This document shows positions 1 through 64,000 of a stretch of DNA of 64,000 nt, one piece after another. Within the stretch, counting starts at the first letter, position 1; the number at the start of each line of letters is the position of its first letter. The notes beneath the pieces were generated by a model that searched no databases, had not been told where the DNA came from, and saw only the letters and a list, made by a program, of their open reading frames with translations. Position numbers and translations under genes: made by a program. The stretch is from the sequence record OZ209023.1; one strand, given 5' to 3'. The DNA is from Escherichia phage T4.

Positions 1-590
1 AGAAGTTTATAATTTCCTGGTTGCATTTTCATATTTGCCATATTGATAATGAAATTAAATGTATTTTCACCATCATAATCACCAAGAGTCAAAGAATATT
101 TAACACGGGTCAGAGCAGAATCTTCTACTTTATTAAAACCGTTAATTACGATTTTACCTTCTTTTACCGTGATAGCAATTGTATCAATTTGCAGACCACG
201 AGATACACGCAACAGCTGTTGAAGGTCTTCAGCTTTAATTTCAGTAACAGCAGATGCTACCGGGAATGGAATTGGTTTATTAGGAGCAACTACTGTACTC
301 GGATCGGCTGCTGGCCAAAAAATTGTTGAGCGGGCATCAGCAATTTTAATATTTCCATCTTCTGACTGGGAAATTTCTGCATCATCATTAACTAAAGACA
401 GAATACCGAGAAAACCGTTCAAATCGTAAATTGCTACATCAAAATCAATAACGTCAGAAATATTTGCTTCCGCATAAGTTGTACCATTAACTGCGCGAGT
501 CATAATAAATTGACCGGATTTAAGCATAATACCAGAGTTAATAGTAGCGAAATTTTTAAGCAGAGCAGTAGTATCTTTAGACAGTTTCAT
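1..590 (-). CDS. 45: Sliding clamp gp45, N-terminal ~196 codons (3' end lies beyond window start)
   Basis: Minus-strand ATG at 588-590; translation MKLSKDTTALLKNFATINSGIMLKSGQFIMTRAVNGTTYAEANISDVIDFDVAIYDLNGF matches T4 gp45 as I recall it. Confidence 0.9.
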   Translation of the reverse strand, partial: MKLSKDTTALLKNFATINSGIMLKSGQFIMTRAVNGTTYAEANISDVIDFDVAIYDLNGFLGILSLVNDDAEISQSEDGNIKIADARSTIFWPAADPSTVVAPNKPIPFPVASAVTEIKAEDLQQLLRVSRGLQIDTIAITVKEGKIVINGFNKVEDSALTRVKYSLTLGDYDGENTFNFIINMANMKMQPGNYKL

Positions 591-645
591 GTAATTTCCT
601 TCAATTCAAATGAGATTTAATTTTATAACTAATTTAATAAAGCAA

Positions 646-1035
646 TTAACGATTAAAATCAGCCGCAATTGTTTCCGCAACAATTTGAGCAGCAACAATT
701 AGACGTTCATCTGCATTACCGCAATAATCATCTTCAAGGCGTTCACCACATGAAGTCATAATAAATTTAGCACCGGCGTTTAGGGATTCTGTAGTATGTT
801 TGCGCATTAGTTCAATCCATTTATTACTTACTTCACGATCGATAGCTTCATAATACGCATGACGAGCAGGTGCAGATTTAATTTTGTTCTGAATAACTTC
901 CATTGCGTTATCAGAAAGAGACAAAACCCATGCTCGACGAATTTTATTTTGGTTTTGTGGATTTGATTCAGAACGCACGTGTTTTGGCTGAATATCTTTT
1001 ACATCAACAGTATAATTCACAGTAATTTTAGTCAT
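646..1035 (-). CDS. rpbA: RNA polymerase-binding protein RpbA
   Basis: 129-aa ORF directly upstream of gene 45; length and position as in T4. Confidence 0.8.
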
Positions 1036-1044
1036 AATACACCT

Positions 1045-1233
1045 TTAGTCATAATAATCAGTAACAGTCCAAGCTTCATTTCTATTGGACATTATTTTTG
1101 TATATTCTGCTTTAAATGCATTCCTAAGCATAGATTCAGTAACTATATGCTCTTCATTAGAAAAATTATTTCTCAGAATATATCGTTTTATTTCAGGAAT
1201 AGTTAATAGATGCTGTCCAGTTGAATATTCCAT
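1045..1233 (-). CDS. Hypothetical protein (T4 45.2 position)
   Basis: 62-aa ORF between rpbA and gene 46; GGAGG Shine-Dalgarno upstream. Confidence 0.6.
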   Translation of the reverse strand: MEYSTGQHLLTIPEIKRYILRNNFSNEEHIVTESMLRNAFKAEYTKIMSNRNEAWTVTDYYD

Positions 1234-1244
1234 GTTTTTCCTCC

Positions 1245-1276
1245 ATAGAGATTATACTCTAATAAATTAAAGCATA
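1245..1276 (-). promoter_or_regulatory. Candidate T4 middle promoter (MotA box TGCTTTA, 11-nt spacer, TATAAT) upstream of 45.2/rpbA/45
   Basis: Minus-strand reading aTGCTTTAatttattagagTATAATctctatGGAGGaaaacATG. Confidence 0.5.
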
Positions 1277-1288
1277 ATCTCTTATAAA

Positions 1289-2971
1289 TTAAACCATTAC
1301 AGTAAATCGACCAACTTTCTTCATTTGAAGATGCTGACCATATTCTTGCGGGTCATGGTCTTTATGCGAAATTATAAAAACGTTAGTGTTTTTCATTGAA
1401 TTTATAATATTAGCTACACCTTTAATACCTTCGGCATCAAATGACCCATCAAACACTTCATCAAGAATTAATGTACTAATACTAACACCAGATACGATAG
1501 AAGCAATATCACGCCAAGTAAATAAAAGAGCAATATCGATTCGTGCCTTTTCACCTTCACTAAATGAAGCATAACTAAAATCTTCACGACCACGGGATTT
1601 AATTGTCTCATTAAATTCTTCATCTAATGTAAACACATAATCCGCTTCCATTATTTTAAGATAATGGTTAATCTGCTTATTAAATAATGGAATGTACTTT
1701 TTAATAATAGCACCTTTAATACCAGAATCTTTGAGCATATCAGTCAAAATTCCTCGGTGGTATTTTTCCATTACTAAATTAGTTTTTGTCTTAACAATTT
1801 TATCAAGTTCTTCTTGAAGCAGTGCTATTTCATCAGCATGGTCAATAAACTCAGAAGATGCTTTTTCTATAGCCGCTTTAACTTTTTTAGCTTTATCTAC
1901 TGCTGCGATCAGAGATTGCTTTTTATTGCGAATATCATTTGCCAACGACTGCTGGGTTTTAATATTATCTCGGTATTCATCAACAAGAACTTTTAAATTA
2001 TCACGATGTGTTGAAAGCTGTTCAAACGAATGTGTGCATTCAGAAACTTTATCTTTAATTTTAGAAACAACTTTATCACCGGAACTCAATTGTGACAAAC
2101 AGGTTGGACATAATCCACCTTCGTGATACATATTAATGACTTTATTATACGAGTCAATTTTTGATTTAATTAAAAATGCTTCTTGACCGATTTTATTAAA
2201 TGCATCAGTCGGGTCTTCGTCCAAAACAATATTAACTAATCTTTCGTTAGCTTCTTCTATTTCCGATTTTAGCGTTCTAGCTTCTTTTGCCAAATCATCA
2301 TACATATTTTGTAGACGAGTAAGGTTGTCACCCGTTAATTTTTTCTGGCGTTCAACATTATCATTATATATTTTAATTTGTTGGATAATACTATCTTTTT
2401 TAACATCAAGCACTTGGTTCTGCGAATTTAATTCACGTATTAGTGCTTTATTAAGCTTATCCATTTCAGCTAATGTTCCTACCTCAAGCAGGTCTTCCAC
2501 AAGCTTTCTTCGCGCAGGGGTCGACAAACCCATGAAAGGGGTATACCCTGCTGTACCAAGGACAACAATCTGCTTGAAACTGGCATATGACATTCCGATA
2601 AGCTGTTCAAATTCTGCTTGGAAATCTTTACTGCTGGCAGATTCATTAAGACGTGTACCGTTAACGGTGATTTCGAAAACGTTTGGTTTTTGTCCTCTTT
2701 TGATATAGTACTTTTTCTCATCATATTCCATCCACAGTTCAACTAAAAGTTCTTTCTTATTTGTGCTGTTTATTAATTGACCTTTCTTTACATCGCGAAA
2801 TGGCTTACCAAAAAGCCCAAATGTGATGGCTTCTAGCATAGTAGACTTACCACCGCCATTTCGTCCAGTAATAAGAGTTTTTTGAACCTTATCTAATTGA
2901 ATGTCAATCCCATTTTGACCAACTGACATTATATTTTTATATTTTACTCTATTAAGTTTAAAATTCTTCAC
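1289..2971 (-). CDS. 46: Recombination endonuclease subunit gp46 (SbcC/Rad50-like ATPase)
   Basis: 560-aa ORF; Walker A GRNGGGKST; length and position as T4 gp46. Confidence 0.9.
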   Translation of the reverse strand: MKNFKLNRVKYKNIMSVGQNGIDIQLDKVQKTLITGRNGGGKSTMLEAITFGLFGKPFRDVKKGQLINSTNKKELLVELWMEYDEKKYYIKRGQKPNVFEITVNGTRLNESASSKDFQAEFEQLIGMSYASFKQIVVLGTAGYTPFMGLSTPARRKLVEDLLEVGTLAEMDKLNKALIRELNSQNQVLDVKKDSIIQQIKIYNDNVERQKKLTGDNLTRLQNMYDDLAKEARTLKSEIEEANERLVNIVLDEDPTDAFNKIGQEAFLIKSKIDSYNKVINMYHEGGLCPTCLSQLSSGDKVVSKIKDKVSECTHSFEQLSTHRDNLKVLVDEYRDNIKTQQSLANDIRNKKQSLIAAVDKAKKVKAAIEKASSEFIDHADEIALLQEELDKIVKTKTNLVMEKYHRGILTDMLKDSGIKGAIIKKYIPLFNKQINHYLKIMEADYVFTLDEEFNETIKSRGREDFSYASFSEGEKARIDIALLFTWRDIASIVSGVSISTLILDEVFDGSFDAEGIKGVANIINSMKNTNVFIISHKDHDPQEYGQHLQMKKVGRFTVMV

Positions 2972-3231
2972 AAAAGATTCCTTTTAATGTATCTTTTAGA
3001 CCATTCTATCATATCATCATAATCTAAAAAGTATTCATCAAATTCAGCCATGCAAACAACGCCTTGTGCTGTTTTTGATGTGATATAAATTATTCCAACA
3101 TATCTAGAATCTTCTTCGGTATAATCAATATTTGCTATGAATTCATCATTAATGTCAAATGTCGAAAACTTCACAGTATGCATCCTTAATACAAGATACA
3201 GCCATATCTCGTAATGATTTAGGTGTGTCAT
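2968..3231 (-). CDS. Hypothetical protein (T4 46.1 position)
   Basis: 87-aa ORF; overlaps the next ORF in another frame, so the true start may be an internal Met. Confidence 0.5.
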   Translation of the reverse strand: MTHLNHYEIWLYLVLRMHTVKFSTFDINDEFIANIDYTEEDSRYVGIIYITSKTAQGVVCMAEFDEYFLDYDDMIEWSKRYIKRNLL

Positions 3232-3418
3232 TATCTAAAATGTTGAAGTTAAAAGATACAGCCCAGTCAGTGCAGACAGTAACCTTTTTAATACAATTAT
3301 CTTCAACCTCTAACGGTTCAAACCAGTATTCAATAATTTCTTTATGACCAATATCATCTTTTACTTCACATTTAAAATGCTGACTCATCATAACATTTTT
3401 AAATTCATCAAAAGTCAT
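3155..3418 (-). CDS. Hypothetical protein (T4 46.2 position)
   Basis: 87-aa ORF ending against the gene 46.1 start region. Confidence 0.5.
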   Translation of the reverse strand: MTFDEFKNVMMSQHFKCEVKDDIGHKEIIEYWFEPLEVEDNCIKKVTVCTDWAVSFNFNILDNDTPKSLRDMAVSCIKDAYCEVFDI

Positions 3419-4434
3419 TGTGTTGCCTCTACATATAGCTGATTTGCATATTGAATAAGTGCTTCACGGTCAGAATCAGTGATGTCTGGAATTGCATTAA
3501 TATACTCTTCCATTAATGTCTGAAGCGATTGAACTTCAACTTCTTCACTGTCATCTGACTCGACAGAGTTATCAATCTTTGACACAACTCGTAATGAATG
3601 CACAACTTTTTCTAGTTCAGATTCGAACTTCGTCAGATTTTTGTCTACTTCAGTTACTATAACACGTACTGATAGATTTGTAAAATCTTTATAGTCAATT
3701 TTTCCTTTAAATGGATAATGAATTCTACGATGCCAGGTAGTATTGTTTGGAATAAATTCCGTTCGTTCTGTTTCTGTATCAAACATCCAGAACCCACGAG
3801 GGTCATTCTCGTCACCTGCGGTTAGTGTCCATGGTGTCCCAATATATCTGACGTTTGCAGCCTCAGAAATAGTATGGAAGTGACCAGACCACACTTCTTT
3901 ATAAGTCTTAAGGAAATCGGGTTCAAGACCATGAGATTTCATTCCTTTATAAAAATAAAATCCATTCAGTTCCCAGTGACCAACACAAAAAGAAGCAGAT
4001 GAAGTTTTGATATGCTCAAGAATTTCACCAGTATTTTCTTCGCACATCCAAGGAATCAAATCAATCAAACACCCGTCAAAATCTACTGTAGTAGGCTTAT
4101 CATACACTTTAACATTAGGATATTTAGCCAAAAGCTCAGTAGAAGCATTTGGATGCATTACATTTTTATAGTGGAGATCGTGATTTCCTACAATAGTGTG
4201 TAATGTAATTCCAGCATCATCAAGCGTTTGAACTATTTCACGGGCAAACTCCATAGTTTTATGTGTGATCGCTTTTCGCACATCAAAAATATCACCGTAT
4301 TGAATCCAGGTAGTAATTCCATTTTTCTTAGAATATTCTATCGCTTGCTTAATTCCATCAATTTGAATACCGCGAATCCACTCATCATCAGCTTTAACGC
4401 CTAAATGCCAATCACCTAAATTTAAAATTTTCAT
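3415..4434 (-). CDS. 47: Recombination endonuclease subunit gp47 (SbcD/Mre11-like phosphoesterase)
   Basis: 339-aa ORF; metallophosphoesterase motifs (GDWH, GNHD); length as T4 gp47. Confidence 0.9.
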   Translation of the reverse strand: MKILNLGDWHLGVKADDEWIRGIQIDGIKQAIEYSKKNGITTWIQYGDIFDVRKAITHKTMEFAREIVQTLDDAGITLHTIVGNHDLHYKNVMHPNASTELLAKYPNVKVYDKPTTVDFDGCLIDLIPWMCEENTGEILEHIKTSSASFCVGHWELNGFYFYKGMKSHGLEPDFLKTYKEVWSGHFHTISEAANVRYIGTPWTLTAGDENDPRGFWMFDTETERTEFIPNNTTWHRRIHYPFKGKIDYKDFTNLSVRVIVTEVDKNLTKFESELEKVVHSLRVVSKIDNSVESDDSEEVEVQSLQTLMEEYINAIPDITDSDREALIQYANQLYVEATQ

Positions 4435-4571
4435 ATATCAAGAACCGTCATTGAAATGCAAAATAAAATTATTGAAATAAATCCATCTGGAGTGCTAAAG
4501 AACCCAATCCAACATGCTCTAGTGAATAGATAAAATGCAAGAAAAAGTATCACATATCCAAGAAATATCAT
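4431..4571 (-). CDS. Small hydrophobic protein (T4 47.1 position), 46 aa
   Basis: ATG at 4569-4571; translation MIFLGYVILFLAFYLFTRACWIGFFSTPDGFISIILFCISMTVLDI; its TGA stop overlaps the gene 47 ATG (ATGA); below the 60-aa track cutoff. Confidence 0.5.
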   Translation of the reverse strand: MIFLGYVILFLAFYLFTRACWIGFFSTPDGFISIILFCISMTVLDI

Positions 4572-4595
4572 TATATCAAACTCCGTATAAAGCTA

Positions 4596-4611
4596 AAGGG
4601 CCGAAGCCCTT
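4596..4611 (-). terminator. GC-rich stem-loop with UUCG tetraloop overlapping the a-gt stop codon
   Basis: aagggc-cgaa-gccctt on plus strand; only a weak U-tract follows, so this may be an RNA-stability hairpin rather than a terminator. Confidence 0.4.
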
Positions 4612-4748
4612 TATTTTGTAATAATGTCAAACTGTTCTTTAAAGCAGAAGCTTGAATCTTGATGCTGATACAAAAATTCATATGCTTTTTCTCGCTCACG
4701 GTCATAAAGAGCTCGGTCAGCTCGAGCCATAAAAATGCAAATACGCAT
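4611..4748 (-). pseudogene. a-gt: alpha-glucosyltransferase (a-gt) internal in-frame deletion remnant, 43 codons
   Basis: ATG at 4746-4748 with GAGG Shine-Dalgarno; translation MRICIFMAR-ADRALYDREREKAYEFLYQHQDSSFCFKEQFDIITK joins what I recall as the T4 a-gt N-terminus and C-terminus; the ~1.1 kb middle is absent. Confidence 0.75.
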
Positions 4749-4806
4749 AGTTTTCCTCTTTTCATTTAATAAATCATGTAAATAATATTTTATTTTCTAT
4801 AAAACG

Positions 4807-5601
4807 CTACGAATAGGCCCAAACATATCCATAAGCAATTTTGCTTTTTCCAGATATGCACTTTTTAATATTAGACATGCATCCTTTAACGGATACAGCT
4901 GCGTCTTTAATTCTAGGAAATACTCGTAATAATTTTCCAGTAGTATCATATTGAAATACTGGCACATTTCTTTTCTGAGTTATCCCACGTTTAGATTTAG
5001 ACATTTTTTGTTTAGTTGCATTAGACATCCTAGAGGGCTTTCCTATGTTATCAGAATAATAATATTTCCATTGAAATCCTCCAGCGGTTTTCCTTTTACC
5101 ATCTACACATTGTTTAATTGAAGTTGAACAGCTATATGACATATCTTCTGCAGCATCTGTAATACATCTATATTTGCGAATAAAATTTCCATTTAAATCA
5201 TATTGATAAATTGGTTTTCCAGCATTTCGTCTAGCGTTAGACATGTATTTTTTATTATCATCATCTTTCCAGAACTCTTTCATGCTTTCCGATATTGAAG
5301 AAGATACAGCTGTTTTAATCCATCCATACATTTTATTATTTAGTCTTGTTCCGTCAGAACTATAACACATCATACGAATAGCTAAAGCCAATTTAGGAAG
5401 TCTATAAATTTTAAATAATAATAAATGCGCGGTAAAATGTTCTTCTGGTGTCAAAAGAACTAAATTAGTTTTATCATCTGTACCACCCATACATCTAGGA
5501 ATTATATGATGTGTTTCAGTATAGTATGTCAAAAGACTTTTATCATTGTCTCTGTTTAGTCCTTTTTCGATCAGTAAATTATATATGTTTAAATAATTCA
5601 T
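4807..5601 (-). CDS. HNH homing endonuclease (Mob family; likely T4 mobB)
   Basis: 264-aa ORF; HNH motif HHIIPRCMGGTDDKTNLVLLTPEEHFTAH; N-terminus MNYLNIY as in the two other HNH ORFs of this window. Confidence 0.8.
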   Translation of the reverse strand: MNYLNIYNLLIEKGLNRDNDKSLLTYYTETHHIIPRCMGGTDDKTNLVLLTPEEHFTAHLLLFKIYRLPKLALAIRMMCYSSDGTRLNNKMYGWIKTAVSSSISESMKEFWKDDDNKKYMSNARRNAGKPIYQYDLNGNFIRKYRCITDAAEDMSYSCSTSIKQCVDGKRKTAGGFQWKYYYSDNIGKPSRMSNATKQKMSKSKRGITQKRNVPVFQYDTTGKLLRVFPRIKDAAVSVKGCMSNIKKCISGKSKIAYGYVWAYS

Positions 5602-5652
5602 TTTAGTTTATTTTACCAAAAAATTTATAAAGCAATATAAGAGCCGAAGCTC

Positions 5653-5844
5653 CTATCCACATAATACGCCATACAGAGGCTCGTTAGAACTTTTAAATTT
5701 TATGCGCTTATATGTTATAGTTCCTTCTGCTTTAGCTTTATCATGAGCCTCTTTAAAGCGTCTCATCATTTCCTCTCTAGAGGAACGAATTTTATTATAA
5801 TCTATTTCAGAAGTCGGATGTTCATCTTTCACAGTTGCCACCAT
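5653..5844 (-). CDS. Hypothetical protein (a-gt.x position)
   Basis: 63-aa ORF in the co-directional gene array. Confidence 0.45.
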   Translation of the reverse strand: MVATVKDEHPTSEIDYNKIRSSREEMMRRFKEAHDKAKAEGTITYKRIKFKSSNEPLYGVLCG

Positions 5845-6035
5845 TTTTTGACTTGATAAGAATCAACCCACACTTTCATATTAGGGTCTGCTCTTACAAT
5901 AGGAGGATTAACTTCTTTGATTGAACTATCACGGTATTCTTTTTCAGAAATTTTCACGCAAAGATGACCATTCAAAGATTCAGTAAATCCTGCATTAATT
6001 TTAAGACGCTTGAATTTTACGTGTGTAAGCATCAA
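5829..6035 (-). CDS. Hypothetical protein (a-gt.x position)
   Basis: 68-aa ORF. Confidence 0.45.
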   Translation of the reverse strand: MMLTHVKFKRLKINAGFTESLNGHLCVKISEKEYRDSSIKEVNPPIVRADPNMKVWVDSYQVKKWWQL

Positions 6036-6318
6036 TCATATCCTCAATCTGCGATCTAGTAGTCTTCCAAAGAATACTGATGAGTTCATCGTTATATGGC
6101 TGTTTTAGAATATCCCGACTTTTCTTGATAGCATATTCGTATTGAGCAAAATTATTATTTTCAGCTGCGATCTGAGCGTGCTTATAAAGACGATTCAGTT
6201 CGCGTTTGTTTTTAGACAATAACTTATTTGCTTTTCTTTCTGCTTCAAGACGGTTCTTTTCTTCAATAGAAGAAATAAGCTTTTCCACTTCATCATTAAT
6301 TTCGGGTTTATCAGTCAT
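6001..6318 (-). CDS. Hypothetical coiled-coil protein (a-gt.x position)
   Basis: 105-aa ORF, charged helical sequence. Confidence 0.5.
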   Translation of the reverse strand: MTDKPEINDEVEKLISSIEEKNRLEAERKANKLLSKNKRELNRLYKHAQIAAENNNFAQYEYAIKKSRDILKQPYNDELISILWKTTRSQIEDMIDAYTRKIQAS

Positions 6319-6319
6319 A

Positions 6320-6565
6320 TTATTTCTCTAATATAAAATAAAAATCATCATCTGTTAAATGATACCGATAGTTTAATTCTACACCATTAGATTTAAAAGC
6401 GGTATCATACGGATTTTCTGGATCAATATCAATGTCAAGAGCTAAAACTTCCCTGAGATACATTTTAAGTAAATAGGGAATAGCTTCAACTTCAGGTATT
6501 TCTTCCAAGAATCCGGAGAGGTTAATCGTTAGCCTCATATAAAAAATCCAAACTAGGAGAATCAT
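6320..6565 (-). CDS. Hypothetical protein (a-gt.x position); start uncertain
   Basis: 81-aa ORF overlapping the gene 55 3' end; internal ATGs at 6538 and 6463 are alternative starts. Confidence 0.4.
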
Positions 6566-7079
6566 CTACAACACTTTTCTTTTCAGCCCCCGGTGTTCTA
6601 TAGGTTGATTCTTCGTAATGCGTCATTTTATCATAGATGTCTTGAATAAAAGTTTCATCTACTAACGCAACCATATCGTCGTCACGGCTGTCATAGACAT
6701 TGTGAACGAAGTAACTATATTTCTTTGCAACTTCCTTACGTTCTTTTTTAATACGTTGGACGAATGCATTAAAACAAGCTTGAGTTATATACGCATGTGG
6801 GTTTTTATATTTCGTTTCATCAAAATTGTGAAGCCCCTTAATAGAAGCTTCTATACCATCTGCAATCATTTCTTGTTTCCAAGACTGGGTGTATCCTGAA
6901 AAGTTGAAACGTTTAGATAAGCCTTCTGCAATAAGCATAATGGCTAATCCGATAGTATCATTCTGACGAACTACTTTATTTGGGTCTTTATTATTTGCTA
7001 ATTCTGTTTTCCAATCAATAATAGCTTGTAAAAGCTCTTTATTGTTTACGTAATTATATTTAGGCTTAGTTTCTGACAT
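6522..7079 (-). CDS. 55: Late-transcription sigma factor gp55
   Basis: 185 aa from the ATG at 7077-7079 (AAGAGGTG Shine-Dalgarno); [23 protein letters not shown]... as T4 gp55. Confidence 0.9.
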
Positions 7080-7161
7080 TTTCACCTCTTAGCTCAATTC
7101 ATAGATCTATTATATCATAATATTTGAAGACCTATCTTAAAGCATAGAGGATGAATCAATT

Positions 7162-7377
7162 TCAAGCATTCATCAGATTAGCCGCTCCAAGAGCTGCATC
7201 TAGTGAATCAAATTGGTCAACATATTCAATTAATTCGCCGTAATTAGCGTATAACCACCATTGGCTAAATTCATACTCAAGGATGAATCCATTTCCTTCA
7301 ATTTGAGTTAAACCAATGCCATTTGTATTTACTTCATACCCAGCGAGACGTAAATCGTTAATAAGAGCTTCGTTCAT
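7162..7377 (-). CDS. Hypothetical protein (55.x position)
   Basis: 71-aa ORF. Confidence 0.5.
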   Translation of the reverse strand: MNEALINDLRLAGYEVNTNGIGLTQIEGNGFILEYEFSQWWLYANYGELIEYVDQFDSLDAALGAANLMNA

Positions 7378-7379
7378 AA

Positions 7380-7706
7380 TTATACCTTAGTAATTTTCAG
7401 GTCTGCAAATTTTTTCTTGCGTTGATTTTTCATGCGACGAATAGTTTTATCGGAAATTTCATGCTTTTGATAAGCTTTAGATTCTACACCAAAAGCTTTA
7501 ACATCAAATTCTGACAAGATATATTGAACCAACAATTCACGGACAGTATTGCGTCCAATCTTCTGATCATTCTGTTTCATCGTCTGATGAAGCTCTTTTT
7601 CCCATTTATCCAAAATTTGAGGAGTTACAATATCGCCTTTTTCTAGCAAAGAAACTACTTTATCATATGCGTAAGAATTGATGGCGTTTTTAATTTGAAT
7701 AGTCAT
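7380..7706 (-). CDS. Hypothetical protein (55.x position)
   Basis: 108-aa ORF, basic C-terminus. Confidence 0.55.
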   Translation of the reverse strand: MTIQIKNAINSYAYDKVVSLLEKGDIVTPQILDKWEKELHQTMKQNDQKIGRNTVRELLVQYILSEFDVKAFGVESKAYQKHEISDKTIRRMKNQRKKKFADLKITKV

Positions 7707-7736
7707 ACATTATCCTCAATTACGTTAAAATTTTAT

Positions 7737-7760
7737 TATCCAAAAAGGGCCGAAGCCCTT
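7737..7760 (-). terminator. Intrinsic terminator (aagggc-UUCG-gccctt then U-tract)
   Basis: Minus-strand hairpin followed by UUUUUGG; overlaps the stop codon of ORF 7759-7959. Confidence 0.6.
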
Positions 7761-7959
7761 AGCTAAACTTTTTGGCACCCTTCCAGCCTTCGTACATCAT
7801 TGCGACTGACAATGACAAAGCTCCTTCACATGCTGCATACTTATTATTCCAGAACCAATTTAGAAAAACTTCATCCTCAATACCGTTGTGTTTCATGTTC
7901 TGGAAAAATTTGGCGCGTTCTTCAGCAATTCGCTGCGATAATTTAGATTCAGGATTCAT
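7759..7959 (-). CDS. Hypothetical protein (55.x position)
   Basis: 66-aa ORF. Confidence 0.5.
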   Translation of the reverse strand: MNPESKLSQRIAEERAKFFQNMKHNGIEDEVFLNWFWNNKYAACEGALSLSVAMMYEGWKGAKKFS

Positions 7960-8175
7960 TTAAATTTCCCAATTGCCATTTTCATCAATAAATTTAATCC
8001 AGTCATTTACTGACCACTTGGTCGTATCGCCTTTTGGAGTAACATTTAAAGTGTATAGCCCTTGCTTAAAAAGCATGCGTTTGATATTCATATTTTCCTC
8101 AGCTGTAACGATAACACTCGTTTGATTTACGTTTAGCAACTCGTTGAGAAGTATTATAATCAAAATCATCATCAA
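7960..8175 (-). CDS. Hypothetical protein; start uncertain
   Basis: 71-aa ORF with hydrophobic N-terminus; overlaps the next ORF. Confidence 0.35.
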   Translation of the reverse strand: MMMILIIILLNELLNVNQTSVIVTAEENMNIKRMLFKQGLYTLNVTPKGDTTKWSVNDWIKFIDENGNWEI

Positions 8176-8437
8176 TGTAAACTGATTTTTTCAACTTTCT
8201 TACTTCACCGCGTAATTGACGATTTAACTCATCTTTAACTTCTGAATCAATACCTTTCATTCTACGCCATTTATCTGAGCGAAAAATGTTTTCAACCATA
8301 TCTTTATGACTTACCCCATCAGGAGCTTTACGCTTTCCGAAATAGTCATAATCACGCACTTTTAAGTCTTTACGACGATACGTTTTACCCATGGAGTTTA
8401 ATTTCCTTAGCAACTGAACTAAATACAGCACGATCAC
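8099..8437 (-). CDS. Hypothetical basic protein; start uncertain (internal Met at 8392 plausible)
   Basis: 112-aa Lys/Arg-rich ORF. Confidence 0.45.
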   Translation of the reverse strand: MIVLYLVQLLRKLNSMGKTYRRKDLKVRDYDYFGKRKAPDGVSHKDMVENIFRSDKWRRMKGIDSEVKDELNRQLRGEVRKLKKSVYIDDDFDYNTSQRVAKRKSNECYRYS

Positions 8438-8567
8438 AAATCATACGTTTATGTAACTTGAGTATAAGATAGTAAACATCAAAACCATTTACATAAGTAA
8501 CACGAACAACATTACCATTCACGAGATAATACTGTCCCTTTTTAATCTCTTTATCAACCACAACCAT
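8385..8567 (-). CDS. Hypothetical protein
   Basis: 60-aa ORF immediately downstream of an early promoter. Confidence 0.45.
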   Translation of the reverse strand: MVVVDKEIKKGQYYLVNGNVVRVTYVNGFDVYYLILKLHKRMICDRAVFSSVAKEIKLHG

Positions 8568-8596
8568 ATCAATTCCTCAAAGGTAATTCATATGTT

Positions 8597-8627
8597 AATA
8601 ATACCACGGTTTGAACTTGTTGTAAAC
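8597..8627 (-). promoter_or_regulatory. T4 early-type promoter (GTTTAC -35, extended -10 TGgTATTAT)
   Basis: Minus-strand GTTTACaacaagttcaaaccgTGGTATTAT, A-rich upstream. Confidence 0.55.
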
Positions 8628-8698
8628 AACTTTGTGAAAAATATTTTAGGGAATGATAAGAAAGGAACGATAGCTTAGAATGGTAATATACAGAATGT

Positions 8699-8721
8699 GA
8701 GAAAGAAAGGCCCAGAGGGCC
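8699..8721 (-). terminator. Intrinsic terminator after nrdH
   Basis: ggccc-aga-gggcc hairpin followed by UUUCUUUC on the minus strand. Confidence 0.5.
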
Positions 8722-8725
8722 CGTC

Positions 8726-9034
8726 TTAATCTTCTATGATATCTCTATCATATCCAAGTGAAATGAGAGTTTCTTTGAAGTGTTTAATGTTCTTTTGTCT
8801 AGAATCATTAATGAAAATGACTGGATAACGAATGTTAAGAGATGTGAATCCAGCGCGTTTAGCAAGAGATACAATCAGCGGACGATCATACTCAATCTTA
8901 CCATTATTTGTAAGAACTTTATAGAAAGTAAAAGGAGCATTGAGCTCCTTTAGAAGTTTTGTAACTGATTGACATCCAGGACAACGACCTACTTCATCTG
9001 GAATTCCATAGACTTCAATCTTATTTTGTTTCAC
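8726..9034 (-). CDS. nrdH: Glutaredoxin-like protein NrdH
   Basis: 102-aa ORF with CPGC redox motif, upstream of nrdG. Confidence 0.8.
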   Translation of the reverse strand: MKQNKIEVYGIPDEVGRCPGCQSVTKLLKELNAPFTFYKVLTNNGKIEYDRPLIVSLAKRAGFTSLNIRYPVIFINDSRQKNIKHFKETLISLGYDRDIIED

Positions 9035-9036
9035 AA

Positions 9037-9249
9037 CTATTCCTTACTAAGAGCAGCATTCAGCTTGTTAGTAATTTTATCCAGACGCTCATTGAATTCA
9101 CTAGAAGATAAGCCCTTTTCTGGAGAAATCAAACTAATCACGAAAAATATAGCAATAAAAGGAATAAGGAAAATAGCTCCAACTGCCATAAACAGAAAGA
9201 ATGTTACAGTTGTAAGAAAATCAGCTAAACCTTTACGAAATTTATACAT
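9037..9249 (-). CDS. Small membrane protein
   Basis: 70 aa with a central hydrophobic span FFLFMAVGAIFLIPFIAIFFVISLI. Confidence 0.5.
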   Translation of the reverse strand: MYKFRKGLADFLTTVTFFLFMAVGAIFLIPFIAIFFVISLISPEKGLSSSEFNERLDKITNKLNAALSKE

Positions 9250-9367
9250 TTACATTTACCTTTAATTGATTAACCAAGCATTGATAAGCACTAAACTATA
9301 CTGCGAATAAAATTCTGGATCAAAATGAAAAATCATATCATTTATAGTATCCATAATGTAATTCAAT

Positions 9368-9838
9368 TTAATCATGTTTCCACACCCCATCGGTATTTGA
9401 CCAAAGTCGCTGATTATCTGATCCTCGCCACAGCTTTTTGGTCGGAAGATTTTTCTCATACTTCCCATCAATAATAACATCAACATATTTAAGCATTTCT
9501 AGTTGTTTAATATCTTCAAACTTATATCCTGTCCACAACCAGATATCTTTCTCCGGAAATCTTGCTTTAACCCAAGAAACTAAATTTGAAATCTCTTCTC
9601 GGTTCTGTGGATAAAGTGGGTCACCGCCGGTTAAGGTAAGGCCTTGGATATACGATTTGCTTAAATGGGACGCAAGTTCTTTAACGGTATTCATAGTGAA
9701 TAACTGTCCGTTACGAGCATTCCAAGTACTACGATTATAACAACCTTCGCATTTATGCAAACATCCAGTGACGAAGAGAACGACCCTACATCCAGGGCCG
9801 TTAACGAAATCGCATGGATAAATTCTATCATAATTCAT
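9368..9838 (-). CDS. nrdG: Anaerobic ribonucleotide reductase activase NrdG (radical SAM)
   Basis: 156 aa from the ATG at 9836-9838; MNYDRIYPCDFVNGPGCRVVLFVTGCLHKCEGC cysteine cluster; the track ORF 9368-9922 carries a spurious N-terminal extension. Confidence 0.85.
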   Translation of the reverse strand: MNYDRIYPCDFVNGPGCRVVLFVTGCLHKCEGCYNRSTWNARNGQLFTMNTVKELASHLSKSYIQGLTLTGGDPLYPQNREEISNLVSWVKARFPEKDIWLWTGYKFEDIKQLEMLKYVDVIIDGKYEKNLPTKKLWRGSDNQRLWSNTDGVWKHD

Positions 9839-10460
9839 CTTTATATTTCCAAGTATATCCCTTATGAATAGATTGAATTCCTTTGCAACATTTATAAACA
9901 GCAGAATGAAAAAATCCTGCATTTCTTATTTCAGTTGCTCCAGTTAGTTCTATTGTATTTCCGTCTGGTGAATAGCCAATAACCGTTTTGGTGTTAAAGC
10001 GATTTCTAGAACTATTTTTGATATGCTCTTTATGATTAGTAGACAAAGTTCTTCCTGTTAGCCCATCAGATATCCTTTTTCCAAAATCATCAGGAAGAGT
10101 TACTTTAGACCTAGCTATGCTCATTAGCTTCTTAGTTTTATCGCTTCTTTTTGCGCCACGCTGATTTTCAAATTTCTTAGCTTTTGCATACGCGTATTGT
10201 GAAGAAGTAACTTTTCTATGCTTACTATTACTCATTATCCAATATGCATCATACATCTTTCCACCATATATTTTAGCCAATAAATGGTGAGCAGTATAGT
10301 GGGCCTTATAAGTTAAAAATACTAAGTTGTCTAAATCATCTGAACCACCCATACTTCTTGGAATTATATGATGAAGTTCATACCCGGCTTTAGTTTGACG
10401 GGGCTTAGATGGGTGTTCAGCAGAATTAACTAGATTTGAATAGATTCTGTCATAATTCAT
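9828..10460 (-). CDS. mobC: HNH homing endonuclease between nrdD and nrdG (T4 mobC position)
   Basis: 210 aa; HHIIPRSMGGSDDLDNLVFLTYKAHYTAHH; its 3' end overlaps the nrdG start. Confidence 0.75.
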   Translation of the reverse strand: MNYDRIYSNLVNSAEHPSKPRQTKAGYELHHIIPRSMGGSDDLDNLVFLTYKAHYTAHHLLAKIYGGKMYDAYWIMSNSKHRKVTSSQYAYAKAKKFENQRGAKRSDKTKKLMSIARSKVTLPDDFGKRISDGLTGRTLSTNHKEHIKNSSRNRFNTKTVIGYSPDGNTIELTGATEIRNAGFFHSAVYKCCKGIQSIHKGYTWKYKDEL

Positions 10461-11736
10461 TGGTGCTTAACCCTATGCATGATTTCTTTATTTTTACCGA
10501 GATTAAATCCGCGTTCGTTCGGATTTCCCAAATAACCACATGTTCTTCTTATGGTATTCATCTTTTTAGGATCAGTTTCTCCACAAATAGAACAAACAAA
10601 TCCGTTTTCAGTAGGAGTCATTTCATGGGTACTTCCACATGTAAAACATTTATCTACTGGCATATTAACACCAAAATAATCTAAATGCTGTGCAGCATAA
10701 TCCCACACGGCCTCAAGACCTTTTAAGTTATTTTTCATATCAGGAAGTTCAACATAAGAAATGTGACCACCTGTCGCAATGAAATGATATGGCGCTTCAC
10801 GAGAAATCTTTTCAAACGGAGTAATATTTTCTTCTACTGAAACATGGAAACTGTTAGTGTACCAGCCTTTATCGGTAACATCTTTTACGCTTCCATATTT
10901 TTCTGTATCGAGTTTACAGAAGCGATAACACAGGTTTTCAGCAGGAGTCGAATATAAACTAAAAGCAAATCCGGTTCTTTCAGTCCACTGTTTAAGATGA
11001 GCATTCATTTTAGTTAAAATTTCTCGTCCAATATCACGACCGACAAGAATATTCAATTCGTGAATACCAATGTATCCTAAAGACACTGAACTTCTACCGT
11101 TTTTAAATAACTCAATTATGTCGTCATCAGGTTTAAGACGAACCCCGAATGCACCTTCTTGGTAAAGAATAGGAGCAACAGTAGCTTTAACTCCTTTTAA
11201 GGAACTAATTCTACACATCAAAGCTTCAAAACATAAATCCATTCGTTCATTAAATAGCTCAACAAATTTCTGTTCATTGAACTGTGTTCCAATATAAGAA
11301 TCTAACGCGATGCGAGGAAGATTCAGTGTTACAACACCAAGATTATTGCGTCCATCAAGAATTTCATTGCCAGTCGAATCTTTCCATACGCTCAAGAAAC
11401 TACGGCAACCCATCGGAGAAACAGGAACAGATGAACCAGTGATAGCTTTATTGTTCTTAGCTGAAATAATATCAGGATACATCCTTTTGCTTGCGCACTC
11501 TAGAGCAAGCTGTTTAATATCATAGTTCGGATCGTCTTTATAAAGATTAACACCTTCTTCAACGAACATAACAAGCTTAGGGAAAATAGGAGTTATCCCA
11601 TCACGACCAAGACCTTTAATACGATTTTTCAGAATTGCTTTCTGAATCATTCGTTCAGTCCAGTCAGTTCCCGTACCAAATGTAATTGTTACAAAAGGAG
11701 TCTGTCCGTTTGAACTGAATAACGTGTTCACTTCAT
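10457..11736 (-). CDS. nrdD: Anaerobic ribonucleotide reductase NrdD, exon 2
   Basis: Glycyl-radical C-terminus RRTCGYLG; frame continuous to the inferred 3' splice site; the two exons total 606 codons. Confidence 0.8.
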
Positions 11737-12769
11737 CAATGTGTTCAGTAGAGTTCGCTACTTCTCTACCCGTTTATATGAAACAATGTAATTTGGATAA
11801 TTGTCATCTAAACACAAATCTTTAATACGACTTGGGTGGAGTTTTAAATCTTTAGCAGCATCCACAAATGATTTATAGATATTGTCATTTATTTTAACAT
11901 ATTCTGGGACGGGATGAATTGTTATTTTTATATCTATAACATTTGGATGATTACTAACCTGTTCTTCAGAGCATTTAAGAAATTTTGCAGCTGATTTAAA
12001 ACTTCTAAATTTATTTCCGGATTTTAAAGCTATAGAAACAGTCTTTTTAGCCGTTCTACTACCAATATTATTTTTAACATGAGCTTCACTTCTACTATTA
12101 TTTTTATAATGCTCAATCAATTTCTCTCGTATCTTATCTTTATGTTTTAAAGATAAGATTTTACCTTTATGGGCATTACTAAGTTTTTGCTTATGTTCTT
12201 CTGAATCCGGATATTTGTTAAATTTATATCCACCTATAGATTTATTAAGAATAAATTCGTTATTAAAATATTTCCTAATAAGCATTTCTTCATGTTTAAG
12301 GGCCGATTCATAAGAATCAAAAACTTGAAGAATTATCCACTTAGCTTTATAATCTTTAAGCTTTTCTTTAACAAGCTTAGATGACGAATTGTATTCTTTC
12401 CAATTTGTATCTTTACCATATATAGTTTTGAATTTTTTAAAACCTATATAAAAAGACTTATCAGGAAATCTTACCATATAGGTAAATGCTACAGAATTGG
12501 CAATTTTTAAGCTTTTTCTTAATTTCCATTTCATCGTTTCACCTCGTATTCATATTTATACGAGGATAAACAGCTGCATGTCACCATGCAGTTCAGACTA
12601 TATCTTCAACTCTTAGAGTTGTCTGCCGTTTCGGGTCGCTTGACCCTACTCCCTTACATTCATCAGGGATAGTCGTTGGGCATTTACAGCTACTGCTGAT
12701 TTAGCAACGGATTGTCTCAGTGAGAGTTTCCCGTTTTAGGCAGATTTTACATGAGCTTGACTTACGTTA
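11737..12769 (-). mobile_element. Group I self-splicing intron in nrdD (inferred length 1033 nt) carrying I-TevII
   Basis: Exon 1 frame hits a stop at 12762-12764; boundaries inferred from a 605-aa NrdD, exon ending in U and intron ending in G. Confidence 0.65.
11758..12534 (-). CDS. GIY-YIG intron homing endonuclease I-TevII
   Basis: 258-aa ORF inside the nrdD intron; GIY-YIG-like N-terminus (YMVRF...FYIGF). Confidence 0.8.
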   Translation of the reverse strand: MKWKLRKSLKIANSVAFTYMVRFPDKSFYIGFKKFKTIYGKDTNWKEYNSSSKLVKEKLKDYKAKWIILQVFDSYESALKHEEMLIRKYFNNEFILNKSIGGYKFNKYPDSEEHKQKLSNAHKGKILSLKHKDKIREKLIEHYKNNSRSEAHVKNNIGSRTAKKTVSIALKSGNKFRSFKSAAKFLKCSEEQVSNHPNVIDIKITIHPVPEYVKINDNIYKSFVDAAKDLKLHPSRIKDLCLDDNYPNYIVSYKRVEK

Positions 12770-13307
12770 ACTCATAAGCTTGGAATGCATCGTATACGTC
12801 TTTTTCTGTTTTAGATTGAGCATAATTCAACGCATCAGCGATTTGCCATTTTTCTGCATCCTCAATATGTTTTGCATAGGTGCGTTTAACATAAGGAGAA
12901 AGTACTTTATCTACATTCGCAAAAGTCGTTCCGCCGTATTGGTGAGAAGCAACTTGCGCAGTAATTTGTGCCATAATTGCAGTAGCAACTCCAATTGATT
13001 TAGGAGTTTCAATCTGCGCATTACCAAGCTTAAATCCGTTTTCAAGCATTCCTTTTAAATCTACTAAACAGCAATTAGTAAATGGAAGAGCAGGGGAATA
13101 ATCAATATCATGCACGTGAATAATTCCGCTTTCATGCGCTTTCATAATAAAAGACGGGACCATATTTTTGGCAATGTGTTTAGACACAATACCAGCCATA
13201 AGGTCCCGTTGAGTTGGAAAAACACGAGAATCTTTATTAGCATTCTCGTTTAAAAGGTCTTTATTAGTTTTATGAATTAATCCTTCAATTTCTTTTTCAA
13301 TTGTCAT
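12770..13307 (-). CDS. nrdD: Anaerobic ribonucleotide reductase NrdD, exon 1
   Basis: ATG at 13305-13307 overlapping the gene 49 stop (ATGA). Confidence 0.8.
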
Positions 13308-13777
13308 TTTAAACTCTTTCTAAGCTGCTTCTTGAATGAAGCTATTAATTGTGTTTTGGTGTCAGATTCATTATATTCAAATCCTCTTTGAAGCATCTCG
13401 GCCATCATTTCCTCTTTTCCTAAACGAGAAAATTCCTTTGATTTATCTCCAACAAAGTTAGGGTGAATATTATTTTGGGTGTAATCGGATTTTAAATAAG
13501 TAAGTAAATTTTCTAACCATTCAAGATAATCAACACCTTGTCCCTTTAAGCCAGAACGATTAAATTTATGCTTCATTTGACCTTCTGCAGCATTGCATAG
13601 ATTACAAAGCAATCCACGCACCTTTCCTGCTTTTGGTCCATTTAATTCATGGTCATGGTCGAGGTGATTAGCTTGAACATCAGGATTTAGTTCTCGTTGG
13701 CAAATTAAGCATTTACCGTTTTGTGCATCATAAAATTTCTGTTTTTCTTCTTTGTATAATTTGCCAGTCAATAACAT
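13304..13777 (-). CDS. 49: Endonuclease VII (Holliday junction resolvase) gp49
   Basis: 157 aa; zinc-binding CLICQRELNP...HLDHDHE...LLCNLCN region, as T4 EndoVII. Confidence 0.9.
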   Translation of the reverse strand: MLLTGKLYKEEKQKFYDAQNGKCLICQRELNPDVQANHLDHDHELNGPKAGKVRGLLCNLCNAAEGQMKHKFNRSGLKGQGVDYLEWLENLLTYLKSDYTQNNIHPNFVGDKSKEFSRLGKEEMMAEMLQRGFEYNESDTKTQLIASFKKQLRKSLK

Positions 13778-13818
13778 AATAAACCCTTACCTTAAATAGA
13801 TAAGGGTATTTATTATTT

Positions 13819-14304
13819 TCAAGTATTGTAAAACATTTGATGCAATCGCTTATATTGCTGAATCATTCGGTCAGAAAAAGAAATTTGAGTTTCAAGCCAT
13901 TCAATGTACTCTGCGGCAGCTTGCATTAAATTTCCTTCATAGCCATCGTTATTTTCTTGTGCAGCTAATTTAGCTAATGCGTATGAAATACGTTCACCTT
14001 GAAAATCGGCTTTAGGCTTCTGAACAACTTGATTAGTTCGCTCTACAACTTCTTCAATTTCGCCATTTTCTACTGATTCAGTATTCCACAAACACCAATA
14101 CGTAATTGGCTTATCGTAGATGTTAATAATCTTTCCATCAGAAAGTTCAATTTCAATAATTCCAGTGTCAGGCTCTATATCATCTTCACATTCTTTTACA
14201 AGTTCACGAACTTTAAAGACAGTACCTGCACTAAGTTCCGGCCAGTAATTACACAGCCCTGTATCAGCACGATTAATTCTAAACCATTTATCTACTGTAA
14301 TCAT
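13819..14304 (-). CDS. pin: Probable Lon-protease inhibitor Pin
   Basis: 161 aa from the ATG at 14302-14304 (the track start at 14322 is TTG); length and position match T4 pin. Confidence 0.55.
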   Translation of the reverse strand: MITVDKWFRINRADTGLCNYWPELSAGTVFKVRELVKECEDDIEPDTGIIEIELSDGKIINIYDKPITYWCLWNTESVENGEIEEVVERTNQVVQKPKADFQGERISYALAKLAAQENNDGYEGNLMQAAAEYIEWLETQISFSDRMIQQYKRLHQMFYNT

Positions 14305-14344
14305 GTCCCATCTCCATATCAATTAAGTCATTTATCGTTGGTTC

Positions 14345-14374
14345 ATTATACACCGTTTCTTCATCAGTGTAAAC
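14345..14374 (-). promoter_or_regulatory. T4 early-type promoter upstream of pin
   Basis: Minus-strand GTTTACActgatgaagaaacggtgTATAAT. Confidence 0.6.
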
Positions 14375-14427
14375 CGGTTCTTCCGGCTCTGGCTCTACAG
14401 TTTCCCATCTAGCCGCCCACCAAGGTT

Positions 14428-14748
14428 TTATAGCGTAATCCATTCTCGTACTGTCTGAGTTACTACACGTTCTCGAAGCTCAACCAGTTCAACAGTAGGA
14501 ACTGCATAATACCAGTCAGAATGGTAAGAACCTGAGCGAGATTCATTTACAGCCACATGTACATTATGTTTTGGACTAAAATAAACACACTGACGATATT
14601 GGCATTTACCATCTTGCACCCAGTCTTCTATTTCGATAGGTTTAAGATAGTCGGAAAAATCGAAATCATAGTTTTCCGAAAATGCATCATGGTCTTCAAT
14701 GATTTCGCTCAGAACTGCATCAACATCTAATTTATTTTCAATATTCAT
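14428..14748 (-). CDS. Hypothetical acidic protein (49.x position)
   Basis: 106-aa ORF. Confidence 0.55.
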   Translation of the reverse strand: MNIENKLDVDAVLSEIIEDHDAFSENYDFDFSDYLKPIEIEDWVQDGKCQYRQCVYFSPKHNVHVAVNESRSGSYHSDWYYAVPTVELVELRERVVTQTVREWITL

Positions 14749-15053
14749 TTTTCACACCACCAACTGCTTACTTCAAAATCGGGTTCGCCATGTTCCCAGA
14801 ACCAGGGGCCGATAGGAATCCACTTACCTTCATCGGTGACGTCATATTCTTCGGATTTAAGCCCAACGTATCGCCATTCGACTTCATAAGCGGTACCACC
14901 GATTACAACTGTGTTCTCGCCATACGGGTTAGACACAACAAAGTCTATACCTTCTGCTTTAGCTAACCAAATCATGTATTCATAGAGTTTATATTCCAGG
15001 TCGCCTTCTGTTCCATCGCCTAGAAAAATAATTTGTTCATTTAATTCTATCAT
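14745..15053 (-). CDS. Hypothetical protein (49.x position)
   Basis: 102-aa ORF, stop/start overlap with neighbours. Confidence 0.55.
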   Translation of the reverse strand: MIELNEQIIFLGDGTEGDLEYKLYEYMIWLAKAEGIDFVVSNPYGENTVVIGGTAYEVEWRYVGLKSEEYDVTDEGKWIPIGPWFWEHGEPDFEVSSWWCEK

Positions 15054-15313
15054 TTAAAGTATTCCCGCAATTGGTCAAATCCACCAATATGACTTCCATC
15101 AGGAGCAAATACCTGAGGCATTGTTAAGCCGATTTGAGTATCACGACCTAGTTTAGTCAGAAGCTCAGCAATTTTCTCATCATCAAAAACACCTTTTTCC
15201 GGCATAATGTTGATAAATTCAAACGGCTGTTTCTTCACAGTCAAAAGACGTTTTGCATTATCGCAATACACACATTTATGAATGTTGCTATCATAACCAT
15301 ATACTTTAAACAT
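15050..15313 (-). CDS. nrdC: Thioredoxin/glutaredoxin NrdC
   Basis: 87 aa; MFKVYGYDSNIHKCVYCDNAKRLL with CVYC active site, as T4 NrdC. Confidence 0.9.
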   Translation of the reverse strand: MFKVYGYDSNIHKCVYCDNAKRLLTVKKQPFEFINIMPEKGVFDDEKIAELLTKLGRDTQIGLTMPQVFAPDGSHIGGFDQLREYFK

Positions 15314-15314
15314 A

Positions 15315-15557
15315 TTATTCCTTAATTCCTAGTACTTGTTTAAAAGTCTCGTCGTAATCAAGACTTTGGCCCGTTTGTTCTTTATGCTTGTATATAATAT
15401 CACTTACTTCTGATAGCATATTTTTATATGAACGAGTTAAAGCAGATTTAAGCACGCTGTATCTATCAGGAAATTTACCGTGTTCATTATAATAAGCTAT
15501 TGCTAATTCACGGACTGCCTTTTCAGCAGTCTCCATATATTCTTTACGCTTTGTCAT
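15315..15557 (-). CDS. Hypothetical protein (nrdC.1 position)
   Basis: 80 aa from the ATG at 15555-15557; the longer track ORF would overlap the next gene by 155 nt. Confidence 0.5.
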
Positions 15558-15858
15558 TTTCTTCTCGGTCAAATCGGTGTTTACAATGGCGACATTTATA
15601 ACGAAGATTATTAGTCTGCCAATGGACCAATTGCACCTGTTCAGTTCCACATTCAGGGCAATTAGGAACGTTTTTAGAAGCCCTTTCGCGACGTTCAACC
15701 ATGACCATTACAGAATCCCAATTAACAGGAGGGCTATAATCATCACAACCATAAATCTTTCCACGCATTTCCAGATCGTCTTCTTCACCAGCCATAATAA
15801 TTTTAATTAGACTAGAATTACTTGAAGCTGCAATGTCTTCTAATAGACGCTTTTTCAT
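15544..15858 (-). CDS. Zinc-ribbon protein (nrdC.2 position)
   Basis: 104 aa with CPECG...CRHCKHRF four-Cys motif at the C-terminus. Confidence 0.55.
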
Positions 15859-16781
15859 TTCAATACCTCAATAGCATTACGTAAACCATTTGCTTTGGCG
15901 GTTAAATCCTTAAGAACTTTAGTATGCTCTTCAATCTGTTTTTCAACTTCAATCAAACGGGTACTGAGATATTCGCGTTCTTCTTTCATAGTATCATTCC
16001 CATGATTGGGCTTTGGCGTAGGTTTAAATTTATTAGGGTCCTTTAACTTAATAACAACTTTAGTTTCAAACAGTGAAAGACCATAATTCGTATTATCATC
16101 AAAGGATTCAACTACGTCCATTTTAGACAATAACGTACGAAGATTATAAGTCAAAGAACGAATCGTTTTATTATGTTTATTAGCTTCACATGGTTTCATA
16201 TATGGAAGATTTTTATATATTTCATGCGGAGCACAAACAATAATTAACAATTCAAATGGTCCATTCTGTGATGATGGAATGAATTTAGCCGTAACCCAAT
16301 CTTTTACATTTACATTAATAGTACGATCATCGCCATGACAAAACAGTCTACGAGAATGCTTAAAAAGCATATTCACATTATTATTAAATTCGTGTGAAAA
16401 CTCACTGGCAAATTTTTCTTTACTATCTTTAGAAAACCATTCTTCTAAATAAGTTCTTTTCACGTCGTTAATAATATTAAATGTAACAACATTATCATTT
16501 GATACATTAGTCTCAATGTAGCTTGGATACATAAATTTTTTAACATTATTAACAGCTATCACAGAAGATAGTAATCGGGAACGTTTGAACCACTCGAGCA
16601 AAGAACCAAGAGAATGTGAATACGCATTTTGTGTATCTTTACAAATATGGTTTTCCCATCCAATATAGTCTAAAAAATCACGAAGAATATTATTGATTAC
16701 TTCTCTATGTCCTTTCTGATAATCACGATGTTTAGTAATAAGACTGTCAAAATAATCAATATAATGTTTACGAGTTTTCAT
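15855..16781 (-). CDS. Hypothetical protein with C-terminal coiled coil (paralog group member)
   Basis: 308 aa; C-terminal ~45-aa heptad-like segment. Confidence 0.6.
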   Translation of the reverse strand: MKTRKHYIDYFDSLITKHRDYQKGHREVINNILRDFLDYIGWENHICKDTQNAYSHSLGSLLEWFKRSRLLSSVIAVNNVKKFMYPSYIETNVSNDNVVTFNIINDVKRTYLEEWFSKDSKEKFASEFSHEFNNNVNMLFKHSRRLFCHGDDRTINVNVKDWVTAKFIPSSQNGPFELLIIVCAPHEIYKNLPYMKPCEANKHNKTIRSLTYNLRTLLSKMDVVESFDDNTNYGLSLFETKVVIKLKDPNKFKPTPKPNHGNDTMKEEREYLSTRLIEVEKQIEEHTKVLKDLTAKANGLRNAIEVLK

Positions 16782-16835
16782 GTTCTTCTCACTTGGTTAA
16801 TGATTTATACTCCGAGCCATCCTTGGCTTTAAATT

Positions 16836-17837
16836 TTACTTAATTAACTGCAAAGCTTGTTCTAGACGATCAAGACGATTAACGGATTCTTCCCAAATCT
16901 TTTTAGCCTGCTCATATTCTTTCTGCGCTTTATTAGAAATTTCTAGAACTTCTTTATAAGCTTTTTCTAGTGCAATAACTTCTGGACGAATTTCTATCGG
17001 TTCAGGTGAATCATCAAGACATTCCATTAGTTCCTCAAGGGTAGTTTCTTCTTTAGGAGTATTCACAATTTCATCACATTTTTGTTGGTAAATTTCTTTA
17101 CTAGTAGGTGAATAAGCACATTTCACTTCACGAAGGCTAATTACGAGTTTATATCCTTCCCAACCGCATATATTCTTAAAAGGATATGTATGAATATTTT
17201 CTACTGTTTCCATACAAAGTAATGCGGTCTCTAATTGACGAGTTATAGTGCTAGCAATTGAGAAAAATTTATTAATATTCTTTTGGTTAGTTTCTGGTGT
17301 AAAAAATCCATAATTCACAAAAATAGATACTTTATTTTTATCAAGTTCATATTCTTTTATGATAATCATATCAGAAGCCAAAGGATGAATTTGACGATAA
17401 TCGCCATAACATAATTTAGAAGCTGATTTTAGAATTTGCTTCTTGAAAAGTCTGAAATTACTAATCCAACGACGAGTAAAAATATTCTCAGGGTCTTCTT
17501 TATTATTGAGATGATAAGAATTAACATCACCGAACCAATTATATCCTACTACATCTTTAGTTCGTTTAATTTCTTTCCCAAAATTACCAAGAATATCCCG
17601 ATTAACCAAATATGAAAGAAGACGAGACTCTTTAAAGGTTTTCTTGATAACATCTTTATCTACACGGCTAGAAATTTTACGAATTTCATGAATAAATTTA
17701 GTAGAAGAAACAATACTTGCATCAACACTATTGAGCCACTGATTGATAATAGAAAGAACGCTATTTTGGCCAAACATCGGTATAGCTTTATCATCAATAA
17801 CGCTATTGAATGATTTGATATATTCGTTACGAGTCAT
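16836..17837 (-). CDS. Hypothetical protein with C-terminal coiled coil (paralog group member)
   Basis: 333 aa from the ATG at 17835-17837; the upstream track extension is the translated promoter. Confidence 0.6.
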   Translation of the reverse strand: MTRNEYIKSFNSVIDDKAIPMFGQNSVLSIINQWLNSVDASIVSSTKFIHEIRKISSRVDKDVIKKTFKESRLLSYLVNRDILGNFGKEIKRTKDVVGYNWFGDVNSYHLNNKEDPENIFTRRWISNFRLFKKQILKSASKLCYGDYRQIHPLASDMIIIKEYELDKNKVSIFVNYGFFTPETNQKNINKFFSIASTITRQLETALLCMETVENIHTYPFKNICGWEGYKLVISLREVKCAYSPTSKEIYQQKCDEIVNTPKEETTLEELMECLDDSPEPIEIRPEVIALEKAYKEVLEISNKAQKEYEQAKKIWEESVNRLDRLEQALQLIK

Positions 17838-17865
17838 ATTAATCTCCTCAGTAGAAAGTAAGAAC

Positions 17866-17895
17866 ATTATACCACATCCTTGTGGCAAAGTAAAC
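17866..17895 (-). promoter_or_regulatory. T4 early-type promoter
   Basis: Minus-strand GTTTACtttgccacaaggatgTGGTATAAT followed by GAGGAG and ATG. Confidence 0.6.
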
Positions 17896-18917
17896 TAGTT
17901 CAGTGCATTTAGTGCATTGTTCAGTTTAGAACGTTGCTTTGTCAGATTTTGAACCCTTGACTGAGCTTGTTCTAACGCCTTTTCAGCTTCTAGCACTTCA
18001 TTGGTCGCTTTAACTAATTCAGCATCTACTGCCTTAAGAGACTTCTCAATCGCATCCGCGTGCCATTTTTCAACAGGTTTAAGACTTGGATTTTCAACAG
18101 GAAGAAAATTCACTTTATTGAATTTCCATGCATCTTTATTACCTGAGCTATACATCCAAAATTTAGGATCGTTTGATAAGTAATTAGATAAATTTAAGTT
18201 ATCTTGCACTTCTTGCTTTTTCTCTTGTGTGACTTCGTCCTTTCTCAAAAATTCATATTTAAATGAAACGATCATATCAAGTTCATATGATGTTGTATCT
18301 AACTTAAATCGTTCAAAACGAGGTAAAATCTTAGATTGAACAGCAGCAACAACATCCATATACTTAAATGCTTCTGTCAACTGCGATTTAAGGCATTCGC
18401 AAATTGAAAGAGAATTTTTTGTATTAGGTTTAAAGCTAATTCGTGCAGTTCTATTATTTTCTTTTAACGGTCTTACTTCCATCTGAAGAGTATAACCATC
18501 AAATTTCAGATTCTTTAAGTTAATGTCAGAGCCTTTTAATCGACTAGCAGTAGACAAAATTTGCTTTAATTGTCTACGGAACAGAGCAATAAATCTCCAT
18601 TCAATACGATAATGATTTGGATTGAAAAATCCAGATGATAAATCGACCTTACTTTGACCAACGCCTTGAACAAATAGAGGATTTTTATAATCAATAGTTT
18701 TACAGAAATCGGTGAGCTGTTCACGAGCAGTCATTTGAGTAATATACCCTGCTTTACTAAAATTACGCACCCATTCACTGCTATTCGTATACTTAAAGTG
18801 ATGAATAACACGATTAACTTTATCAGGGTCTAAATTATTTTCACACAAAAATGTCATAACATCACGAGTATAGCTGGCATTACGAACCATATCTTCAATT
18901 TGAGAACGAGTTTTCAT
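17895..18917 (-). CDS. Hypothetical protein with C-terminal coiled coil (paralog group member)
   Basis: 340 aa. Confidence 0.6.
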   Translation of the reverse strand: MKTRSQIEDMVRNASYTRDVMTFLCENNLDPDKVNRVIHHFKYTNSSEWVRNFSKAGYITQMTAREQLTDFCKTIDYKNPLFVQGVGQSKVDLSSGFFNPNHYRIEWRFIALFRRQLKQILSTASRLKGSDINLKNLKFDGYTLQMEVRPLKENNRTARISFKPNTKNSLSICECLKSQLTEAFKYMDVVAAVQSKILPRFERFKLDTTSYELDMIVSFKYEFLRKDEVTQEKKQEVQDNLNLSNYLSNDPKFWMYSSGNKDAWKFNKVNFLPVENPSLKPVEKWHADAIEKSLKAVDAELVKATNEVLEAEKALEQAQSRVQNLTKQRSKLNNALNALN

Positions 18918-18925
18918 GGTGTTCC

Positions 18926-19840
18926 TTAAGATTTAAGTAAATCAACAATTTTAATTAACTTTTCACGCTCAGATTTAGCTTTACTACTCAATCCAGATAG
19001 TCTGAAAATTTCATCATCATATTGTTGAATAGAAATATTCAGCTCTTCAATTTGCTTATTAAAATAATCAATTTGTTCAGAATGTTTTTCGTTACTACGA
19101 ACTGGTACAGGTTTTGTAGGCAATTTAGTTGAACTGGATTCATTCGGGCGATAAATTAAAATGCAATTTGAACCAATCGGGCATTTAGCACCAGATGAAT
19201 ATTCTAACGTTCCAGCTTCTTTTAAAACTTCAAAAGCTAAACAGAGATGATGCCCCATATTAACATAATCAGTAGAGCGAGCTCTGATGTAATAATCATC
19301 TCCACGAGTGCTAAATTTAAAGCATTTAAGGTCTTCTGTATTATTAGTTTTAAAAATCATTTGTTTATCTAGACCTTTAGCCAATCGAGCACCTAATGCT
19401 AATAATCGTCGTTGATTTTCCCACAAATCTGCGATCATTTGGTCAAATGATAATTTCGGCATTAGCCGACCATAAAGGTCATATCCTTTATTATAATTGC
19501 GAAGGATTTCACTCGCATTAATACGAGACAACGCTCCAATTTTATTAAGGGCTTTCATAATACGATTAGATAAACTCATTCCAGACCCGTTTGTTCGCTG
19601 TAAATGTTTTTCTAATCCAAATCCAATATCAACTTTAAATTTATCTAAAATTTCAGCATGAACATCTCTGTCAATAACATTCAAATCCAAAGTTGGGTTA
19701 AATCTATGAAAAAATTTATCTGGCTCTCCACGACGTAAAACAGTCCATTCATTCATCATTTTTTTATTAACTAAAGATTTAATTACTGCGTTGACATTAT
19801 TAATTACTACTGACATATTTTCCTCACTCAATTTTACCAA
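18926..19840 (-). CDS. Hypothetical protein with C-terminal coiled coil (paralog group member)
   Basis: 304 aa. Confidence 0.6.
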   Translation of the reverse strand: MVKLSEENMSVVINNVNAVIKSLVNKKMMNEWTVLRRGEPDKFFHRFNPTLDLNVIDRDVHAEILDKFKVDIGFGLEKHLQRTNGSGMSLSNRIMKALNKIGALSRINASEILRNYNKGYDLYGRLMPKLSFDQMIADLWENQRRLLALGARLAKGLDKQMIFKTNNTEDLKCFKFSTRGDDYYIRARSTDYVNMGHHLCLAFEVLKEAGTLEYSSGAKCPIGSNCILIYRPNESSSTKLPTKPVPVRSNEKHSEQIDYFNKQIEELNISIQQYDDEIFRLSGLSSKAKSEREKLIKIVDLLKS

Positions 19841-20225
19841 TTACGCGGAATAAGATTGAACAGACTATATAAGTACCACATATAGATTGAACTAATGCCA
19901 TTCCAAAGAACCAAACAATATTATCAAACCATGTCTGTTTTACGTCGAAAGGACGTAAACTTACAGTAATATTATCACCTTTTTCTATTGAAGAATACAT
20001 CTCTGGGGAAATATATTCACTAAATCTATAACCGTCTTTGAGTTCATATACAGCAATAAACGATAAACTAGACCCCTTTCCTTGAGTTCCTGTAAGGGTA
20101 TTAACTACAGTAACATCATAATCTTTATAATGCATATAATCATTAATTGCGTAATAACCATATGCAATTACTATACATAAACAACATATCAATAAATTCA
20201 ATCTTTTAATTATCAACTGTTTCAT
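19824..20225 (-). CDS. Membrane protein (nrdC.7 position)
   Basis: 133 aa with N- and C-terminal hydrophobic segments. Confidence 0.55.
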   Translation of the reverse strand: MKQLIIKRLNLLICCLCIVIAYGYYAINDYMHYKDYDVTVVNTLTGTQGKGSSLSFIAVYELKDGYRFSEYISPEMYSSIEKGDNITVSLRPFDVKQTWFDNIVWFFGMALVQSICGTYIVCSILFRVIGKIE

Positions 20226-20254
20226 AATAATCTCAATTAAAAGGGCTTAGAACC

Positions 20255-20278
20255 ATTATACCATCCTTGGTATAAAGC
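20255..20278 (-). promoter_or_regulatory. Candidate middle promoter (GCTTTA MotA-like box, 12 nt, TATAAT)
   Basis: Minus-strand cGCTTTAtaccaaggatggTATAAT. Confidence 0.4.
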
Positions 20279-20280
20279 GG

Positions 20281-20808
20281 TTATGCGAGTACCGTATTTA
20301 ACCGTTCTTCAAACTTCCGAAGAGTGTTCTGGCGTTCAGCTCTTTGCTTTTTGTAAGTTTCAATACGCTCTGAAATGAGAGTGTATCGTTCATTTACTGA
20401 TTCTTTCATAAAATCAGGAATTTCACGAGAAGCTTTAATCTCGTCAAATTTATCAATAACAGCTTGCTCTTCAGCAATTAAGTTATCATACATCAAAATA
20501 TCTTTCTTGATGAACTCAATATCTTCTTGAGTTACACGAGATAATTTAGATGCTTTATCCTTTTTGTACTGTTCGTTAGTATCACGAGACCAGTGTAATG
20601 TACGATTTTTATTCGTATTCTTGTAAATTTCTACAATACCAATCTCATCGATAATAACGATCCAATTCCAACGGGATTTGTAAATTTGTCCTCCATTAAC
20701 AGTGATTTCACCTCCGATTGAGATGTCATTAAAGAACTTGCTTTGTGCTTCTGATTTAAATTTACCATCGTTGTAATTTACCAGGTTGAAAATATCTTTA
20801 GCGTTCAT
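20281..20808 (-). CDS. Hypothetical protein with coiled-coil C-terminus (nrdC.8 position)
   Basis: 175 aa from the ATG at 20806-20808 with GGAGG Shine-Dalgarno; track N-terminus is promoter read-through. Confidence 0.55.
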   Translation of the reverse strand: MNAKDIFNLVNYNDGKFKSEAQSKFFNDISIGGEITVNGGQIYKSRWNWIVIIDEIGIVEIYKNTNKNRTLHWSRDTNEQYKKDKASKLSRVTQEDIEFIKKDILMYDNLIAEEQAVIDKFDEIKASREIPDFMKESVNERYTLISERIETYKKQRAERQNTLRKFEERLNTVLA

Positions 20809-20836
20809 TTTGTGTTCCTCCGTAGTTGATAGTTGT

Positions 20837-20866
20837 ATAGTACCACAGAGGAACGGTCTTGTAAAC
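20837..20866 (-). promoter_or_regulatory. T4 early-type promoter
   Basis: Minus-strand GTTTACaagaccgttcctctgTGGTACTATAC. Confidence 0.55.
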
Positions 20867-20868
20867 AA

Positions 20869-21183
20869 CTAAAAGAAACTTCTTTCACAATTTTTTCCAC
20901 TGAACCAAGCGCTCACTGCTTTCTTAGTTTCAGGAGCAGTGTTATCCATAAACCATTCAAAGGCAGCCTTTTTATGATTCTGGAGGGCTTCTCGGGCTTT
21001 AATCTGCTCACGGTCTATTAACACTAACATATGAGCCTTTCTTGTCACCAGGGGCTTCTTATGATTTTTTGAATACTCCCAATCATTTGTCCATCGCATC
21101 GTTGTTGCGAATTGAAATACAGCTTCTTTAATCTTAGTTTCGTAAATTTCACGAGCCTTTGAGTATAACATCATTACCTCCAT
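20869..21183 (-). CDS. Hypothetical protein (nrdC.9 position)
   Basis: 104-aa ORF. Confidence 0.5.
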   Translation of the reverse strand: MEVMMLYSKAREIYETKIKEAVFQFATTMRWTNDWEYSKNHKKPLVTRKAHMLVLIDREQIKAREALQNHKKAAFEWFMDNTAPETKKAVSAWFSGKNCERSFF

Positions 21184-21273
21184 TTACCAGTTTAATTCTA
21201 GTCATCTTTTTGATGGCAGTCCATATAATCTATTTCTGAACTGCCTTTTTGTCTTAGAAGGCCTCTTATGAAT

Positions 21274-22254
21274 TTATTTCAGAAGAGTAACCGTAGCGAT
21301 TTCTTCCCAACCGTTTTTGTCGGTCATAATAAAGTCAGCAAGATAAAGTGCAGTACGCAGTGAAACATTACGTAAACGGTTAACATTGACTTTCATCCAT
21401 GATAATGCTTTATAAGTTTCTTCATCAGAAAGACCACGCTTTTGCATCATGTCGGTTGAAAGAATAACATCTTCAACCCTGACCATAATTTCTTCATTAG
21501 TGTGAACACCCAAATCCAAATAAACTGAGCGGGACACTAATGCTTGTAAATGTGGAGCAAGTTTAGTACCACGGTCTAATTCGCGGTCAATGTCAACGTT
21601 TGTGATAAAAACAATTGTTCCTTTAAATTCAAACTCACGCTCAATGCCTTTTTCTTCTAAGTAAGAAGATGCAGTGCTCCAGCAGACTTTACGGGTCTCT
21701 CCAGTGTCCAGAGCAGCTTTCAGAAGATTAAGAATGTCCATATCAGAGAAAACATCCACATCATCAATCAAAAGGACAGAATTCTCTTCACGATTATTCC
21801 AAAGCTGTTCATAAAGACCGATACCAGAGATTTTACCGTTAATGCTTTTATACTCAATGTATCCAATATCATTTGCTTTATTCAAAGCTTTATCTAAAGA
21901 ATATGTTTTACCAATACCCGCCGCACCAGAGATAATTAATGAACGAATATTTCCGTTAATAATACCATTCGTCATCATTCCCATAACATTAAATCTTTTA
22001 TTAATGCGGGTTTTCATATCTTCATATGATTCTTTAACTTCTTCAACTTTTACACCATCATATGAAATGTCTGATTTGTAAACCCAAACACCGCGACGTT
22101 TACCGTCAATTTCAACAAAAACTTTACCATCTCCTTGTGCATCTACCGGAGCATTATCAGGGAACCATTCACCTAAGAGCTCAAAAGTTCCAGAGATTTC
22201 TTTACCGAAGTAGATACCCTTATTGATAGTTACAGTTTTCATTTTATTCTCCAA
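21274..22254 (-). CDS. AAA+/P-loop ATPase (nrdC.10 position)
   Basis: 326 aa; Walker A GAAGIGKT and Walker B LLIDDVD. Confidence 0.7.
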   Translation of the reverse strand: MENKMKTVTINKGIYFGKEISGTFELLGEWFPDNAPVDAQGDGKVFVEIDGKRRGVWVYKSDISYDGVKVEEVKESYEDMKTRINKRFNVMGMMTNGIINGNIRSLIISGAAGIGKTYSLDKALNKANDIGYIEYKSINGKISGIGLYEQLWNNREENSVLLIDDVDVFSDMDILNLLKAALDTGETRKVCWSTASSYLEEKGIEREFEFKGTIVFITNVDIDRELDRGTKLAPHLQALVSRSVYLDLGVHTNEEIMVRVEDVILSTDMMQKRGLSDEETYKALSWMKVNVNRLRNVSLRTALYLADFIMTDKNGWEEIATVTLLK

Positions 22255-22276
22255 ATCCGTATCAGTTGATAGTTGT

Positions 22277-22306
22277 ATAGTACCATAAAGCTTTATGCTT
22301 GTAAAC
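22277..22306 (-). promoter_or_regulatory. T4 early-type promoter
   Basis: Minus-strand GTTTACaagcataaagctttaTGGTACTATAC. Confidence 0.55.
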
Positions 22307-22325
22307 CGTTTTGTGAAAAAATTTT

Positions 22326-22353
22326 GAAATAAAAAAGGGAGCCCGAAGGCTCC
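22326..22353 (-). terminator. Intrinsic terminator (gggagcc-UUCG-ggctccc then U6)
   Basis: Strong hairpin followed by UUUUUUAUUU on the minus strand. Confidence 0.7.
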
Positions 22354-22356
22354 CTA

Positions 22357-23367
22357 TCATTTATAATAACTTCGATGGTTTTCAAGATAAACCCTCTCAA
22401 GGAAGTCATCCCAGAAACTCATGTCTACTTTTTGCTGCATACCGTTCTTAGAAGCTTCAGTAGATGCTGCTTCTACTTGATCGACCACATCTTCCAAAAA
22501 CTCTTGAACGGTTTTAAATGGATGCTTACCCAACTTCACGTCGAGAATAAATGGAGCATCTTGGAGTGGATAAACCAAGTCACCAGTTTTGTAAATTTCC
22601 AATAGTTGAAGTCCACCACGACAAGCATGGCTCAGAGCTTTCCAGTCAATGCCTTCATTGGCTTCGGCCTTACGAGCACGTTCGCCGTATTCAGCATCTA
22701 ATTTGTTCAGTGACTGCTTAAGCTCAATAAGAGAAAGCGTTGTCTGATATTTACGACCCAACACTGTGTAAAACGTTTGTGGGCCTGTTTTCTCATGATT
22801 ATGGAACACCCATTCACAGAATTCGTTTTCTGGAAGACGATGCTTAATATCTTCAACTTTAGTACGACGCTGCTTAATGGAACCATCTTCTTGGTAATCA
22901 ACCCATTGCTCAGGGATTTGATTAACTACTTTCAATACATCGCGTAATGCAGCCAAACGAGAACCCTTGACGCCGTATTTAGAAGCTTGCTTGCGGACAT
23001 ATCCTAAATATGATTTCATGTTAGTCGTATAAAAACGAGAACGGTTGTCTTGAATAAACTTCCACACATCAGGCAAATCGGATTTAACCACTAGTTCAGG
23101 TGGAGTGTGGAGCATATCCAATGCTACAGTTTCACCATCTGCTGCTAATTTAAAGAAATACTTAAGACTATACAATTCGTGGTCAATATCATCTTTAGTG
23201 TTTTTAGATGATGTGTTGTTGGTATTTTTACTCATGTGCTCTTTGACGTTTCCAATAAGAATATCGCGAGCAGGAGGAACAAAGATTTCTTTAAAATCTA
23301 CATCAGATTCTGGAGTAGAAGTTCCATAAAGATGACTACCAAAATAAGACTTAACTACAGTTTTCAT
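22357..23367 (-). CDS. Predicted nucleotidyltransferase-fold protein (nrdC.11 position); start uncertain
   Basis: ~336 aa; N-terminal GSHLYGTSTPESDVDF resembles the Pol-beta-type NTase G[SG]...D.D motif; ATGs at 23367, 23382 and 23391 are possible starts. Confidence 0.55.
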   Translation of the reverse strand: MKTVVKSYFGSHLYGTSTPESDVDFKEIFVPPARDILIGNVKEHMSKNTNNTSSKNTKDDIDHELYSLKYFFKLAADGETVALDMLHTPPELVVKSDLPDVWKFIQDNRSRFYTTNMKSYLGYVRKQASKYGVKGSRLAALRDVLKVVNQIPEQWVDYQEDGSIKQRRTKVEDIKHRLPENEFCEWVFHNHEKTGPQTFYTVLGRKYQTTLSLIELKQSLNKLDAEYGERARKAEANEGIDWKALSHACRGGLQLLEIYKTGDLVYPLQDAPFILDVKLGKHPFKTVQEFLEDVVDQVEAASTEASKNGMQQKVDMSFWDDFLERVYLENHRSYYK

Positions 23368-24130
23368 TATTAGACCTTTCATAATCTTCATTAAATTGTA
23401 CAATCAATCGATGATAATTAGATTTTGGATATCCTAATTTACTTATATAAGTTCCGAATGACCCACGTTTAGGTCTATTTAATTTAATCCATAACTTATA
23501 AAGTAAGTCATAGTCTTGCCAATGTTTACCAGTTCTTTGTCTAATTTTAGATGAATTTGATTGTTTCTTTTTAGTTTCAAAATTATTCAAAGATTTTTTG
23601 ACTGCAGCAGAGTGTTTTTCTTTAACTCCCGGTCGTTTAAAAGCAGCTTTCACCCCTTTAGATATTTTTTCTTTAACTTCCGGTTTGTTTTGTGCTTCTA
23701 ACTGGGATTCTGAAATTTTAGCCCTTATTTCAGGAAGACTTAATGTTATCGAACGTTTTTCTCTGTATTCATTAGACTTCCACATTTCTTTCATTGTATT
23801 AGAATGTATTTTTGAAAATTTTTCTCTAACTAACTGATATCCTCTTGAAGTTAATTTGAGATTTCTTCCTAAAGAATCTTCTCCAAAATTATAAAATGAC
23901 CACCATGCATAAATTAATCCAGGCGAATTGTAATGAATTTTAGCTAAAAGCCAATGGGCTATAAAATGCTCTCTAGCTGTTAATAAAACTAGATTATCAG
24001 AATCATCATTACCACCAATACAAGATGGAATAATATGATGCTTTTCCGTATAAAAATTTAATTTAGATTTATCTAATTTTCTGAGTTTTCCTTTCTTAAT
24101 TAAATTATTATATACTTTAGTATAATTCAT
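23351..24130 (-). CDS. mobD: HNH homing endonuclease (T4 mobD position)
   Basis: 259 aa; HHIIPSCIGGNDDSDNLVLLTAREHFIAH; N-terminus MNYTKVY. Confidence 0.75.
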   Translation of the reverse strand: MNYTKVYNNLIKKGKLRKLDKSKLNFYTEKHHIIPSCIGGNDDSDNLVLLTAREHFIAHWLLAKIHYNSPGLIYAWWSFYNFGEDSLGRNLKLTSRGYQLVREKFSKIHSNTMKEMWKSNEYREKRSITLSLPEIRAKISESQLEAQNKPEVKEKISKGVKAAFKRPGVKEKHSAAVKKSLNNFETKKKQSNSSKIRQRTGKHWQDYDLLYKLWIKLNRPKRGSFGTYISKLGYPKSNYHRLIVQFNEDYERSNNENCS

Positions 24131-24204
24131 TGGTTCTTCGTCTCATTTAATTTTGCTTTGCATTTATAACACATGTCTGTTCCACTTGAAATAAACATAT
24201 TTCC

Positions 24205-24750
24205 TCACTTTGAAATCATAGTTGGAATAACAGAATCAAGATAAGTCTTTAGTGCAATAGCTTCGTCTTTGTTTAATGTAATGATATGTGATCGAAAATC
24301 ATCAATTTGACGAATAGATACTACATCTCCCTCTTCATAGCATTTTGAAACATTTAAAATAGTTTCATCATTCTGATTACAGGAGTTAGTAATAATAGCA
24401 TTACATTTTTTAAACCATTTTAAATTATGTTTTCTTTTAGTAGAATCATAAAAATATTTAATGTTAGTTATAAAATTATCCCAATTATTAATTGATAAGC
24501 ACATTGACTCGCTTTTAATATTAAATCCTGGGCATGAAGAATAAAAATGAATTTTATGCTCATCATTAATGCTTACAATTTTATCAGTGTAAGCATATTC
24601 AATTTGGGTTAAACGAACAATTTCGCTAGGCGTAAAATATAGCATGTCATCTTCTTGCGTCAAACGATACATGTTATTTACTTTTTCTATAGCCAATTCA
24701 CCAAAAAGTGGACTAACTTCTAATACTAGTCGTTTCGCCTCGCTCATCAT
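24205..24750 (-). CDS. Hypothetical protein
   Basis: 181-aa ORF, Cys-rich. Confidence 0.55.
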   Translation of the reverse strand: MMSEAKRLVLEVSPLFGELAIEKVNNMYRLTQEDDMLYFTPSEIVRLTQIEYAYTDKIVSINDEHKIHFYSSCPGFNIKSESMCLSINNWDNFITNIKYFYDSTKRKHNLKWFKKCNAIITNSCNQNDETILNVSKCYEEGDVVSIRQIDDFRSHIITLNKDEAIALKTYLDSVIPTMISK

Positions 24751-24882
24751 TACATACTCCTCTGAATCATATTAATAATGTTATTCACCAGATTATAAGT
24801 AAACATTGGGTAATTATATTGAATCATCACATATATAACAAACAAAACTTTCATTCTCTTCTCCTTGGCAGTTGACAAGATT

Positions 24883-24912
24883 ACTATACCATAATCTTGT
24901 CAACTTGTAAAC
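24883..24912 (-). promoter_or_regulatory. T4 early-type promoter with -10 embedded in a 13-bp-arm inverted repeat
   Basis: Minus-strand GTTTACaagttgacaagattaTGGTATAGTAAT; palindrome agttgacaagatt / aatcttgtcaact at 24870-24905. Confidence 0.55.
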
Positions 24913-24914
24913 CA

Positions 24915-25061
24915 TTAAATGACGTTTTCGATAAAATTTTGAAGCTTTGTATGAGCATCAACCATGATTTTCATTTCTTCCTTGGCAAAAGCTGTGCCTC
25001 TTTCCCGAGAAGAACATTCATAGTCAGAAACTGCATTAGCATATTCTTCAATTAGCTTCAT
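24915..25061 (-). CDS. Small hypothetical protein (48 aa)
   Basis: ATG at 25059-25061, stop at 24915-24917; MKLIEEYANAVSDYECSSRERGTAFAKEEMKIMVDAHTKLQNFIENVI; weak ribosome-binding site. Confidence 0.3.
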   Translation of the reverse strand: MKLIEEYANAVSDYECSSRERGTAFAKEEMKIMVDAHTKLQNFIENVI

Positions 25062-25077
25062 TAAAAACATCTGTTTT

Positions 25078-25272
25078 TCAGTTTTCATTATTCCACCTAA
25101 TCATTTCAAGATATTGAACTAACTTAGCTTTGGATTTATCCAAATCCCTTTTAGCTGCTTCTATACCGTCGTATGAATATCCTTCACAATGCTCAACTGC
25201 TAATTGATATGAATCTATTTCAATATCATGCGCTAATTTAATGATTTTTTCAAACTGTTCGCGTGTTAGCAT
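25078..25272 (-). CDS. Small acidic helical protein (paralog family with 25275-25457, 27269-27457, 27454-27645)
   Basis: 64 aa; N-terminal LTREQFEKIIKLAHDIE motif. Confidence 0.55.
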   Translation of the reverse strand: MLTREQFEKIIKLAHDIEIDSYQLAVEHCEGYSYDGIEAAKRDLDKSKAKLVQYLEMIRWNNEN

Positions 25273-25274
25273 AC

Positions 25275-25457
25275 TTAAACTCTCGTATTATGATCGATAA
25301 TTTCATCAAGAAACATATCTAACGCTTCTACAGCATTATTAACTTTAGCTTCAAATTCTTCAATACCTGATAAGGCAAAGTTAATGCGTTCCTCATCTGC
25401 TTTACGAATTAAAGCTACCAATTCCTTAATTTTATCCGCTTGTTCGATACTAATCAT
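25275..25457 (-). CDS. Small acidic helical protein (paralog family member)
   Basis: 60 aa from the ATG at 25455-25457; [19 protein letters not shown]. Confidence 0.5.
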   Translation of the reverse strand: MISIEQADKIKELVALIRKADEERINFALSGIEEFEAKVNNAVEALDMFLDEIIDHNTRV

Positions 25458-25645
25458 TATTCCACCACATATGAAAGAGAGAATATTGCACACGCCATGT
25501 GAGTTGCAACTTCATCACACATATTATAACGTTTCTTAAGAAGTTCTACAAGTTCTTCACTAGTAACTTCATCCATGTCGACGAAAAAATCACCATTAAT
25601 GATGACGTAGATATTTCCTTCTTGATTGAGTGCTTCAATTTTCAT
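25457..25645 (-). CDS. Hypothetical protein
   Basis: 62 aa from the ATG at 25643-25645 with AGGAGA Shine-Dalgarno; TAATG overlap with the downstream gene. Confidence 0.5.
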
Positions 25646-25673
25646 GATGTTCTCCTCTTTATCCGATGGTTGT

Positions 25674-25703
25674 ATAGTACCACAGCTCAAACGGAAAGTA
25701 AAC
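25674..25703 (-). promoter_or_regulatory. T4 early-type promoter
   Basis: Minus-strand GTTTACtttccgtttgagctgTGGTACTATAC. Confidence 0.55.
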
Positions 25704-25710
25704 CGGTAAA

Positions 25711-25736
25711 ATGAAAAAAGTCTCCCGAAGGAGACT
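25711..25736 (-). terminator. Intrinsic terminator (agtctcc-UUCG-ggagact then U6)
   Basis: Hairpin followed by UUUUUUCAUUUU on the minus strand. Confidence 0.7.
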
Positions 25737-25740
25737 AATG

Positions 25741-25962
25741 TTATTCGAGGGAAAGAAGATACTTACTCTGGTAAAACATTCCAGTAATATCATCTATCGT
25801 GCTTTGGATGGCTGGAGGCATTTCTTTATAAATGCTGTTAGATTGGTCTAGTATGCGATCAATCATTTTAATTGTGTCGGTAGGAAGTTTACTGGCATCT
25901 GGAATTGAAGGCGTGTATTTTCGACCAGAATACCCCAAATATTGCTCACCCAAATTTATCAA
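25741..25962 (-). CDS. Hypothetical protein (rI.-1 position)
   Basis: 73-aa ORF. Confidence 0.5.
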
Positions 25963-26128
25963 TCAAATCTGGCAACTCGGAAAAAATAAAATCGTATGCT
26001 TTGTGTCTAGCATAACTTTTAGTTTCAAAATGTGCAGAATGAAAATAAGCTTGTGCAGCCATTAATAAACCTAAGTATTCATCTGCCTTTGAAGGTTTTC
26101 CACTTTGTGAAAAGTCGCTGAATTTCAT
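25946..26128 (-). CDS. Hypothetical protein
   Basis: 60-aa ORF. Confidence 0.45.
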   Translation of the reverse strand: MKFSDFSQSGKPSKADEYLGLLMAAQAYFHSAHFETKSYARHKAYDFIFSELPDLIDKFG

Positions 26129-26418
26129 TCAGTCTCCAATTTAATGTTCATAATTCTAGCGTATGATTGTGCCATCTCCGCGCCTCGCTCTATACATTCA
26201 AAATCAGAAGAGCACGGGTCATTTTTATAGGTCGTTCTCATAAAACTATAGAATTGTTCAGACGATTCTACGCTTTTATTTTCAAAAAGCATATAAACGT
26301 GCCTAATACCAGATTCCATAAATTTATCAAAATGAGGATCGACATTCGCTTCAATCGATGGAGATAAAACAAATGACAATCCTAGCATGGCAAAAAGTGC
26401 TGTTGCTTTTAAGGCCAT
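26125..26418 (-). CDS. rI: Lysis-inhibition regulator RI (antiholin)
   Basis: 97 aa with N-terminal signal-anchor MALKATALFAMLGLSFVLSPSIEA; length and position as T4 RI. Confidence 0.8.
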   Translation of the reverse strand: MALKATALFAMLGLSFVLSPSIEANVDPHFDKFMESGIRHVYMLFENKSVESSEQFYSFMRTTYKNDPCSSDFECIERGAEMAQSYARIMNIKLETE

Positions 26419-26430
26419 AAAGGCCTCCTA

Positions 26431-26643
26431 TCATTTTTGTCCTGTATTTACTTTGTGCCGATGCACGGCCTTAACTTTATCAAGGTATTTTTCAAAATTT
26501 CGCAATCTAGTATAGTCTGCCGGAGATTGGTTGAGTGATACTTCTCGACGCAAAGCTGAAATGATATTTCCAACTTCCCTACGAATTTCATCTAATTGAA
26601 GAACAGTAAGATTGCGAAGTTGCTTTTCAGTTAATTGTAGCAT
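26431..26643 (-). CDS. Hypothetical protein (rI.1 position)
   Basis: 70-aa ORF. Confidence 0.5.
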
Positions 26644-26685
26644 ATATACCCCTTTAGTTAGATAAACCTATTTATAACTTTTGCA

Positions 26686-27267
26686 CTAACCGAGCTTTTT
26701 AGTTAATTCATTCCAATGTTTTCTACACAAAGAAACATAAATTTCATCACCAATACAAATTTGATTACCTTCTTTAACTGGTGTTCCATCTTCCATTAAT
26801 CGAGCTGTCATAATCGCTTTTTTACCACAATGACAAACTGCTTTTAGTTCAATAAGTTTATCTGCAATCGCTAAAAGTTCTTTAGAACCTTCAAATAATT
26901 TTCCAGCGAAATCAGTCCTTAGCCCATAAGCCATAACAGGAACATTATATGTATCAACAATTCGGCTCAATTGATGCACCTGTTCAGTTTTTAAAAACTG
27001 AGCTTCATCTACAAATACGCAATGAATATCTTTTTGTGCTTCAGCCCATTTATAGAACTCGAAAATATCCATATCATCTGTAATAATATTCGCTTCCTGC
27101 TTAATTCCAATGCGAGAAACGACTTCACAGACAGAATCGCGAGTATCAATAGCAGGCTTAAGAACTAATACACTCATTCCACGTTCTTTATAATTATGTG
27201 CAGCAGTCAAAAGAGAAGCAGATTTTCCAGCATTCATTGCTGCATAAGTAAAAATTAAACTCGCCAT
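26686..27267 (-). CDS. tk: Thymidine kinase
   Basis: 193 aa; P-loop AAMNAGKS and C-terminal zinc-cysteine cluster CHCGKK...CRKHW. Confidence 0.9.
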   Translation of the reverse strand: MASLIFTYAAMNAGKSASLLTAAHNYKERGMSVLVLKPAIDTRDSVCEVVSRIGIKQEANIITDDMDIFEFYKWAEAQKDIHCVFVDEAQFLKTEQVHQLSRIVDTYNVPVMAYGLRTDFAGKLFEGSKELLAIADKLIELKAVCHCGKKAIMTARLMEDGTPVKEGNQICIGDEIYVSLCRKHWNELTKKLG

Positions 27268-27268
27268 C

Positions 27269-27457
27269 TTAGTCCTTAGTTAAATTTTCTAAATATGTTT
27301 CTAAATCATTTTCAGCTTTATCGATAGATTTTACTAATTCGTAATATGTTTCGGCATCTCCATATTCAGAAGATATTTCAAAAGACAAATCCTTTTCTAA
27401 ACTAATAATTTCACCAACTAAAAATAATATTTCGTTCTTTTGTTCGCGAGTAATCAT
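27269..27457 (-). CDS. Small acidic helical protein (tk.1 position; paralog family member)
   Basis: 62 aa; MITREQKNEILFLVGEI. Confidence 0.55.
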   Translation of the reverse strand: MITREQKNEILFLVGEIISLEKDLSFEISSEYGDAETYYELVKSIDKAENDLETYLENLTKD

Positions 27458-27645
27458 AAGGAATTTATATAATCAATGAGTTCTTGTTCTTTATTATCGA
27501 ATTCTTTAGAAAGTTCTTCGTACTCGTTTGCGCTAAAAGGACCGCATTCATTACAAACTTTTTCCAATTCACTATTTTTATCCATAACTTCGTGGATAAG
27601 AGAAAAGAGTGTGTCTTTTTGTTCTTTGCTTAAACTCATAACCAT
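27454..27645 (-). CDS. Small acidic helical protein (tk.2 position; paralog family member)
   Basis: 63 aa; SLSKEQKDTLFSLIHEV. Confidence 0.55.
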   Translation of the reverse strand: MVMSLSKEQKDTLFSLIHEVMDKNSELEKVCNECGPFSANEYEELSKEFDNKEQELIDYINSL

Positions 27646-27863
27646 GTCACCTTTAAGCAGTATTCTTCTACATGCTGTTTACGACCTTTCTTATCAATAA
27701 AGGTATATTCAACGAATGTTCCAATGTAGTCTTTATCTACATCATGTGGACTATTAATTGGACATTTAGTGCGACAAATGCGTTCCCATTGACGAATAAT
27801 TACTGCCTTATTCTTTGGGTCATATGGATGTGGATAATGTATATTCATAATAATGGTTCCCAA
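27636..27863 (-). CDS. Hypothetical protein (tk.3 position)
   Basis: 75-aa ORF. Confidence 0.5.
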   Translation of the reverse strand: MGTIIMNIHYPHPYDPKNKAVIIRQWERICRTKCPINSPHDVDKDYIGTFVEYTFIDKKGRKQHVEEYCLKVTWL

Positions 27864-28312
27864 TCAACAATCACAATTTCTAATTTAGAGGAATATGTAT
27901 CTAAAATCCCCTCAATAATATCCCAGTTCCCTTTACCTATGCCTGCACCAATCCTAGGCATATAGATTGTAGGTTTAATCAGTTTATTTTCACCAAACTC
28001 ATTTAATTCTAACATACAATTCATTAAAGCGGAATACTCAAAATTTGGCCCTGGTTGAAATTGAGTATAAAGATTGAAGCAGTAAGCTTTATGAGTCCTA
28101 AAGTATTTTTCATAGACTGAGTAAGAACCGAGTTTAGTTACATCACCCCATTCAGTCTGTAATTTATCAGCTTCCAAAATTTTAGGGAAAGCTTTGGTTA
28201 ATTGACCCGCTACGCCTGAACCCATAGTATGAAAACAATTACATCCATGTGCAATATTTTTACCTTCAGCGAAAAGGGCGACAATATCGCCCTTGATATA
28301 TTTTACAATCAT
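27845..28312 (-). CDS. Macro-domain protein (tk.4 position)
   Basis: 155 aa; NCFHTMGSGVAG and IGAGIGKG resemble the macro-domain N-x6-GG[VLI] and G-[IV]-x-G ADP-ribose-binding loops. Confidence 0.55.
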   Translation of the reverse strand: MIVKYIKGDIVALFAEGKNIAHGCNCFHTMGSGVAGQLTKAFPKILEADKLQTEWGDVTKLGSYSVYEKYFRTHKAYCFNLYTQFQPGPNFEYSALMNCMLELNEFGENKLIKPTIYMPRIGAGIGKGNWDIIEGILDTYSSKLEIVIVDWEPLL

Positions 28313-28656
28313 CTAGTACTCAATCCTCGATTATAAGAATCTACCAAACGGTCAACCATTGAATGACAAGCGGCTTTATCTTTCTCCTCCGCAACTGAAC
28401 ATTCTAAGGTATTCCACTTTTTAGCATATCGTTTTAACAATGTATCGTTTTTGTATCTGCTTGATTTATCTCTTTCTCCGTCTTTATATGCATATATTAA
28501 TTTCTGTGCAAATTCAGCTTGGCATGCCTTATTTTTCCCACAATAATCTGCCGCAGTGCGGTTTACATATTCTCTAATTTCAGTATATGATGTATCTGCT
28601 GACGCAGAAGCAGAAAATGAAATTAATCCTATACATAAAACCAAAATTTTAGTCAT
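28309..28656 (-). CDS. vs: Valyl-tRNA synthetase modifier Vs
   Basis: 115 aa with signal-peptide-like N-terminus; length and position as T4 vs. Confidence 0.7.
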   Translation of the reverse strand: MTKILVLCIGLISFSASASADTSYTEIREYVNRTAADYCGKNKACQAEFAQKLIYAYKDGERDKSSRYKNDTLLKRYAKKWNTLECSVAEEKDKAACHSMVDRLVDSYNRGLSTR

Positions 28657-29194
28657 TTACTATTTCCAAAAGTTTATTATTTTTAAGGTAATTAGCCTTT
28701 TCTAGGACTTCAGAAGCATATTTAGAACCTGCTTTAACATTCCATCCCGAATTATAAGAGGATATTGCTTTTCTTATATCGCCCTTATGTATATTTAACC
28801 AATAAGAAAGTTCAATGTACGCCCAGGAAGCTGAATTGGATCGTTTATTCAACATTCTTTTTATTTCAGCATCGGTCATATTATAACCAAGTTCCTTAAC
28901 TCTTGCTCGCATAGTAGGCAAATAATTTTGGAACATTCCGTAGGCGTGATGCTTTGGTTTAGATTTTAAATTAACTCCGCCAGAGCTTTCTTGCCATAAA
29001 ATGGCAGCCATTATATGACCTAATCCGCTCTTGTGGATATTTTTGTGTGTTTTATATTTTCCATCCTTAGAAAATTGTTCCCCGAATTGATACGCGTAAC
29101 GCATGTTATCGAGTTGGACATTACTGAAAGTATGCTCGGAGCTATGTGCCATCATTGAAATGGCCAATAGACCAGCGAGTAGTGCTTTTCTCAT
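28649..29194 (-). CDS. Secreted lytic-transglycosylase-like protein (vs.1 position)
   Basis: 181 aa; signal peptide then ILWQESSGG...YGMFQ, an SLT-like catalytic region. Confidence 0.6.
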   Translation of the reverse strand: MRKALLAGLLAISMMAHSSEHTFSNVQLDNMRYAYQFGEQFSKDGKYKTHKNIHKSGLGHIMAAILWQESSGGVNLKSKPKHHAYGMFQNYLPTMRARVKELGYNMTDAEIKRMLNKRSNSASWAYIELSYWLNIHKGDIRKAISSYNSGWNVKAGSKYASEVLEKANYLKNNKLLEIVND

Positions 29195-29201
29195 GCTTAC
29201 C

Positions 29202-29663
29202 TCATTGAGTTTTAATTACTGCTTTAGAAGCCTTTCCTGGTAAACGACGACTGTTGATAATTGCCATCCTACATTGAAGTGACGGGTCTTTGAACTTCTC
29301 GTTAGGTTTACAAACTGTAAATCCAAGCCAAAGATTTCCATCTGTGATTTCTAAACGTCCAGGACGATATTCAACCCCATCAATAAAATCCTCGTCAATG
29401 TCAGGACGCGGAGGCATACTCAGGAATTCATTAACTTCTAAAACATGGTCTTTTATTTTATGGAATAATTCAAAAACGTATGTCTCATCAATCTCCCGTT
29501 GAATTGCGCGATCAAGAAGATGTTGAGAATATTTTAGATGAAACGATGAGACTCCTGCTGCTTTTGATGCCTCACGAATCTCATTGTTAATTTGACGAAA
29601 CTCCGACTCAAAGTGACGACGAAGCTTATTTCGACGGATAAAAACTTCTGTATTGATAGTCAT
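29202..29663 (-). CDS. regB: Endoribonuclease RegB
   Basis: 153 aa; MTINTEVFIRRNKLRRHFESEF..., length and position as T4 RegB. Confidence 0.85.
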   Translation of the reverse strand: MTINTEVFIRRNKLRRHFESEFRQINNEIREASKAAGVSSFHLKYSQHLLDRAIQREIDETYVFELFHKIKDHVLEVNEFLSMPPRPDIDEDFIDGVEYRPGRLEITDGNLWLGFTVCKPNEKFKDPSLQCRMAIINSRRLPGKASKAVIKTQ

Positions 29664-29690
29664 GTTATTCTCCTCTTAACTGATAGAAAA

Positions 29691-29720
29691 ATTATACCAC
29701 AGTCAAGAGGAAAAGTAAAC
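29691..29720 (-). promoter_or_regulatory. T4 early-type promoter upstream of regB
   Basis: Minus-strand GTTTACttttcctcttgactgTGGTATAAT. Confidence 0.6.
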
Positions 29721-29722
29721 AG

Positions 29723-30043
29723 TTATTCTTTAAATCTAATCAATTTATTCATAGACTTTGAAACTTCGGCACGAACCTCATGTAGATTTTTGAGCTGTTC
29801 AAGACGCTGCGTATAGTAAGCAATTTCATCTTCTTCGAGACAGTCCTGCGAATCTTCTTTAAGATAACGTGCATAGTCCTGGAAAGCGTTACGGACTACT
29901 TCCTGGAAGTCATCAAGACTTTGAATTTTCTTAGGAGCAACAGATACACGACGAGGGGCAGTATAATACTCATAACCAAACCCTGCGCTTAATTGAGCCA
30001 TTAGTATTTTTCCTCTGGTTGGAACACTGCACGACAAGCCCAC
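29723..30043 (-). CDS. Hypothetical protein (vs.3 position)
   Basis: 106-aa ORF. Confidence 0.5.
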
Positions 30044-30303
30044 ATACTGGCTTCTTTGAGTTTCGTTTTAGCAATAGTTAACTGATCGAGACTTTCAGCA
30101 TAATTCTTCGCGAATTCACAGTCTTCGCAATTATCTAGTGCTTCCCAGAATTCATCATATAAAGCATCAAAGATAAGTCCTAAACGAACTTCAGCGTCTT
30201 TAATAGCATTTACTTTACCGATTTTCTCTTCAGTATGTGGTTTATAACCCTTAATATCTTCAATCATATTTGACTTCCTCACCAGTACATAAATCGTATT
30301 CAA
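30001..30303 (-). CDS. Hypothetical protein (vs.4 position; candidate anti-CBASS sponge Acb2 by gene order only)
   Basis: 100-aa ORF, second after regB; assignment is positional, not sequence-verified. Confidence 0.45.
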
Positions 30304-30481
30304 CTAAACGAATAGGTTCATGAATGCCATAGCCTTGAACAGAAATTTCTGTCGTAGGATAAATTCCATCAATATCACCCATATTCCACGCTTCATTAAA
30401 TTGCTGTTCGCCTGAGTTACTAAACCACTCGGCGAAAGCATTTAGCACATCTTCAGAACCTTCAATAATTATCTTTGCCAT
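30260..30481 (-). CDS. Hypothetical acidic protein (vs.5 position)
   Basis: 73-aa ORF. Confidence 0.5.
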   Translation of the reverse strand: MAKIIIEGSEDVLNAFAEWFSNSGEQQFNEAWNMGDIDGIYPTTEISVQGYGIHEPIRLVEYDLCTGEEVKYD

Positions 30482-30843
30482 TACAAACTTTCAGTAAAGG
30501 TACGAGCGATAACGTCGCGCTGCTGTTCCGGAGTCAGAGAGTTAAAGCGAACTGCATAACCGGATACACGGATGGTCAGCTGCGGATATTTTTCCGGATG
30601 CTTAACTGCATCTTCCAGAGTTTCACGACGCAGAACGTTAACGTTCAGGTGTTGACCACCTTCAATTTTAACTGTAGGTTGTGGCTCAATTTCAATTTCA
30701 CGGGCATGCAAACCATAGAAAATTTCTGGGTCTACAAAAGAGTCCTCTTTAAAGGTTTTAGAGACAATAATTCGTGCTTGAATACCATCTTCAAAATAAA
30801 TAGTACCTTTATGTGTGCCTTCAAGAATTTGATATGCTTTCAT
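30481..30843 (-). CDS. Autonomous glycyl-radical cofactor (GrcA/YfiD-like) protein (vs.6 position)
   Basis: 120 aa; C-terminal RVSGYAVRF glycyl-radical fingerprint. Confidence 0.7.
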
Positions 30844-30850
30844 ATAAACC

Positions 30851-31231
30851 TCAATTAGAAAATAAATTTATCCAAGATTGTTCTTTAATTAAAAATGGCT
30901 CAGAATCATATGCCATTAAACTTTGCGTAATTAATCCTTTAAAAGGTCCATCAATAAATTCCATGGTAAAATATGGAATTTTATTCATTAGCCGTGCATT
31001 AGGAGCAGTGCACAAAACTCTGCATCCTTTGAATACGCCTTTTTGTAATTTGTATTGCTTGGGATAAAATTCGCTCAAAATGTTATTTTTTGCCAAAATT
31101 TCAAAATGATTCACCAATTTATTTTTAATAGTTTTTGGCGAAAAATAAAGATATTCGAAAAGCTGAGTGTCTGTCATCATTGCATTCCGATTACGAAAAA
31201 CTGTGGACGAGTAATACCACCAATGCAACAT
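30851..31231 (-). CDS. Hypothetical protein (vs.7 position)
   Basis: 126-aa ORF. Confidence 0.5.
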
Positions 31232-31827
31232 TTACTATTACAGCAGTAGTGTACGGTGTCAATATGGACACTATAAATCTTATCCATATCAGGAGATTTG
31301 ACAGGCTCATCAATTATATACAAAATTCGCGAAAGCTTTAAACCTCTGAACTTGCTTCCTTTATTACCAATAAAACTGCGTACAGAATCAGTAAATAAAC
31401 GAAAACGTATATCATCATTAGAATAACGCGAAAATTCCTTTTTGATGTTATTTGCAGAAATTTTAGCATAAGCTGAAGTATTAGAAAGAACAATAACTGT
31501 TCCGCCATCATACAACCAATTAGCAGCAAAGTTAGTCACAGCAATTGATTTACCGGATTGACGTCCACCATCTAGTCGAAGTGTACAATACTGTTTAAGT
31601 AAGTCTTCAAATGGCGGGATATATTCGTTTTTACAAATTTCTTCTACTCTAGCATCAGAATGGTGTGTAAAAGCATTCATCAGGGATAGATAAGGACCAG
31701 TTAAAAATGTTCTCATTTCTTCTCTATAAGTTTGGGCCATTCCGTGGCGCATGAATTGTCCATTTCTGTATTTACCCATTACCGCGCTTGGGCTCGACCT
31801 TATTACAGGTTGGCGGGAATCCCTCAT
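31177..31827 (-). CDS. Putative P-loop NTPase (vs.8 position); start uncertain
   Basis: 216-aa ORF; GGRQSGKS Walker-A-like and ILYIIDEP Walker-B-like motifs. Confidence 0.5.
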   Translation of the reverse strand: MRDSRQPVIRSSPSAVMGKYRNGQFMRHGMAQTYREEMRTFLTGPYLSLMNAFTHHSDARVEEICKNEYIPPFEDLLKQYCTLRLDGGRQSGKSIAVTNFAANWLYDGGTVIVLSNTSAYAKISANNIKKEFSRYSNDDIRFRLFTDSVRSFIGNKGSKFRGLKLSRILYIIDEPVKSPDMDKIYSVHIDTVHYCCNSKCCIGGITRPQFFVIGMQ

Positions 31828-31853
31828 ATAATCATGAGGTCCAGGTTGTTCCC

Positions 31854-32270
31854 TTATGCATAAATCGCCTTACCGTAGTATTTGTACCAAGTAGGACGTT
31901 GTGCAATTTTTTCATCTAAACGAGCTTGTGATATAGCAATAGAAGCTTCATGGGGAATATAATCACCACGGAATTCCTGAGGAATATCACTAATATCCTG
32001 GACTGTAGTATCCTTGATATTAAAACCACGTTTTAAACATTCAGCTATAAGCTCAATTTGACGTTTACGTAAGAACTCGAGCTTATCGTAAAAGAATGTA
32101 ACATGACCTGCGCCAAGGATAAAAGTAGGACTGATTTTAAAATCACGAACACGTTTACCGTTAGCAACATGCTTACGAACTGCACCAAAAACACGCGGCA
32201 ATTCACGATATTCAGCCATTAAGTGTTGGTCAGCCAATTCAGATACTAAAGTAAGGTTGATACGAGTCAT
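31854..32270 (-). CDS. denV: Endonuclease V (pyrimidine-dimer DNA glycosylase) DenV
   Basis: 138 aa; [34 protein letters not shown]... as T4 DenV. Confidence 0.9.
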
Positions 32271-32299
32271 TTTAGTGTTCTCCTGTAGTTGATAGGTCT

Positions 32300-32328
32300 A
32301 TAGTATCATACCTACAGGAGATGTAAAC
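32300..32328 (-). promoter_or_regulatory. T4 early-type promoter upstream of denV
   Basis: Minus-strand GTTTACatctcctgtaggtaTGaTACTAT; flanked by the inverted repeat tcctgtag / ctacagga. Confidence 0.5.
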
Positions 32329-32330
32329 TG

Positions 32331-32633
32331 TTATTTATCTTTAATTGCTTTAGCTGCTTCGATAGCCGCTTGCTGAAGGTCATCCATAGACATGCCGAAC
32401 TTAGAAGCAAAGTTATCAATTTTCTTTTCGACGGCATTCAAAGGCTTGGCCTGTTTACCTTCATTAGCGCCAGGAAGAGCGAGAATACGCTCTCTGTCAA
32501 TATAAAGGCTTACAAGTTTCTTACGGTCTTTATCGGGCAAATCATGAAATGAATGGGCCTTTTTATTTACAGCGGCTTCTAATTTACCTGCGCCCACTCG
32601 CGCTTCGGCAATAAATTCTTGATATGTTTTCAT
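32331..32633 (-). CDS. ipII: Internal protein II
   Basis: 100 aa; N-terminal MKTYQEFIAEA capsid-targeting sequence. Confidence 0.85.
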   Translation of the reverse strand: MKTYQEFIAEARVGAGKLEAAVNKKAHSFHDLPDKDRKKLVSLYIDRERILALPGANEGKQAKPLNAVEKKIDNFASKFGMSMDDLQQAAIEAAKAIKDK

Positions 32634-32669
32634 ATGTTTCCTTTAAATGTAAATATTTTTATTATTCTA

Positions 32670-32714
32670 TCCTAGAATTGTGATAATATATTCACAATTC
32701 TAGGAGTTGTAAAC
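32670..32714 (-). promoter_or_regulatory. T4 early-type promoter of ipII overlapping a 14-bp-arm palindrome
   Basis: GTTTAC at 32709-32714; tcctagaattgtga-N8-tcacaattctagga at 32670-32705. Confidence 0.5.
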
Positions 32715-32748
32715 TGCTTTTATTTAAGCGTCCCAAGTATAAGCTTTA

Positions 32749-33330
32749 TTAAGAATTACCACGGGCTGCATTAGCAACGGCGTAAGCGTACTGAATATTA
32801 GCGTCTTTAAACTTACCTTTAGAGGTATCTATTTCTGCCTTAAAGCCGCCTTTAGTCATAACATCGGCAAATTCTTTACGGAAAGCCATTGCATCAAGAC
32901 CTTTCCATGATGATTTATGCTTGGCAAATTCAAGACCTGCGAAGTTGACAGCTTTAGCCAATTTATTATCAATGACCCATTTACCGGCTTTAGGCACAAA
33001 CTTCGGGCCTTTCTGTTTAGAGAACAGTTTTAAATTCCAGCGGCGAAGGTCTGCATCAGCTTTAACAAATTCTGAGTCTAAGTTACTAGCAACAACATCT
33101 TCAATATGAGCAAATTTAAGTCCGTCAACTTCAATATTTAAATCGGTACGCCAGCGAAGTCCTTCCCAAGCGAAGGCTTTAAAGTCGGAAGCCTTTGTAG
33201 CTAAGTACCGTTCAATAGGAGCTGTTTTAGGGTCAAAGCCGTTTCCTGATCGGTAGGTCCACTCATCTTTGTTAATGCCTTTGGCCTTTACTACAGAAGC
33301 TTCGGCAATAAATTCTTGATATGTTTTCAT
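32749..33330 (-). CDS. ipIII: Internal protein III
   Basis: 193 aa; N-terminal MKTYQEFIAEA capsid-targeting sequence. Confidence 0.85.
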   Translation of the reverse strand: MKTYQEFIAEASVVKAKGINKDEWTYRSGNGFDPKTAPIERYLATKASDFKAFAWEGLRWRTDLNIEVDGLKFAHIEDVVASNLDSEFVKADADLRRWNLKLFSKQKGPKFVPKAGKWVIDNKLAKAVNFAGLEFAKHKSSWKGLDAMAFRKEFADVMTKGGFKAEIDTSKGKFKDANIQYAYAVANAARGNS

Positions 33331-33373
33331 ATGTTTCCTTTAAATATTTTAATTAGTAATTGTCTATTCAAGT

Positions 33374-33413
33374 AATTGTGAATATACTATCACAATTCCA
33401 AGAGAAAGTAAAC
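33374..33413 (-). promoter_or_regulatory. T4 early-type promoter of ipIII overlapping the palindrome AATTGTGA-N8-TCACAATT
   Basis: GTTTAC at 33408-33413; aattgtga atatacta tcacaatt at 33374-33397. Confidence 0.5.
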
Positions 33414-33417
33414 AGCT

Positions 33418-34386
<969 letters not shown>

Positions 34387-34405
<19 letters not shown>

Positions 34406-34578
34406 TCAGTGATAAAGTTATTTAAATTTTGAGCATATTTCTTTTCATCAAAAATCTTTTGCTGTCTGCGTAACCGCCATGGCATTTCAATGAACATACG
34501 CCATATTCCTGATAATACTGCTGCTGTAAAAATATTAACAAGTATAGTTAAAAGAATCCAATCGCCTATTCTGTCCAT
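34387..34578 (-). CDS. Small membrane protein (e.x position)
   Basis: 63 aa, one transmembrane helix. Confidence 0.5.
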
Positions 34579-34874
34579 TGGATTTTTATAAAAAAGTAAA
34601 ATACGAATGATGATATAGGAAGACTAATGATATACCACAGAAGAACCTTCTTATCTGTGAACCAATCAGCATTCGTTAACTTAGCGCGACCATTTTGAAT
34701 ACACACGAATTTATCATCTGTTACAGTAAATGGCTTAGCTGCTTGATATCCCATTCTAAACTCCCTAATTAATCGTTTCTTTGTATCTTCGGAACAACCA
34801 TTCCAATCAACTCTATCAACTGGAATGCCATCATCCCCATCATCTAAATCATACCAGCGAGTTTTTAAAATCAT
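34566..34874 (-). CDS. Small membrane-anchored protein (e.x position)
   Basis: 102 aa, C-terminal transmembrane helix. Confidence 0.5.
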   Translation of the reverse strand: MILKTRWYDLDDGDDGIPVDRVDWNGCSEDTKKRLIREFRMGYQAAKPFTVTDDKFVCIQNGRAKLTNADWFTDKKVLLWYIISLPISSFVFYFFIKIQWTE

Positions 34875-35233
34875 TTAATTTTCCTGCAATCAATCACAAA
34901 CTCTTTCATTGATTCATTTTCAATATAAGACATGTAGCTATTATATTCTTTTAATTGTATTTTGTAATCCTTTTTTCTTTGCCAATTTATTTTAAAATTA
35001 TCATAATGAAAATATAAAATGATACCAAAGAATGAAAACAATGAAATAATTTTAGTATAACAAAGCTCGCTCCAAACTTCTATTATATCTACTGTACCAC
35101 TGATTTTTAAAATAAAACAGTCAATTAATAGTCCAATAAGACTACCTGTAAGAGCTGCAGCCAACGCCACAGCAAAAATTAAAAATGACTCAGAAAACGA
35201 ATATTTGACTTTATTTAGCTTTGGCTTTTGCAT
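34871..35233 (-). CDS. Small membrane protein (e.x position)
   Basis: 120 aa, two hydrophobic segments. Confidence 0.5.
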   Translation of the reverse strand: MQKPKLNKVKYSFSESFLIFAVALAAALTGSLIGLLIDCFILKISGTVDIIEVWSELCYTKIISLFSFFGIILYFHYDNFKINWQRKKDYKIQLKEYNSYMSYIENESMKEFVIDCRKIK

Positions 35234-35628
35234 CGTGATTCCTTAACAAATTTCATAATTTCATTAAATTCATACTCAGCAAGTTTAAGCTGGTGTTCCT
35301 TTTTAATCTTTTTGCACTGGGCTTTCCAATCACGTACGCGTTTACGATAATGTCTTCCTTGATACCAGTATCCTATCCAATTTACGGGTACTAATAAAAA
35401 TGGAACTACCAATGGAAGAGTTAGCATTAACATAATTATTACGCCAGAATCAATATCAGTCATAACATCTAAAACACCTCCAATAATCAATAGAATTACA
35501 AATGATATAGCTATCACAGGACCTATTAATACATCAGTAGAAATTATCTGGCGCTTTAATTCATACTTCAAAGGTTTACTTGGAAGGTATAGTGATGGCT
35601 TTGACATATTCTCTACATTCCTTAACAA
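35215..35628 (-). CDS. Small membrane protein (e.x position)
   Basis: 137 aa, two transmembrane helices and a basic C-terminus. Confidence 0.5.
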   Translation of the reverse strand: MLRNVENMSKPSLYLPSKPLKYELKRQIISTDVLIGPVIAISFVILLIIGGVLDVMTDIDSGVIIMLMLTLPLVVPFLLVPVNWIGYWYQGRHYRKRVRDWKAQCKKIKKEHQLKLAEYEFNEIMKFVKESRCKSQS

Positions 35629-36184
35629 ATTTTTCTAGTAATAAATCACTTTCAAAATTAGGATTTTCCACTAATTTATCAAAAAGATCATCAACAATAT
35701 TCAAGATATTTCTTTTACTAAGAATACGTTTATTTTCATGCTTCGTTTCAGAATCAACTATAAGAGTAAAGAAATATTTCTTTCCCTGAAATTTTACCGT
35801 AGTATCAATATAAAATAAATTTGACTTTTGTAAATTACGTTTAAACCATGCGTCACTTAAACTATAAACACCGAGATAATCAAAATCGTCGTTTAAATAA
35901 CAAACTGACCATTCAGGAGAAATGAAATCAGTAAATTCAACATCAAAATCACATGTCAATGAATGAATTGATTCAATACTGTTAATAAGTATTCCAGGAC
36001 GTATTAAAGACTTTTTACCTCTGGAAAATCTTCCAGAAAGACTTTCATCAGTTTCATATGAAGAACCCCAATAATAATTACGTCCTTTTGCCATATGTTT
36101 AAGAGCATTTAGTAATTGGTCTGGAACATCAACGTGTCTTTGGAACTCTTCAAACATTGAATTGAAATCACTTTGCATTTTCAT
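35576..36184 (-). CDS. Hypothetical protein (e.x position)
   Basis: 202-aa ORF. Confidence 0.55.
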   Translation of the reverse strand: MKMQSDFNSMFEEFQRHVDVPDQLLNALKHMAKGRNYYWGSSYETDESLSGRFSRGKKSLIRPGILINSIESIHSLTCDFDVEFTDFISPEWSVCYLNDDFDYLGVYSLSDAWFKRNLQKSNLFYIDTTVKFQGKKYFFTLIVDSETKHENKRILSKRNILNIVDDLFDKLVENPNFESDLLLEKFVKECREYVKAITIPSK

Positions 36185-36204
36185 TCCTATTTACTCCAAG
36201 TAAT

Positions 36205-36222
36205 AGGGGGCCGAAGCCCCTT
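36205..36222 (-). other. Stable GC stem-loop with UUCG tetraloop between two genes
   Basis: ggggc-cgaa-gcccc on plus strand; weak U-tract; possible RNA-stability or attenuator element. Confidence 0.45.
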
Positions 36223-36226
36223 ATCA

Positions 36227-36820
36227 TTATTTCAGAGAATTAATATATTCCTGAACATCGGCAGAGGTAGTTTCAACCCCAGAAATATTACCATTAAAGG
36301 TTTCAACTCGAGCAAGAGTATCTTCAATATCAACCTTAGTCAGTGCTGCAATTTCAACTACATCATCAGCAGTACTAATTCCAAGGGCATTTGCTGCACG
36401 AGTTTCACGGATATATTCCAATTTAACTGCAAGTTCTTGGCGAGCATCATCTAACTCAACTACTTTCTTGGCGATTTCAATTCGCATTTCAGCATAACCA
36501 TCAGCTTTAGTAGTCAGCTGTTCAGCTGTTCGACGATATAGCAAGCCGAGTTTAGCATGCATTGTTACATCTTGACCTTCGGAAAGAAGCTTGCGAATTT
36601 CACGCTCTTTTGATTCGGCCTGTTTATTCTTTTCAACAATAAGTTCACGAATACGTTTTTCTTCATTAATAGATTTAACAGAAGCAGTTTTTAGGTCTTT
36701 AATTTTATCAAGTAGTTTTGCTGCTGCAGCAGTATACTGTTCTTCAACAGATAGATTTTTAGCCATTGCAGAACCAAGTTTAGTGCGAATAAACTCAACA
36801 ATTTTCTTCAGTGTGTTCAT
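36227..36820 (-). CDS. Coiled-coil protein, PspA/IM30-like in composition (e.x position)
   Basis: 197 aa, predominantly helical and charged. Confidence 0.5.
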
Positions 36821-36852
36821 AGTATTTCCTTAGGTTGGTATAATTAGATAAT

Positions 36853-36882
36853 ATAATATCACGTTTCTAATAGATTGTAAAC
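36853..36882 (-). promoter_or_regulatory. T4 early-type promoter
   Basis: Minus-strand GTTTACAatctattagaaacgTGaTATTAT. Confidence 0.55.
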
Positions 36883-37218
36883 TTATTCTTCGTCTAGCTC
36901 GTCGATAAAGGCGTTGATGGCCTCGATAATGGCATCATTGATAGCCAATAAAATAAAATCATCGTCAGTACCTTTAGAAGATTCTAAAGCATTGATATAT
37001 GCTTGGTTGACGAGTTCCCAAGCCTTTTTAAAATAAGGAGCTTCATCATCAGGACAAATATCCCGCACGCCTTCAAAGATACGTTTGGCATAATCTAACA
37101 CCCATTGTACAGGCATGTTTTGAGAACGTTCGTTAAACTCTTTAAAGTCCTTAGATTCAAAAAGCTCTTCAGGATAATTATTTCTATTACAAAAAGCTTT
37201 ACTAAAGTTACGTTTCAT
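36883..37218 (-). CDS. Hypothetical acidic protein
   Basis: 111-aa ORF. Confidence 0.55.
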   Translation of the reverse strand: MKRNFSKAFCNRNNYPEELFESKDFKEFNERSQNMPVQWVLDYAKRIFEGVRDICPDDEAPYFKKAWELVNQAYINALESSKGTDDDFILLAINDAIIEAINAFIDELDEE

Positions 37219-37244
37219 AATGTTTTCCTCATTTGTATAGGCTC

Positions 37245-37274
37245 ATAATATCTCAATCATGAGCCTATGTAAAC
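37245..37274 (-). promoter_or_regulatory. T4 early-type promoter with -10 inside a 10-bp-arm inverted repeat
   Basis: GTTTAC at 37269-37274, TATTAT; palindrome ataggctcat / atgagcctat at 37237-37268. Confidence 0.55.
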
Positions 37275-37538
37275 TTATTTCATATTATTGAAATATTCTT
37301 CTGCGATTTCGTCGTTATCATGGTAAACTTTAGAAGACAGTTTAACATAACTTTCAGCAGTGAACATGTTAATCACAACCTTTACAGTATACCACTGACC
37401 GTCTTCATTACCCATTACTGCGTAAGTTTCAAACATCGGATGGTCAGGACCGATAACTTTAATATCATTCACCGTACGACCGAAATCTTCTGAAACACAT
37501 TTCATAAAGAAGTTGAAAAGTTCACCGTAATTATCCAT
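37275..37538 (-). CDS. Hypothetical protein
   Basis: 87 aa from the ATG at 37536-37538 with GGAG Shine-Dalgarno; track N-terminus is promoter read-through. Confidence 0.5.
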   Translation of the reverse strand: MDNYGELFNFFMKCVSEDFGRTVNDIKVIGPDHPMFETYAVMGNEDGQWYTVKVVINMFTAESYVKLSSKVYHDNDEIAEEYFNNMK

Positions 37539-37581
37539 TTTATTCTCCAAGTTATTTTCTGTATCAGTAGTTGATAGTTGT

Positions 37582-37611
37582 ATAGTACCATGGAAGAACA
37601 AGGATGTAAAC
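37582..37611 (-). promoter_or_regulatory. T4 early-type promoter
   Basis: Minus-strand GTTTACatccttgttcttccaTGGTACTATAC with A/T-rich upstream element. Confidence 0.6.
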
Positions 37612-37745
37612 AGTTTTGTGAAAAAATTTTTAAAAAGTTTTAGGGAATTCTAGGGCGGAGAGGGGCAATTAAAAGATAGGATAATATATTATAAAGGGTA
37701 TAAACTAAATGATGCCTAGAGAGGTCTGGAAAGGCTTAGATACCA

Positions 37746-37773
37746 AAAAGCCCCAACCTTTCGGTCGGGGCTA
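37746..37773 (-). terminator. Intrinsic terminator at the end of the tRNA/stable-RNA transcription unit
   Basis: agccccgacc-gaaa-ggttggggct then UUUUUGG on the minus strand. Confidence 0.7.
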
Positions 37774-37823
37774 AGCCTTGCGGCAACCTTGTCGGGGTTC
37801 CACCTGCCAAGGCAAGTGTTTGT

Positions 37824-37915
37824 ACGAAACGCCGGGATTCGAACCCGGTTATTAAGTAGTTGACGCTACTCAATATTTTTAAAAGGCCATATCTCAACCA
37901 TATCCGAACGTTCCG
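37824..37915 (-). ncRNA. tRNA-like stable RNA (T4 species 1/2, rnaC/rnaD-type)
   Basis: Canonical T-arm ccGGGTTCGAATCCcgg and a 7-bp acceptor-like pairing (cggaacg/cgtttcg), but ~92 nt with no standard anticodon arm. Confidence 0.45.
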
Positions 37916-38086
37916 TCAAAAACGCTACTCGGCTTACGGCAAAGATATTTCCTCGAATCGATAATTTGGTGCGCCGTTTCTGCTGTGATGTAAGAGGGCA
38001 TCAATAAACGCAAAGATTATTAACGCAATTCCTTACTCAGGGAACATCAGTCCGACGACTTACCGGTAGCGACCCGGTTTCTCATT
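37916..38086 (-). ncRNA. Second non-coding stable-RNA region between tRNA-Arg and the tRNA-like RNA
   Basis: No ORF; structured GC-rich segments; position of the T4 stable RNAs downstream of tRNA-Arg. Confidence 0.35.
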
Positions 38087-38161
38087 TGGTATCCCGCCCT
38101 GGGATCGAACCAGGACCGCAAACTTAGAAGGATCGTATGCTATCCATTACACCAGCGGGAC
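38087..38161 (-). tRNA. tRNA-Arg (anticodon UCU), CCA encoded
   Basis: GTCCCGCTGGTG...CTTCTAA loop...GGTTCGATCC...ACCA; manual cloverleaf fold with one U-U mismatch in the anticodon stem. Confidence 0.8.
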
Positions 38162-38166
38162 GTAAT

Positions 38167-38832
38167 TTAAAATTTCATTTTTCGACCTTTAAACCATCCT
38201 TCTGGAATTGGGTCAGTTTTCTTAATACGTTTAGAAACTTTTTCATCTAATGAATGAATCCACATCATACCGAATTGGGAATTCTTTTCACCTTTCTGGT
38301 GATTATTTTTGGCGTGAGATTCTTTCATTTTATTAATAGTTTCAGGAGTATGATGCTTATTTAGAAATCTGCTATTATTTAAAAATTTTTCCCTGTATTC
38401 AGGAGTTGACCACAAACGTTTAAATACATTTGAACCAATTTTACGATATTTTTCTTGAAGTAAAATATCATTTTCAAAACGTGACTTAAACGATTTAGCT
38501 CCTTTTAAGCTAGCATCTTTCTTCTGGTTTAGCATTCCAGGAATATTTACATGATCCCATCCACCTTCACCGCCAAGTTTTAAATTATACACATCTGGTC
38601 TATTTAAAAACTCTTCTGTGACAATATTTTTCTCGGCTTCAAGCATAGATTCTTTATCGTCAAAATACTCTAATATTTCTTTAGAAAAATTTTCTATACC
38701 ATATTTATCTTGGGCTCTTTTTAATAATTTACCAGAACCCATATATCCATCATCTAAATTTTCGGTAGAATGCACACCAATATAAATTTTATTATTAATT
38801 TTATTTGTTATTTTATAAGTGTAATAGAACAT
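38167..38832 (-). CDS. segB: GIY-YIG homing endonuclease SegB
   Basis: 221 aa; GIY-YIG N-terminus YTYKITNKINNKIYIGVH; sits inside the tRNA cluster. Confidence 0.85.
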   Translation of the reverse strand: MFYYTYKITNKINNKIYIGVHSTENLDDGYMGSGKLLKRAQDKYGIENFSKEILEYFDDKESMLEAEKNIVTEEFLNRPDVYNLKLGGEGGWDHVNIPGMLNQKKDASLKGAKSFKSRFENDILLQEKYRKIGSNVFKRLWSTPEYREKFLNNSRFLNKHHTPETINKMKESHAKNNHQKGEKNSQFGMMWIHSLDEKVSKRIKKTDPIPEGWFKGRKMKF

Positions 38833-38873
38833 AAATATCTCCTATTTCTAAGAGTATTTATGTTCTCAAAATA

Positions 38874-38947
38874 TGACCCAGACCAGATTTGAACTGGTAA
38901 CCTTTCCCTTATGAGGGGACTGCTGCTAACCATTGAGCTACAGGGCC
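38874..38947 (-). tRNA. tRNA-Ile (gene anticodon CAT; presumably C34-modified to read AUA)
   Basis: Manual fold: anticodon loop CTCATAA, T-loop TTCAAAT; no CCA encoded; one nt separates it from tRNA-Thr. Confidence 0.75.
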
Positions 38948-38948
38948 T

Positions 38949-39024
38949 TGGTGCTGATTGACGGAATCGAACCGCCGACATCCTCATTACAAGTGAGGTG
39001 CTCTACCTACTGAGCTAAATCAGC
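38949..39024 (-). tRNA. tRNA-Thr (anticodon UGU), CCA encoded
   Basis: GCTGATTTAGCTCAGTAGG...CTTGTAA loop...GGTTCGATTCC...ACCA. Confidence 0.85.
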
Positions 39025-39031
39025 AAAATTA

Positions 39032-39118
39032 CGGAGGCGATAGGATTTGAACCTATGAGTCGCCGGAGCGACTGCCGGTTTTCAAGACCGGTGCATTAAA
39101 CCACTCTGCCACGCCTCC
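39032..39118 (-). tRNA. tRNA-Ser (anticodon UGA), class II long variable arm, no CCA
   Basis: GGAGGCGTGGCAGAGTGG...CTTGAAA loop...GGTTCAAATCC; 87 nt. Confidence 0.85.
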
Positions 39119-39120
39119 AG

Positions 39121-39194
39121 TCTCCATACAAGGATTTGAACCTTGGACCTCCTGATCCCAAATCAGGCGCTCTACCAAACTGAGCTACACGGAG
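39121..39194 (-). tRNA. tRNA-Pro (anticodon UGG), no CCA; forms a dimeric unit with tRNA-Ser
   Basis: CTCCGTGTAGCTCAGTTTGG...TTTGGGA loop...GGTTCAAATCC. Confidence 0.85.
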
Positions 39195-39204
39195 TAAATT
39201 AAAT

Positions 39205-39278
<74 letters not shown>

Positions 39279-39283
39279 AAATT

Positions 39284-39370
39284 TGGTGCGAGAAGTGGGA
39301 CTCGAACCCACAAGGAAATCATTCCGCAGCATTTTAAGTGCTGTGCCTTTACCAATTTGACCATTCTCGC
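39284..39370 (-). tRNA. tRNA-Leu (anticodon UAA), class II, CCA encoded
   Basis: GCGAGAATGGTCAAATTGG...CTTAAAA loop...long variable arm...GGTTCGAGTCC...ACCA. Confidence 0.85.
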
Positions 39371-39371
39371 G

Positions 39372-39444
39372 CTGGGAATAAAGGACTCGAACCTTTGCAT
39401 CTAGCAGTCAAAGTGCTATGCCTTACCAACTTGGCTAATTCCCA
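39372..39444 (-). tRNA. tRNA-Gln (anticodon UUG), no CCA; adjacent to tRNA-Leu
   Basis: TGGGAATTAGCCAAGTTGG...CTTTGAC loop...GGTTCGAGTCC. Confidence 0.85.
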
Positions 39445-39541
39445 ATTATTAACAAAGGCTCTCTAACAAGAACCCTTGATGATAGAGGGTATTAATCAGT
39501 GCGGTATGAGTTAATAATAACAAATAATTCTTAAAGCATAT

Positions 39542-39835
39542 TTACCATTTATGATGATACGTATTTACGATACATTCAAGACCCAAAGGATTCTTGAAAA
39601 TATCATATTCAAGAGGACCTTTTTCTGTTTCAATAAAGAAATCAAAATTTACTGTATTAAATTTACGGTCTTCCTTTACTAATTTAACTTGAGAAGATGA
39701 ACGATCAATGTAAACCTTTTCAACTTCAAAACACGTTAAAATGCCATAATCATCAATCAAGGCTTTAGCTGCTTCTTGATCATATTTATATCCATTTTCA
39801 ACGGATGATACTTTCGCATAAAGAATCATCATCAA
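39542..39835 (-). CDS. Hypothetical protein
   Basis: 97-aa ORF. Confidence 0.5.
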   Translation of the reverse strand: MMMILYAKVSSVENGYKYDQEAAKALIDDYGILTCFEVEKVYIDRSSSQVKLVKEDRKFNTVNFDFFIETEKGPLEYDIFKNPLGLECIVNTYHHKW

Positions 39836-40242
39836 CCTCTATCAACAATAGCATGAGTATGGGCATTTACGATTTGCCACCAGTCGAAACGATTGGAACC
39901 ATAATCTGGTTTATTTTCATTTTCTTTAATGATATCACGCAGTTTATCTTCTGTTTCAGCATACGCAATTAAATCATCATATCCACCACAAGGATAATAA
40001 TTATCACCTGCGAATAAAAGAAAATTTACCTTAGATGGATTTACGTAATAATGGTCTTTAGGATATTTAGTTCCTCTCCAATCAGTTACTTCAACATAAC
40101 GGTAAGAAAATCCATTTTTACTTTCAATCCAACTCCACGCTTCAAAAGGAGTATTAAAAACTTTATCAGGTATTAAATTACCTTCAAAATGAGAAGGATT
40201 TGCATAATCCCCGGCATAAACATAATATTCGTTAATACTCAT
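39832..40242 (-). CDS. Hypothetical protein
   Basis: 136-aa ORF, Tyr/Trp-rich. Confidence 0.55.
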   Translation of the reverse strand: MSINEYYVYAGDYANPSHFEGNLIPDKVFNTPFEAWSWIESKNGFSYRYVEVTDWRGTKYPKDHYYVNPSKVNFLLFAGDNYYPCGGYDDLIAYAETEDKLRDIIKENENKPDYGSNRFDWWQIVNAHTHAIVDRG

Positions 40243-40428
40243 TTATTCACCTTTAGAAATTTTATCCATAACGATAGCAATTAAACCAATTAAAAATGCT
40301 ACTACAAGTGAAAACACATTTTCTGCTGTAGTTAATAATCCGCATATAAATCCAACAAACATTGAAAAACTAAAAGCAGAAGCAGAAATTGCAATAGCAA
40401 CATTTCGAATTAATTCACAGCGTTTCAT
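40243..40428 (-). CDS. Small membrane protein
   Basis: 61 aa, two hydrophobic helices. Confidence 0.5.
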   Translation of the reverse strand: MKRCELIRNVAIAISASAFSFSMFVGFICGLLTTAENVFSLVVAFLIGLIAIVMDKISKGE

Positions 40429-40456
40429 TTTATTCTCCTCAGTAGTTGATAGGGTA

Positions 40457-40486
40457 ATAGTATCACAGCTAAAACCCTATGTAAAC
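40457..40486 (-). promoter_or_regulatory. T4 early-type promoter with flanking 7-bp inverted repeat
   Basis: GTTTAC at 40481-40486; TGTGATACTAT; atagggt / accctat at 40449-40480. Confidence 0.55.
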
Positions 40487-40504
40487 AACTTTGTGAAATA
40501 TTTA

Positions 40505-40792
40505 TTACAAAAGATTTTTAGCAATAATCTTGAGATGTGCCGCAGAAATGTGTTTAGCTTTAAACAACGCAGTTTCTTCAGCAGGAGAGATAACGATTGT
40601 AGCACCATCCTTTTTAGCAGACCACCCATCACCTAGGTAAACAGTACCTTTGATTTCTTCGCCATCAACCAGACTAATCATTGGTTTACCTTCTCGTCCT
40701 TTATTTGCTTTAATAACTTCAGAAGTAAGAGTAGCTTCGGTAATGGTAGAAACCGGGGTAGTTGTAGAAGTAAATTCTTTAAATGTTTTCAT
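40505..40792 (-). CDS. ipI: Internal protein I (known inhibitor of the GmrSD restriction system)
   Basis: 95 aa; MKTFKEFTSTTTPVSTI with the capsid-targeting N-terminus shared by ipII/ipIII. Confidence 0.8.
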   Translation of the reverse strand: MKTFKEFTSTTTPVSTITEATLTSEVIKANKGREGKPMISLVDGEEIKGTVYLGDGWSAKKDGATIVISPAEETALFKAKHISAAHLKIIAKNLL

Positions 40793-40823
40793 TTTTATTT
40801 TCCTAATTAATTTTGATGAGGTA

Positions 40824-40853
40824 ATAGTATCACTACCTCATCAGTATGTAAAC
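40824..40853 (-). promoter_or_regulatory. T4 early-type promoter of ipI with -10 in the loop of a 10-bp-arm palindrome
   Basis: GTTTAC at 40848-40853; -10 TACTAT; tgatgaggta / tacctcatca at 40814-40843. Confidence 0.55.
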
Positions 40854-40865
40854 AACTTTGTGAAA

Positions 40866-41562
<697 letters not shown>

Positions 41563-41563
<1 letters not shown>

Positions 41564-42288
41564 TATAGTACCTTTAGTGTATTTTTAATTTTAGAAAAAA
41601 GTTCTTCAAGAGAACCATCGTTTGTAATTACTAAATCGCCATCACGAATTGGCAATCCAGCTTCTGTAATATGTGTATCATTGGATTTTTGACCAGGACG
41701 AACTACATGAATTACTGTAGCACCCATCGCCCTAGCCGCATCCATTTCATGATCTTGACGGGTATCAGGAACGATATAATAATCATAACCTGAGTTAAAT
41801 TTATCAAGATAATCTAAAGCAAATAATTTTACCCAGTACATGCGGTCGAAGTTATTAACAATCAAATCCGTACCTAGGGCTTGCATCAGACGACGGACTG
41901 ACCATTGATCTTCAATATTATTTATAACGTCAGTAATCTTATTAAATGCTACGAAATTAACTGATTCTTTTCCTTCGTCATCAAAAACAAACACACCTTT
42001 AATTGGGCTTTTACCATTAAGATAACAAAATGCTTGTTCCATAATCGTGATTACTTCTAATTTAGTCAGATTTAAATTAGTCTCACGATCATAGTCAATT
42101 CCTTCAAACTCTTTACGAGTTAAGCAAGGATAGTCAGTGTTTGCTGCAAATACTCCCCATGCATAAGCCAATGCATCCTTAATAGGACCAGCAAGTTGGT
42201 ATTTAACTGCAGAATAATTGCTCATGATAAAATCAGCAGTAGTATCTTTTCCACTACGCTTTACACCGCTTAAAAAGATTAGTTTCAT
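41563..42288 (-). CDS. 1: Deoxynucleoside monophosphate kinase gp1
   Basis: 241 aa from the ATG at 42286-42288; MKLIFLSGVKRSGKDT P-loop. Confidence 0.85.
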
Positions 42289-42337
42289 GTGTTTCTCCTC
42301 AAATTTAATTAAGATTATAACACACAAAACTGAAGCA

Positions 42338-42868
42338 TTAAACTTCTGCTATAATTTTACCATCTTTTTCTACTTGAAAATAGGTGTAAGGAATTGTTGC
42401 AGTACATACTAAAGCCGGGTCTGAATCTTCCGTGTAGCTAAATTCTACTTCAGATAGGTCAGAAACCCAAGGCTTATAAAAATTTATTGACATCACGATT
42501 TCAGTTTTGCTATTATCTAAGATGTAAAGCGTAATGTACTCAGGACCTGTTTTTTGGGCAGTATTTTCACCTGTAAGATAGTTGCTAGTTCCTAGCATCC
42601 ATTCATACATTCCTATCCACGACTTAAGTTCTTCATCAACTATAAATCTCACAATGAGTGGATCATACTCAAATGTAACACCTGGACGTTGTGCTCGGCC
42701 CAGTCCAAACGGCCCAGTCACGGTATCAGTAACAGGTATTCTAATTCCTGGAATAGGAACTGACTGAGCATTTAAAGTAAAAGCAGATGTAGTATTACTA
42801 TGTGGTATTGATACTACAAAGTTAGTTGTATTTGCTTGGTTAAAAATTTGTTGCAGAGCTTGCGACAT
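42338..42868 (-). CDS. 3: Tail completion / sheath stabilizer gp3
   Basis: 176 aa from the ATG at 42866-42868; MSQALQQIFNQANTTNFVV... Confidence 0.8.
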   Translation of the reverse strand: MSQALQQIFNQANTTNFVVSIPHSNTTSAFTLNAQSVPIPGIRIPVTDTVTGPFGLGRAQRPGVTFEYDPLIVRFIVDEELKSWIGMYEWMLGTSNYLTGENTAQKTGPEYITLYILDNSKTEIVMSINFYKPWVSDLSEVEFSYTEDSDPALVCTATIPYTYFQVEKDGKIIAEV

Positions 42869-42974
42869 ATATTCCTCATAATGCTTTATAACTGTTGGTG
42901 GTATAATGGGTCTAAGTCCCTTCCATTCAATTCCATTTAGAACAAACAACAGAAAAGAATGGAAGATAATAGAA

Positions 42975-43799
42975 TTAGATATTTGACCAGACTTTGTTTG
43001 CAGAGAAACGTTTTCCTTTTGAAACGAACTGCTGAAGTGGCATCAACACAACGTTCGCCCAGTCTTTCGGGGCGATTTCAACAAGGCTACCCATAATATT
43101 ACCAGGTATATATGCCTTAATCATTTGGTCTGCACCCCTAAATCCTTTCACTTGACTCCAATCAATTTTTAATTTCGTTTTATTAGTAATAGTAGGTGTA
43201 TTTGCATATTGCTTTAAAAGCTCTTCTAGGAATTGCTGACGAGCTTTAGGTGGAATATAGTGCAAGTTTAATCCGTACATTAAATTATGCTTACCTAAAC
43301 CAAGGTAAATTATCAAAGGAAATTTATCCCAGTAAGGAAGAGTTTCCTTGTGTTTAGCATCATAAGCAAAAGCATATATTCGTCCCGGCTGCGGGCGAAC
43401 AACTTTATGTCCTTTTACTTGCTTAATAGTTTCAGCAAACCACTTTCTGGTTTTATTATTAATTGCTGCGCCTTCATTACGAATTTTATCACGCAATGTT
43501 TGTCTGAATGAATTTATCATAAGCAGTTGTCTTTCTTGCTTATTGAGTTTATTCATTGGTTTTGATTCAAGTTTTTGAATCTTTTCAGCCGTTTTAATTC
43601 CTGAAGCATATTTTGACATTGCTGAAGTAAACGTAGAGTATTTGATTCCTCTTTCTTCAGCAAATTGCTTTCCTGTCATTCCTTTTGCTTTGGCCTTTTT
43701 ATATTCAAGACCTATCTGAATCCATTTCTTTTCGTTTAATGATTGCTTAACCTTTGGAACTTGGGGAGTGCTTTCATTAATTATTTGAAAAATAGCCAT
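42975..43799 (-). CDS. 2: DNA end-protector protein gp2
   Basis: 274-aa ORF; length and position as T4 gp2. Confidence 0.8.
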
Positions 43800-44251
43800 T
43801 ATGCCCCCTTAAAGCCAAGAGCTCGTAATCCATCTTCTGTTAGAATTCTAAATTTTATTCCACGCTTTTCAGCTAAAGATTGTGCTGCTTTCCATTTGTC
43901 AGTGTTCACAGACCAGGTATAAATTTCATTCATAAATCTTTTCTTCGCTGCGGTCGTTAGATGTGCTGGTTTAACTGGTGGTTGTGTTTCTTTTTTAGGT
44001 TTTATTTCAATAAAAAATTCTTGTCCAGAAGAATCTTTCATCCAAATATCCATGAAGTATCTACGTTTTTTCCCTTCTGCATTACAAAAATAAGGAATTA
44101 CTGCTGTTTCACTACCCCATGCAATAATTTCTGGATTTTTATCTAACCATTCAAAAAAGAATTTTTCCCAATTTGATCTATACGTAATTTTTTTAGGGTC
44201 ACCTCTATACTTTGATATATTTTTAGGAACCCATTTTCCAGAATATGCCAT
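43799..44251 (-). CDS. 4: Head completion protein gp4
   Basis: 150-aa ORF; the strand switch follows. Confidence 0.8.
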
Positions 44252-44262
44252 TGGATTCTCCT

Positions 44263-44285
44263 TATAAATAGATAATATATTTATA
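44263..44285. promoter_or_regulatory. Divergent late promoters (TATAAATA on both strands) for gene 53 (+) and gene 4 (-)
   Basis: Plus-strand TATAAATA at 44263-44270; plus-strand tatttata at 44278-44285 gives TATAAATA on the minus strand. Confidence 0.65.
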
Positions 44286-44298
44286 AACAGGAGGGCCC

Positions 44299-44889
44299 AT
44301 GCTCTTTACATTTTTTGATCCGATTGAATATGCGGCCAAAACGGTGAATAAAAACGCGCCGACTATTCCTATGACAGATATTTTTAGAAACTATAAAGAC
44401 TATTTTAAACGCGCTCTTGCGGGATACCGCTTACGTACTTATTATATTAAAGGTTCACCACGCCCGGAAGAATTAGCAAATGCTATATATGGAAATCCAC
44501 AGCTGTATTGGGTTTTATTGATGTGTAATGATAATTATGACCCGTATTATGGATGGATTACTTCGCAAGAAGCTGCTTATCAAGCATCTATACAAAAATA
44601 CAAAAACGTAGGTGGAGACCAAATAGTATATCATGTGAATGAGAACGGTGAAAAATTTTATAATTTAATATCATACGATGATAATCCATATGTTTGGTAT
44701 GATAAAGGCGATAAAGCTAGAAAATATCCTCAATATGAAGGAGCGCTTGCTGCGGTCGATACGTATGAAGCTGCTGTTCTTGAAAATGAAAAACTTCGTC
44801 AAATAAAAATAATAGCAAAATCAGACATCAATTCATTTATGAACGACCTTATACGTATAATGGAGAAATCTTATGGAAATGATAAGTAA
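44299..44889 (+). CDS. 53: Baseplate wedge protein gp53
   Basis: 196 aa; GGAGG Shine-Dalgarno. Confidence 0.85.
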   Translation: MLFTFFDPIEYAAKTVNKNAPTIPMTDIFRNYKDYFKRALAGYRLRTYYIKGSPRPEELANAIYGNPQLYWVLLMCNDNYDPYYGWITSQEAAYQASIQKYKNVGGDQIVYHVNENGEKFYNLISYDDNPYVWYDKGDKARKYPQYEGALAAVDTYEAAVLENEKLRQIKIIAKSDINSFMNDLIRIMEKSYGNDK

Positions 44890-46600
44890 TAACCTTAATT
44901 GGTTTGTCGGTGTTGTTGAAGATAGAATGGACCCATTAAAATTAGGTCGTGTTCGTGTTCGTGTGGTTGGTCTGCATCCACCTCAAAGAGCACAAGGTGA
45001 TGTAATGGGTATTCCAACTGAAAAATTACCATGGATGTCAGTTATTCAACCTATAACTTCTGCAGCAATGTCTGGAATTGGAGGTTCTGTTACTGGACCA
45101 GTAGAAGGAACTAGAGTTTATGGTCATTTTTTAGACAAATGGAAAACTAATGGAATTGTCCTTGGCACGTATGGTGGAATAGTTCGCGAAAAACCGAATA
45201 GACTTGAAGGATTTTCTGACCCAACTGGGCAGTATCCTAGACGTTTAGGAAATGATACTAACGTACTAAACCAAGGTGGAGAAGTAGGATATGATTCGTC
45301 TTCTAACGTTATCCAAGATAGTAACTTAGACACCGCAATAAATCCCGATGATAGACCGCTATCAGAGATTCCAACCGATGATAATCCAAATATGTCAATG
45401 GCTGAAATGCTTCGCCGTGATGAAGGATTAAGATTAAAAGTTTATTGGGATACCGAAGGATATCCGACAATTGGTATTGGTCATCTTATCATGAAGCAGC
45501 CAGTTCGTGATATGGCTCAAATTAATAAAGTTTTATCAAAACAAGTTGGTCGTGAAATTACAGGAAATCCAGGTTCTATTACAATGGAAGAGGCGACGAC
45601 TTTATTTGAGCGTGATTTGGCTGATATGCAACGGGACATTAAATCACATTCTAAAGTAGGACCAGTCTGGCAAGCTGTCAACCGTTCTCGTCAAATGGCG
45701 TTAGAAAATATGGCATTTCAGATGGGTGTTGGTGGTGTAGCTAAATTTAACACAATGTTAACTGCTATGTTAGCAGGAGATTGGGAAAAAGCGTATAAAG
45801 CCGGTCGTGATTCATTGTGGTATCAACAAACAAAAGGCCGTGCATCCCGTGTTACCATGATTATTCTTACGGGGAATTTGGAATCATATGGTGTTGAAGT
45901 GAAAACCCCAGCTAGGTCTCTATCAGCAATGGCTGCTACTGTAGCTAAATCTTCTGACCCTGCTGACCCTCCTATTCCAAATGACTCGAGAATTTTATTC
46001 AAAGAACCAGTTTCTTCATATAAAGGTGAATATCCTTATGTGCATACAATGGAAACTGAAAGCGGACATATTCAGGAATTTGATGATACCCCTGGGCAAG
46101 AACGATATAGATTAGTTCATCCAACTGGAACTTATGAAGAAGTATCACCATCAGGAAGAAGAACAAGAAAAACTGTTGATAATTTGTATGATATAACCAA
46201 TGCTGATGGTAATTTTTTGGTAGCCGGTGATAAAAAGACTAACGTCGGTGGTTCAGAAATTTATTATAACATGGATAATCGTTTACATCAAATCGATGGA
46301 AGCAATACAATATTTGTACGTGGAGACGAAACGAAAACTGTTGAAGGTAATGGAACTATCCTAGTTAAAGGTAATGTTACTATTATAGTTGAAGGTAATG
46401 CTGACATTACAGTTAAAGGAGATGCTACCACTTTAGTTGAAGGAAATCAAACTAACACAGTAAATGGAAATCTTTCTTGGAAAGTTGCCGGGACAGTTGA
46501 TTGGGATGTCGGTGGTGATTGGACAGAAAAAATGGCATCTATGAGTTCTATTTCATCTGGTCAATACACAATTGATGGATCGAGGATTGACATTGGCTAA
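44873..46600 (+). CDS. 5: Baseplate hub / tail-associated lysozyme gp5
   Basis: 575 aa; internal lysozyme domain (MLRRDEGLRLKVYWDTEGYPTIGIGHL) and C-terminal beta-helix VEGN repeats. Confidence 0.95.
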   Translation: MEMISNNLNWFVGVVEDRMDPLKLGRVRVRVVGLHPPQRAQGDVMGIPTEKLPWMSVIQPITSAAMSGIGGSVTGPVEGTRVYGHFLDKWKTNGIVLGTYGGIVREKPNRLEGFSDPTGQYPRRLGNDTNVLNQGGEVGYDSSSNVIQDSNLDTAINPDDRPLSEIPTDDNPNMSMAEMLRRDEGLRLKVYWDTEGYPTIGIGHLIMKQPVRDMAQINKVLSKQVGREITGNPGSITMEEATTLFERDLADMQRDIKSHSKVGPVWQAVNRSRQMALENMAFQMGVGGVAKFNTMLTAMLAGDWEKAYKAGRDSLWYQQTKGRASRVTMIILTGNLESYGVEVKTPARSLSAMAATVAKSSDPADPPIPNDSRILFKEPVSSYKGEYPYVHTMETESGHIQEFDDTPGQERYRLVHPTGTYEEVSPSGRRTRKTVDNLYDITNADGNFLVAGDKKTNVGGSEIYYNMDNRLHQIDGSNTIFVRGDETKTVEGNGTILVKGNVTIIVEGNADITVKGDATTLVEGNQTNTVNGNLSWKVAGTVDWDVGGDWTEKMASMSSISSGQYTIDGSRIDIG

Positions 46601-47129
46601 TATACTTCCAATGAGCGCTGATTTAGGAGAATCCATGGAAGGTTCTTCTATCGACGTCACCTTTACCGCTCAATTAGAAACAGGTGAAACGTTAGTATCT
46701 ATAAATATAACTAGTTACGAAGAAACTCCTGGGGTTTTAGTAGAAGAAAATCGCTTATATGGAACATATGAATCTGTATTTGGTTTCGGAAATGACGCGT
46801 TGAAATATCGTTTAGGCGATGAATTTAAAACTGCTGCTTCATGGGAAGAACTTCCTACTGATTCTGATACTCAGTTGTATTTGTGGAAAGCTCCTCAAAA
46901 CCTCCAGAAGACATTCACTTACGAAGTAACATTAATATATGACTACCAAGAACAAAGTGAATCTGGGGGTTCTGGCAGTAATTCTAGGTCATCTTCTGAT
47001 ACTACTGAACCGACAGATCCTCCTGCTCCAGTAAGAAAAACTCTAGTTAAAAATTATACTAAAACTATAGTTGGAAATTGGAGTCGTTGGGCTAATAAAC
47101 TGAGAAAATATGCCTATGCAAGACCATAA
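46572..47129 (+). CDS. Hypothetical protein (5.1 position); start may be an internal Met
   Basis: 185-aa ORF overlapping the gene 5 end. Confidence 0.55.
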   Translation: MMDRGLTLANILPMSADLGESMEGSSIDVTFTAQLETGETLVSINITSYEETPGVLVEENRLYGTYESVFGFGNDALKYRLGDEFKTAASWEELPTDSDTQLYLWKAPQNLQKTFTYEVTLIYDYQEQSESGGSGSNSRSSSDTTEPTDPPAPVRKTLVKNYTKTIVGNWSRWANKLRKYAYARP

Positions 47130-47706
47130 ATATTTTTATTTGTATTCAATAACTAATAAAACAACAGAAAAAATTTATGTAGGCGTCCACAAAACTTCAA
47201 ATTTGGATGATGGGTATATGGGTTCTGGCGTTGCCATTAAAAATGCCATTAAAAAATATGGCATAGATAATTTTTATAAGCATATTATAAAATTCTTTGA
47301 ATCTGAAAAAGCTATGTATGACGCAGAGGCAGAAATAGTCACAGAGGAATTTGTTAAATCTAAGAAAACTTATAATATGAAACTAGGCGGTATCGGTGGC
47401 TTCCCAAAACATAACACAGCGGGTGCTAAAAATGGATTTTACGGTAAATCTCATTCGCGTGAAACTAGATTGAAAATTAGCATTAAATCGTCTAGAAAAA
47501 GAGGGCCTAGAGGGCCTAGAGGTAAAACTCTGAAGATGTGTGGCGCCAATAACCCAAGGTATGGCAAAATAGCCCCTAATGCTAAATCTGTTATTATCAA
47601 CGGCGTTTTATATAAAAGTATTAAAATCGCAGCTAAAGCTCTTAATATAAATTATAGTACCTTAAAGTGGCGAGTTAAAGCGGGGTATTATAAATGTCAG
47701 GATTAA
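47110..47706 (+). CDS. GIY-YIG homing endonuclease (SegC-like) within the baseplate gene block
   Basis: 198 aa; [18 protein letters not shown]...GYMGSG closely parallels SegB (YTYKITNKINNKIYIGVH...GYMGSG). Confidence 0.75.
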
Positions 47707-47987
47707 GTTATGATAAGTGTGTTACTGCTGGCCATGAAGCGTGGCCTCCAACAGTTGTGAATGCTACACAAAGTAAAGTATTCACTGGAGGAATTGCTGT
47801 TCTCGTAGCAGGCGATCCAATTACAGAACATACAGAAATTAAAAAGCCGTATGAAACACATGGCGGAGTGACACAACCTAGAACTTCTAAGGTATATGTC
47901 ACTGGAAAGAAAGCTGTTCAAATGGCTGATCCAATATCATGCGGTGATACTGTGGCTCAGGCATCATCTAAAGTATTCATTAAATAG
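47694..47987 (+). CDS. 5.4: PAAR-repeat spike-tip protein gp5.4
   Basis: 97 aa; [22 protein letters not shown]... PAAR-like. Confidence 0.8.
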
Positions 47988-47995
47988 GATTTAAA

Positions 47996-49978
47996 ATGGC
48001 AAATACCCCTGTAAATTATCAATTAACAAGAACAGCAAATGCTATTCCCGAGATATTCGTCGGGGGTACATTTGCTGAAATAAAACAAAACCTCATTGAA
48101 TGGCTTAATGGCCAAAATGAATTTTTGGATTATGATTTTGAAGGCTCAAGATTAAACGTTCTGTGTGACCTTTTAGCTTATAATACATTATACATTCAGC
48201 AGTTTGGTAATGCTGCTGTGTATGAAAGCTTTATGCGTACTGCTAACTTACGAAGTTCAGTTGTTCAAGCTGCACAAGATAACGGATATTTACCTACTTC
48301 AAAATCCGCTGCGCAGACCGAAATTATGTTAACATGCACTGACGCATTGAATAGGAATTACATTACTATTCCTCGCGGAACTCGCTTTTTAGCATATGCA
48401 AAAGATACTTCTGTTAATCCATATAACTTCGTTTCTACCGAAGACGTTATTGCTATTCGTGATAAAAATAACCAATATTTTCCGCGTTTAAAATTGGCCC
48501 AGGGACGTATAGTAAGAACTGAAATCATTTATGATAAATTAACACCTATTATCATTTATGATAAAAATATTGATAGAAACCAGGTTAAATTATACGTTGA
48601 TGGAGCGGAATGGATTAACTGGACGAGAAAGTCAATGGTTCATGCTGGTTCAACATCAACGATTTACTATATGCGTGAAACTATTGATGGAAACACTGAA
48701 TTCTATTTTGGTGAAGGTGAAATTTCTGTTAATGCTTCTGAAGGAGCTTTGACCGCTAATTATATCGGAGGTCTTAAACCTACTCAGAACTCTACGATTG
48801 TTATTGAGTACATTAGTACTAATGGTGCTGACGCGAACGGAGCAGTCGGATTTTCATACGCAGATACATTAACAAATATAACTGTCATCAATATTAATGA
48901 AAATCCAAACGATGATCCAGATTTTGTTGGGGCAGATGGAGGCGGTGATCCAGAAGATATTGAGCGTATTCGCGAATTGGGTACTATTAAACGCGAAACC
49001 CAACAACGATGCGTAACTGCGACTGACTATGATACATTCGTTTCAGAGAGATTTGGTTCTATTATTCAAGCTGTTCAGACTTTCACTGATTCTACTAAAC
49101 CTGGGTATGCATTTATTGCTGCTAAACCTAAATCAGGATTGTATTTAACTACCGTACAGCGTGAAGATATTAAAAATTATCTCAAAGACTATAATTTAGC
49201 TCCTATTACGCCATCAATTATTTCTCCTAATTATCTTTTTATTAAGACTAATTTAAAAGTCACATATGCTTTAAATAAACTGCAAGAATCCGAACAGTGG
49301 CTTGAAGGTCAAATAATTGATAAAATTGATCGCTATTATACCGAAGATGTAGAAATTTTTAACTCGTCTTTCGCTAAATCTAAGATGTTGACATATGTAG
49401 ATGATGCAGATCATTCTGTCATTGGTTCATCAGCGACTATTCAAATGGTTCGTGAAGTACAAAACTTCTATAAAACGCCTGAAGCGGGTATTAAATACAA
49501 TAATCAAATAAAAGATCGTTCTATGGAATCTAATACGTTTTCATTTAATTCTGGACGAAAGGTTGTAAATCCTGATACTGGTTTAGAAGAAGATGTATTA
49601 TATGACGTTCGTATAGTATCAACAGACCGAGATTCTAAAGGAATTGGTAAAGTTATTATTGGTCCATTTGCTTCTGGCGATGTTACAGAAAATGAAAACA
49701 TTCAGCCGTATACAGGCAACGATTTTAACAAATTAGCAAATTCTGATGGACGCGACAAATACTATGTTATCGGTGAAATAAATTATCCAGCTGATGTGAT
49801 TTATTGGAATATCGCTAAAATTAATTTAACATCTGAAAAATTTGAAGTTCAGACCATTGAATTATATTCTGACCCAACCGATGATGTTATCTTTACTCGC
49901 GATGGTTCACTGATTGTATTTGAAAATGACTTACGTCCACAATACTTAACTATCGATTTGGAGCCTATATCACAATGA
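47996..49978 (+). CDS. 6: Baseplate wedge protein gp6
   Basis: 660-aa ORF. Confidence 0.9.
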   Translation: MANTPVNYQLTRTANAIPEIFVGGTFAEIKQNLIEWLNGQNEFLDYDFEGSRLNVLCDLLAYNTLYIQQFGNAAVYESFMRTANLRSSVVQAAQDNGYLPTSKSAAQTEIMLTCTDALNRNYITIPRGTRFLAYAKDTSVNPYNFVSTEDVIAIRDKNNQYFPRLKLAQGRIVRTEIIYDKLTPIIIYDKNIDRNQVKLYVDGAEWINWTRKSMVHAGSTSTIYYMRETIDGNTEFYFGEGEISVNASEGALTANYIGGLKPTQNSTIVIEYISTNGADANGAVGFSYADTLTNITVININENPNDDPDFVGADGGGDPEDIERIRELGTIKRETQQRCVTATDYDTFVSERFGSIIQAVQTFTDSTKPGYAFIAAKPKSGLYLTTVQREDIKNYLKDYNLAPITPSIISPNYLFIKTNLKVTYALNKLQESEQWLEGQIIDKIDRYYTEDVEIFNSSFAKSKMLTYVDDADHSVIGSSATIQMVREVQNFYKTPEAGIKYNNQIKDRSMESNTFSFNSGRKVVNPDTGLEEDVLYDVRIVSTDRDSKGIGKVIIGPFASGDVTENENIQPYTGNDFNKLANSDGRDKYYVIGEINYPADVIYWNIAKINLTSEKFEVQTIELYSDPTDDVIFTRDGSLIVFENDLRPQYLTIDLEPISQ

Positions 49979-52900
49979 CAGTAAAAGCACCTTCAGTCAC
50001 TAGTCTCAGAATTTCCAAGTTATCCGCAAATCAGGTGCAAGTACGCTGGGATGACGTTGGTGCTAATTTCTACTATTTTGTAGAAATCGCTGAGACAAAA
50101 ACAAACTCGGGGGAAAATCTCCCGAGTAATCAATATCGTTGGATTAATTTAGGATATACAGCAAATAATAGTTTCTTTTTTGATGATGCTGATCCATTAA
50201 CAACATACATTATTAGAGTAGCCACAGCTGCGCAAGATTTTGAGCAGTCTGATTGGATTTATACCGAAGAGTTTGAAACTTTTGCTACAAATGCTTATAC
50301 ATTTCAAAACATGATTGAAATGCAATTAGCCAATAAATTCATTCAGGAAAAATTTACTCTTAATAATTCTGATTATGTTAATTTTAATAATGATACTATA
50401 ATGGCTGCATTGATGAATGAATCATTCCAATTCAGCCCATCGTATGTTGATGTTTCATCAATAAGTAATTTTATTATTGGTGAAAATGAGTATCATGAAA
50501 TACAAGGTTCTATTCAGCAAGTATGTAAGGATATTAACCGAGTTTATTTGATGGAATCAGAAGGAATTCTATATCTTTTTGAGCGCTATCAACCTGTAGT
50601 TAAAGTATCCAATGATAAAGGACAAACCTGGAAAGCTGTAAAGCTCTTCAATGACCGTGTAGGATATCCTTTATCTAAGACAGTATATTACCAATCTGCG
50701 AACACAACATACGTTCTAGGATACGACAAGATTTTCTATGGCCGCAAATCTACTGATGTTAGATGGTCAGCCGATGATGTCAGATTTAGTTCTCAGGATA
50801 TAACATTTGCTAAACTTGGCGACCAATTACATCTAGGATTTGATGTAGAAATTTTTGCCACTTACGCGACTTTACCAGCGAATGTATACCGCATTGCAGA
50901 AGCTATTACTTGCACCGATGATTACATTTACGTTGTCGCCAGAGACAAAGTTAGATACATAAAAACGAGTAATGCACCTATAGATTCTGATCCATTATCT
51001 CCAACATATTCGGAAAGACTTTTTGAACCTGATACCATGACTATAACCGGAAATCCTAAAGCAGTATGCTATAAAATGGATTCTATCTGTGATAAAGTTT
51101 TTGCTCTTATTATTGGTGAAGTTGAAACATTAAATGCTAATCCTAGAACATCAAAAATAATTGATTCCGCTGATAAAGGAATATATGTTTTAAATCATGA
51201 CGAAAAAACATGGAAAAGAGTTTTTGGTAATACCGAAGAAGAAAGAAGACGTATTCAACCCGGATATGCGAATATGTCAACTGACGGTAAATTAGTTTCT
51301 CTGTCTTCGAGTAATTTTAAATTTTTAAGTGATAATGTTGTTAATGACCCTGAAACTGCAGCAAAATATCAGTTAATTGGCGCTGTTAAATATGAATTTC
51401 CTCGTGAATGGTTAGCTGATAAGCATTATCATATGATGGCATTTATAGCGGATGAAACATCTGATTGGGAGACTTTTACTCCTCAACCAATGAAATACTA
51501 CGCAGAACCATTCTTTAACTGGTCTAAAAAATCTAACACACGTTGTTGGATAAACAACTCTGATAGAGCTGTGGTAGTTTATGCTGATTTAAAATACACT
51601 AAAGTTATAGAAAATATTCCGGAAACATCACCAGATAGATTAGTTCATGAATACTGGGATGATGGTGATTGCACTATAGTAATGCCAAATGTCAAATTCA
51701 CTGGATTTAAAAAATACGCATCAGGAATGCTTTTCTATAAAGCCTCCGGTGAAATAATTTCTTACTATGATTTTAACTATCGTGTGAGAGATACAGTAGA
51801 AATTATTTGGAAGCCAACTGAAGTATTTTTAAAAGCATTTTTACAAAACCAAGAGCATGAGACTCCTTGGTCACCAGAAGAAGAGCGTGGATTAGCTGAC
51901 CCTGATTTAAGACCATTAATTGGCACAATGATGCCTGATTCTTATTTGTTACAGGATTCGAATTTTGAGGCATTTTGCGAAGCATATATTCAGTATCTTT
52001 CTGATGGATATGGAACTCAATACAATAATTTACGAAATTTAATTCGTAACCAATATCCACGAGAAGAGCACGCATGGGAATATTTGTGGTCAGAGATATA
52101 TAAAAGAAACATTTATTTAAATGCTGATAAACGCGATGCTGTTGCGAGATTCTTTGAATCACGTAGCTATGATTTTTATTCTACTAAAGGAATTGAAGCA
52201 TCATACAAGTTTCTTTTTAAAGTTCTTTATAATGAAGAAGTTGAAATTGAAATTGAATCTGGGGCTGGTACTGAATATGATATAATCGTTCAATCTGATT
52301 CTTTGACTGAAGATTTAGTAGGACAAACGATTTATACGGCAACAGGAAGATGTAATGTTACTTATATAGAAAGAAGCTATTCTAATGGTAAATTGCAATG
52401 GACCGTAACTATTCATAATCTTTTGGGACGATTAATTGCTGGTCAAGAAGTTAAAGCAGAAAGACTCCCTAGTTTTGAAGGCGAAATTATTCGTGGGGTT
52501 AAAGGAAAGGATTTGCTTCAAAACAATATAGACTATATTAATAGAAGTAGATCATACTATGTAATGAAAATTAAATCCAATTTACCTTCTTCCCGCTGGA
52601 AATCTGACGTTATTCGTTTTGTTCATCCAGTAGGATTTGGATTTATAGCAATTACCCTTTTAACAATGTTTATTAATGTTGGTTTAACTCTTAAACATAC
52701 AGAGACTATAATTAATAAATACAAAAACTATAAATGGGATTCTGGATTGCCTACTGAATATGCCGACAGAATAGCTAAATTAACTCCAACCGGTGAAATT
52801 GAGCATGATTCAGTAACAGGCGAAGCAATTTATGAGCCTGGCCCAATGGCTGGTGTAAAATATCCTCTTCCTGATGACTATAATGCTGAAAATAATAATT

Positions 52901-53073
52901 CAATATTTCAAGGTCAATTGCCGTCTGAACGACGTAAATTAATGAGTCCTTTATTTGATGCATCTGGAACAACATTTGCGCAATTTAGAGATTTAGTTAA
53001 TAAACGTCTAAAAGATAATATAGGAAATCCAAGAGACCCTGAAAATCCAACACAGGTTAAAATAGATGAATGA
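49975..53073 (+). CDS. 7: Baseplate wedge protein gp7
   Basis: 1032-aa ORF. Confidence 0.9.
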   Translation: MTVKAPSVTSLRISKLSANQVQVRWDDVGANFYYFVEIAETKTNSGENLPSNQYRWINLGYTANNSFFFDDADPLTTYIIRVATAAQDFEQSDWIYTEEFETFATNAYTFQNMIEMQLANKFIQEKFTLNNSDYVNFNNDTIMAALMNESFQFSPSYVDVSSISNFIIGENEYHEIQGSIQQVCKDINRVYLMESEGILYLFERYQPVVKVSNDKGQTWKAVKLFNDRVGYPLSKTVYYQSANTTYVLGYDKIFYGRKSTDVRWSADDVRFSSQDITFAKLGDQLHLGFDVEIFATYATLPANVYRIAEAITCTDDYIYVVARDKVRYIKTSNAPIDSDPLSPTYSERLFEPDTMTITGNPKAVCYKMDSICDKVFALIIGEVETLNANPRTSKIIDSADKGIYVLNHDEKTWKRVFGNTEEERRRIQPGYANMSTDGKLVSLSSSNFKFLSDNVVNDPETAAKYQLIGAVKYEFPREWLADKHYHMMAFIADETSDWETFTPQPMKYYAEPFFNWSKKSNTRCWINNSDRAVVVYADLKYTKVIENIPETSPDRLVHEYWDDGDCTIVMPNVKFTGFKKYASGMLFYKASGEIISYYDFNYRVRDTVEIIWKPTEVFLKAFLQNQEHETPWSPEEERGLADPDLRPLIGTMMPDSYLLQDSNFEAFCEAYIQYLSDGYGTQYNNLRNLIRNQYPREEHAWEYLWSEIYKRNIYLNADKRDAVARFFESRSYDFYSTKGIEASYKFLFKVLYNEEVEIEIESGAGTEYDIIVQSDSLTEDLVGQTIYTATGRCNVTYIERSYSNGKLQWTVTIHNLLGRLIAGQEVKAERLPSFEGEIIRGVKGKDLLQNNIDYINRSRSYYVMKIKSNLPSSRWKSDVIRFVHPVGFGFIAITLLTMFINVGLTLKHTETIINKYKNYKWDSGLPTEYADRIAKLTPTGEIEHDSVTGEAIYEPGPMAGVKYPLPDDYNAENNNSIFQGQLPSERRKLMSPLFDASGTTFAQFRDLVNKRLKDNIGNPRDPENPTQVKIDE

Positions 53074-54070
53074 TTCAAGTGTTATCTATCGTGCGATAGT
53101 TACTTCAAAATTTAGAACAGAAAAAATGTTGAATTTTTATAATTCAATTGGAAGTGGTCCGGATAAAAACACTATCTTTATCACATTTGGAAGATCAGAA
53201 CCGTGGTCATCAAATGAAAATGAGGTGGGCTTTGCCCCACCTTATCCAACCGATTCTGTATTAGGCGTAACTGACATGTGGACGCATATGATGGGAACAG
53301 TAAAAGTTCTTCCATCAATGCTTGATGCTGTTATTCCTCGCAGAGATTGGGGAGATACTAGATATCCGGATCCATACACATTTAGAATTAACGATATTGT
53401 AGTGTGTAACTCAGCTCCTTACAACGCTACTGAATCAGGCGCTGGTTGGTTAGTGTATCGTTGTTTAGATGTTCCTGATACCGGAATGTGTTCAATAGCA
53501 TCTTTAACTGATAAAGATGAATGCCTTAAGTTAGGTGGAAAATGGACTCCTTCTGCTAGGTCAATGACTCCGCCTGAAGGTCGAGGAGATGCTGAAGGAA
53601 CAATTGAACCCGGAGACGGGTATGTGTGGGAATATCTATTTGAGATTCCGCCTGATGTATCTATAAATAGATGCACGAATGAATATATCGTGGTTCCTTG
53701 GCCTGAGGAATTAAAAGAAGACCCGACTAGATGGGGATATGAAGATAATCTCACTTGGCAACAAGATGATTTTGGATTAATTTACCGTGTTAAGGCAAAT
53801 ACTATCCGTTTTAAAGCATATTTAGATTCAGTTTATTTTCCTGAAGCTGCATTGCCAGGAAATAAAGGATTTAGACAAATATCAATAATCACGAATCCTC
53901 TTGAAGCTAAAGCTCATCCAAATGACCCAAACGTTAAAGCTGAAAAGGATTATTATGACCCAGAAGATTTAATGAGGCATTCGGGTGAAATGATTTATAT
54001 GGAAAATAGGCCACCTATTATTATGGCAATGGATCAAACAGAAGAAATCAATATTCTGTTTACATTTTAA
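53066..54070 (+). CDS. 8: Baseplate wedge protein gp8
   Basis: 334-aa ORF. Confidence 0.9.
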   Translation: MNDSSVIYRAIVTSKFRTEKMLNFYNSIGSGPDKNTIFITFGRSEPWSSNENEVGFAPPYPTDSVLGVTDMWTHMMGTVKVLPSMLDAVIPRRDWGDTRYPDPYTFRINDIVVCNSAPYNATESGAGWLVYRCLDVPDTGMCSIASLTDKDECLKLGGKWTPSARSMTPPEGRGDAEGTIEPGDGYVWEYLFEIPPDVSINRCTNEYIVVPWPEELKEDPTRWGYEDNLTWQQDDFGLIYRVKANTIRFKAYLDSVYFPEAALPGNKGFRQISIITNPLEAKAHPNDPNVKAEKDYYDPEDLMRHSGEMIYMENRPPIIMAMDQTEEINILFTF

Positions 54071-54075
54071 ATTAA

Positions 54076-54099
54076 GGGAGCCCATGGGCTCCCTTTTTC
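54076..54099 (+). terminator. Intrinsic terminator after gene 8
   Basis: gggagccc-at-gggctccc followed by TTTTT. Confidence 0.7.
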
Positions 54100-54101
54100 T
54101 T

Positions 54102-54109
54102 TATAAATA
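54102..54109 (+). promoter_or_regulatory. Late promoter (TATAAATA) upstream of gene 9
   Basis: Exact TATAAATA 25 nt upstream of the gene 9 ATG. Confidence 0.65.
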
Positions 54110-54133
54110 CTATAAACTCATAAGGAAACCGCT

Positions 54134-55000
54134 ATGTTCATTCAAGAACCAAAGAAATTGATTGATACCGGCGAAATTGGTAACGCTTCTACTGGTGATA
54201 TCTTATTCGACGGTGGTAATAAAATTAATAGTGATTTTAACGCAATTTATAATGCGTTTGGCGATCAGCGTAAAATGGCAGTAGCAAATGGCACTGGAGC
54301 AGATGGTCAAATTATCCATGCTACTGGATATTATCAAAAACACTCTATTACAGAGTACGCAACTCCAGTGAAAGTTGGCACTAGACATGATATTGATACC
54401 TCTACTGTAGGTGTTAAAGTTATCATTGAAAGAGGCGAACTCGGCGATTGTGTTGAATTCATTAACTCTAATGGATCAATATCAGTTACTAATCCTTTGA
54501 CAATTCAAGCTATTGATTCAATTAAAGGTGTTTCAGGTAATTTAGTAGTAACTAGCCCATATAGTAAAGTTACTTTACGCTGTATTTCATCTGATAATTC
54601 TACGTCGGTTTGGAATTATTCTATTGAAAGTATGTTTGGACAAAAGGAATCACCAGCTGAAGGTACATGGAATATTTCTACATCTGGATCAGTTGACATT
54701 CCATTATTTCATCGTACTGAATACAATATGGCTAAATTGCTAGTTACGTGCCAATCGGTAGATGGAAGAAAAATTAAAACAGCAGAAATAAATATTCTTG
54801 TGGATACTGTTAATTCAGAGGTAATTTCTTCTGAATATGCTGTCATGCGAGTTGGGAATGAAACCGAAGAAGACGAAATCGCTAATATTGCATTTAGTAT
54901 TAAAGAAAATTATGTAACGGCGACTATAAGTTCTTCAACTGTCGGTATGAGAGCAGCAGTTAAAGTTATCGCTACGCAGAAAATCGGGGTGGCTCAATAA
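54134..55000 (+). CDS. 9: Baseplate protein gp9 (long tail fiber socket)
   Basis: 288-aa ORF. Confidence 0.9.
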   Translation: MFIQEPKKLIDTGEIGNASTGDILFDGGNKINSDFNAIYNAFGDQRKMAVANGTGADGQIIHATGYYQKHSITEYATPVKVGTRHDIDTSTVGVKVIIERGELGDCVEFINSNGSISVTNPLTIQAIDSIKGVSGNLVVTSPYSKVTLRCISSDNSTSVWNYSIESMFGQKESPAEGTWNISTSGSVDIPLFHRTEYNMAKLLVTCQSVDGRKIKTAEINILVDTVNSEVISSEYAVMRVGNETEEDEIANIAFSIKENYVTATISSSTVGMRAAVKVIATQKIGVAQ

Positions 55001-56808
55001 TGAAACAAAATATTAATATCGGTAATGTTGTAGATGATGGTACCGGTGACTACCTGCGTAAAGGTGGTATAAAAATAAATGAAAACTTTGATGAGCTTTA
55101 TTATGAACTCGGTGATGGTGATGTTCCATATTCAGCCGGTGCCTGGAAAACTTATAATGCTTCATCAGGACAAACATTAACAGCAGAATGGGGAAAATCA
55201 TACGCTATTAATACATCTTCTGGAAGAGTGACTATAAATCTTCCAAAGGGTACAGTTAATGATTACAACAAGGTAATTAGAGCTAGAGACGTATTTGCTA
55301 CATGGAACGTCAACCCAGTTACACTAGTAGCTGCTTCCGGCGATACGATTAAAGGGTCTGCAGTACCAGTTGAAATTAATGTTCAATTCAGCGATTTAGA
55401 ACTAGTGTATTGTGCCCCAGGACGTTGGGAATATGTCAAAAATAAACAAATTGACAAAATTACCAGTTCAGACATTAGTAATGTAGCTCGCAAAGAATTT
55501 TTAGTTGAAGTTCAAGGACAAACAGACTTTTTAGATGTTTTCCGTGGAACTAGTTATAATGTAAATAACATCAGAGTAAAACATCGTGGTAACGAATTGT
55601 ATTACGGCGATGTGTTTAGCGAAAACAGCGATTTTGGCTCTCCAGGCGAAAATGAAGGAGAACTGGTTCCTCTTGATGGATTTAACATTCGATTAAGACA
55701 GCCTTGTAATATTGGTGACACTGTTCAAATTGAAACATTTATGGATGGTGTATCACAGTGGAGAAGTTCATATACAAGACGTCAAATTAGATTGTTAGAT
55801 TCAAAATTAACGTCAAAAACTTCTTTAGAAGGAAGCATTTACGTTACTGATTTATCAACAATGAAATCAATTCCATTTTCTGCTTTTGGATTAATTCCAG
55901 GAGAACCTATTAATCCTAACTCTCTTGAGGTTCGTTTTAACGGGATTTTACAGGAATTGGCTGGCACAGTTGGAATGCCATTATTTCATTGTGTTGGTGC
56001 CGATTCAGACGATGAAGTAGAATGCTCTGTTTTAGGTGGAACTTGGGAACAATCTCATACCGATTATTCAGTTGAAACTGATGAAAACGGCATACCAGAA
56101 ATTTTACATTTCGATAGAGTATTTGAGCATGGTGACATTATCAATATCACCTGGTTTAATAATGATTTGGGTACATTATTAACAAAAGATGAGATTATTG
56201 ATGAAACTGATAATCTCTATGTATCGCAAGGACCTGGAGTAGATATTTCTGGTGATGTAAATTTAACAGACTTCGATAAAATTGGTTGGCCAAATGTAGA
56301 AGCAGTTCAATCTTATCAACGCGAATTTAATGCTGTTTCAAATATCTTTGATACGATTTATCCTATTGGAACTATATATGAAAACGCTGTTAATCCAAAT
56401 AACCCTGTTACATATATGGGATTCGGCTCATGGAAATTATTTGGGCAAGGAAAAGTTTTAGTTGGATGGAATGAAGATATTTCGGACCCTAACTTTGCTC
56501 TAAATAACAACGATTTAGATTCGGGTGGAAATCCTTCACATACCGCAGGTGGAACAGGTGGTTCTACTTCTGTTACATTGGAAAATGCTAATCTTCCTGC
56601 AACTGAAACAGATGAAGAAGTTCTAATAGTTGATGAAAATGGATCAGTCATTGTTGGTGGGTGTCAATACGATCCAGATGAATCCGGTCCAATTTACACT
56701 AAATACCGTGAAGCTAAAGCATCTACTAACTCTACTCACACTCCGCCAACATCAATAACTAACATTCAACCATATATTACAGTTTATCGTTGGATAAGGA
56801 TTGCATAA
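55000..56808 (+). CDS. 10: Baseplate protein gp10
   Basis: 602-aa ORF; TAATG overlap with gene 11. Confidence 0.9.
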
Positions 56809-57467
56809 TGAGTTTACTTAATAATAAAGCGGGAGTTATTTCCCGCTTAGCCGATTTTCTTGGTTTTAGACCTAAAACTGGCGACATTGATGTAATGAAT
56901 CGTCAATCAGTCGGGTCAGTGACAATATCTCAATTAGCGAAAGGATTTTATGAACCAAACATAGAATCAGCTATTAATGACGTTCATAATTTTTCTATAA
57001 AAGACGTTGGCACAATTATTACTAATAAAACTGGTGTTTCTCCTGAGGGTGTTTCTCAAACTGATTATTGGGCATTTTCTGGAACTGTAACAGACGATTC
57101 TCTTCCTCCGGGTTCTCCTATTACGGTATTAGTATTTGGTCTTCCAGTTTCAGCAACAACTGGAATGACGGCAATTGAGTTTGTTGCAAAAGTTCGCGTT
57201 GCACTACAAGAAGCTATTGCGTCATTTACTGCTATCAATTCATATAAAGACCATCCAACTGATGGTAGTAAATTAGAAGTTACTTATTTAGATAATCAAA
57301 AACATGTATTAAGCACATATTCTACATATGGAATAACTATTTCCCAAGAAATTATATCTGAGTCTAAGCCTGGCTATGGTACATGGAATTTATTGGGCGC
57401 ACAAACTGTAACTTTAGATAATCAGCAGACTCCTACAGTATTTTATCATTTTGAGAGAACAGCATGA
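56808..57467 (+). CDS. 11: Baseplate protein gp11
   Basis: 219 aa from the ATG at 56808 ([17 protein letters not shown]); the track ORF has a 6-aa upstream extension. Confidence 0.9.
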
Positions 57468-59047
57468 GTAATAATACATATCAACACGTTTCTAATGAAT
57501 CTCGTTATGTAAAATTTGATCCTACCGATACGAATTTTCCACCGGAGATTACTGATGTTCAGGCTGCTATAGCAGCCATTTCTCCTGCTGGAGTAAATGG
57601 AGTTCCTGATGCATCGTCAACAACAAAGGGAATTCTATTTCTTGCCACTGAACAGGAAGTTATAGATGGAACTAATAATACCAAAGCAGTTACACCAGCA
57701 ACGTTGGCAACAAGATTATCTTATCCAAATGCAACTGAAACTGTTTACGGATTAACAAGATATTCAACCAATGATGAAGCCATTGCCGGAGTTAATAATG
57801 AATCTTCTATAACTCCAGCTAAATTTACTGTCGCCCTTAATAATGCGTTTGAAACGCGAGTTTCAACTGAATCCTCAAATGGTGTTATTAAAATTTCATC
57901 TCTACCGCAAGCATTAGCTGGTGCAGATGATACTACTGCAATGACTCCATTAAAAACACAGCAGTTAGCTATTAAATTAATTGCGCAAATTGCTCCTTCT
58001 GAAACCACAGCTACCGAATCGGACCAAGGTGTTGTTCAATTAGCAACAGTAGCGCAGGTTCGTCAGGGAACTTTAAGAGAAGGCTATGCAATTTCTCCTT
58101 ATACGTTTATGAATTCATCTGCTACTGAAGAATATAAAGGCGTAATTAAATTAGGAACACAATCAGAAGTTAACTCGAATAATGCTTCTGTTGCGGTTAC
58201 TGGCGCAACTCTTAATGGTCGTGGTTCTACGACGTCAATGAGAGGCGTAGTTAAATTAACTACAACCGCCGGTTCACAGAGTGGAGGCGATGCTTCATCA
58301 GCCTTAGCTTGGAATGCTGACGTTATCCACCAAAGAGGTGGTCAAATTATCTATGGAACACTCCGCATTGAAGACACATTTACAATAGCTAATGGTGGAG
58401 CAAATATTACGGGTACCGTCAGAATGACTGGCGGTTATATTCAAGGTAACCGCATCGTAACACAAAATGAAATTGATAGAACTATTCCTGTCGGAGCTAT
58501 TATGATGTGGGCCGCTGATAGTCTTCCTAGTGATGCTTGGCGCTTCTGCCATGGTGGAACTGTTTCAGCGTCAGATTGTCCATTATATGCTTCTAGAATT
58601 GGAACAAGATATGGCGGAAACCCATCAAATCCTGGATTGCCTGACATGCGTGGTCTTTTTGTTCGTGGTTCTGGTCGTGGTTCTCACTTAACAAATCCAA
58701 ATGTTAATGGTAATGACCAATTTGGTAAACCTAGATTAGGTGTAGGTTGTACCGGTGGATATGTTGGTGAAGTACAGAAACAACAGATGTCTTATCATAA
58801 ACATGCTGGCGGATTTGGTGAGCATGATGATTCTGGGGCATTCGGTAATACCCGTAGATCAAATTTTGTTGGTACACGTAAAGGACTTGACTGGGATAAC
58901 CGTTCATACTTCACCAATGACGGATATGAAATTGACCCAGAATCACAACGAAATTCCAAATATACATTAAATCGTCCTGAATTAATTGGAAATGAAACAC
59001 GTCCATGGAACATTTCTTTAAACTACATAATTAAGGTAAAAGAATGA
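57464..59047 (+). CDS. 12: Short tail fiber protein gp12
   Basis: 527-aa ORF. Confidence 0.9.
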
Positions 59048-60507
59048 CAGATATTGTACTGAATGACTTACCATTCGTTGACGGCCCTCCTGCAGAGGGC
59101 CAGAGCCGCATTTCCTGGATTAAAAACGGCGAAGAAATATTAGGAGCTGACACACAGTATGGAAGTGAAGGCTCAATGAATAGACCTACGGTTTCTGTAC
59201 TAAGAAATGTTGAAGTTCTTGATAAAAACATTGGAATACTTAAAACATCTTTAGAAACCGCAAATAGTGATATTAAAACAATTCAGGGCATCTTAGATGT
59301 ATCTGGTGATATTGAAGCTTTGGCCCAAATAGGTATCAATAAAAAGGATATTTCTGACCTCAAAACGCTAACCAGTGAACACACAGAAATATTAAATGGA
59401 ACTAATAATACGGTTGACAGTATTCTTGCCGATATTGGTCCATTTAACGCCGAGGCCAACTCTGTATACAGAACGATCAGAAATGATTTACTGTGGATAA
59501 AGCGTGAACTTGGACAATACACTGGTCAAGATATTAATGGTCTTCCTGTTGTAGGAAATCCTAGTAGTGGAATGAAGCATCGCATTATTAATAATACTGA
59601 TGTCATCACTTCGCAGGGAATACGTTTAAGCGAATTAGAAACAAAATTTATTGAATCTGATGTAGGTTCTTTGACCATTGAAGTTGGTAATCTTCGTGAA
59701 GAGCTTGGACCGAAACCACCATCATTTTCACAGAACGTTTATAGTCGTTTAAATGAAATTGACACTAAACAGACAGCAGTTGAGTCTGACATTAGTGCTA
59801 TTAAGACCTCAATAGGATATCCAGGAAATAATTCGATTATCACGAGTGTTAATACAAACACTGATAATATTGCATCTATTAATTTAGAGCTAAATCAAAG
59901 TGGAGGTATTAAACAGCGTTTAACCGTTATTGAAACTTCCATTGGTTCAGATGATATTCCTTCGAGTATTAAAGGTCAAATCAAAGATAATACAACTTCA
60001 ATCGAATCTCTAAATGGAATCGTCGGTGAAAACACTTCATCTGGCTTAAGAGCGAATGTTTCATGGTTAAACCAAATTGTTGGAACTGATTCTAGCGGTG
60101 GACAACCTTCTCCTCCTGGGTCTCTTTTAAACCGAGTTTCTACAATTGAAACTTCTGTTTCAGGCTTGAATAACGATGTTCAAAACCTACAAGTAGAGAT
60201 TGGTAATAACAGCACAGGAATTAAAGGGCAAGTTGTAGCGTTAAATACTTTAGTAAATGGAACTAATCCAAACGGTTCAACTGTTGAAGAGCGCGGATTA
60301 ACCAATTCAATAAAAGCTAACGAAACTAACATTGCATCAGTTACACAAGAAGTGAATACAGCTAAAGGCAATATATCTTCTTTACAAGGTGATGTTCAAG
60401 CTCTCCAAGAAGCCGGTTATATTCCTGAAGCTCCAAGAGATGGGCAAGCTTACGTTCGTAAAGATGGCGAATGGGTATTGCTTTCTACCTTTTTATCACC
60501 AGCATAA
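59044..60507 (+). CDS. wac: Fibritin (whisker antigen control, Wac)
   Basis: 487 aa; long coiled coil and C-terminal foldon [27 protein letters not shown]. Confidence 0.95.
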
Positions 60508-60510
60508 CAT

Positions 60511-60526
60511 GGGGCCGCAAGGCCCC
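60511..60526 (+). other. GNRA-capped stem-loop after wac (weak terminator or RNA-stability hairpin)
   Basis: ggggcc-gcaa-ggcccc; no strong T-tract. Confidence 0.45.
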
Positions 60527-60538
60527 AAAGGATTTTAA

Positions 60539-62240
<1,702 letters not shown>

Positions 62241-62281
62241 TAAATATTATAAACTAATTAAAGCCCGGATTAGGAGAAGTC

Positions 62282-64000
<1,719 letters not shown>

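Follow-up and report, generated by a model that had tools for sequence, protein, structure and literature searches.

Phage T4 Tk.4 (AdfM) is an ALC1-like macro-domain protein with a predicted glutamine-type active site like that of SCO6735

Introduction

DNA ADP-ribosylation by DarT is a widespread anti-phage defence, and the erasers that phages carry decide which of them escape. SCO6735, a stand-alone macro domain from Streptomyces, frees DarT-modified thymidine of ADP-ribose faster than DarG or TARG1 do, rescues E. coli from DarT, and has no activity on guanine-ADP-ribose (PMC9411070). The Q85A variant of SCO6735 is inactive and the N27S variant nearly so; the authors' model is a water-mediated reaction, with Asn27 locking Gln85 so that this residue positions the distal ribose, and a mobile loop was proposed to be used for DNA binding (PMC9411070). 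Uracil-ADP-ribose in RNA is likewise hydrolysed by SCO6735 and by TARG1 (PMC13036486). On the phage side, gp104 of PhiKZ, which was independently also named AdfM, removes DarT2-made ADP-ribose from an oligonucleotide in vitro, and this activity is reduced by the N23A substitution (2026 Cell Reports, PMC13309987).

Other anti-DarT factors of phages have folds unrelated to that of Tk.4, the T4 protein considered here. AdfA of T4 and AdfB of ICP1, a toxin binder of 77 residues, act by binding the DarT toxin. AdfN, the NADAR protein encoded by T4 gene 30.3, is an analogous orphan eraser for DarT1-made guanine-ADP-ribose, is again unrelated in fold, and does not counter DarTG2. T4 without adfA and adfN was still resistant to DarTG2, and a further factor had therefore been predicted. 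That factor is tk.4, as supplied by HIDEN-SEQ, a transposon-sequencing study posted in November 2025 (bioRxiv 10.1101/2025.11.20.689424). In this preprint, tk.4 was the single significant T4 match on a DarTG2-expressing host, a clean tk.4 knockout was DarTG2-sensitive, and T5 served as the DarTG2-sensitive control; the authors gave the gene the new name adfM (anti-DarT factor Macrodomain) and proposed that its product removes ADP-ribose from DNA enzymatically, by analogy with M. tuberculosis DarG (10.1101/2025.11.20.689424). Genetically, the need for tk.4 on DarTG2 hosts is documented in this one preprint, whose accessible part compares T4 AdfM with M. tuberculosis DarG alone and mentions neither a Gln-for-Lys site nor biochemistry.

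The macro domain itself had been noticed much earlier, a match of tk.4 orthologues to A1pp (macro) having been published in 2006 (PMC1524935). The product carries the RefSeq label 'phosphatase; contains A1pp phosphatase motif'; in newer records it is a 'macro domain-containing protein', and in PHROG 335 a 'phosphatase'. The literature searched contained no biochemical assay of Tk.4. Both the domain assignment and the anti-DarTG2 role of tk.4 are already published, and the class of the active site is the sole increment of the present analysis. An initial annotation made from the DNA sequence knew of no assigned function for this reading frame, a statement overtaken by the reports of 2006 and 2025. 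Its proposal of a counter-measure against ADP-ribosylation-based immunity was borne out by the sole HIDEN-SEQ hit and the sensitised knockout.

Results

We analysed a stretch of 64,000 nucleotides of Escherichia phage T4 (record OZ209023.1), referred to as the window. The open reading frame at 27845..28312 on the minus strand, which starts with ATG and encodes 155 residues followed by a stop codon, maps exactly to T4 gene tk.4 (NP_049723.1), now adfM, and specifies a 17.5-kDa protein consisting of a single, stand-alone macro domain of the ALC1-like class. Positions 27400-28800 of the window are 100% identical to T4 records including NC_000866.4, AF158101.6 and HM137666.1. The gene is part of a tightly packed minus-strand run, regB-vs.1-vs-tk.4-tk.3-tk.2-tk.1-tk; it had initially been described as lying downstream of tk, but since all genes there are on the minus strand, tk.4 lies upstream of tk with respect to transcription. 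ATGA overlaps connect it with both neighbours. At 28309..28312 (minus strand), the TGA of vs (28311..28309) overlaps the ATG of tk.4 (28312..28310), as read from the sequence, and at 27845..27848 (minus strand), the stop codon of tk.4 (27847..27845) overlaps the annotated ATG of tk.3 (27848..27846). The vs/tk.4 overlap suggests translational coupling inside one operon. A scan for sigma-70-type consensus sites that could serve as a tk.4-specific promoter gave 15 sites against 15.6 in shuffled sequence, and a promoter or terminator belonging to tk.4 itself was rejected on the basis of this shuffled-level count and the ATGA overlap on either side. With two overlaps and no promoter excess, tk.4 appears to lie inside a longer transcription unit and to be translationally coupled.

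Several features of the immediate surroundings were recorded. The gene vs (valyl-tRNA synthetase modifier) occupies 28309..28656 on the minus strand, sharing the ATGA with tk.4, and in the HIDEN-SEQ preprint no T4 gene was more strongly depleted in minimal medium relative to LB (10.1101/2025.11.20.689424). On the other side, tk.3 as mapped from RefSeq extends over 27636..27848 (minus strand) with its ATG at 27848 and encodes 70 residues, whereas the mechanical list of open reading frames gave a TTG start, 27636..27863 (minus strand) and 75 residues; the RefSeq product name of tk.3, 'Tk.2 conserved hypothetical protein', is wrong. Within tk.4, an 8-bp inverted repeat with 5 GC (AAGGGCGA...TCGCCCTT) is located at 28274..28294, in codons 7-13, with a run of T behind it on the plus strand. 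On the antisense strand the repeat was flagged by the scan as terminator-like, and the same hairpin would form in tk.4 mRNA, 18 nt past the AUG.

Tk.4 is a genuine macro-domain protein of the ALC1-like class. Pfam profile PF01661 matched Tk.4 with 27.7 bits (gathering threshold 22, E 2.9e-6) over profile positions 2-113 of 118. When a profile of 64 Tk.4 homologues was compared with the PDB, macro domains were retrieved exclusively, including BT1257 (1e-17), Poa1p (1e-14), TARG1 (2e-14), M. tuberculosis DarG (4e-14), SCO6735 (1e-13) and T. aquaticus DarG (3e-11). The AlphaFold2 model predicted from the alignment of the same 64 homologues (mean pLDDT 95.7) has the three-layer alpha/beta/alpha macro fold, and the nearest structural and sequence relatives of Tk.4 lie within the ALC1-like class (TARG1, DarG, Poa1p and SCO6735). 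The initial annotation had read the frame as macro-domain-like and had named profile and structure prediction as the checks; both returned a macro match and confirmed that reading. The two glycine-rich segments to which it had pointed are both present, NCFHTMGSGVAG at residues 25-36 and IGAGIGKG at residues 121-128. Within them, M30-G-S-G33-V-A35 and I121-G-A-G-I-G-K-G128 align with the corresponding loops of TARG1, DarG, BT1257 and Poa1p, and the two loops are predicted to bind ADP-ribose. A six-frame HMM search detected exactly one macro domain in the 64-kb window (3e-64) and no ALC1-like macro domain in phage T5 (best E 0.076), and a further macro domain in either was thus rejected.

Residue conservation was counted in 258 homologues collected from many phage and bacterial lineages. 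Loop 1, N25-G36 (28205..28240, minus strand), comprises the conserved Asn25 and the predicted first glycine-rich phosphate/ribose-binding loop. The family motif around it, H22-G23-C24-N25-C26...M30-G-x-G33-x-A35, aligns with H-V25-C-N27 of SCO6735, N..VMGKG of DarG and MGAGIA of TARG1; A35 is present in all 258 homologues, N25 and G33 in 257 each, and H22 in 246. Loop 2, I121-G128 (27929..27952, minus strand), is predicted from the alignments to be the second glycine-rich, diphosphate-binding loop. In this region P119, I121, G122 and G124 are invariant, and Gly126 occupies the column of the catalytic Asp125 of TARG1. The codon of Gln84, in the motif N80-L-Y82-T83-Q84, lies at 28061..28063 (minus strand) and falls in the column of DarG Lys80, TARG1 Lys84 and SCO6735 Gln85; every one of the 258 homologues has Gln at this position. 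Cys24, Cys26, Asp49, Asn80 and Tyr82 are family-specific invariant residues, and the calculated pI of Tk.4 is acidic (5.9).

The placement of Gln84 on the catalytic Lys was obtained from three independent alignments, made with hmmsearch (TARG1 and BT1257), MAFFT and hhalign (T. aquaticus DarG). In the hmmsearch and hhalign alignments, the same column is also Gln in BT1257 and in SCO6735 (Gln85). Because MAFFT placed the Gln region wrongly for SCO6735 and BT1257 when eight sequences were aligned, we used the alignments from the HMM and from hhalign there, and these agree with the published structure-based alignment (PMC9411070). Judged from these alignments, the predicted active site of Tk.4 is Gln-type and SCO6735-like, distinct from those of DarG and PhiKZ AdfM.

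Sequence variation has been described at one end of loop 1. The window has Gly36 (GGT) at codon 36 (28205..28207), and Gly is the majority residue in the consensus of the 64 homologues. A tk.4 variant, 106A>G (Ser36Gly), was found between T4 sublines in old T4 stocks (PMC8573959), and the Ser36 allele would fall in the first glycine-rich ligand-binding loop.

Streptomyces coelicolor SCO6735 and Bacteroides BT1257 (PDB 5e3b, 2fg1, 2afc) are stand-alone ALC1-like domains as Tk.4 is, and both are classed as thymidine-ADP-ribose DNA hydrolases, an activity proven for SCO6735. Tk.4 is 25-29% identical to them, and it has both the Gln and the locking Asn, Q84 and N25 corresponding to Q85 and N27 of SCO6735. 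In contrast, the mobile loop of T4 Tk.4 has 7 residues, and that of SCO6735 and BT1257 has 5-6 more and bears lysine; within the Tk.4 family the length of this loop ranges from 7 to 15 residues, T4 having the shortest. In hydrolases of the SCO6735/BT1257 type the loop exceeds that of DarG and TARG1 by about five residues. Tk.4 also has Gly23 where SCO6735 has Val25, and its pI is acidic where those of SCO6735 and BT1257 are basic. Compared with human TARG1/OARD1 (4j5r), the catalytic dyad Lys84/Asp125 is replaced by Gln84/Gly126. Yeast Poa1p (6lfq), which is known as an ADP-ribose-1''-phosphate phosphatase, differs from Tk.4 in having Ser at the Lys/Gln position and an insertion of about 20 residues. 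The two proteins share the H-x-C-N-C motif (H22-G-C-N-C26 in Tk.4, H-S-C-N-C in Poa1p), which includes the His mutated in PDB 6lfs (H23A).

The possibility that Tk.4 is a DarG was rejected. Against the DarG equivalog model NF048014 of NCBIfam, Tk.4 scored 30.3 bits (cut-off 250), and the match covered positions 2-146 of the 338-position model, the C-terminal DarT-binding domain being absent. The column of the catalytic Lys80 of DarG (FPTK) holds Gln84, and the T4 neighbours of tk.4 are vs and tk.3, with no DarT next to it. The DarG2 macro domains used in the comparison (T. aquaticus, 5m31/5m3e; M. tuberculosis, 5m3i) have, unlike Tk.4, both the catalytic Lys and a DarT-binding C-terminal domain. 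The idea that the two AdfM proteins are closely related was rejected as well. PhiKZ gp104 keeps the DarG-like Lys (FPTKDNW) where Tk.4 has Gln84, and BLASTP of Tk.4 against gp104 gave E 0.005 over 23 residues, whereas gp104 matched M. tuberculosis DarG with E 9e-25. The weak match of the former pair and the strong match of the latter indicate that T4 and PhiKZ AdfM belong to different sub-branches of the class.

Homologues of Tk.4 were found by tblastn in 2,750 of 50,697 phage records (~5%), mostly myoviruses of enterobacteria, Pseudomonas, Vibrio, Acinetobacter and Aeromonas. An exhaustive profile search yielded 17,975 representative clusters at E <=1e-3, 1,213 of them at <=1e-30, and bacterial homologues were present at no fewer than 513 loci. 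The ORFs within 1.5 kb of the bacterial homologues were clustered all against all in 80 loci; no conserved neighbour emerged and no cluster occurred in more than 9 loci, in a comparison based on ORF clustering, which could miss a rare association with DarT. The neighbours inspected resembled housekeeping genes, such as those for an ABC-transporter ATPase and an aminoacyl-tRNA synthetase. A conserved partner gene, which would have indicated a toxin-antitoxin origin, was rejected for want of a recurrent cluster in these loci, and the bacterial homologues therefore fit stand-alone erasers like SCO6735 and not antitoxins.

Fusions of the Tk.4-type domain, recognised by the YTQ motif, were also found. 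One protein of 472 residues (P0194) combines it with NADAR and DUF4326, one of 302 residues (P0257) with DUF4326, and one of 247 residues (P0239) with NUDIX. The guanine-ADP-ribose erasers AdfN and DarG1 have the NADAR fold, and NUDIX enzymes degrade free ADP-ribose. These partners tie the Tk.4 family to the reversal of base ADP-ribosylation and to the disposal of its product. The Macro-NADAR fusion would join in one protein two activities that in T4 reside in separate proteins, AdfM for thymidine and AdfN for guanine.

Discussion

The enzymatic activity, substrate and catalytic mechanism that we infer for Tk.4 follow the SCO6735 model. Replication is blocked when DarT2 ADP-ribosylates thymidine in single-stranded DNA, and Tk.4 would bind the ADP-ribose with its two glycine-rich loops and hydrolyse the N-glycosidic bond of thymidine-ADP-ribose, giving free ADP-ribose and replicable DNA. 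The route would probably be Lys-independent and water-mediated as in SCO6735, with Gln84, held by Asn25, positioning the distal ribose and the catalytic Lys of DarG and TARG1 not being used. We consider it quite probable that such Gln/Asn-assisted hydrolysis by Tk.4 strips thymidine in T4 single-stranded DNA of its ADP-ribose and thereby protects against DarTG2. For the thymidine-eraser explanation we counted the HIDEN-SEQ genetics of tk.4, the Gln84 and Asn25 shared with SCO6735, the in vitro activity of PhiKZ AdfM, the fusions to NADAR and NUDIX, and the finding that DarTG2-sensitive T5 has no detectable ALC1-like macro domain where the T4 window has one. We counted against hydrolysis that Tk.4 is only 20-29% identical to any characterised thymidine-ADP-ribose hydrolase, that it does not have the longer, lysine-bearing mobile loop of SCO6735, and that it is acidic, although the active PhiKZ AdfM is acidic too.

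In the 258 homologues, which represent many lineages, the residues expected for catalysis and ADP-ribose binding are invariant, as in an enzyme. This makes it unlikely that Tk.4 neutralises DarT2 mainly by stoichiometric binding and not by hydrolysis of ADP-ribosylated DNA, even though the phage anti-DarT factors AdfA and AdfB provide a precedent for toxin binding and the dead Q85A variant of SCO6735 still inhibits DarT in vitro, beyond dead DarG or TARG1 (PMC9411070). In addition, binding of this kind is at odds with the absence from Tk.4 of the DarT-binding C-terminal domain of DarG, and with the stand-alone bacterial homologues, whose 80 loci have no conserved partner by ORF clustering.

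The HxCNC motif in common with Poa1p means that Tk.4 could have other substrates. On one such reading the main substrates of Tk.4 would be small molecules: it would act as an ADP-ribose-1''-phosphate phosphatase, or would degrade O-acetyl-ADP-ribose or immune signals derived from ADP-ribose, and the DarTG2 phenotype would be a side activity. In favour of such a function are the label 'phosphatase' and a comparative-genomics proposal made earlier, but the label is a legacy of the A1pp domain name and does not come from an assay. T4 RNA repair (Pnkp and Rnl1) is not known to generate ADP-ribose-1''-phosphate. A small-molecule function would also leave unexplained why tk.4 was the sole hit on the DarTG2 host, and we regard it as very improbable. 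The degradation of NAD-derived signals, which the initial annotation had offered as an alternative, received no support in this analysis.

The annotation's other alternative, regulation of the phage's own ADP-ribosyltransferases, fared no better. The targets of Alt and Mod are arginines, whereas the characterised substrates of the ALC1-like class are Glu/Asp esters and thymidine or uracil bases. T4 has three such transferases (Alt, ModA and ModB), to which a phage eraser would be a logical partner, and SCO6735 and TARG1 act on ADP-ribosylated proteins too (PMC9411070), but an eraser or tuner of Alt/Mod protein modification is scarcely credible given this mismatch of targets, that nothing in this analysis supports it, and that the accessible part of the preprint describes no tk.4 phenotype besides DarTG2 sensitivity (10.1101/2025.11.20.689424).

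Returning to hydrolysis of thymidine-ADP-ribose, the substrate range of Tk.4 may be broader, because SCO6735 and TARG1 also act on uracil-ADP-ribose in RNA. Tk.4 might then represent a lineage, found throughout phages, of base-ADP-ribose erasers that rely on Gln in place of Lys and are separate in origin from DarG antitoxins, with wider substrates (uracil in RNA, acidic protein residues) and directed against further nucleic-acid-ADP-ribosylating defences besides DarTG2; we put this forward tentatively and consider it rather doubtful.

The T4 case is settled at the genetic level, and its remaining value is mechanistic. The difference between Gln in T4 AdfM and Lys in PhiKZ AdfM implies at least two separate acquisitions of anti-DarT2 erasers by phages, from different macro branches. 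By the same difference between active sites, mutagenesis or inhibitor design built on the catalytic lysine of DarG would not transfer to enzymes of the T4 type, the more frequent of the two in enterobacterial myoviruses.

Two other genes of the window are worth recording. The gene nudE (33950..34405, minus strand), 5.6 kb from tk.4, encodes a T4 Nudix hydrolase annotated as active on ADP-ribose. The proposed Tk.4 reaction would release free ADP-ribose; together with the Macro-NUDIX fusion P0239, the presence of nudE hints at a pathway of two steps, erasure and disposal. Gene 57B (40866..41324, minus strand) is another counter-defence gene and bears an outdated RefSeq name, 'RNA ligase'; it is Acb1, an anti-CBASS protein that degrades cyclic nucleotides, according to the HIDEN-SEQ preprint (10.1101/2025.11.20.689424).

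The window is not identical to the T4 reference throughout. RefSeq stretches of 6.4 kb and 12.7 kb in NC_000866.4 have no exact match in it, and tk (26686..27267) differs from NC_000866.4, while tk.3, tk.4, vs and regB match exactly. Because of these differences, the window appears to represent a T4 isolate or subline that deviates slightly from NC_000866.4. The matches to the tk.4 region included OL964745.1 / PV958097.1; there, one T4-labelled record has two 'macro domain-containing protein' features under the match, and this doubled annotation may reflect a split or frameshifted tk.4. In a T2 record, the 1.4-kb query matched as two pieces across 1,774 bp, a pattern that suggests a putative insertion in the tk.4 region.

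What the first reader, a model, noticed from the sequence alone, without database searches (positions are those of the whole stretch)
30481..30843. Phage-encoded GrcA-like glycyl-radical spare-part protein
The 120-aa ORF ends with RVSGYAVRF, the glycyl-radical fingerprint of pyruvate formate-lyase and its small stand-in GrcA/YfiD. The same window encodes the glycyl-radical anaerobic reductase NrdD (RRTCGYLG) and its activase NrdG, so the phage carries the activase, a glycyl-radical enzyme and a possible repair module for oxygen-cleaved host PFL.
Basis: partly seen in the sequence, partly recalled or inferred. Interest (0 to 1): 0.45.

Follow-up and report, generated by a model that had tools for sequence, protein, structure and literature searches.

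The report
T4 vs.6: known GrcA spare part
The ORF is phage T4 gene vs.6 (Y06I), a small stand-in for the oxygen-damaged radical domain of the host enzyme pyruvate formate-lyase; its function was shown biochemically in 2001, so the finding is correct but not new.

Summary
The window is phage T4. RVSGYAVRF lies at residues 92-100, not at the very end. NrdD (RRTCGYLG) and NrdG are in the window. NrdG as its activase is unsupported.

Beyond the finding, the gene is a mosaic. The last 60 codons include a 178-nt run identical to E. coli grcA (E. coli vs Salmonella: 151/180). The 5' half is phage-specific but distantly homologous to the GrcA N-terminus. Klebsiella Jiaodavirus phages carry a K. pneumoniae-type tract in the same place. 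A four-taxon test gives 18:0:0, so host alleles replaced the phage radical domain at least twice. In Aeromonas and jumbo Yersinia phages the gene sits among nrdD/nrdG. That fits a role in securing PFL-made formate, the reductant of T4-type NrdD.

Verdict: already known, low interest.

The parts
30481..30843 (-). vs.6 / Y06I coding sequence (120 aa plus TAA stop), a phage-encoded GrcA-type autonomous glycyl radical cofactor
   Evidence: ORF listing; 100% identity to T4 records and the RefSeq annotation vs.6 'autonomous glycyl radical cofactor GrcA'; Pfam Gly_radical 2.8e-18; PDB 6owr GrcA 8.6e-42
30664..30843 (-). Phage-type N-terminal half (residues 1-60). It is AT-rich (GC 0.33, GC3 0.18), conserved among T4-like phages, and only 27-28% identical to the GrcA N-terminus, though homologous to it
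   Evidence: 16/60 aa and 79/180 nt identical to E. coli grcA; profile-profile hhalign of phage N-halves against bacterial N-halves gives probability 98.1%, E 1.1e-13; GC3 values
30484..30663 (-). Glycyl radical domain (residues 61-120, EGGQHLN...TFTESL), 60/60 aa identical to E. coli GrcA and 178/180 nt identical to E. coli grcA
   Evidence: GC 0.49 and GC3 0.42, against a window background GC3 of 0.232 +/- 0.062 with a maximum of 0.40
30488..30665 (-). 178-nt run of exact identity to E. coli grcA (gene nt 179-356 = grcA nt 200-377): a host-derived recombination tract
   Evidence: alignment; exact-match check; it lies inside 30477-30665, the only stretch of the 64-kb window that matches all 5426 E. 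coli genomes
30544..30570 (-). Gly loop RVSGYAVRF (residues 92-100). Gly95 (30559..30561) is the predicted radical site, equivalent to GrcA Gly102 and PflB Gly734
   Evidence: translation; residue-by-residue alignment to 6owr and to PflB structures
10457..13307 (-). nrdD, the anaerobic class III ribonucleotide reductase: two exons (10457..11731 and 12762..13307) split by a group I intron that carries I-TevII (11758..12534); Gly loop RRTCGYLG at 10527..10549
9368..9838 (-). nrdG, the radical-SAM activase of NrdD

Best explanation
The ORF is T4 gene vs.6 (Y06I), a full-length but diverged homolog of the bacterial spare-part protein GrcA/YfiD.

Mechanism, from published in-vitro work on Y06I and GrcA: when oxygen hits active host pyruvate formate-lyase, the PflB chain is cut at the radical glycine (Gly734) and the enzyme dies. 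Host PFL activating enzyme (PflA) installs a glycyl radical on Gly95 of Y06I. The radical domain of Y06I then docks into cleaved PflB in place of the lost C-terminal domain and passes the radical to Cys419. [quoted passage not shown]

Inferred benefit to the phage: in micro-oxic gut-like conditions this keeps fermentative ATP and acetyl-CoA production going in the infected cell. It also keeps up the supply of formate, which is the electron donor of the T4-type class III reductase NrdD, and so supports anaerobic dNTP synthesis for phage DNA.

Shown here at the sequence level: the radical domain of the T4 gene is a recently imported E. coli grcA allele joined to an older, phage-specific N-terminal half. 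The equivalent segment in Klebsiella Jiaodavirus phages is a K. pneumoniae allele. Host-to-phage recombination therefore keeps the part that must fit host PflB and PflA matched to the current host.
For: Identity and family: T4 vs.6, RefSeq product GrcA; Pfam Gly_radical 2.8e-18; best NCBIfam model TIGR04365 spare_glycyl, 3.7e-45; 6owr GrcA 8.6e-42, residues 61-120 identical; N-half homology, probability 98.1%.

Biochemistry from the literature: PMC8683613 says that YfiD and T4 Y06I restore O2-damaged cPFL, that the radical is installed by PFL-AE, and that these are the only two validated spare parts. PMC13450708 and PMC12338860 give the radical transfer from GrcA Gly102 to PflB Cys419.

Formate link: PMC4390871 states that the E. 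coli, T4 and L. lactis class III RNRs use formate as electron donor and that PFL makes it. Synteny agrees: nrdD-nrdG-vs.6-nrdC-nrdH in Aeromonas phage PX29, with vs.6 overlapping nrdG by 23 nt; the same order in IMG/VR contig L136; and a grcA-like gene between nrdD and nrdG in jumbo Yersinia phages. NrdD is found in 2920 phage records, including the T5-like carriers.

Mosaic: T4 matches E. coli at 178/180 nt in the C-half, against 151/180 for E. coli vs Salmonella and 167/180 for E. coli vs Citrobacter. The N-half matches at only 79/180. GC3 is 0.18 in the N-half and 0.42 in the C-half, and none of 224 background blocks reaches 0.42. It is the only host-matching stretch in 64 kb. The Klebsiella phage matches K. 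pneumoniae grcA at 124/125 nt. Four-taxon site patterns are 18:0:0, or 10:0:0 outside the searched k-mer.
Against: No in-vivo phenotype of a vs.6 knockout was found in the searchable literature, so the benefit to the phage is inferred. In T4 itself vs.6 lies about 17 kb from nrdD/nrdG, and in T5-like and Biquartavirus phages it lies among tRNA genes, so linkage to the RNR genes is not universal. The protein scores 153.3 bits against the NCBIfam GrcA equivalog, below its 170-bit cutoff, because the N-terminal half is diverged. The N-terminus of YfiD affects how efficiently the radical is installed (PMC13450708), so the phage protein may differ in kinetics or regulation. The K. pneumoniae comparison used contigs chosen for an exact 52-nt match to the phage, which biases that stretch. 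The test was therefore repeated outside it.
Confidence: 0.9

Rival explanations
1. The phage protein is activated by the phage's own radical-SAM activase NrdG rather than by host PflA, making a self-contained phage activase/cofactor pair.
For: nrdG is in the same genome. In Aeromonas phages the grcA-like gene directly follows nrdG and overlaps it by 23 nt, and in jumbo Yersinia phages it lies between nrdD and nrdG.
Against: The published activation of Y06I is by PFL-AE (PMC8683613). Activase specificity follows the Gly loop: PFL-AE accepts RVSGYAV but not the RNR loop RVCGYLG (PMC13450708). Every phage copy examined, including those next to nrdG, keeps the PFL-type loop RVSGYA(V/I)RF. The radical domain tracks host grcA alleles, which is what one expects if host partners must recognise it.
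Confidence: 0.07
2. vs.6 is a spare part for the phage's own oxygen-sensitive NrdD, or otherwise acts in nucleotide metabolism, rather than for host PFL. Nolan et al. 2006 proposed the nucleotide-metabolism idea.
For: PMC1524935 suggested a role in nucleotide metabolism from the shared Gly_radical domain. Some phages show synteny with nrdD/nrdG. The reviews note that spare parts for other glycyl radical enzymes have not been excluded.
Against: The radical domain is 60/60 identical to GrcA and 79% identical at the DNA level to pflB. NrdD's C-terminal Gly loop is different (RRTCGYLG), and class III RNRs are structurally set apart from PFL-like enzymes. PFL rescue has been shown directly.
Confidence: 0.03
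3. The near-identity of the 3' half to E. coli grcA reflects extreme purifying selection or convergent codon usage, not recent recombination.
For: The 60-residue domain is identical or nearly identical in protein sequence across the Enterobacterales genera examined, so selection on the protein is very strong, and grcA is a highly expressed gene.
Against: Bacteria with the same protein sequence differ at 13-29 of 180 synonymous positions, while T4 differs from E. coli at 2. The GC3 of the T4 C-half (0.42) matches E. coli (0.43) and exceeds all 224 background blocks in the window. The Klebsiella phage matches K. pneumoniae instead, with site patterns of 18:0:0. Other phage lineages with almost the same protein are only 71-84% identical in DNA.
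Confidence: 0.03

Closest known systems
E. coli GrcA / YfiD (autonomous glycyl radical cofactor; PDB 6OWR; NCBIfam TIGR04365; InterPro IPR011140)
   Same: Both are small stand-alone proteins (120 vs 127 aa). The C-terminal radical domain is 60/60 identical, including RVSGYAVRF and the radical glycine. The N-terminal halves are homologous (hhalign probability 98.1%). The published activity is the same: activation by PFL-AE and rescue of O2-cleaved PFL.
   Different: The N-terminal 60 residues are only 27-28% identical, 7 residues shorter and phage-specific, which puts the whole protein below the TIGR04365 cutoff (153.3 vs 170 bits). It is encoded by a lytic phage. The gene is a DNA mosaic of an AT-rich phage 5' half and a host-allele 3' half.
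C-terminal glycyl radical domain of pyruvate formate-lyase PflB (PDB 1H16, residues ~697-759)
   Same: This is the part that vs.6 replaces. It aligns over residues 58-120 at E 5e-26 with the same Gly loop, and it is 79% identical at the DNA level to E. coli pflB.
   Different: vs.6 lacks the entire ~700-residue catalytic barrel with Cys418/Cys419, so it cannot be an enzyme on its own.
Phage-encoded GrcA-like genes in other lineages (PHROG 1209; Mosigvirus, Jiaodavirus, Slopekvirus, Karamvirus, T5-like Demerecviridae, Aeromonas T4-like phages, jumbo Eneladusvirus)
   Same: They share the two-part architecture and the PFL-type Gly loop. tblastn finds hits in 1588 phage records, and the protein matches PHROG 1209 at 1.2e-62.
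   Different: Only Tequatrovirus/Mosigvirus carry the E. coli-type DNA tract (643 records at >=95%), and only Jiaodavirus carries the K. pneumoniae-type tract (122 records at >=95%). Other lineages are 64-84% identical to host DNA. Gene context also differs: the vs cluster in T4, the nrdD/nrdG cluster in Aeromonas and jumbo phages, and tRNA clusters in T5-like phages.

Membership tests
[quoted passage not shown] | Contains a glycyl radical domain (Pfam PF01228) above the curated threshold | tested here: met
   66.8 bits against a cutoff of 22.2, E 2.8e-18, residues 61-101
[quoted passage not shown] | PFL-type Gly loop RVSGYAV with the radical glycine | tested here: met
   RVSGYAVRF at residues 92-100, with Gly95 aligned to GrcA Gly102 and PflB Gly734
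[quoted passage not shown] | Small stand-alone protein (~14 kDa) that lacks the catalytic barrel and the Cys-Cys active site of PFL | tested here: met
   The ORF is 120 aa with its own RBS, start and stop, and it aligns only to PflB residues 697-759
[quoted passage not shown] | Full-length match to the curated equivalog model TIGR04365 (spare_glycyl) above its cutoff | tested here: not met
   153.3 bits against a cutoff of 170. It is the best-scoring model, and the shortfall comes from the diverged N-terminal half. That half is still homologous by profile comparison (probability 98.1%). RefSeq nevertheless names the protein GrcA.
[quoted passage not shown] | Radical installed by PFL activating enzyme, and restoration of activity to O2-cleaved PFL | not testable with these tools
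   Reported for T4 Y06I by Wagner et al. 2001 (PMID 11444864), as summarised in PMC8683613. The primary paper itself could not be read here.
Class III ribonucleotide reductase system (NrdD/NrdG) as partner of vs.6 | RNR-type Gly loop (RVCGYLG / RRTCGYLG) recognised by NrdG | tested here: not met
   vs.6 has the PFL-type loop. The RNR-type loop occurs only in nrdD, at 10527..10549.

The most novel reading that the evidence does not exclude
Phage grcA-like genes are a host-matched module of the phage's anaerobic dNTP supply. Their radical domain is repeatedly overwritten by the grcA allele of whichever host the lineage currently infects: an E. coli allele in Tequatrovirus/Mosigvirus and a K. pneumoniae allele in Jiaodavirus. 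This keeps it compatible with host PflB and PflA. Their selective value would be to keep PFL producing formate, the reductant for the phage's own class III reductase NrdD, when oxygen intrudes. The phage-specific N-terminal half would then tune activation in the infected cell. The recombination part is strongly supported here. The formate/NrdD coupling and the role of the N-half are inference from synteny and known biochemistry. I found no paper in the searchable library that describes the mosaic.
Probability: 0.35. Interest if true: 0.45.

Novelty: already known. Interest (0 to 1): 0.15.

Why it matters
As stated, the finding rediscovers a textbook-level fact about T4. Y06I/vs.6 is one of only two biochemically validated glycyl-radical spare-part proteins, and its function was published in 2001. 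It is a clean example of a lytic phage carrying a repair factor for a host central-metabolism enzyme. The added value here is evolutionary. The functional domain is a freshly imported host allele in at least two phage genera, a clear case of host-to-phage gene conversion that keeps an auxiliary metabolic gene compatible with its host partners. Its recurrent placement among nrdD/nrdG genes also gives a testable rationale, formate supply for anaerobic dNTP synthesis, for why about 1600 sequenced phages keep it.

Tried and rejected
1. AlphaFold2 on vs.6 as a single sequence gave mean pLDDT 34.5 and pTM 0.26. The model is unusable, so no fold search was run. Alignments built from my fetched loci are not accepted by that tool.

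2. I could not read Wagner et al. 2001, the T4 genome review (PMC150520), Bowman et al. 2019 (PMC6754787) or Wei et al. 2014 (PMC4246965), because none is held. The biochemistry is therefore cited second-hand from PMC8683613 and PMC13450708.

3. Literature searches for a prior description of the vs.6 mosaic or of phage grcA as an auxiliary metabolic gene found nothing relevant. This is absence in a partial library, not proof of novelty.

4. The promoter and terminator scan around vs.6 found no more sites than shuffled sequence gives (8 against 8.5 expected), so it is uninformative.

5. The neighbouring ORFs vs.5, vs.7 and vs.8 have no Pfam domain related to radical chemistry. No phage-encoded PflA-like activase or flavodoxin lies next to vs.6.

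6. I looked for recent host-type tracts in Slopekvirus, Karamvirus, T5-like, Aeromonas and jumbo phages. Their 3' halves are only 64-84% identical to any of 81 bacterial grcA genes, so no recent conversion is detectable there with this reference set. The set lacks many host species.

7. I rejected phage-to-host transfer as the direction. The bacterial 3' halves follow bacterial relationships and bacterial GC3, and E. coli and K. pneumoniae diverge evenly across both halves (170/201 and 159/180).

Full report
**What the window is.** The 4-kb region around the finding is 100% identical to several phage T4 records and 99.7% identical to the reference NC_000866.4. In that reference the ORF corresponds to vs.6 (T4p117, NP_049730.1), whose product is "autonomous glycyl radical cofactor GrcA". 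It lies in the leftward-transcribed block denV - vs.8 - vs.7 - vs.6 - vs.5 - vs.4 - vs.3 - regB - vs.1 - vs - tk.

**Checking the observation.**
- The ORF 30481..30843 (-) encodes 120 aa. It has a GAGG ribosome-binding site upstream, and its TAA stop overlaps the ATG of vs.5.
- RVSGYAVRF occupies residues 92-100 and is followed by 20 more residues, so "ends with" is loose. The motif itself is real.
- Pfam Gly_radical scores 66.8 bits (cutoff 22.2, E 2.8e-18).
- The best NCBIfam model is TIGR04365 spare_glycyl (E 3.7e-45), at 153.3 bits against a cutoff of 170.
- Among solved structures the best hit is E. coli GrcA (6owr, E 8.6e-42), then PflB (E 5e-26). Residues 61-120 are identical to GrcA residues 68-127.
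- The RRTCGYLG coding sequence occurs once, at 10527..10549 (-), inside nrdD exon 2.
- nrdD, interrupted by the I-TevII intron, and nrdG are both present.

**What is already known.**
[quoted passage not shown] The primary reference is Wagner et al. 2001, BBRC 285:456 (PMID 11444864).
- The 2026 review PMC13450708 repeats this. It adds that PFL-AE accepts an RVSGYAV peptide but not the RNR loop peptide. It also says that removing the N-terminus of YfiD lowers radical installation, and that the role of that N-terminus is "enigmatic".
- PMC1524935 had already listed vs.6 as a conserved Gly_radical ORF in 6 of 6 T4-like genomes.
Only the idea of NrdG as activase lacks support.

**The gene is a full-length homolog, not a domain fusion.** Profile-profile comparison of eleven diverse phage N-terminal halves against twelve bacterial GrcA N-terminal halves gives 98.1% probability, E 1.1e-13 and 28% identity over 61 columns. 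The phage gene therefore descends from a whole grcA gene, and its N-half has diverged.

**The DNA is a mosaic.**
- Against 5426 complete E. coli genomes, nt 179-363 of vs.6 match grcA at 98.9%. The first 178 nt do not match at all.
- The pairwise alignment shows a 178-nt run of exact identity, window 30488..30665.
- In the codon alignment the N-half is 79/180 nt and 16/60 aa identical to E. coli grcA. The C-half is 178/180 nt and 60/60 aa identical.
- This is not just protein conservation. Bacteria with the same or nearly the same 60 residues differ much more at the DNA level: E. coli vs Citrobacter is 167/180 and vs Salmonella 151/180. T4's ranking of bacterial neighbours copies E. coli's own ranking.
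- GC3 is 0.18 in the N-half and 0.42 in the C-half (E. coli C-half 0.43). None of 224 sixty-codon blocks from long ORFs in the window reaches 0.42 (mean 0.232, sd 0.062, maximum 0.40).
- Searching the whole 64-kb window against the E. coli genomes shows that 30477-30665 is the only stretch matching all of them. The other hits are pflB paralog matches at 79% and one 52-nt hit in a single genome.

**A second, independent case.**
- tblastn finds GrcA-like genes in 1588 phage records.
- In Klebsiella phage Shinkou (Jiaodavirus) the N-half is phage-type: 131/180 nt identical to T4, GC3 0.18. The C-half has GC 0.57 and GC3 0.60, and it carries the Klebsiella-type residues LLDAVEH.
- I scanned metagenome contigs for a bacterial-type grcA (Arg-Val before EGGQ) identical to the first 52 nt of the Shinkou C-half. 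This gave 25 contigs of up to 620 kb with GC 0.57.
- The GrcA protein on those contigs is exactly GRCA_KLEP7 of K. pneumoniae.
- Shinkou matches this allele at 124/125 over the first 125 nt of the C-half, of which only 52 nt were forced by the search. It then diverges, with 11 differences in the last 55 nt.
- Four-taxon site patterns over the C-half give 18 sites for (T4, E. coli | Shinkou, K. pneumoniae) and 0 for each alternative. Outside the forced 52 nt the count is 10:0:0.
- E. coli and K. pneumoniae grcA diverge evenly in both halves (170/201 and 159/180), so the mosaic is in the phages.
- Among sequenced phages, 643 records are >=95% identical to the T4-type tract, mostly Escherichia and Shigella phages. 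122 records are >=95% identical to the Klebsiella-type tract, all listed ones being Klebsiella phages. Few records fall at 90-95% (2 and 19 in the two searches).
- Other lineages (Slopekvirus, Karamvirus, T5-like, Aeromonas, jumbo) show no recent tract against my 81 bacterial references.
- The simplest reading is host-to-phage homologous recombination into a pre-existing phage grcA-like gene, on at least two occasions. The result is that the domain which must fit host PflB and PflA stays matched to the host.

**Context and likely benefit.**
- In T4, vs.6 lies about 17 kb from nrdD/nrdG, and its immediate neighbours have no related domains.
- In Aeromonas phage PX29 the order is nrdD-nrdG-vs.6-nrdC-nrdH, with vs.6 overlapping nrdG by 23 nt. 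IMG/VR contig L136 has the same order.
- In jumbo Yersinia phages the gene lies between nrdD and nrdG.
- T5-like and Biquartavirus copies sit among tRNA genes, but T5-like phages also encode NrdD.
- PMC4390871 states that the E. coli, T4 and L. lactis class III reductases use formate as electron donor and that PFL is the fermentative source of formate. [quoted passage not shown]
- My inference, not shown, is that the phage keeps PFL alive to secure ATP and acetyl-CoA, and especially formate for its own anaerobic dNTP synthesis, during oxygen fluctuations.
- Every phage copy examined keeps the PFL-type Gly loop, including those next to nrdG. This argues for activation by host PflA rather than by NrdG.

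**Verdict.** Interest in the finding as given is low. The host-allele mosaic and the nrdDG linkage are the only parts that may be new, and they are of moderate, specialist interest.

Noticed in passing
window 30488..30665 (-): A 178-nt run within vs.6 is exactly identical to E. coli grcA. It lies inside the only stretch of the 64-kb window (30477-30665) that matches all 5426 E. coli genomes, and its GC3 (0.42) exceeds every background block. This points to recent host-to-phage recombination that replaced the radical domain.
   Followed up: yes
L004:1681-1805 (Klebsiella phage Shinkou) vs L169-L193 (K. pneumoniae contigs): The Jiaodavirus vs.6 homolog carries a K. pneumoniae-type grcA tract (124/125 nt) at the same position. 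The four-taxon site patterns of 18:0:0 show a second, independent host-allele replacement.
   Followed up: yes
L003:1359-4660; L136:1-1960; L194:1279-5543: In Aeromonas phage PX29, IMG/VR contig L136 and the jumbo Yersinia phage fHe-Yen9-04, the grcA-like gene is embedded in the nrdD/nrdG (and nrdC/nrdH) cluster. In PX29 it overlaps the nrdG stop by 23 nt.
   Followed up: partly
window 30001..30303 (-): vs.4 matches Pfam Acb2_Tad1_hairpin (E 1.1e-19), the family of phage cyclic-nucleotide sponges that counter CBASS/Thoeris defence. From my own knowledge this is already described for T4 Vs.4.
   Followed up: no
window 30260..30481 (-): The vs.5 ORF here is 73 aa and its ATG overlaps the vs.6 stop (TAATG). 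NC_000866.4 annotates vs.5 as 177 nt, and the 4-kb region differs in length by 8 nt between the two T4 records, so the strains or records differ by indels here.
   Followed up: no
window 22288..22339: A 52-nt match at 96% to a single E. coli genome (strain BE104), in an unannotated place. It is absent from the other 5425 genomes and remains unexplained.
   Followed up: no
L123:1441-1827 and L125 (IMG/VR contigs of 151 kb and 85 kb, GC 0.29): A grcA-like ORF with an in-frame TAG about 34 codons in, in two contigs that are identical over this ORF. It is either a pseudogene or a phage that reads TAG as sense.
   Followed up: partly
L114:1501-1859: The Jiaodavirus-type copy in a 167-kb IMG/VR contig is frameshifted after residue ~42. 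This is a sequencing error or an inactivated copy.
   Followed up: no
window 30481..30843 (annotation): Annotation is inconsistent. PHROG 1209, which holds this protein, is labelled 'unknown function'. GenBank phage records variously call it pyruvate formate-lyase, 2-ketobutyrate formate-lyase, formate acetyltransferase or hypothetical protein. It also scores below the NCBIfam GrcA cutoff (153 vs 170 bits).
   Followed up: partly
L117 (IMG/VR contig, 19 kb): This 'viral' contig encodes a full-length bacterial-type GrcA closest to Yersinia (164/180 nt). It is probably bacterial DNA or prophage-flanking DNA rather than a phage gene.
   Followed up: no

Follow-up and report, generated by a model that had tools for sequence, protein, structure and literature searches.

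The palindrome around the −10 element of the T4 ipI early promoter is probably the stem-loop of a PeSL-like linker between internal-protein cassettes

In a 64,000-nucleotide stretch of Escherichia phage T4 DNA (record OZ209023.1, hereafter the window), the early promoter of ipI carries its −10 hexamer in the loop of a perfect palindrome. We conclude that this 30-bp palindrome is probably the stem-loop part of a promoter-early stem-loop (PeSL-like) linker between T-even ip cassettes. The linkers would sit between the cassettes 57B, ip gene(s), and trna.4. PeSLs were described in phages RB49 and phi1 as sigma70-type early promoters combined with stem-loops (Arbiol 2010, PMC2839356), and the same paper credits Repoila et al. 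(1994) with PeSL-like elements at T-even IP loci. Going by that account, the ipI palindrome is almost certainly the very element described in 1994; it is a rediscovery of a described PeSL-like element, and nothing new is added by the palindrome. A module-boundary hairpin inside a conserved linker is the most economical reading of the data presented here, and an RNA-level role for the hairpin is not proven over a DNA-level role.

The ipI promoter element and its sister copy

The element lies in a run of minus-strand genes ordered 57B, ipI, and trna.4, followed by the tRNA cluster. Gene 57B (40866..41324, upstream of ipI) and trna.4 (40243..40428, the next gene after the ipI cassette) were placed from the ORF list and the T4 annotation; the cassette gene itself, ipI, encodes internal protein I of 95 aa (40505..40792), and trna.4, which is conserved, bounds the variable locus on its right-hand side. 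Phage T4 matched the 601 bases around the palindrome at 100% (T4 coordinates equal window coordinates plus 33086), and the same 601-base query found related sequence in 588 phage records.

In the ~73-nt spacer from the 57B stop (40866) to the ipI ATG (40792), the stop codon is followed by an A/T-rich block and GTTTAC; next come the 5′ arm, GTGATACTAT, and the 3′ arm, and then the ribosome site and the ATG. The A/T-rich block, TTTCACAAAGTT (40854..40865, minus strand), directly follows the 57B stop and is part of the shared linker; the region upstream of the promoter reads TTAAAATAATTTCACAAAG. GTTTAC, which is the T4 early −35 consensus, occupies 40848..40853 (minus strand), and the promoter scan placed TTTACA at 40852..40847 with a 17-nt spacer to TACTAT and the TG of an extended −10 present. 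On the sense strand, the 5′ arm TGATGAGGTA (40834..40843) sits in the −35/−10 spacer at about −26 to −17, the minus-strand loop (40824..40833) reads GTGATACTAT and consists of GTGA plus TACTAT, the extended −10 being TGn plus TACTAT at 40829..40824, and the 3′ arm TACCTCATCA (40814..40823) spans about −6 to +4. Along the window strand as numbered, TGATGAGGTA (40814-40823) and TACCTCATCA (40834-40843) were complementary at 10/10 positions in both direct inspection and the repeat finder, with the 10 nt ATAGTATCAC between them. The ribosome site AGGAAAATAAAA and the ATG (40792..40790) together take up 40790..40804 (minus strand); the stem stops 21 nt short of the AUG, and the ribosome site lies downstream of it, unpaired by the stem. 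The original prediction of a perfect 10-bp palindrome, with the −10 in its loop and GTTTAC at 40848-40853, was thus correct to the base, and the promoter is of the early type. GenBank T4 records annotate no promoter features at the ipI locus.

A sister element lies at the trna.4 promoter (40446..40499, minus strand), with the core GTGATACTAT and the same upstream block. Its arms are ATAGGGT (40449-40455) and ACCCTAT (40474-40480), in agreement with the 7-bp version that had been predicted at this neighboring promoter. The repeat finder reported 40446-40499 and 40813-40866 as a 54-nt direct repeat, 81% identical; two copies of the linker therefore flank ipI. The 20-mer ATGTAAACAACTTTGTGAAA occurs four times in the window at up to two mismatches, versus zero copies expected, and the A/T-rich upstream block is kept at the 57B-ip junctions of other phages. 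We also observed that the block TTTCACAAAGTTGTTTACA(T), which lies upstream of the −35 element and includes it, is found on the minus strand at promoter sites before 55.6 (8620-8639), e.8 (37604-37623), trna.4 (40479-40498), and ipI (40846-40865), such that its conservation reaches past the usual promoter hexamers.

Arm complementarity in the window and across T4-like phages

A lone 10-bp palindrome is weak evidence. Such repeats are not rare in the window: perfect ones with arms of 10 bp or more and a 3- to 20-nt loop number 6, versus 2.3 ± 1.3 in 30 dinucleotide shuffles. Because this count is only modestly above the shuffled one, arm-shuffle and covariation tests were used instead. When the ipI 5′ arm alone was shuffled, the observed pairing was never reached (0/200, z −6.0). 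Four of the six perfect palindromes fall on early-promoter-like sites (ipI, ipII, e.7, and mobD.2), with the −10 in the loop or at its edge. Strict early-promoter sites, defined as GTTTAC, 16 to 18 nt, and TAnnnT with G at −14, number 14 in the window, all on the minus strand. Complementarity of the spacer to downstream sequence reached z ≤ −4.8 under 5′-arm shuffling at 6 of these 14 (ipI, e.7, denV, regB, mobD.2, and nrdC.8), where not one shuffled arm equaled the observed value, and was weaker at the trna.4 promoter (z −2.0). When the arms were re-paired among the window promoters, the observed total was never reached (0/100,000). A common layout, in which the 5′ arm lies in the spacer, the −10 in the loop, and the 3′ arm at about −6 to +4, is shared by about half of these strict sites. 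It is found at the promoters of ipI, trna.4, e.7, denV, regB, mobD.2, and nrdC.8, at the sites resembling promoters that precede ipII and ipIII, and in numerous T4-like phages. These data indicated that the position and the relatives of the ipI palindrome are not due to chance.

Several of these sites were recorded in their own right. The second internal-protein locus (32670-32705 and 33384-33413, minus strand) has the same layout as ipI: the site before ipII carries a 14-bp perfect palindrome, TCCTAGAATTGTGA / TCACAATTCTAGGA, around TATATT, and the site before ipIII an 8- to 9-bp version on the AATTGTGA/TCACAATT arms seen before ipII. Perfect palindromes of 14 bp and 10 bp (24870-24905 and 37237-37268, minus strand) enclose the −10 before mobD.2 and e.7, respectively, and leave the ribosome site free, as at ipI. 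Elsewhere, a 12-bp perfect inverted repeat, AGAACATAAATA / TATTTATGTTCT (38826-38866, minus strand), includes in its 3′ arm the ATG of the homing-endonuclease gene segB, and the hairpin looks like start-codon sequestration. A further 12-bp perfect palindrome with a 5-nt loop, ATCTTATCTTTA TGTTT TAAAGATAAGAT (12131-12159), lies within the I-TevII / nrdD intron region.

The 57B-to-trna.4 locus was then compared in ten annotated T-even phages and in 36 IMG/VR loci found via 57B, the compared set comprising 47 related phage loci. Between the constant genes 57B and trna.4, ip content varies among 11 phages: T4 has ipI, T2 has ip5 and ip7, RB3 has ip5 and ipI, RB18 has ip6, and several others have two ip genes. 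Every junction is a 58- to 85-nt element of one kind, running from the stop codon through (TTTCACAAAGTT)GTTTAC, the 5′ arm, a GTGATACTAT-like core, the 3′ arm, and the ribosome site to the ATG, and elements like those around ipI flank different ip genes in other phages. Many unrelated arm classes, all of them self-complementary, are represented, among them TGATGAGGTA/TACCTCATCA, GATAGGGTA/TACCCTATC, GGGCT../..AGCCC, GGTCTATAG/CTATAGACC, GATAGGACT/AGTCCTATC, and GTGTAGGGAT/ATCCCTACAC. Across the 47 loci and 89 elements selected by promoter core, arm sequence differs while complementarity is kept.

Among 69 unique elements, cognate spacer/downstream duplexes averaged −13.2 kcal/mol, versus −8.8 kcal/mol for noncognate ones. 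For ten arm classes, the cognate 3′ arm was the best partner of the 5′ arm in 10/10 cases, and 0/200,000 permutations reached the observed sum; the class representatives were picked knowing that they fold, so that these figures speak to arm specificity and not to prevalence. An unbiased set of 89 elements was obtained by scanning IMG/VR for GTTTAC-N14-GTGATACTAT alone. Even in this set, which includes chance hits and stem-less promoters, in-register helix pairing reached 49.2% of cells versus 42.6 ± 1.4 shuffled (0/500), and the covariation score was 0.274 versus 0.192 shuffled (0/500) and 0.147 to 0.177 with slid partners. An arms-only duplex of −8 kcal/mol or better was found in about one-third of the core-selected elements. 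On the IP-locus set, the fixed-register pair count was 0.557 in register versus 0.35 to 0.44 slid, a signal diluted by the variable stem geometry of that set. In the 89-element alignment (columns 31 to 41), we noticed that many T4-like early promoters share nnnCYTAYCAAC right after the −10 (e.g., CCTATCAAC); a conserved motif of the initial transcribed sequence thus makes up part of the 3′ arm (40814-40823), and from the alignment the 5′ arm (..GRTAGG..) seems to have acquired its complementarity to that arm in evolution.

Natural junctions also suggest how the linkers may recombine. At the T2 ip5-ip7 and RB3 ip5-ipI junctions and in F25 and FL12, the 5′ half of one type is joined to the 3′ half of another and the stem is destroyed (the chimeric T2 and RB3 junctions lie at L021 2507-2578 and L024 2894-2965). 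In IMG/VR locus L046 (~3678-3760), the −10 and 3′ arm are duplicated in tandem (GATACTATTACCTCATCAA, twice) at an ip junction. Judged by their sequences, the L046 duplication and the T2 and RB3 junctions resemble traces left by slippage or crossing-over within the −10 core. After 57B, the 5′ and 3′ arms change jointly with whichever gene comes next. Together with the chimeric junctions and the duplication, this joint change would place crossovers in the core as well as upstream of the stem. Arms usually match, but the stem is not indispensable: the chimeric junctions of sequenced phages show that viability does not require it.

Such junctions bear on an account in which the stems have no function of their own, being by-products of mutation or linker recombination, and only the promoter and the homology matter. 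Template switching could perfect quasi-palindromes seeded by the GTGA/TACTAT core, and quasi-palindrome mutations of the template-switch type have classically been studied in T4. The viability of stem-less chimeric junctions, the slipped duplication at the core of L046, and the many T4-like early promoters that have the same core and no stem all speak for it. We nevertheless regard a functionless stem as improbable: at least 10 to 15 unrelated arm pairs share one register, with the −10 at their center, and covary significantly, variants keep pairing through G·U instead of decaying at random, and at regB, denV, and nrdC.8 an outer stem covers the ribosome site so precisely that it looks like design.

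Transcript start, hairpin, and read-through RNA

The hexamer of T4-type early promoters spans −12 to −7, and from its position at ipI the start is predicted to be the A at ~40817, inside the 3′ arm. If so, ipI's own transcript cannot form the hairpin, which would be present only in RNA read through from 57B. We found no mapped T4 start or termination sites for ipI in the literature searched. In the sense RNA, GUG pairs with UAU and the stem grows to 13 bp with a 4-nt loop. The predicted fold was −18.7 kcal/mol (z −4.2) on the sense strand and −13.7 kcal/mol (z −2.0) on the opposite strand. An Rfam 15 search of 40200-41100 gave a chance-level match only (E 0.88, 20.9 bits versus a gathering score of 50).

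A hairpin of this stability, along with the report that the stem of one phi1 PeSL lowered the expression of lacZ placed downstream to a degree similar to rrnB T1 (Arbiol 2010, PMC2839356), would suit an intrinsic terminator or strong attenuator that stops 57B transcription and leaves ipI to be expressed from its own promoter only. The stem itself argues against this. It has 4 G-C among its 10 perfect pairs, the U-tract is absent, the tail being UCAAAAUUAAUU, and the terminator scan called no terminator at the ipI stem. Lacking a G+C-rich stem with a U-run, it does not fit the pattern of a Rho-independent terminator. The late-promoter motif TATAAATA is absent from the minus strand between ipI and 41919 (40793-41918), and a head contains ~300 copies of each of the three internal proteins. 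Late ipI expression should therefore depend on productive read-through RNA, which makes efficient termination at the stem unlikely. All told, a terminator or strong attenuator here seems doubtful.

Masking of the ipI ribosome site by the stem was likewise rejected, because the unpaired probability of the site was nearly equal in read-through RNA (0.59 to 0.61) and own-promoter RNA (0.56 to 0.59). At sister promoters, where an outer stem does cover the ribosome site, the corresponding read-through and own-promoter values were 0.23 versus 0.52 (regB), 0.38 versus 0.63 (nrdC.8), and 0.34 versus 0.78 (trna.4). As a separate observation, the 5′ spacer arm pairs with the downstream Shine-Dalgarno region in stems of 10 to 18 bp at the early-promoter sites of regB (29663-29720), denV (32270-32328), and nrdC.8 (20808-20866), all on the minus strand. 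These models predict translational masking for the read-through RNA of regB, denV, and nrdC.8 but none for the own-promoter RNA. We found no mention of this masking logic at these T4 early promoters in the PeSL/T4 literature examined. A broader proposal is that the −10-enclosing palindromes at about half of the T4 early promoters make up one regulatory layer, acting either through translation gating, in which the outer stem covers the ribosome site (as at regB, denV, and nrdC.8), or at the DNA level through a structure-specific factor in early-promoter shut-off. The published PeSL model of terminator plus recombination linker covers neither the gating nor the shut-off reading, and we think it unlikely that a single layer of this kind exists.

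Strand asymmetry was considered as proof of an RNA role and set aside as weak. Taking the whole stem, the sense strand folds better in 47 of 53 elements, largely because the promoter core itself forms G·U pairs (GUG/UAU). With the arms only, the bias is modest, as the sense strand is better in 32 elements versus 20, and G·U pairs make up 31/456 versus 17/423. Single-step variants (e.g., TACCTC to TATCTC and ATAGGGT to ATGGGGT) mostly still pair by G·U on the sense strand.

At the DNA level, the palindrome might instead be an operator for a dimeric protein, a cruciform, or a structure-specific site that switches ipI or early promoters in general. Both arms lie within the core promoter (about −26 to +4), T4 early-promoter shut-off has been described as not completely understood, the single-stranded DNA hairpin beats shuffles on both strands (−8.1 and −8.3 kcal/mol, z about −4.4), and Arbiol et al. 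(2010, PMC2839356) speculated that a DNA-binding protein targets the stems. Yet the arms are unrelated between promoters and offer no common recognition sequence; a search for a shared operator half-site among T4 early promoters and phages found none, the constant part being the promoter core. Only about half of the early-promoter sites carry a stem, junctions without matched arms persist in nature, and the G·U variants of the sense strand would be A·C mismatches on the other cruciform strand. With a 10-nt loop and about −8 kcal/mol, cruciform extrusion would also be costly. These considerations make DNA-level control very unlikely. They bear in the same way on the original prediction, whose early promoter, palindrome, and shorter sister version all stood, while its view of the palindrome as an ipI-specific regulatory device did not. 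Control of the ipI promoter tied to the anti-restriction role of its product is at odds with a generic layout whose arms differ between promoters, with a predicted start inside the 3′ arm, and with the natural unmatched-arm junctions of sequenced phages, and the published reading is one of cassette linkers and read-through attenuators.

Under the favored interpretation, that of a PeSL-like linker, the promoter would fire early from ~40817 and the hairpin would be missing from ipI's own mRNA. The RNAs that bear it would include any late ipI mRNA from a TATAAATA-type promoter, and the 13-bp sense hairpin could mark the module boundary in this read-through RNA. It might hold up 3′ exonucleases, serve as a landmark for processing, or weakly attenuate upstream transcription, and is not expected to block ipI translation. 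A processing or 3′-end role in read-through RNA is possible.

Cassette exchange and comparison with known systems

The conserved flanks and core of the linker would supply the homology by which ip cassettes are swapped, deleted, or inserted between phages. The ip genes are injected anti-defense cassettes; IPI blocks GmrSD, and recent work points to similar roles for Ip2 and IPIII. The flanking linkers are likely the handles by which T-even phages swap these cassettes, and their positions help in reading host-range evolution and in engineering cassette exchange. The points of residual interest are the predicted restriction of the ipI stem to read-through RNA and the predicted hiding of the ribosome site by the stems of sister promoters.

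The closest known relatives are the PeSL-like elements of T-even IP loci (Repoila 1994, EMBO J 13:4181, as cited by Arbiol 2010 and Comeau 2014), which belong to the same phage group and locus. According to Arbiol 2010 (PMC2839356), they combine T4 early promoters with stems that are weaker, AT-rich, and variable in size. As at ipI, such promoters and stems flank highly variable ip genes, and the descriptions given in the later papers revealed no difference from the ipI element. The same authors consider the T-even IP elements analogues, not homologues, of the RB49/phi1 PeSLs. Comeau 2014 extended PeSLs to the PST/T4 pair with the promoter consensus TTTACW-N17-TAYWAT, which the ipI promoter fits.

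In RB49 and phi1, the stems lie mostly between −35 and −10 or over the −10, and the PeSLs, which cluster in hyperplastic regions, occupy the interval from a stop codon to the ribosome site that follows and have been implicated in ORF insertion, deletion, and replacement and in mini-circle formation (Arbiol 2010, PMC2839356). The ipI element fits this description in its sigma70-type early promoter with a ~17-nt spacer and A/T-rich upstream sequence, in its perfect 10-bp stem that overlaps the promoter with the −10 in the loop, in its placement between the 57B stop and the ipI ribosome site and start, and in its repeated copies on either side of variable ORFs within a hyperplastic region. The likeness extends to the composite of promoter and stem-loop, its stop-to-ribosome-site placement, and the frequent −10 overlap, and, for the ipI linkers, to repetition in hyperplastic regions where small ORFs would be inserted, deleted, or replaced. 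The RB49/phi1 elements differ in having G-run/C-run stems and a near-perfect sigma70 consensus (TTGACA/TATAAT), and terminator activity and mini-circles have been demonstrated for phi1/RB49 alone.

A second group comprises the hairpins of T4 e, soc, 49, and I-TevI and of Aeh1 mobE, which have an embedded promoter whose own transcript lacks the 5′ arm, so that read-through RNA folds. The same logic is seen here at the regB, denV, and nrdC.8 early promoters, whereas the known cases use late or middle promoters and the ipI stem leaves the ribosome site free. Finally, REP elements, as in malE-malF, are intercistronic stem-loops that protect upstream mRNA from 3′ exonucleases. Like them, the ipI stem is a stable hairpin between two cistrons with no U-tract, and by this analogy we propose that it may stabilize upstream mRNA in the manner of a REP element.
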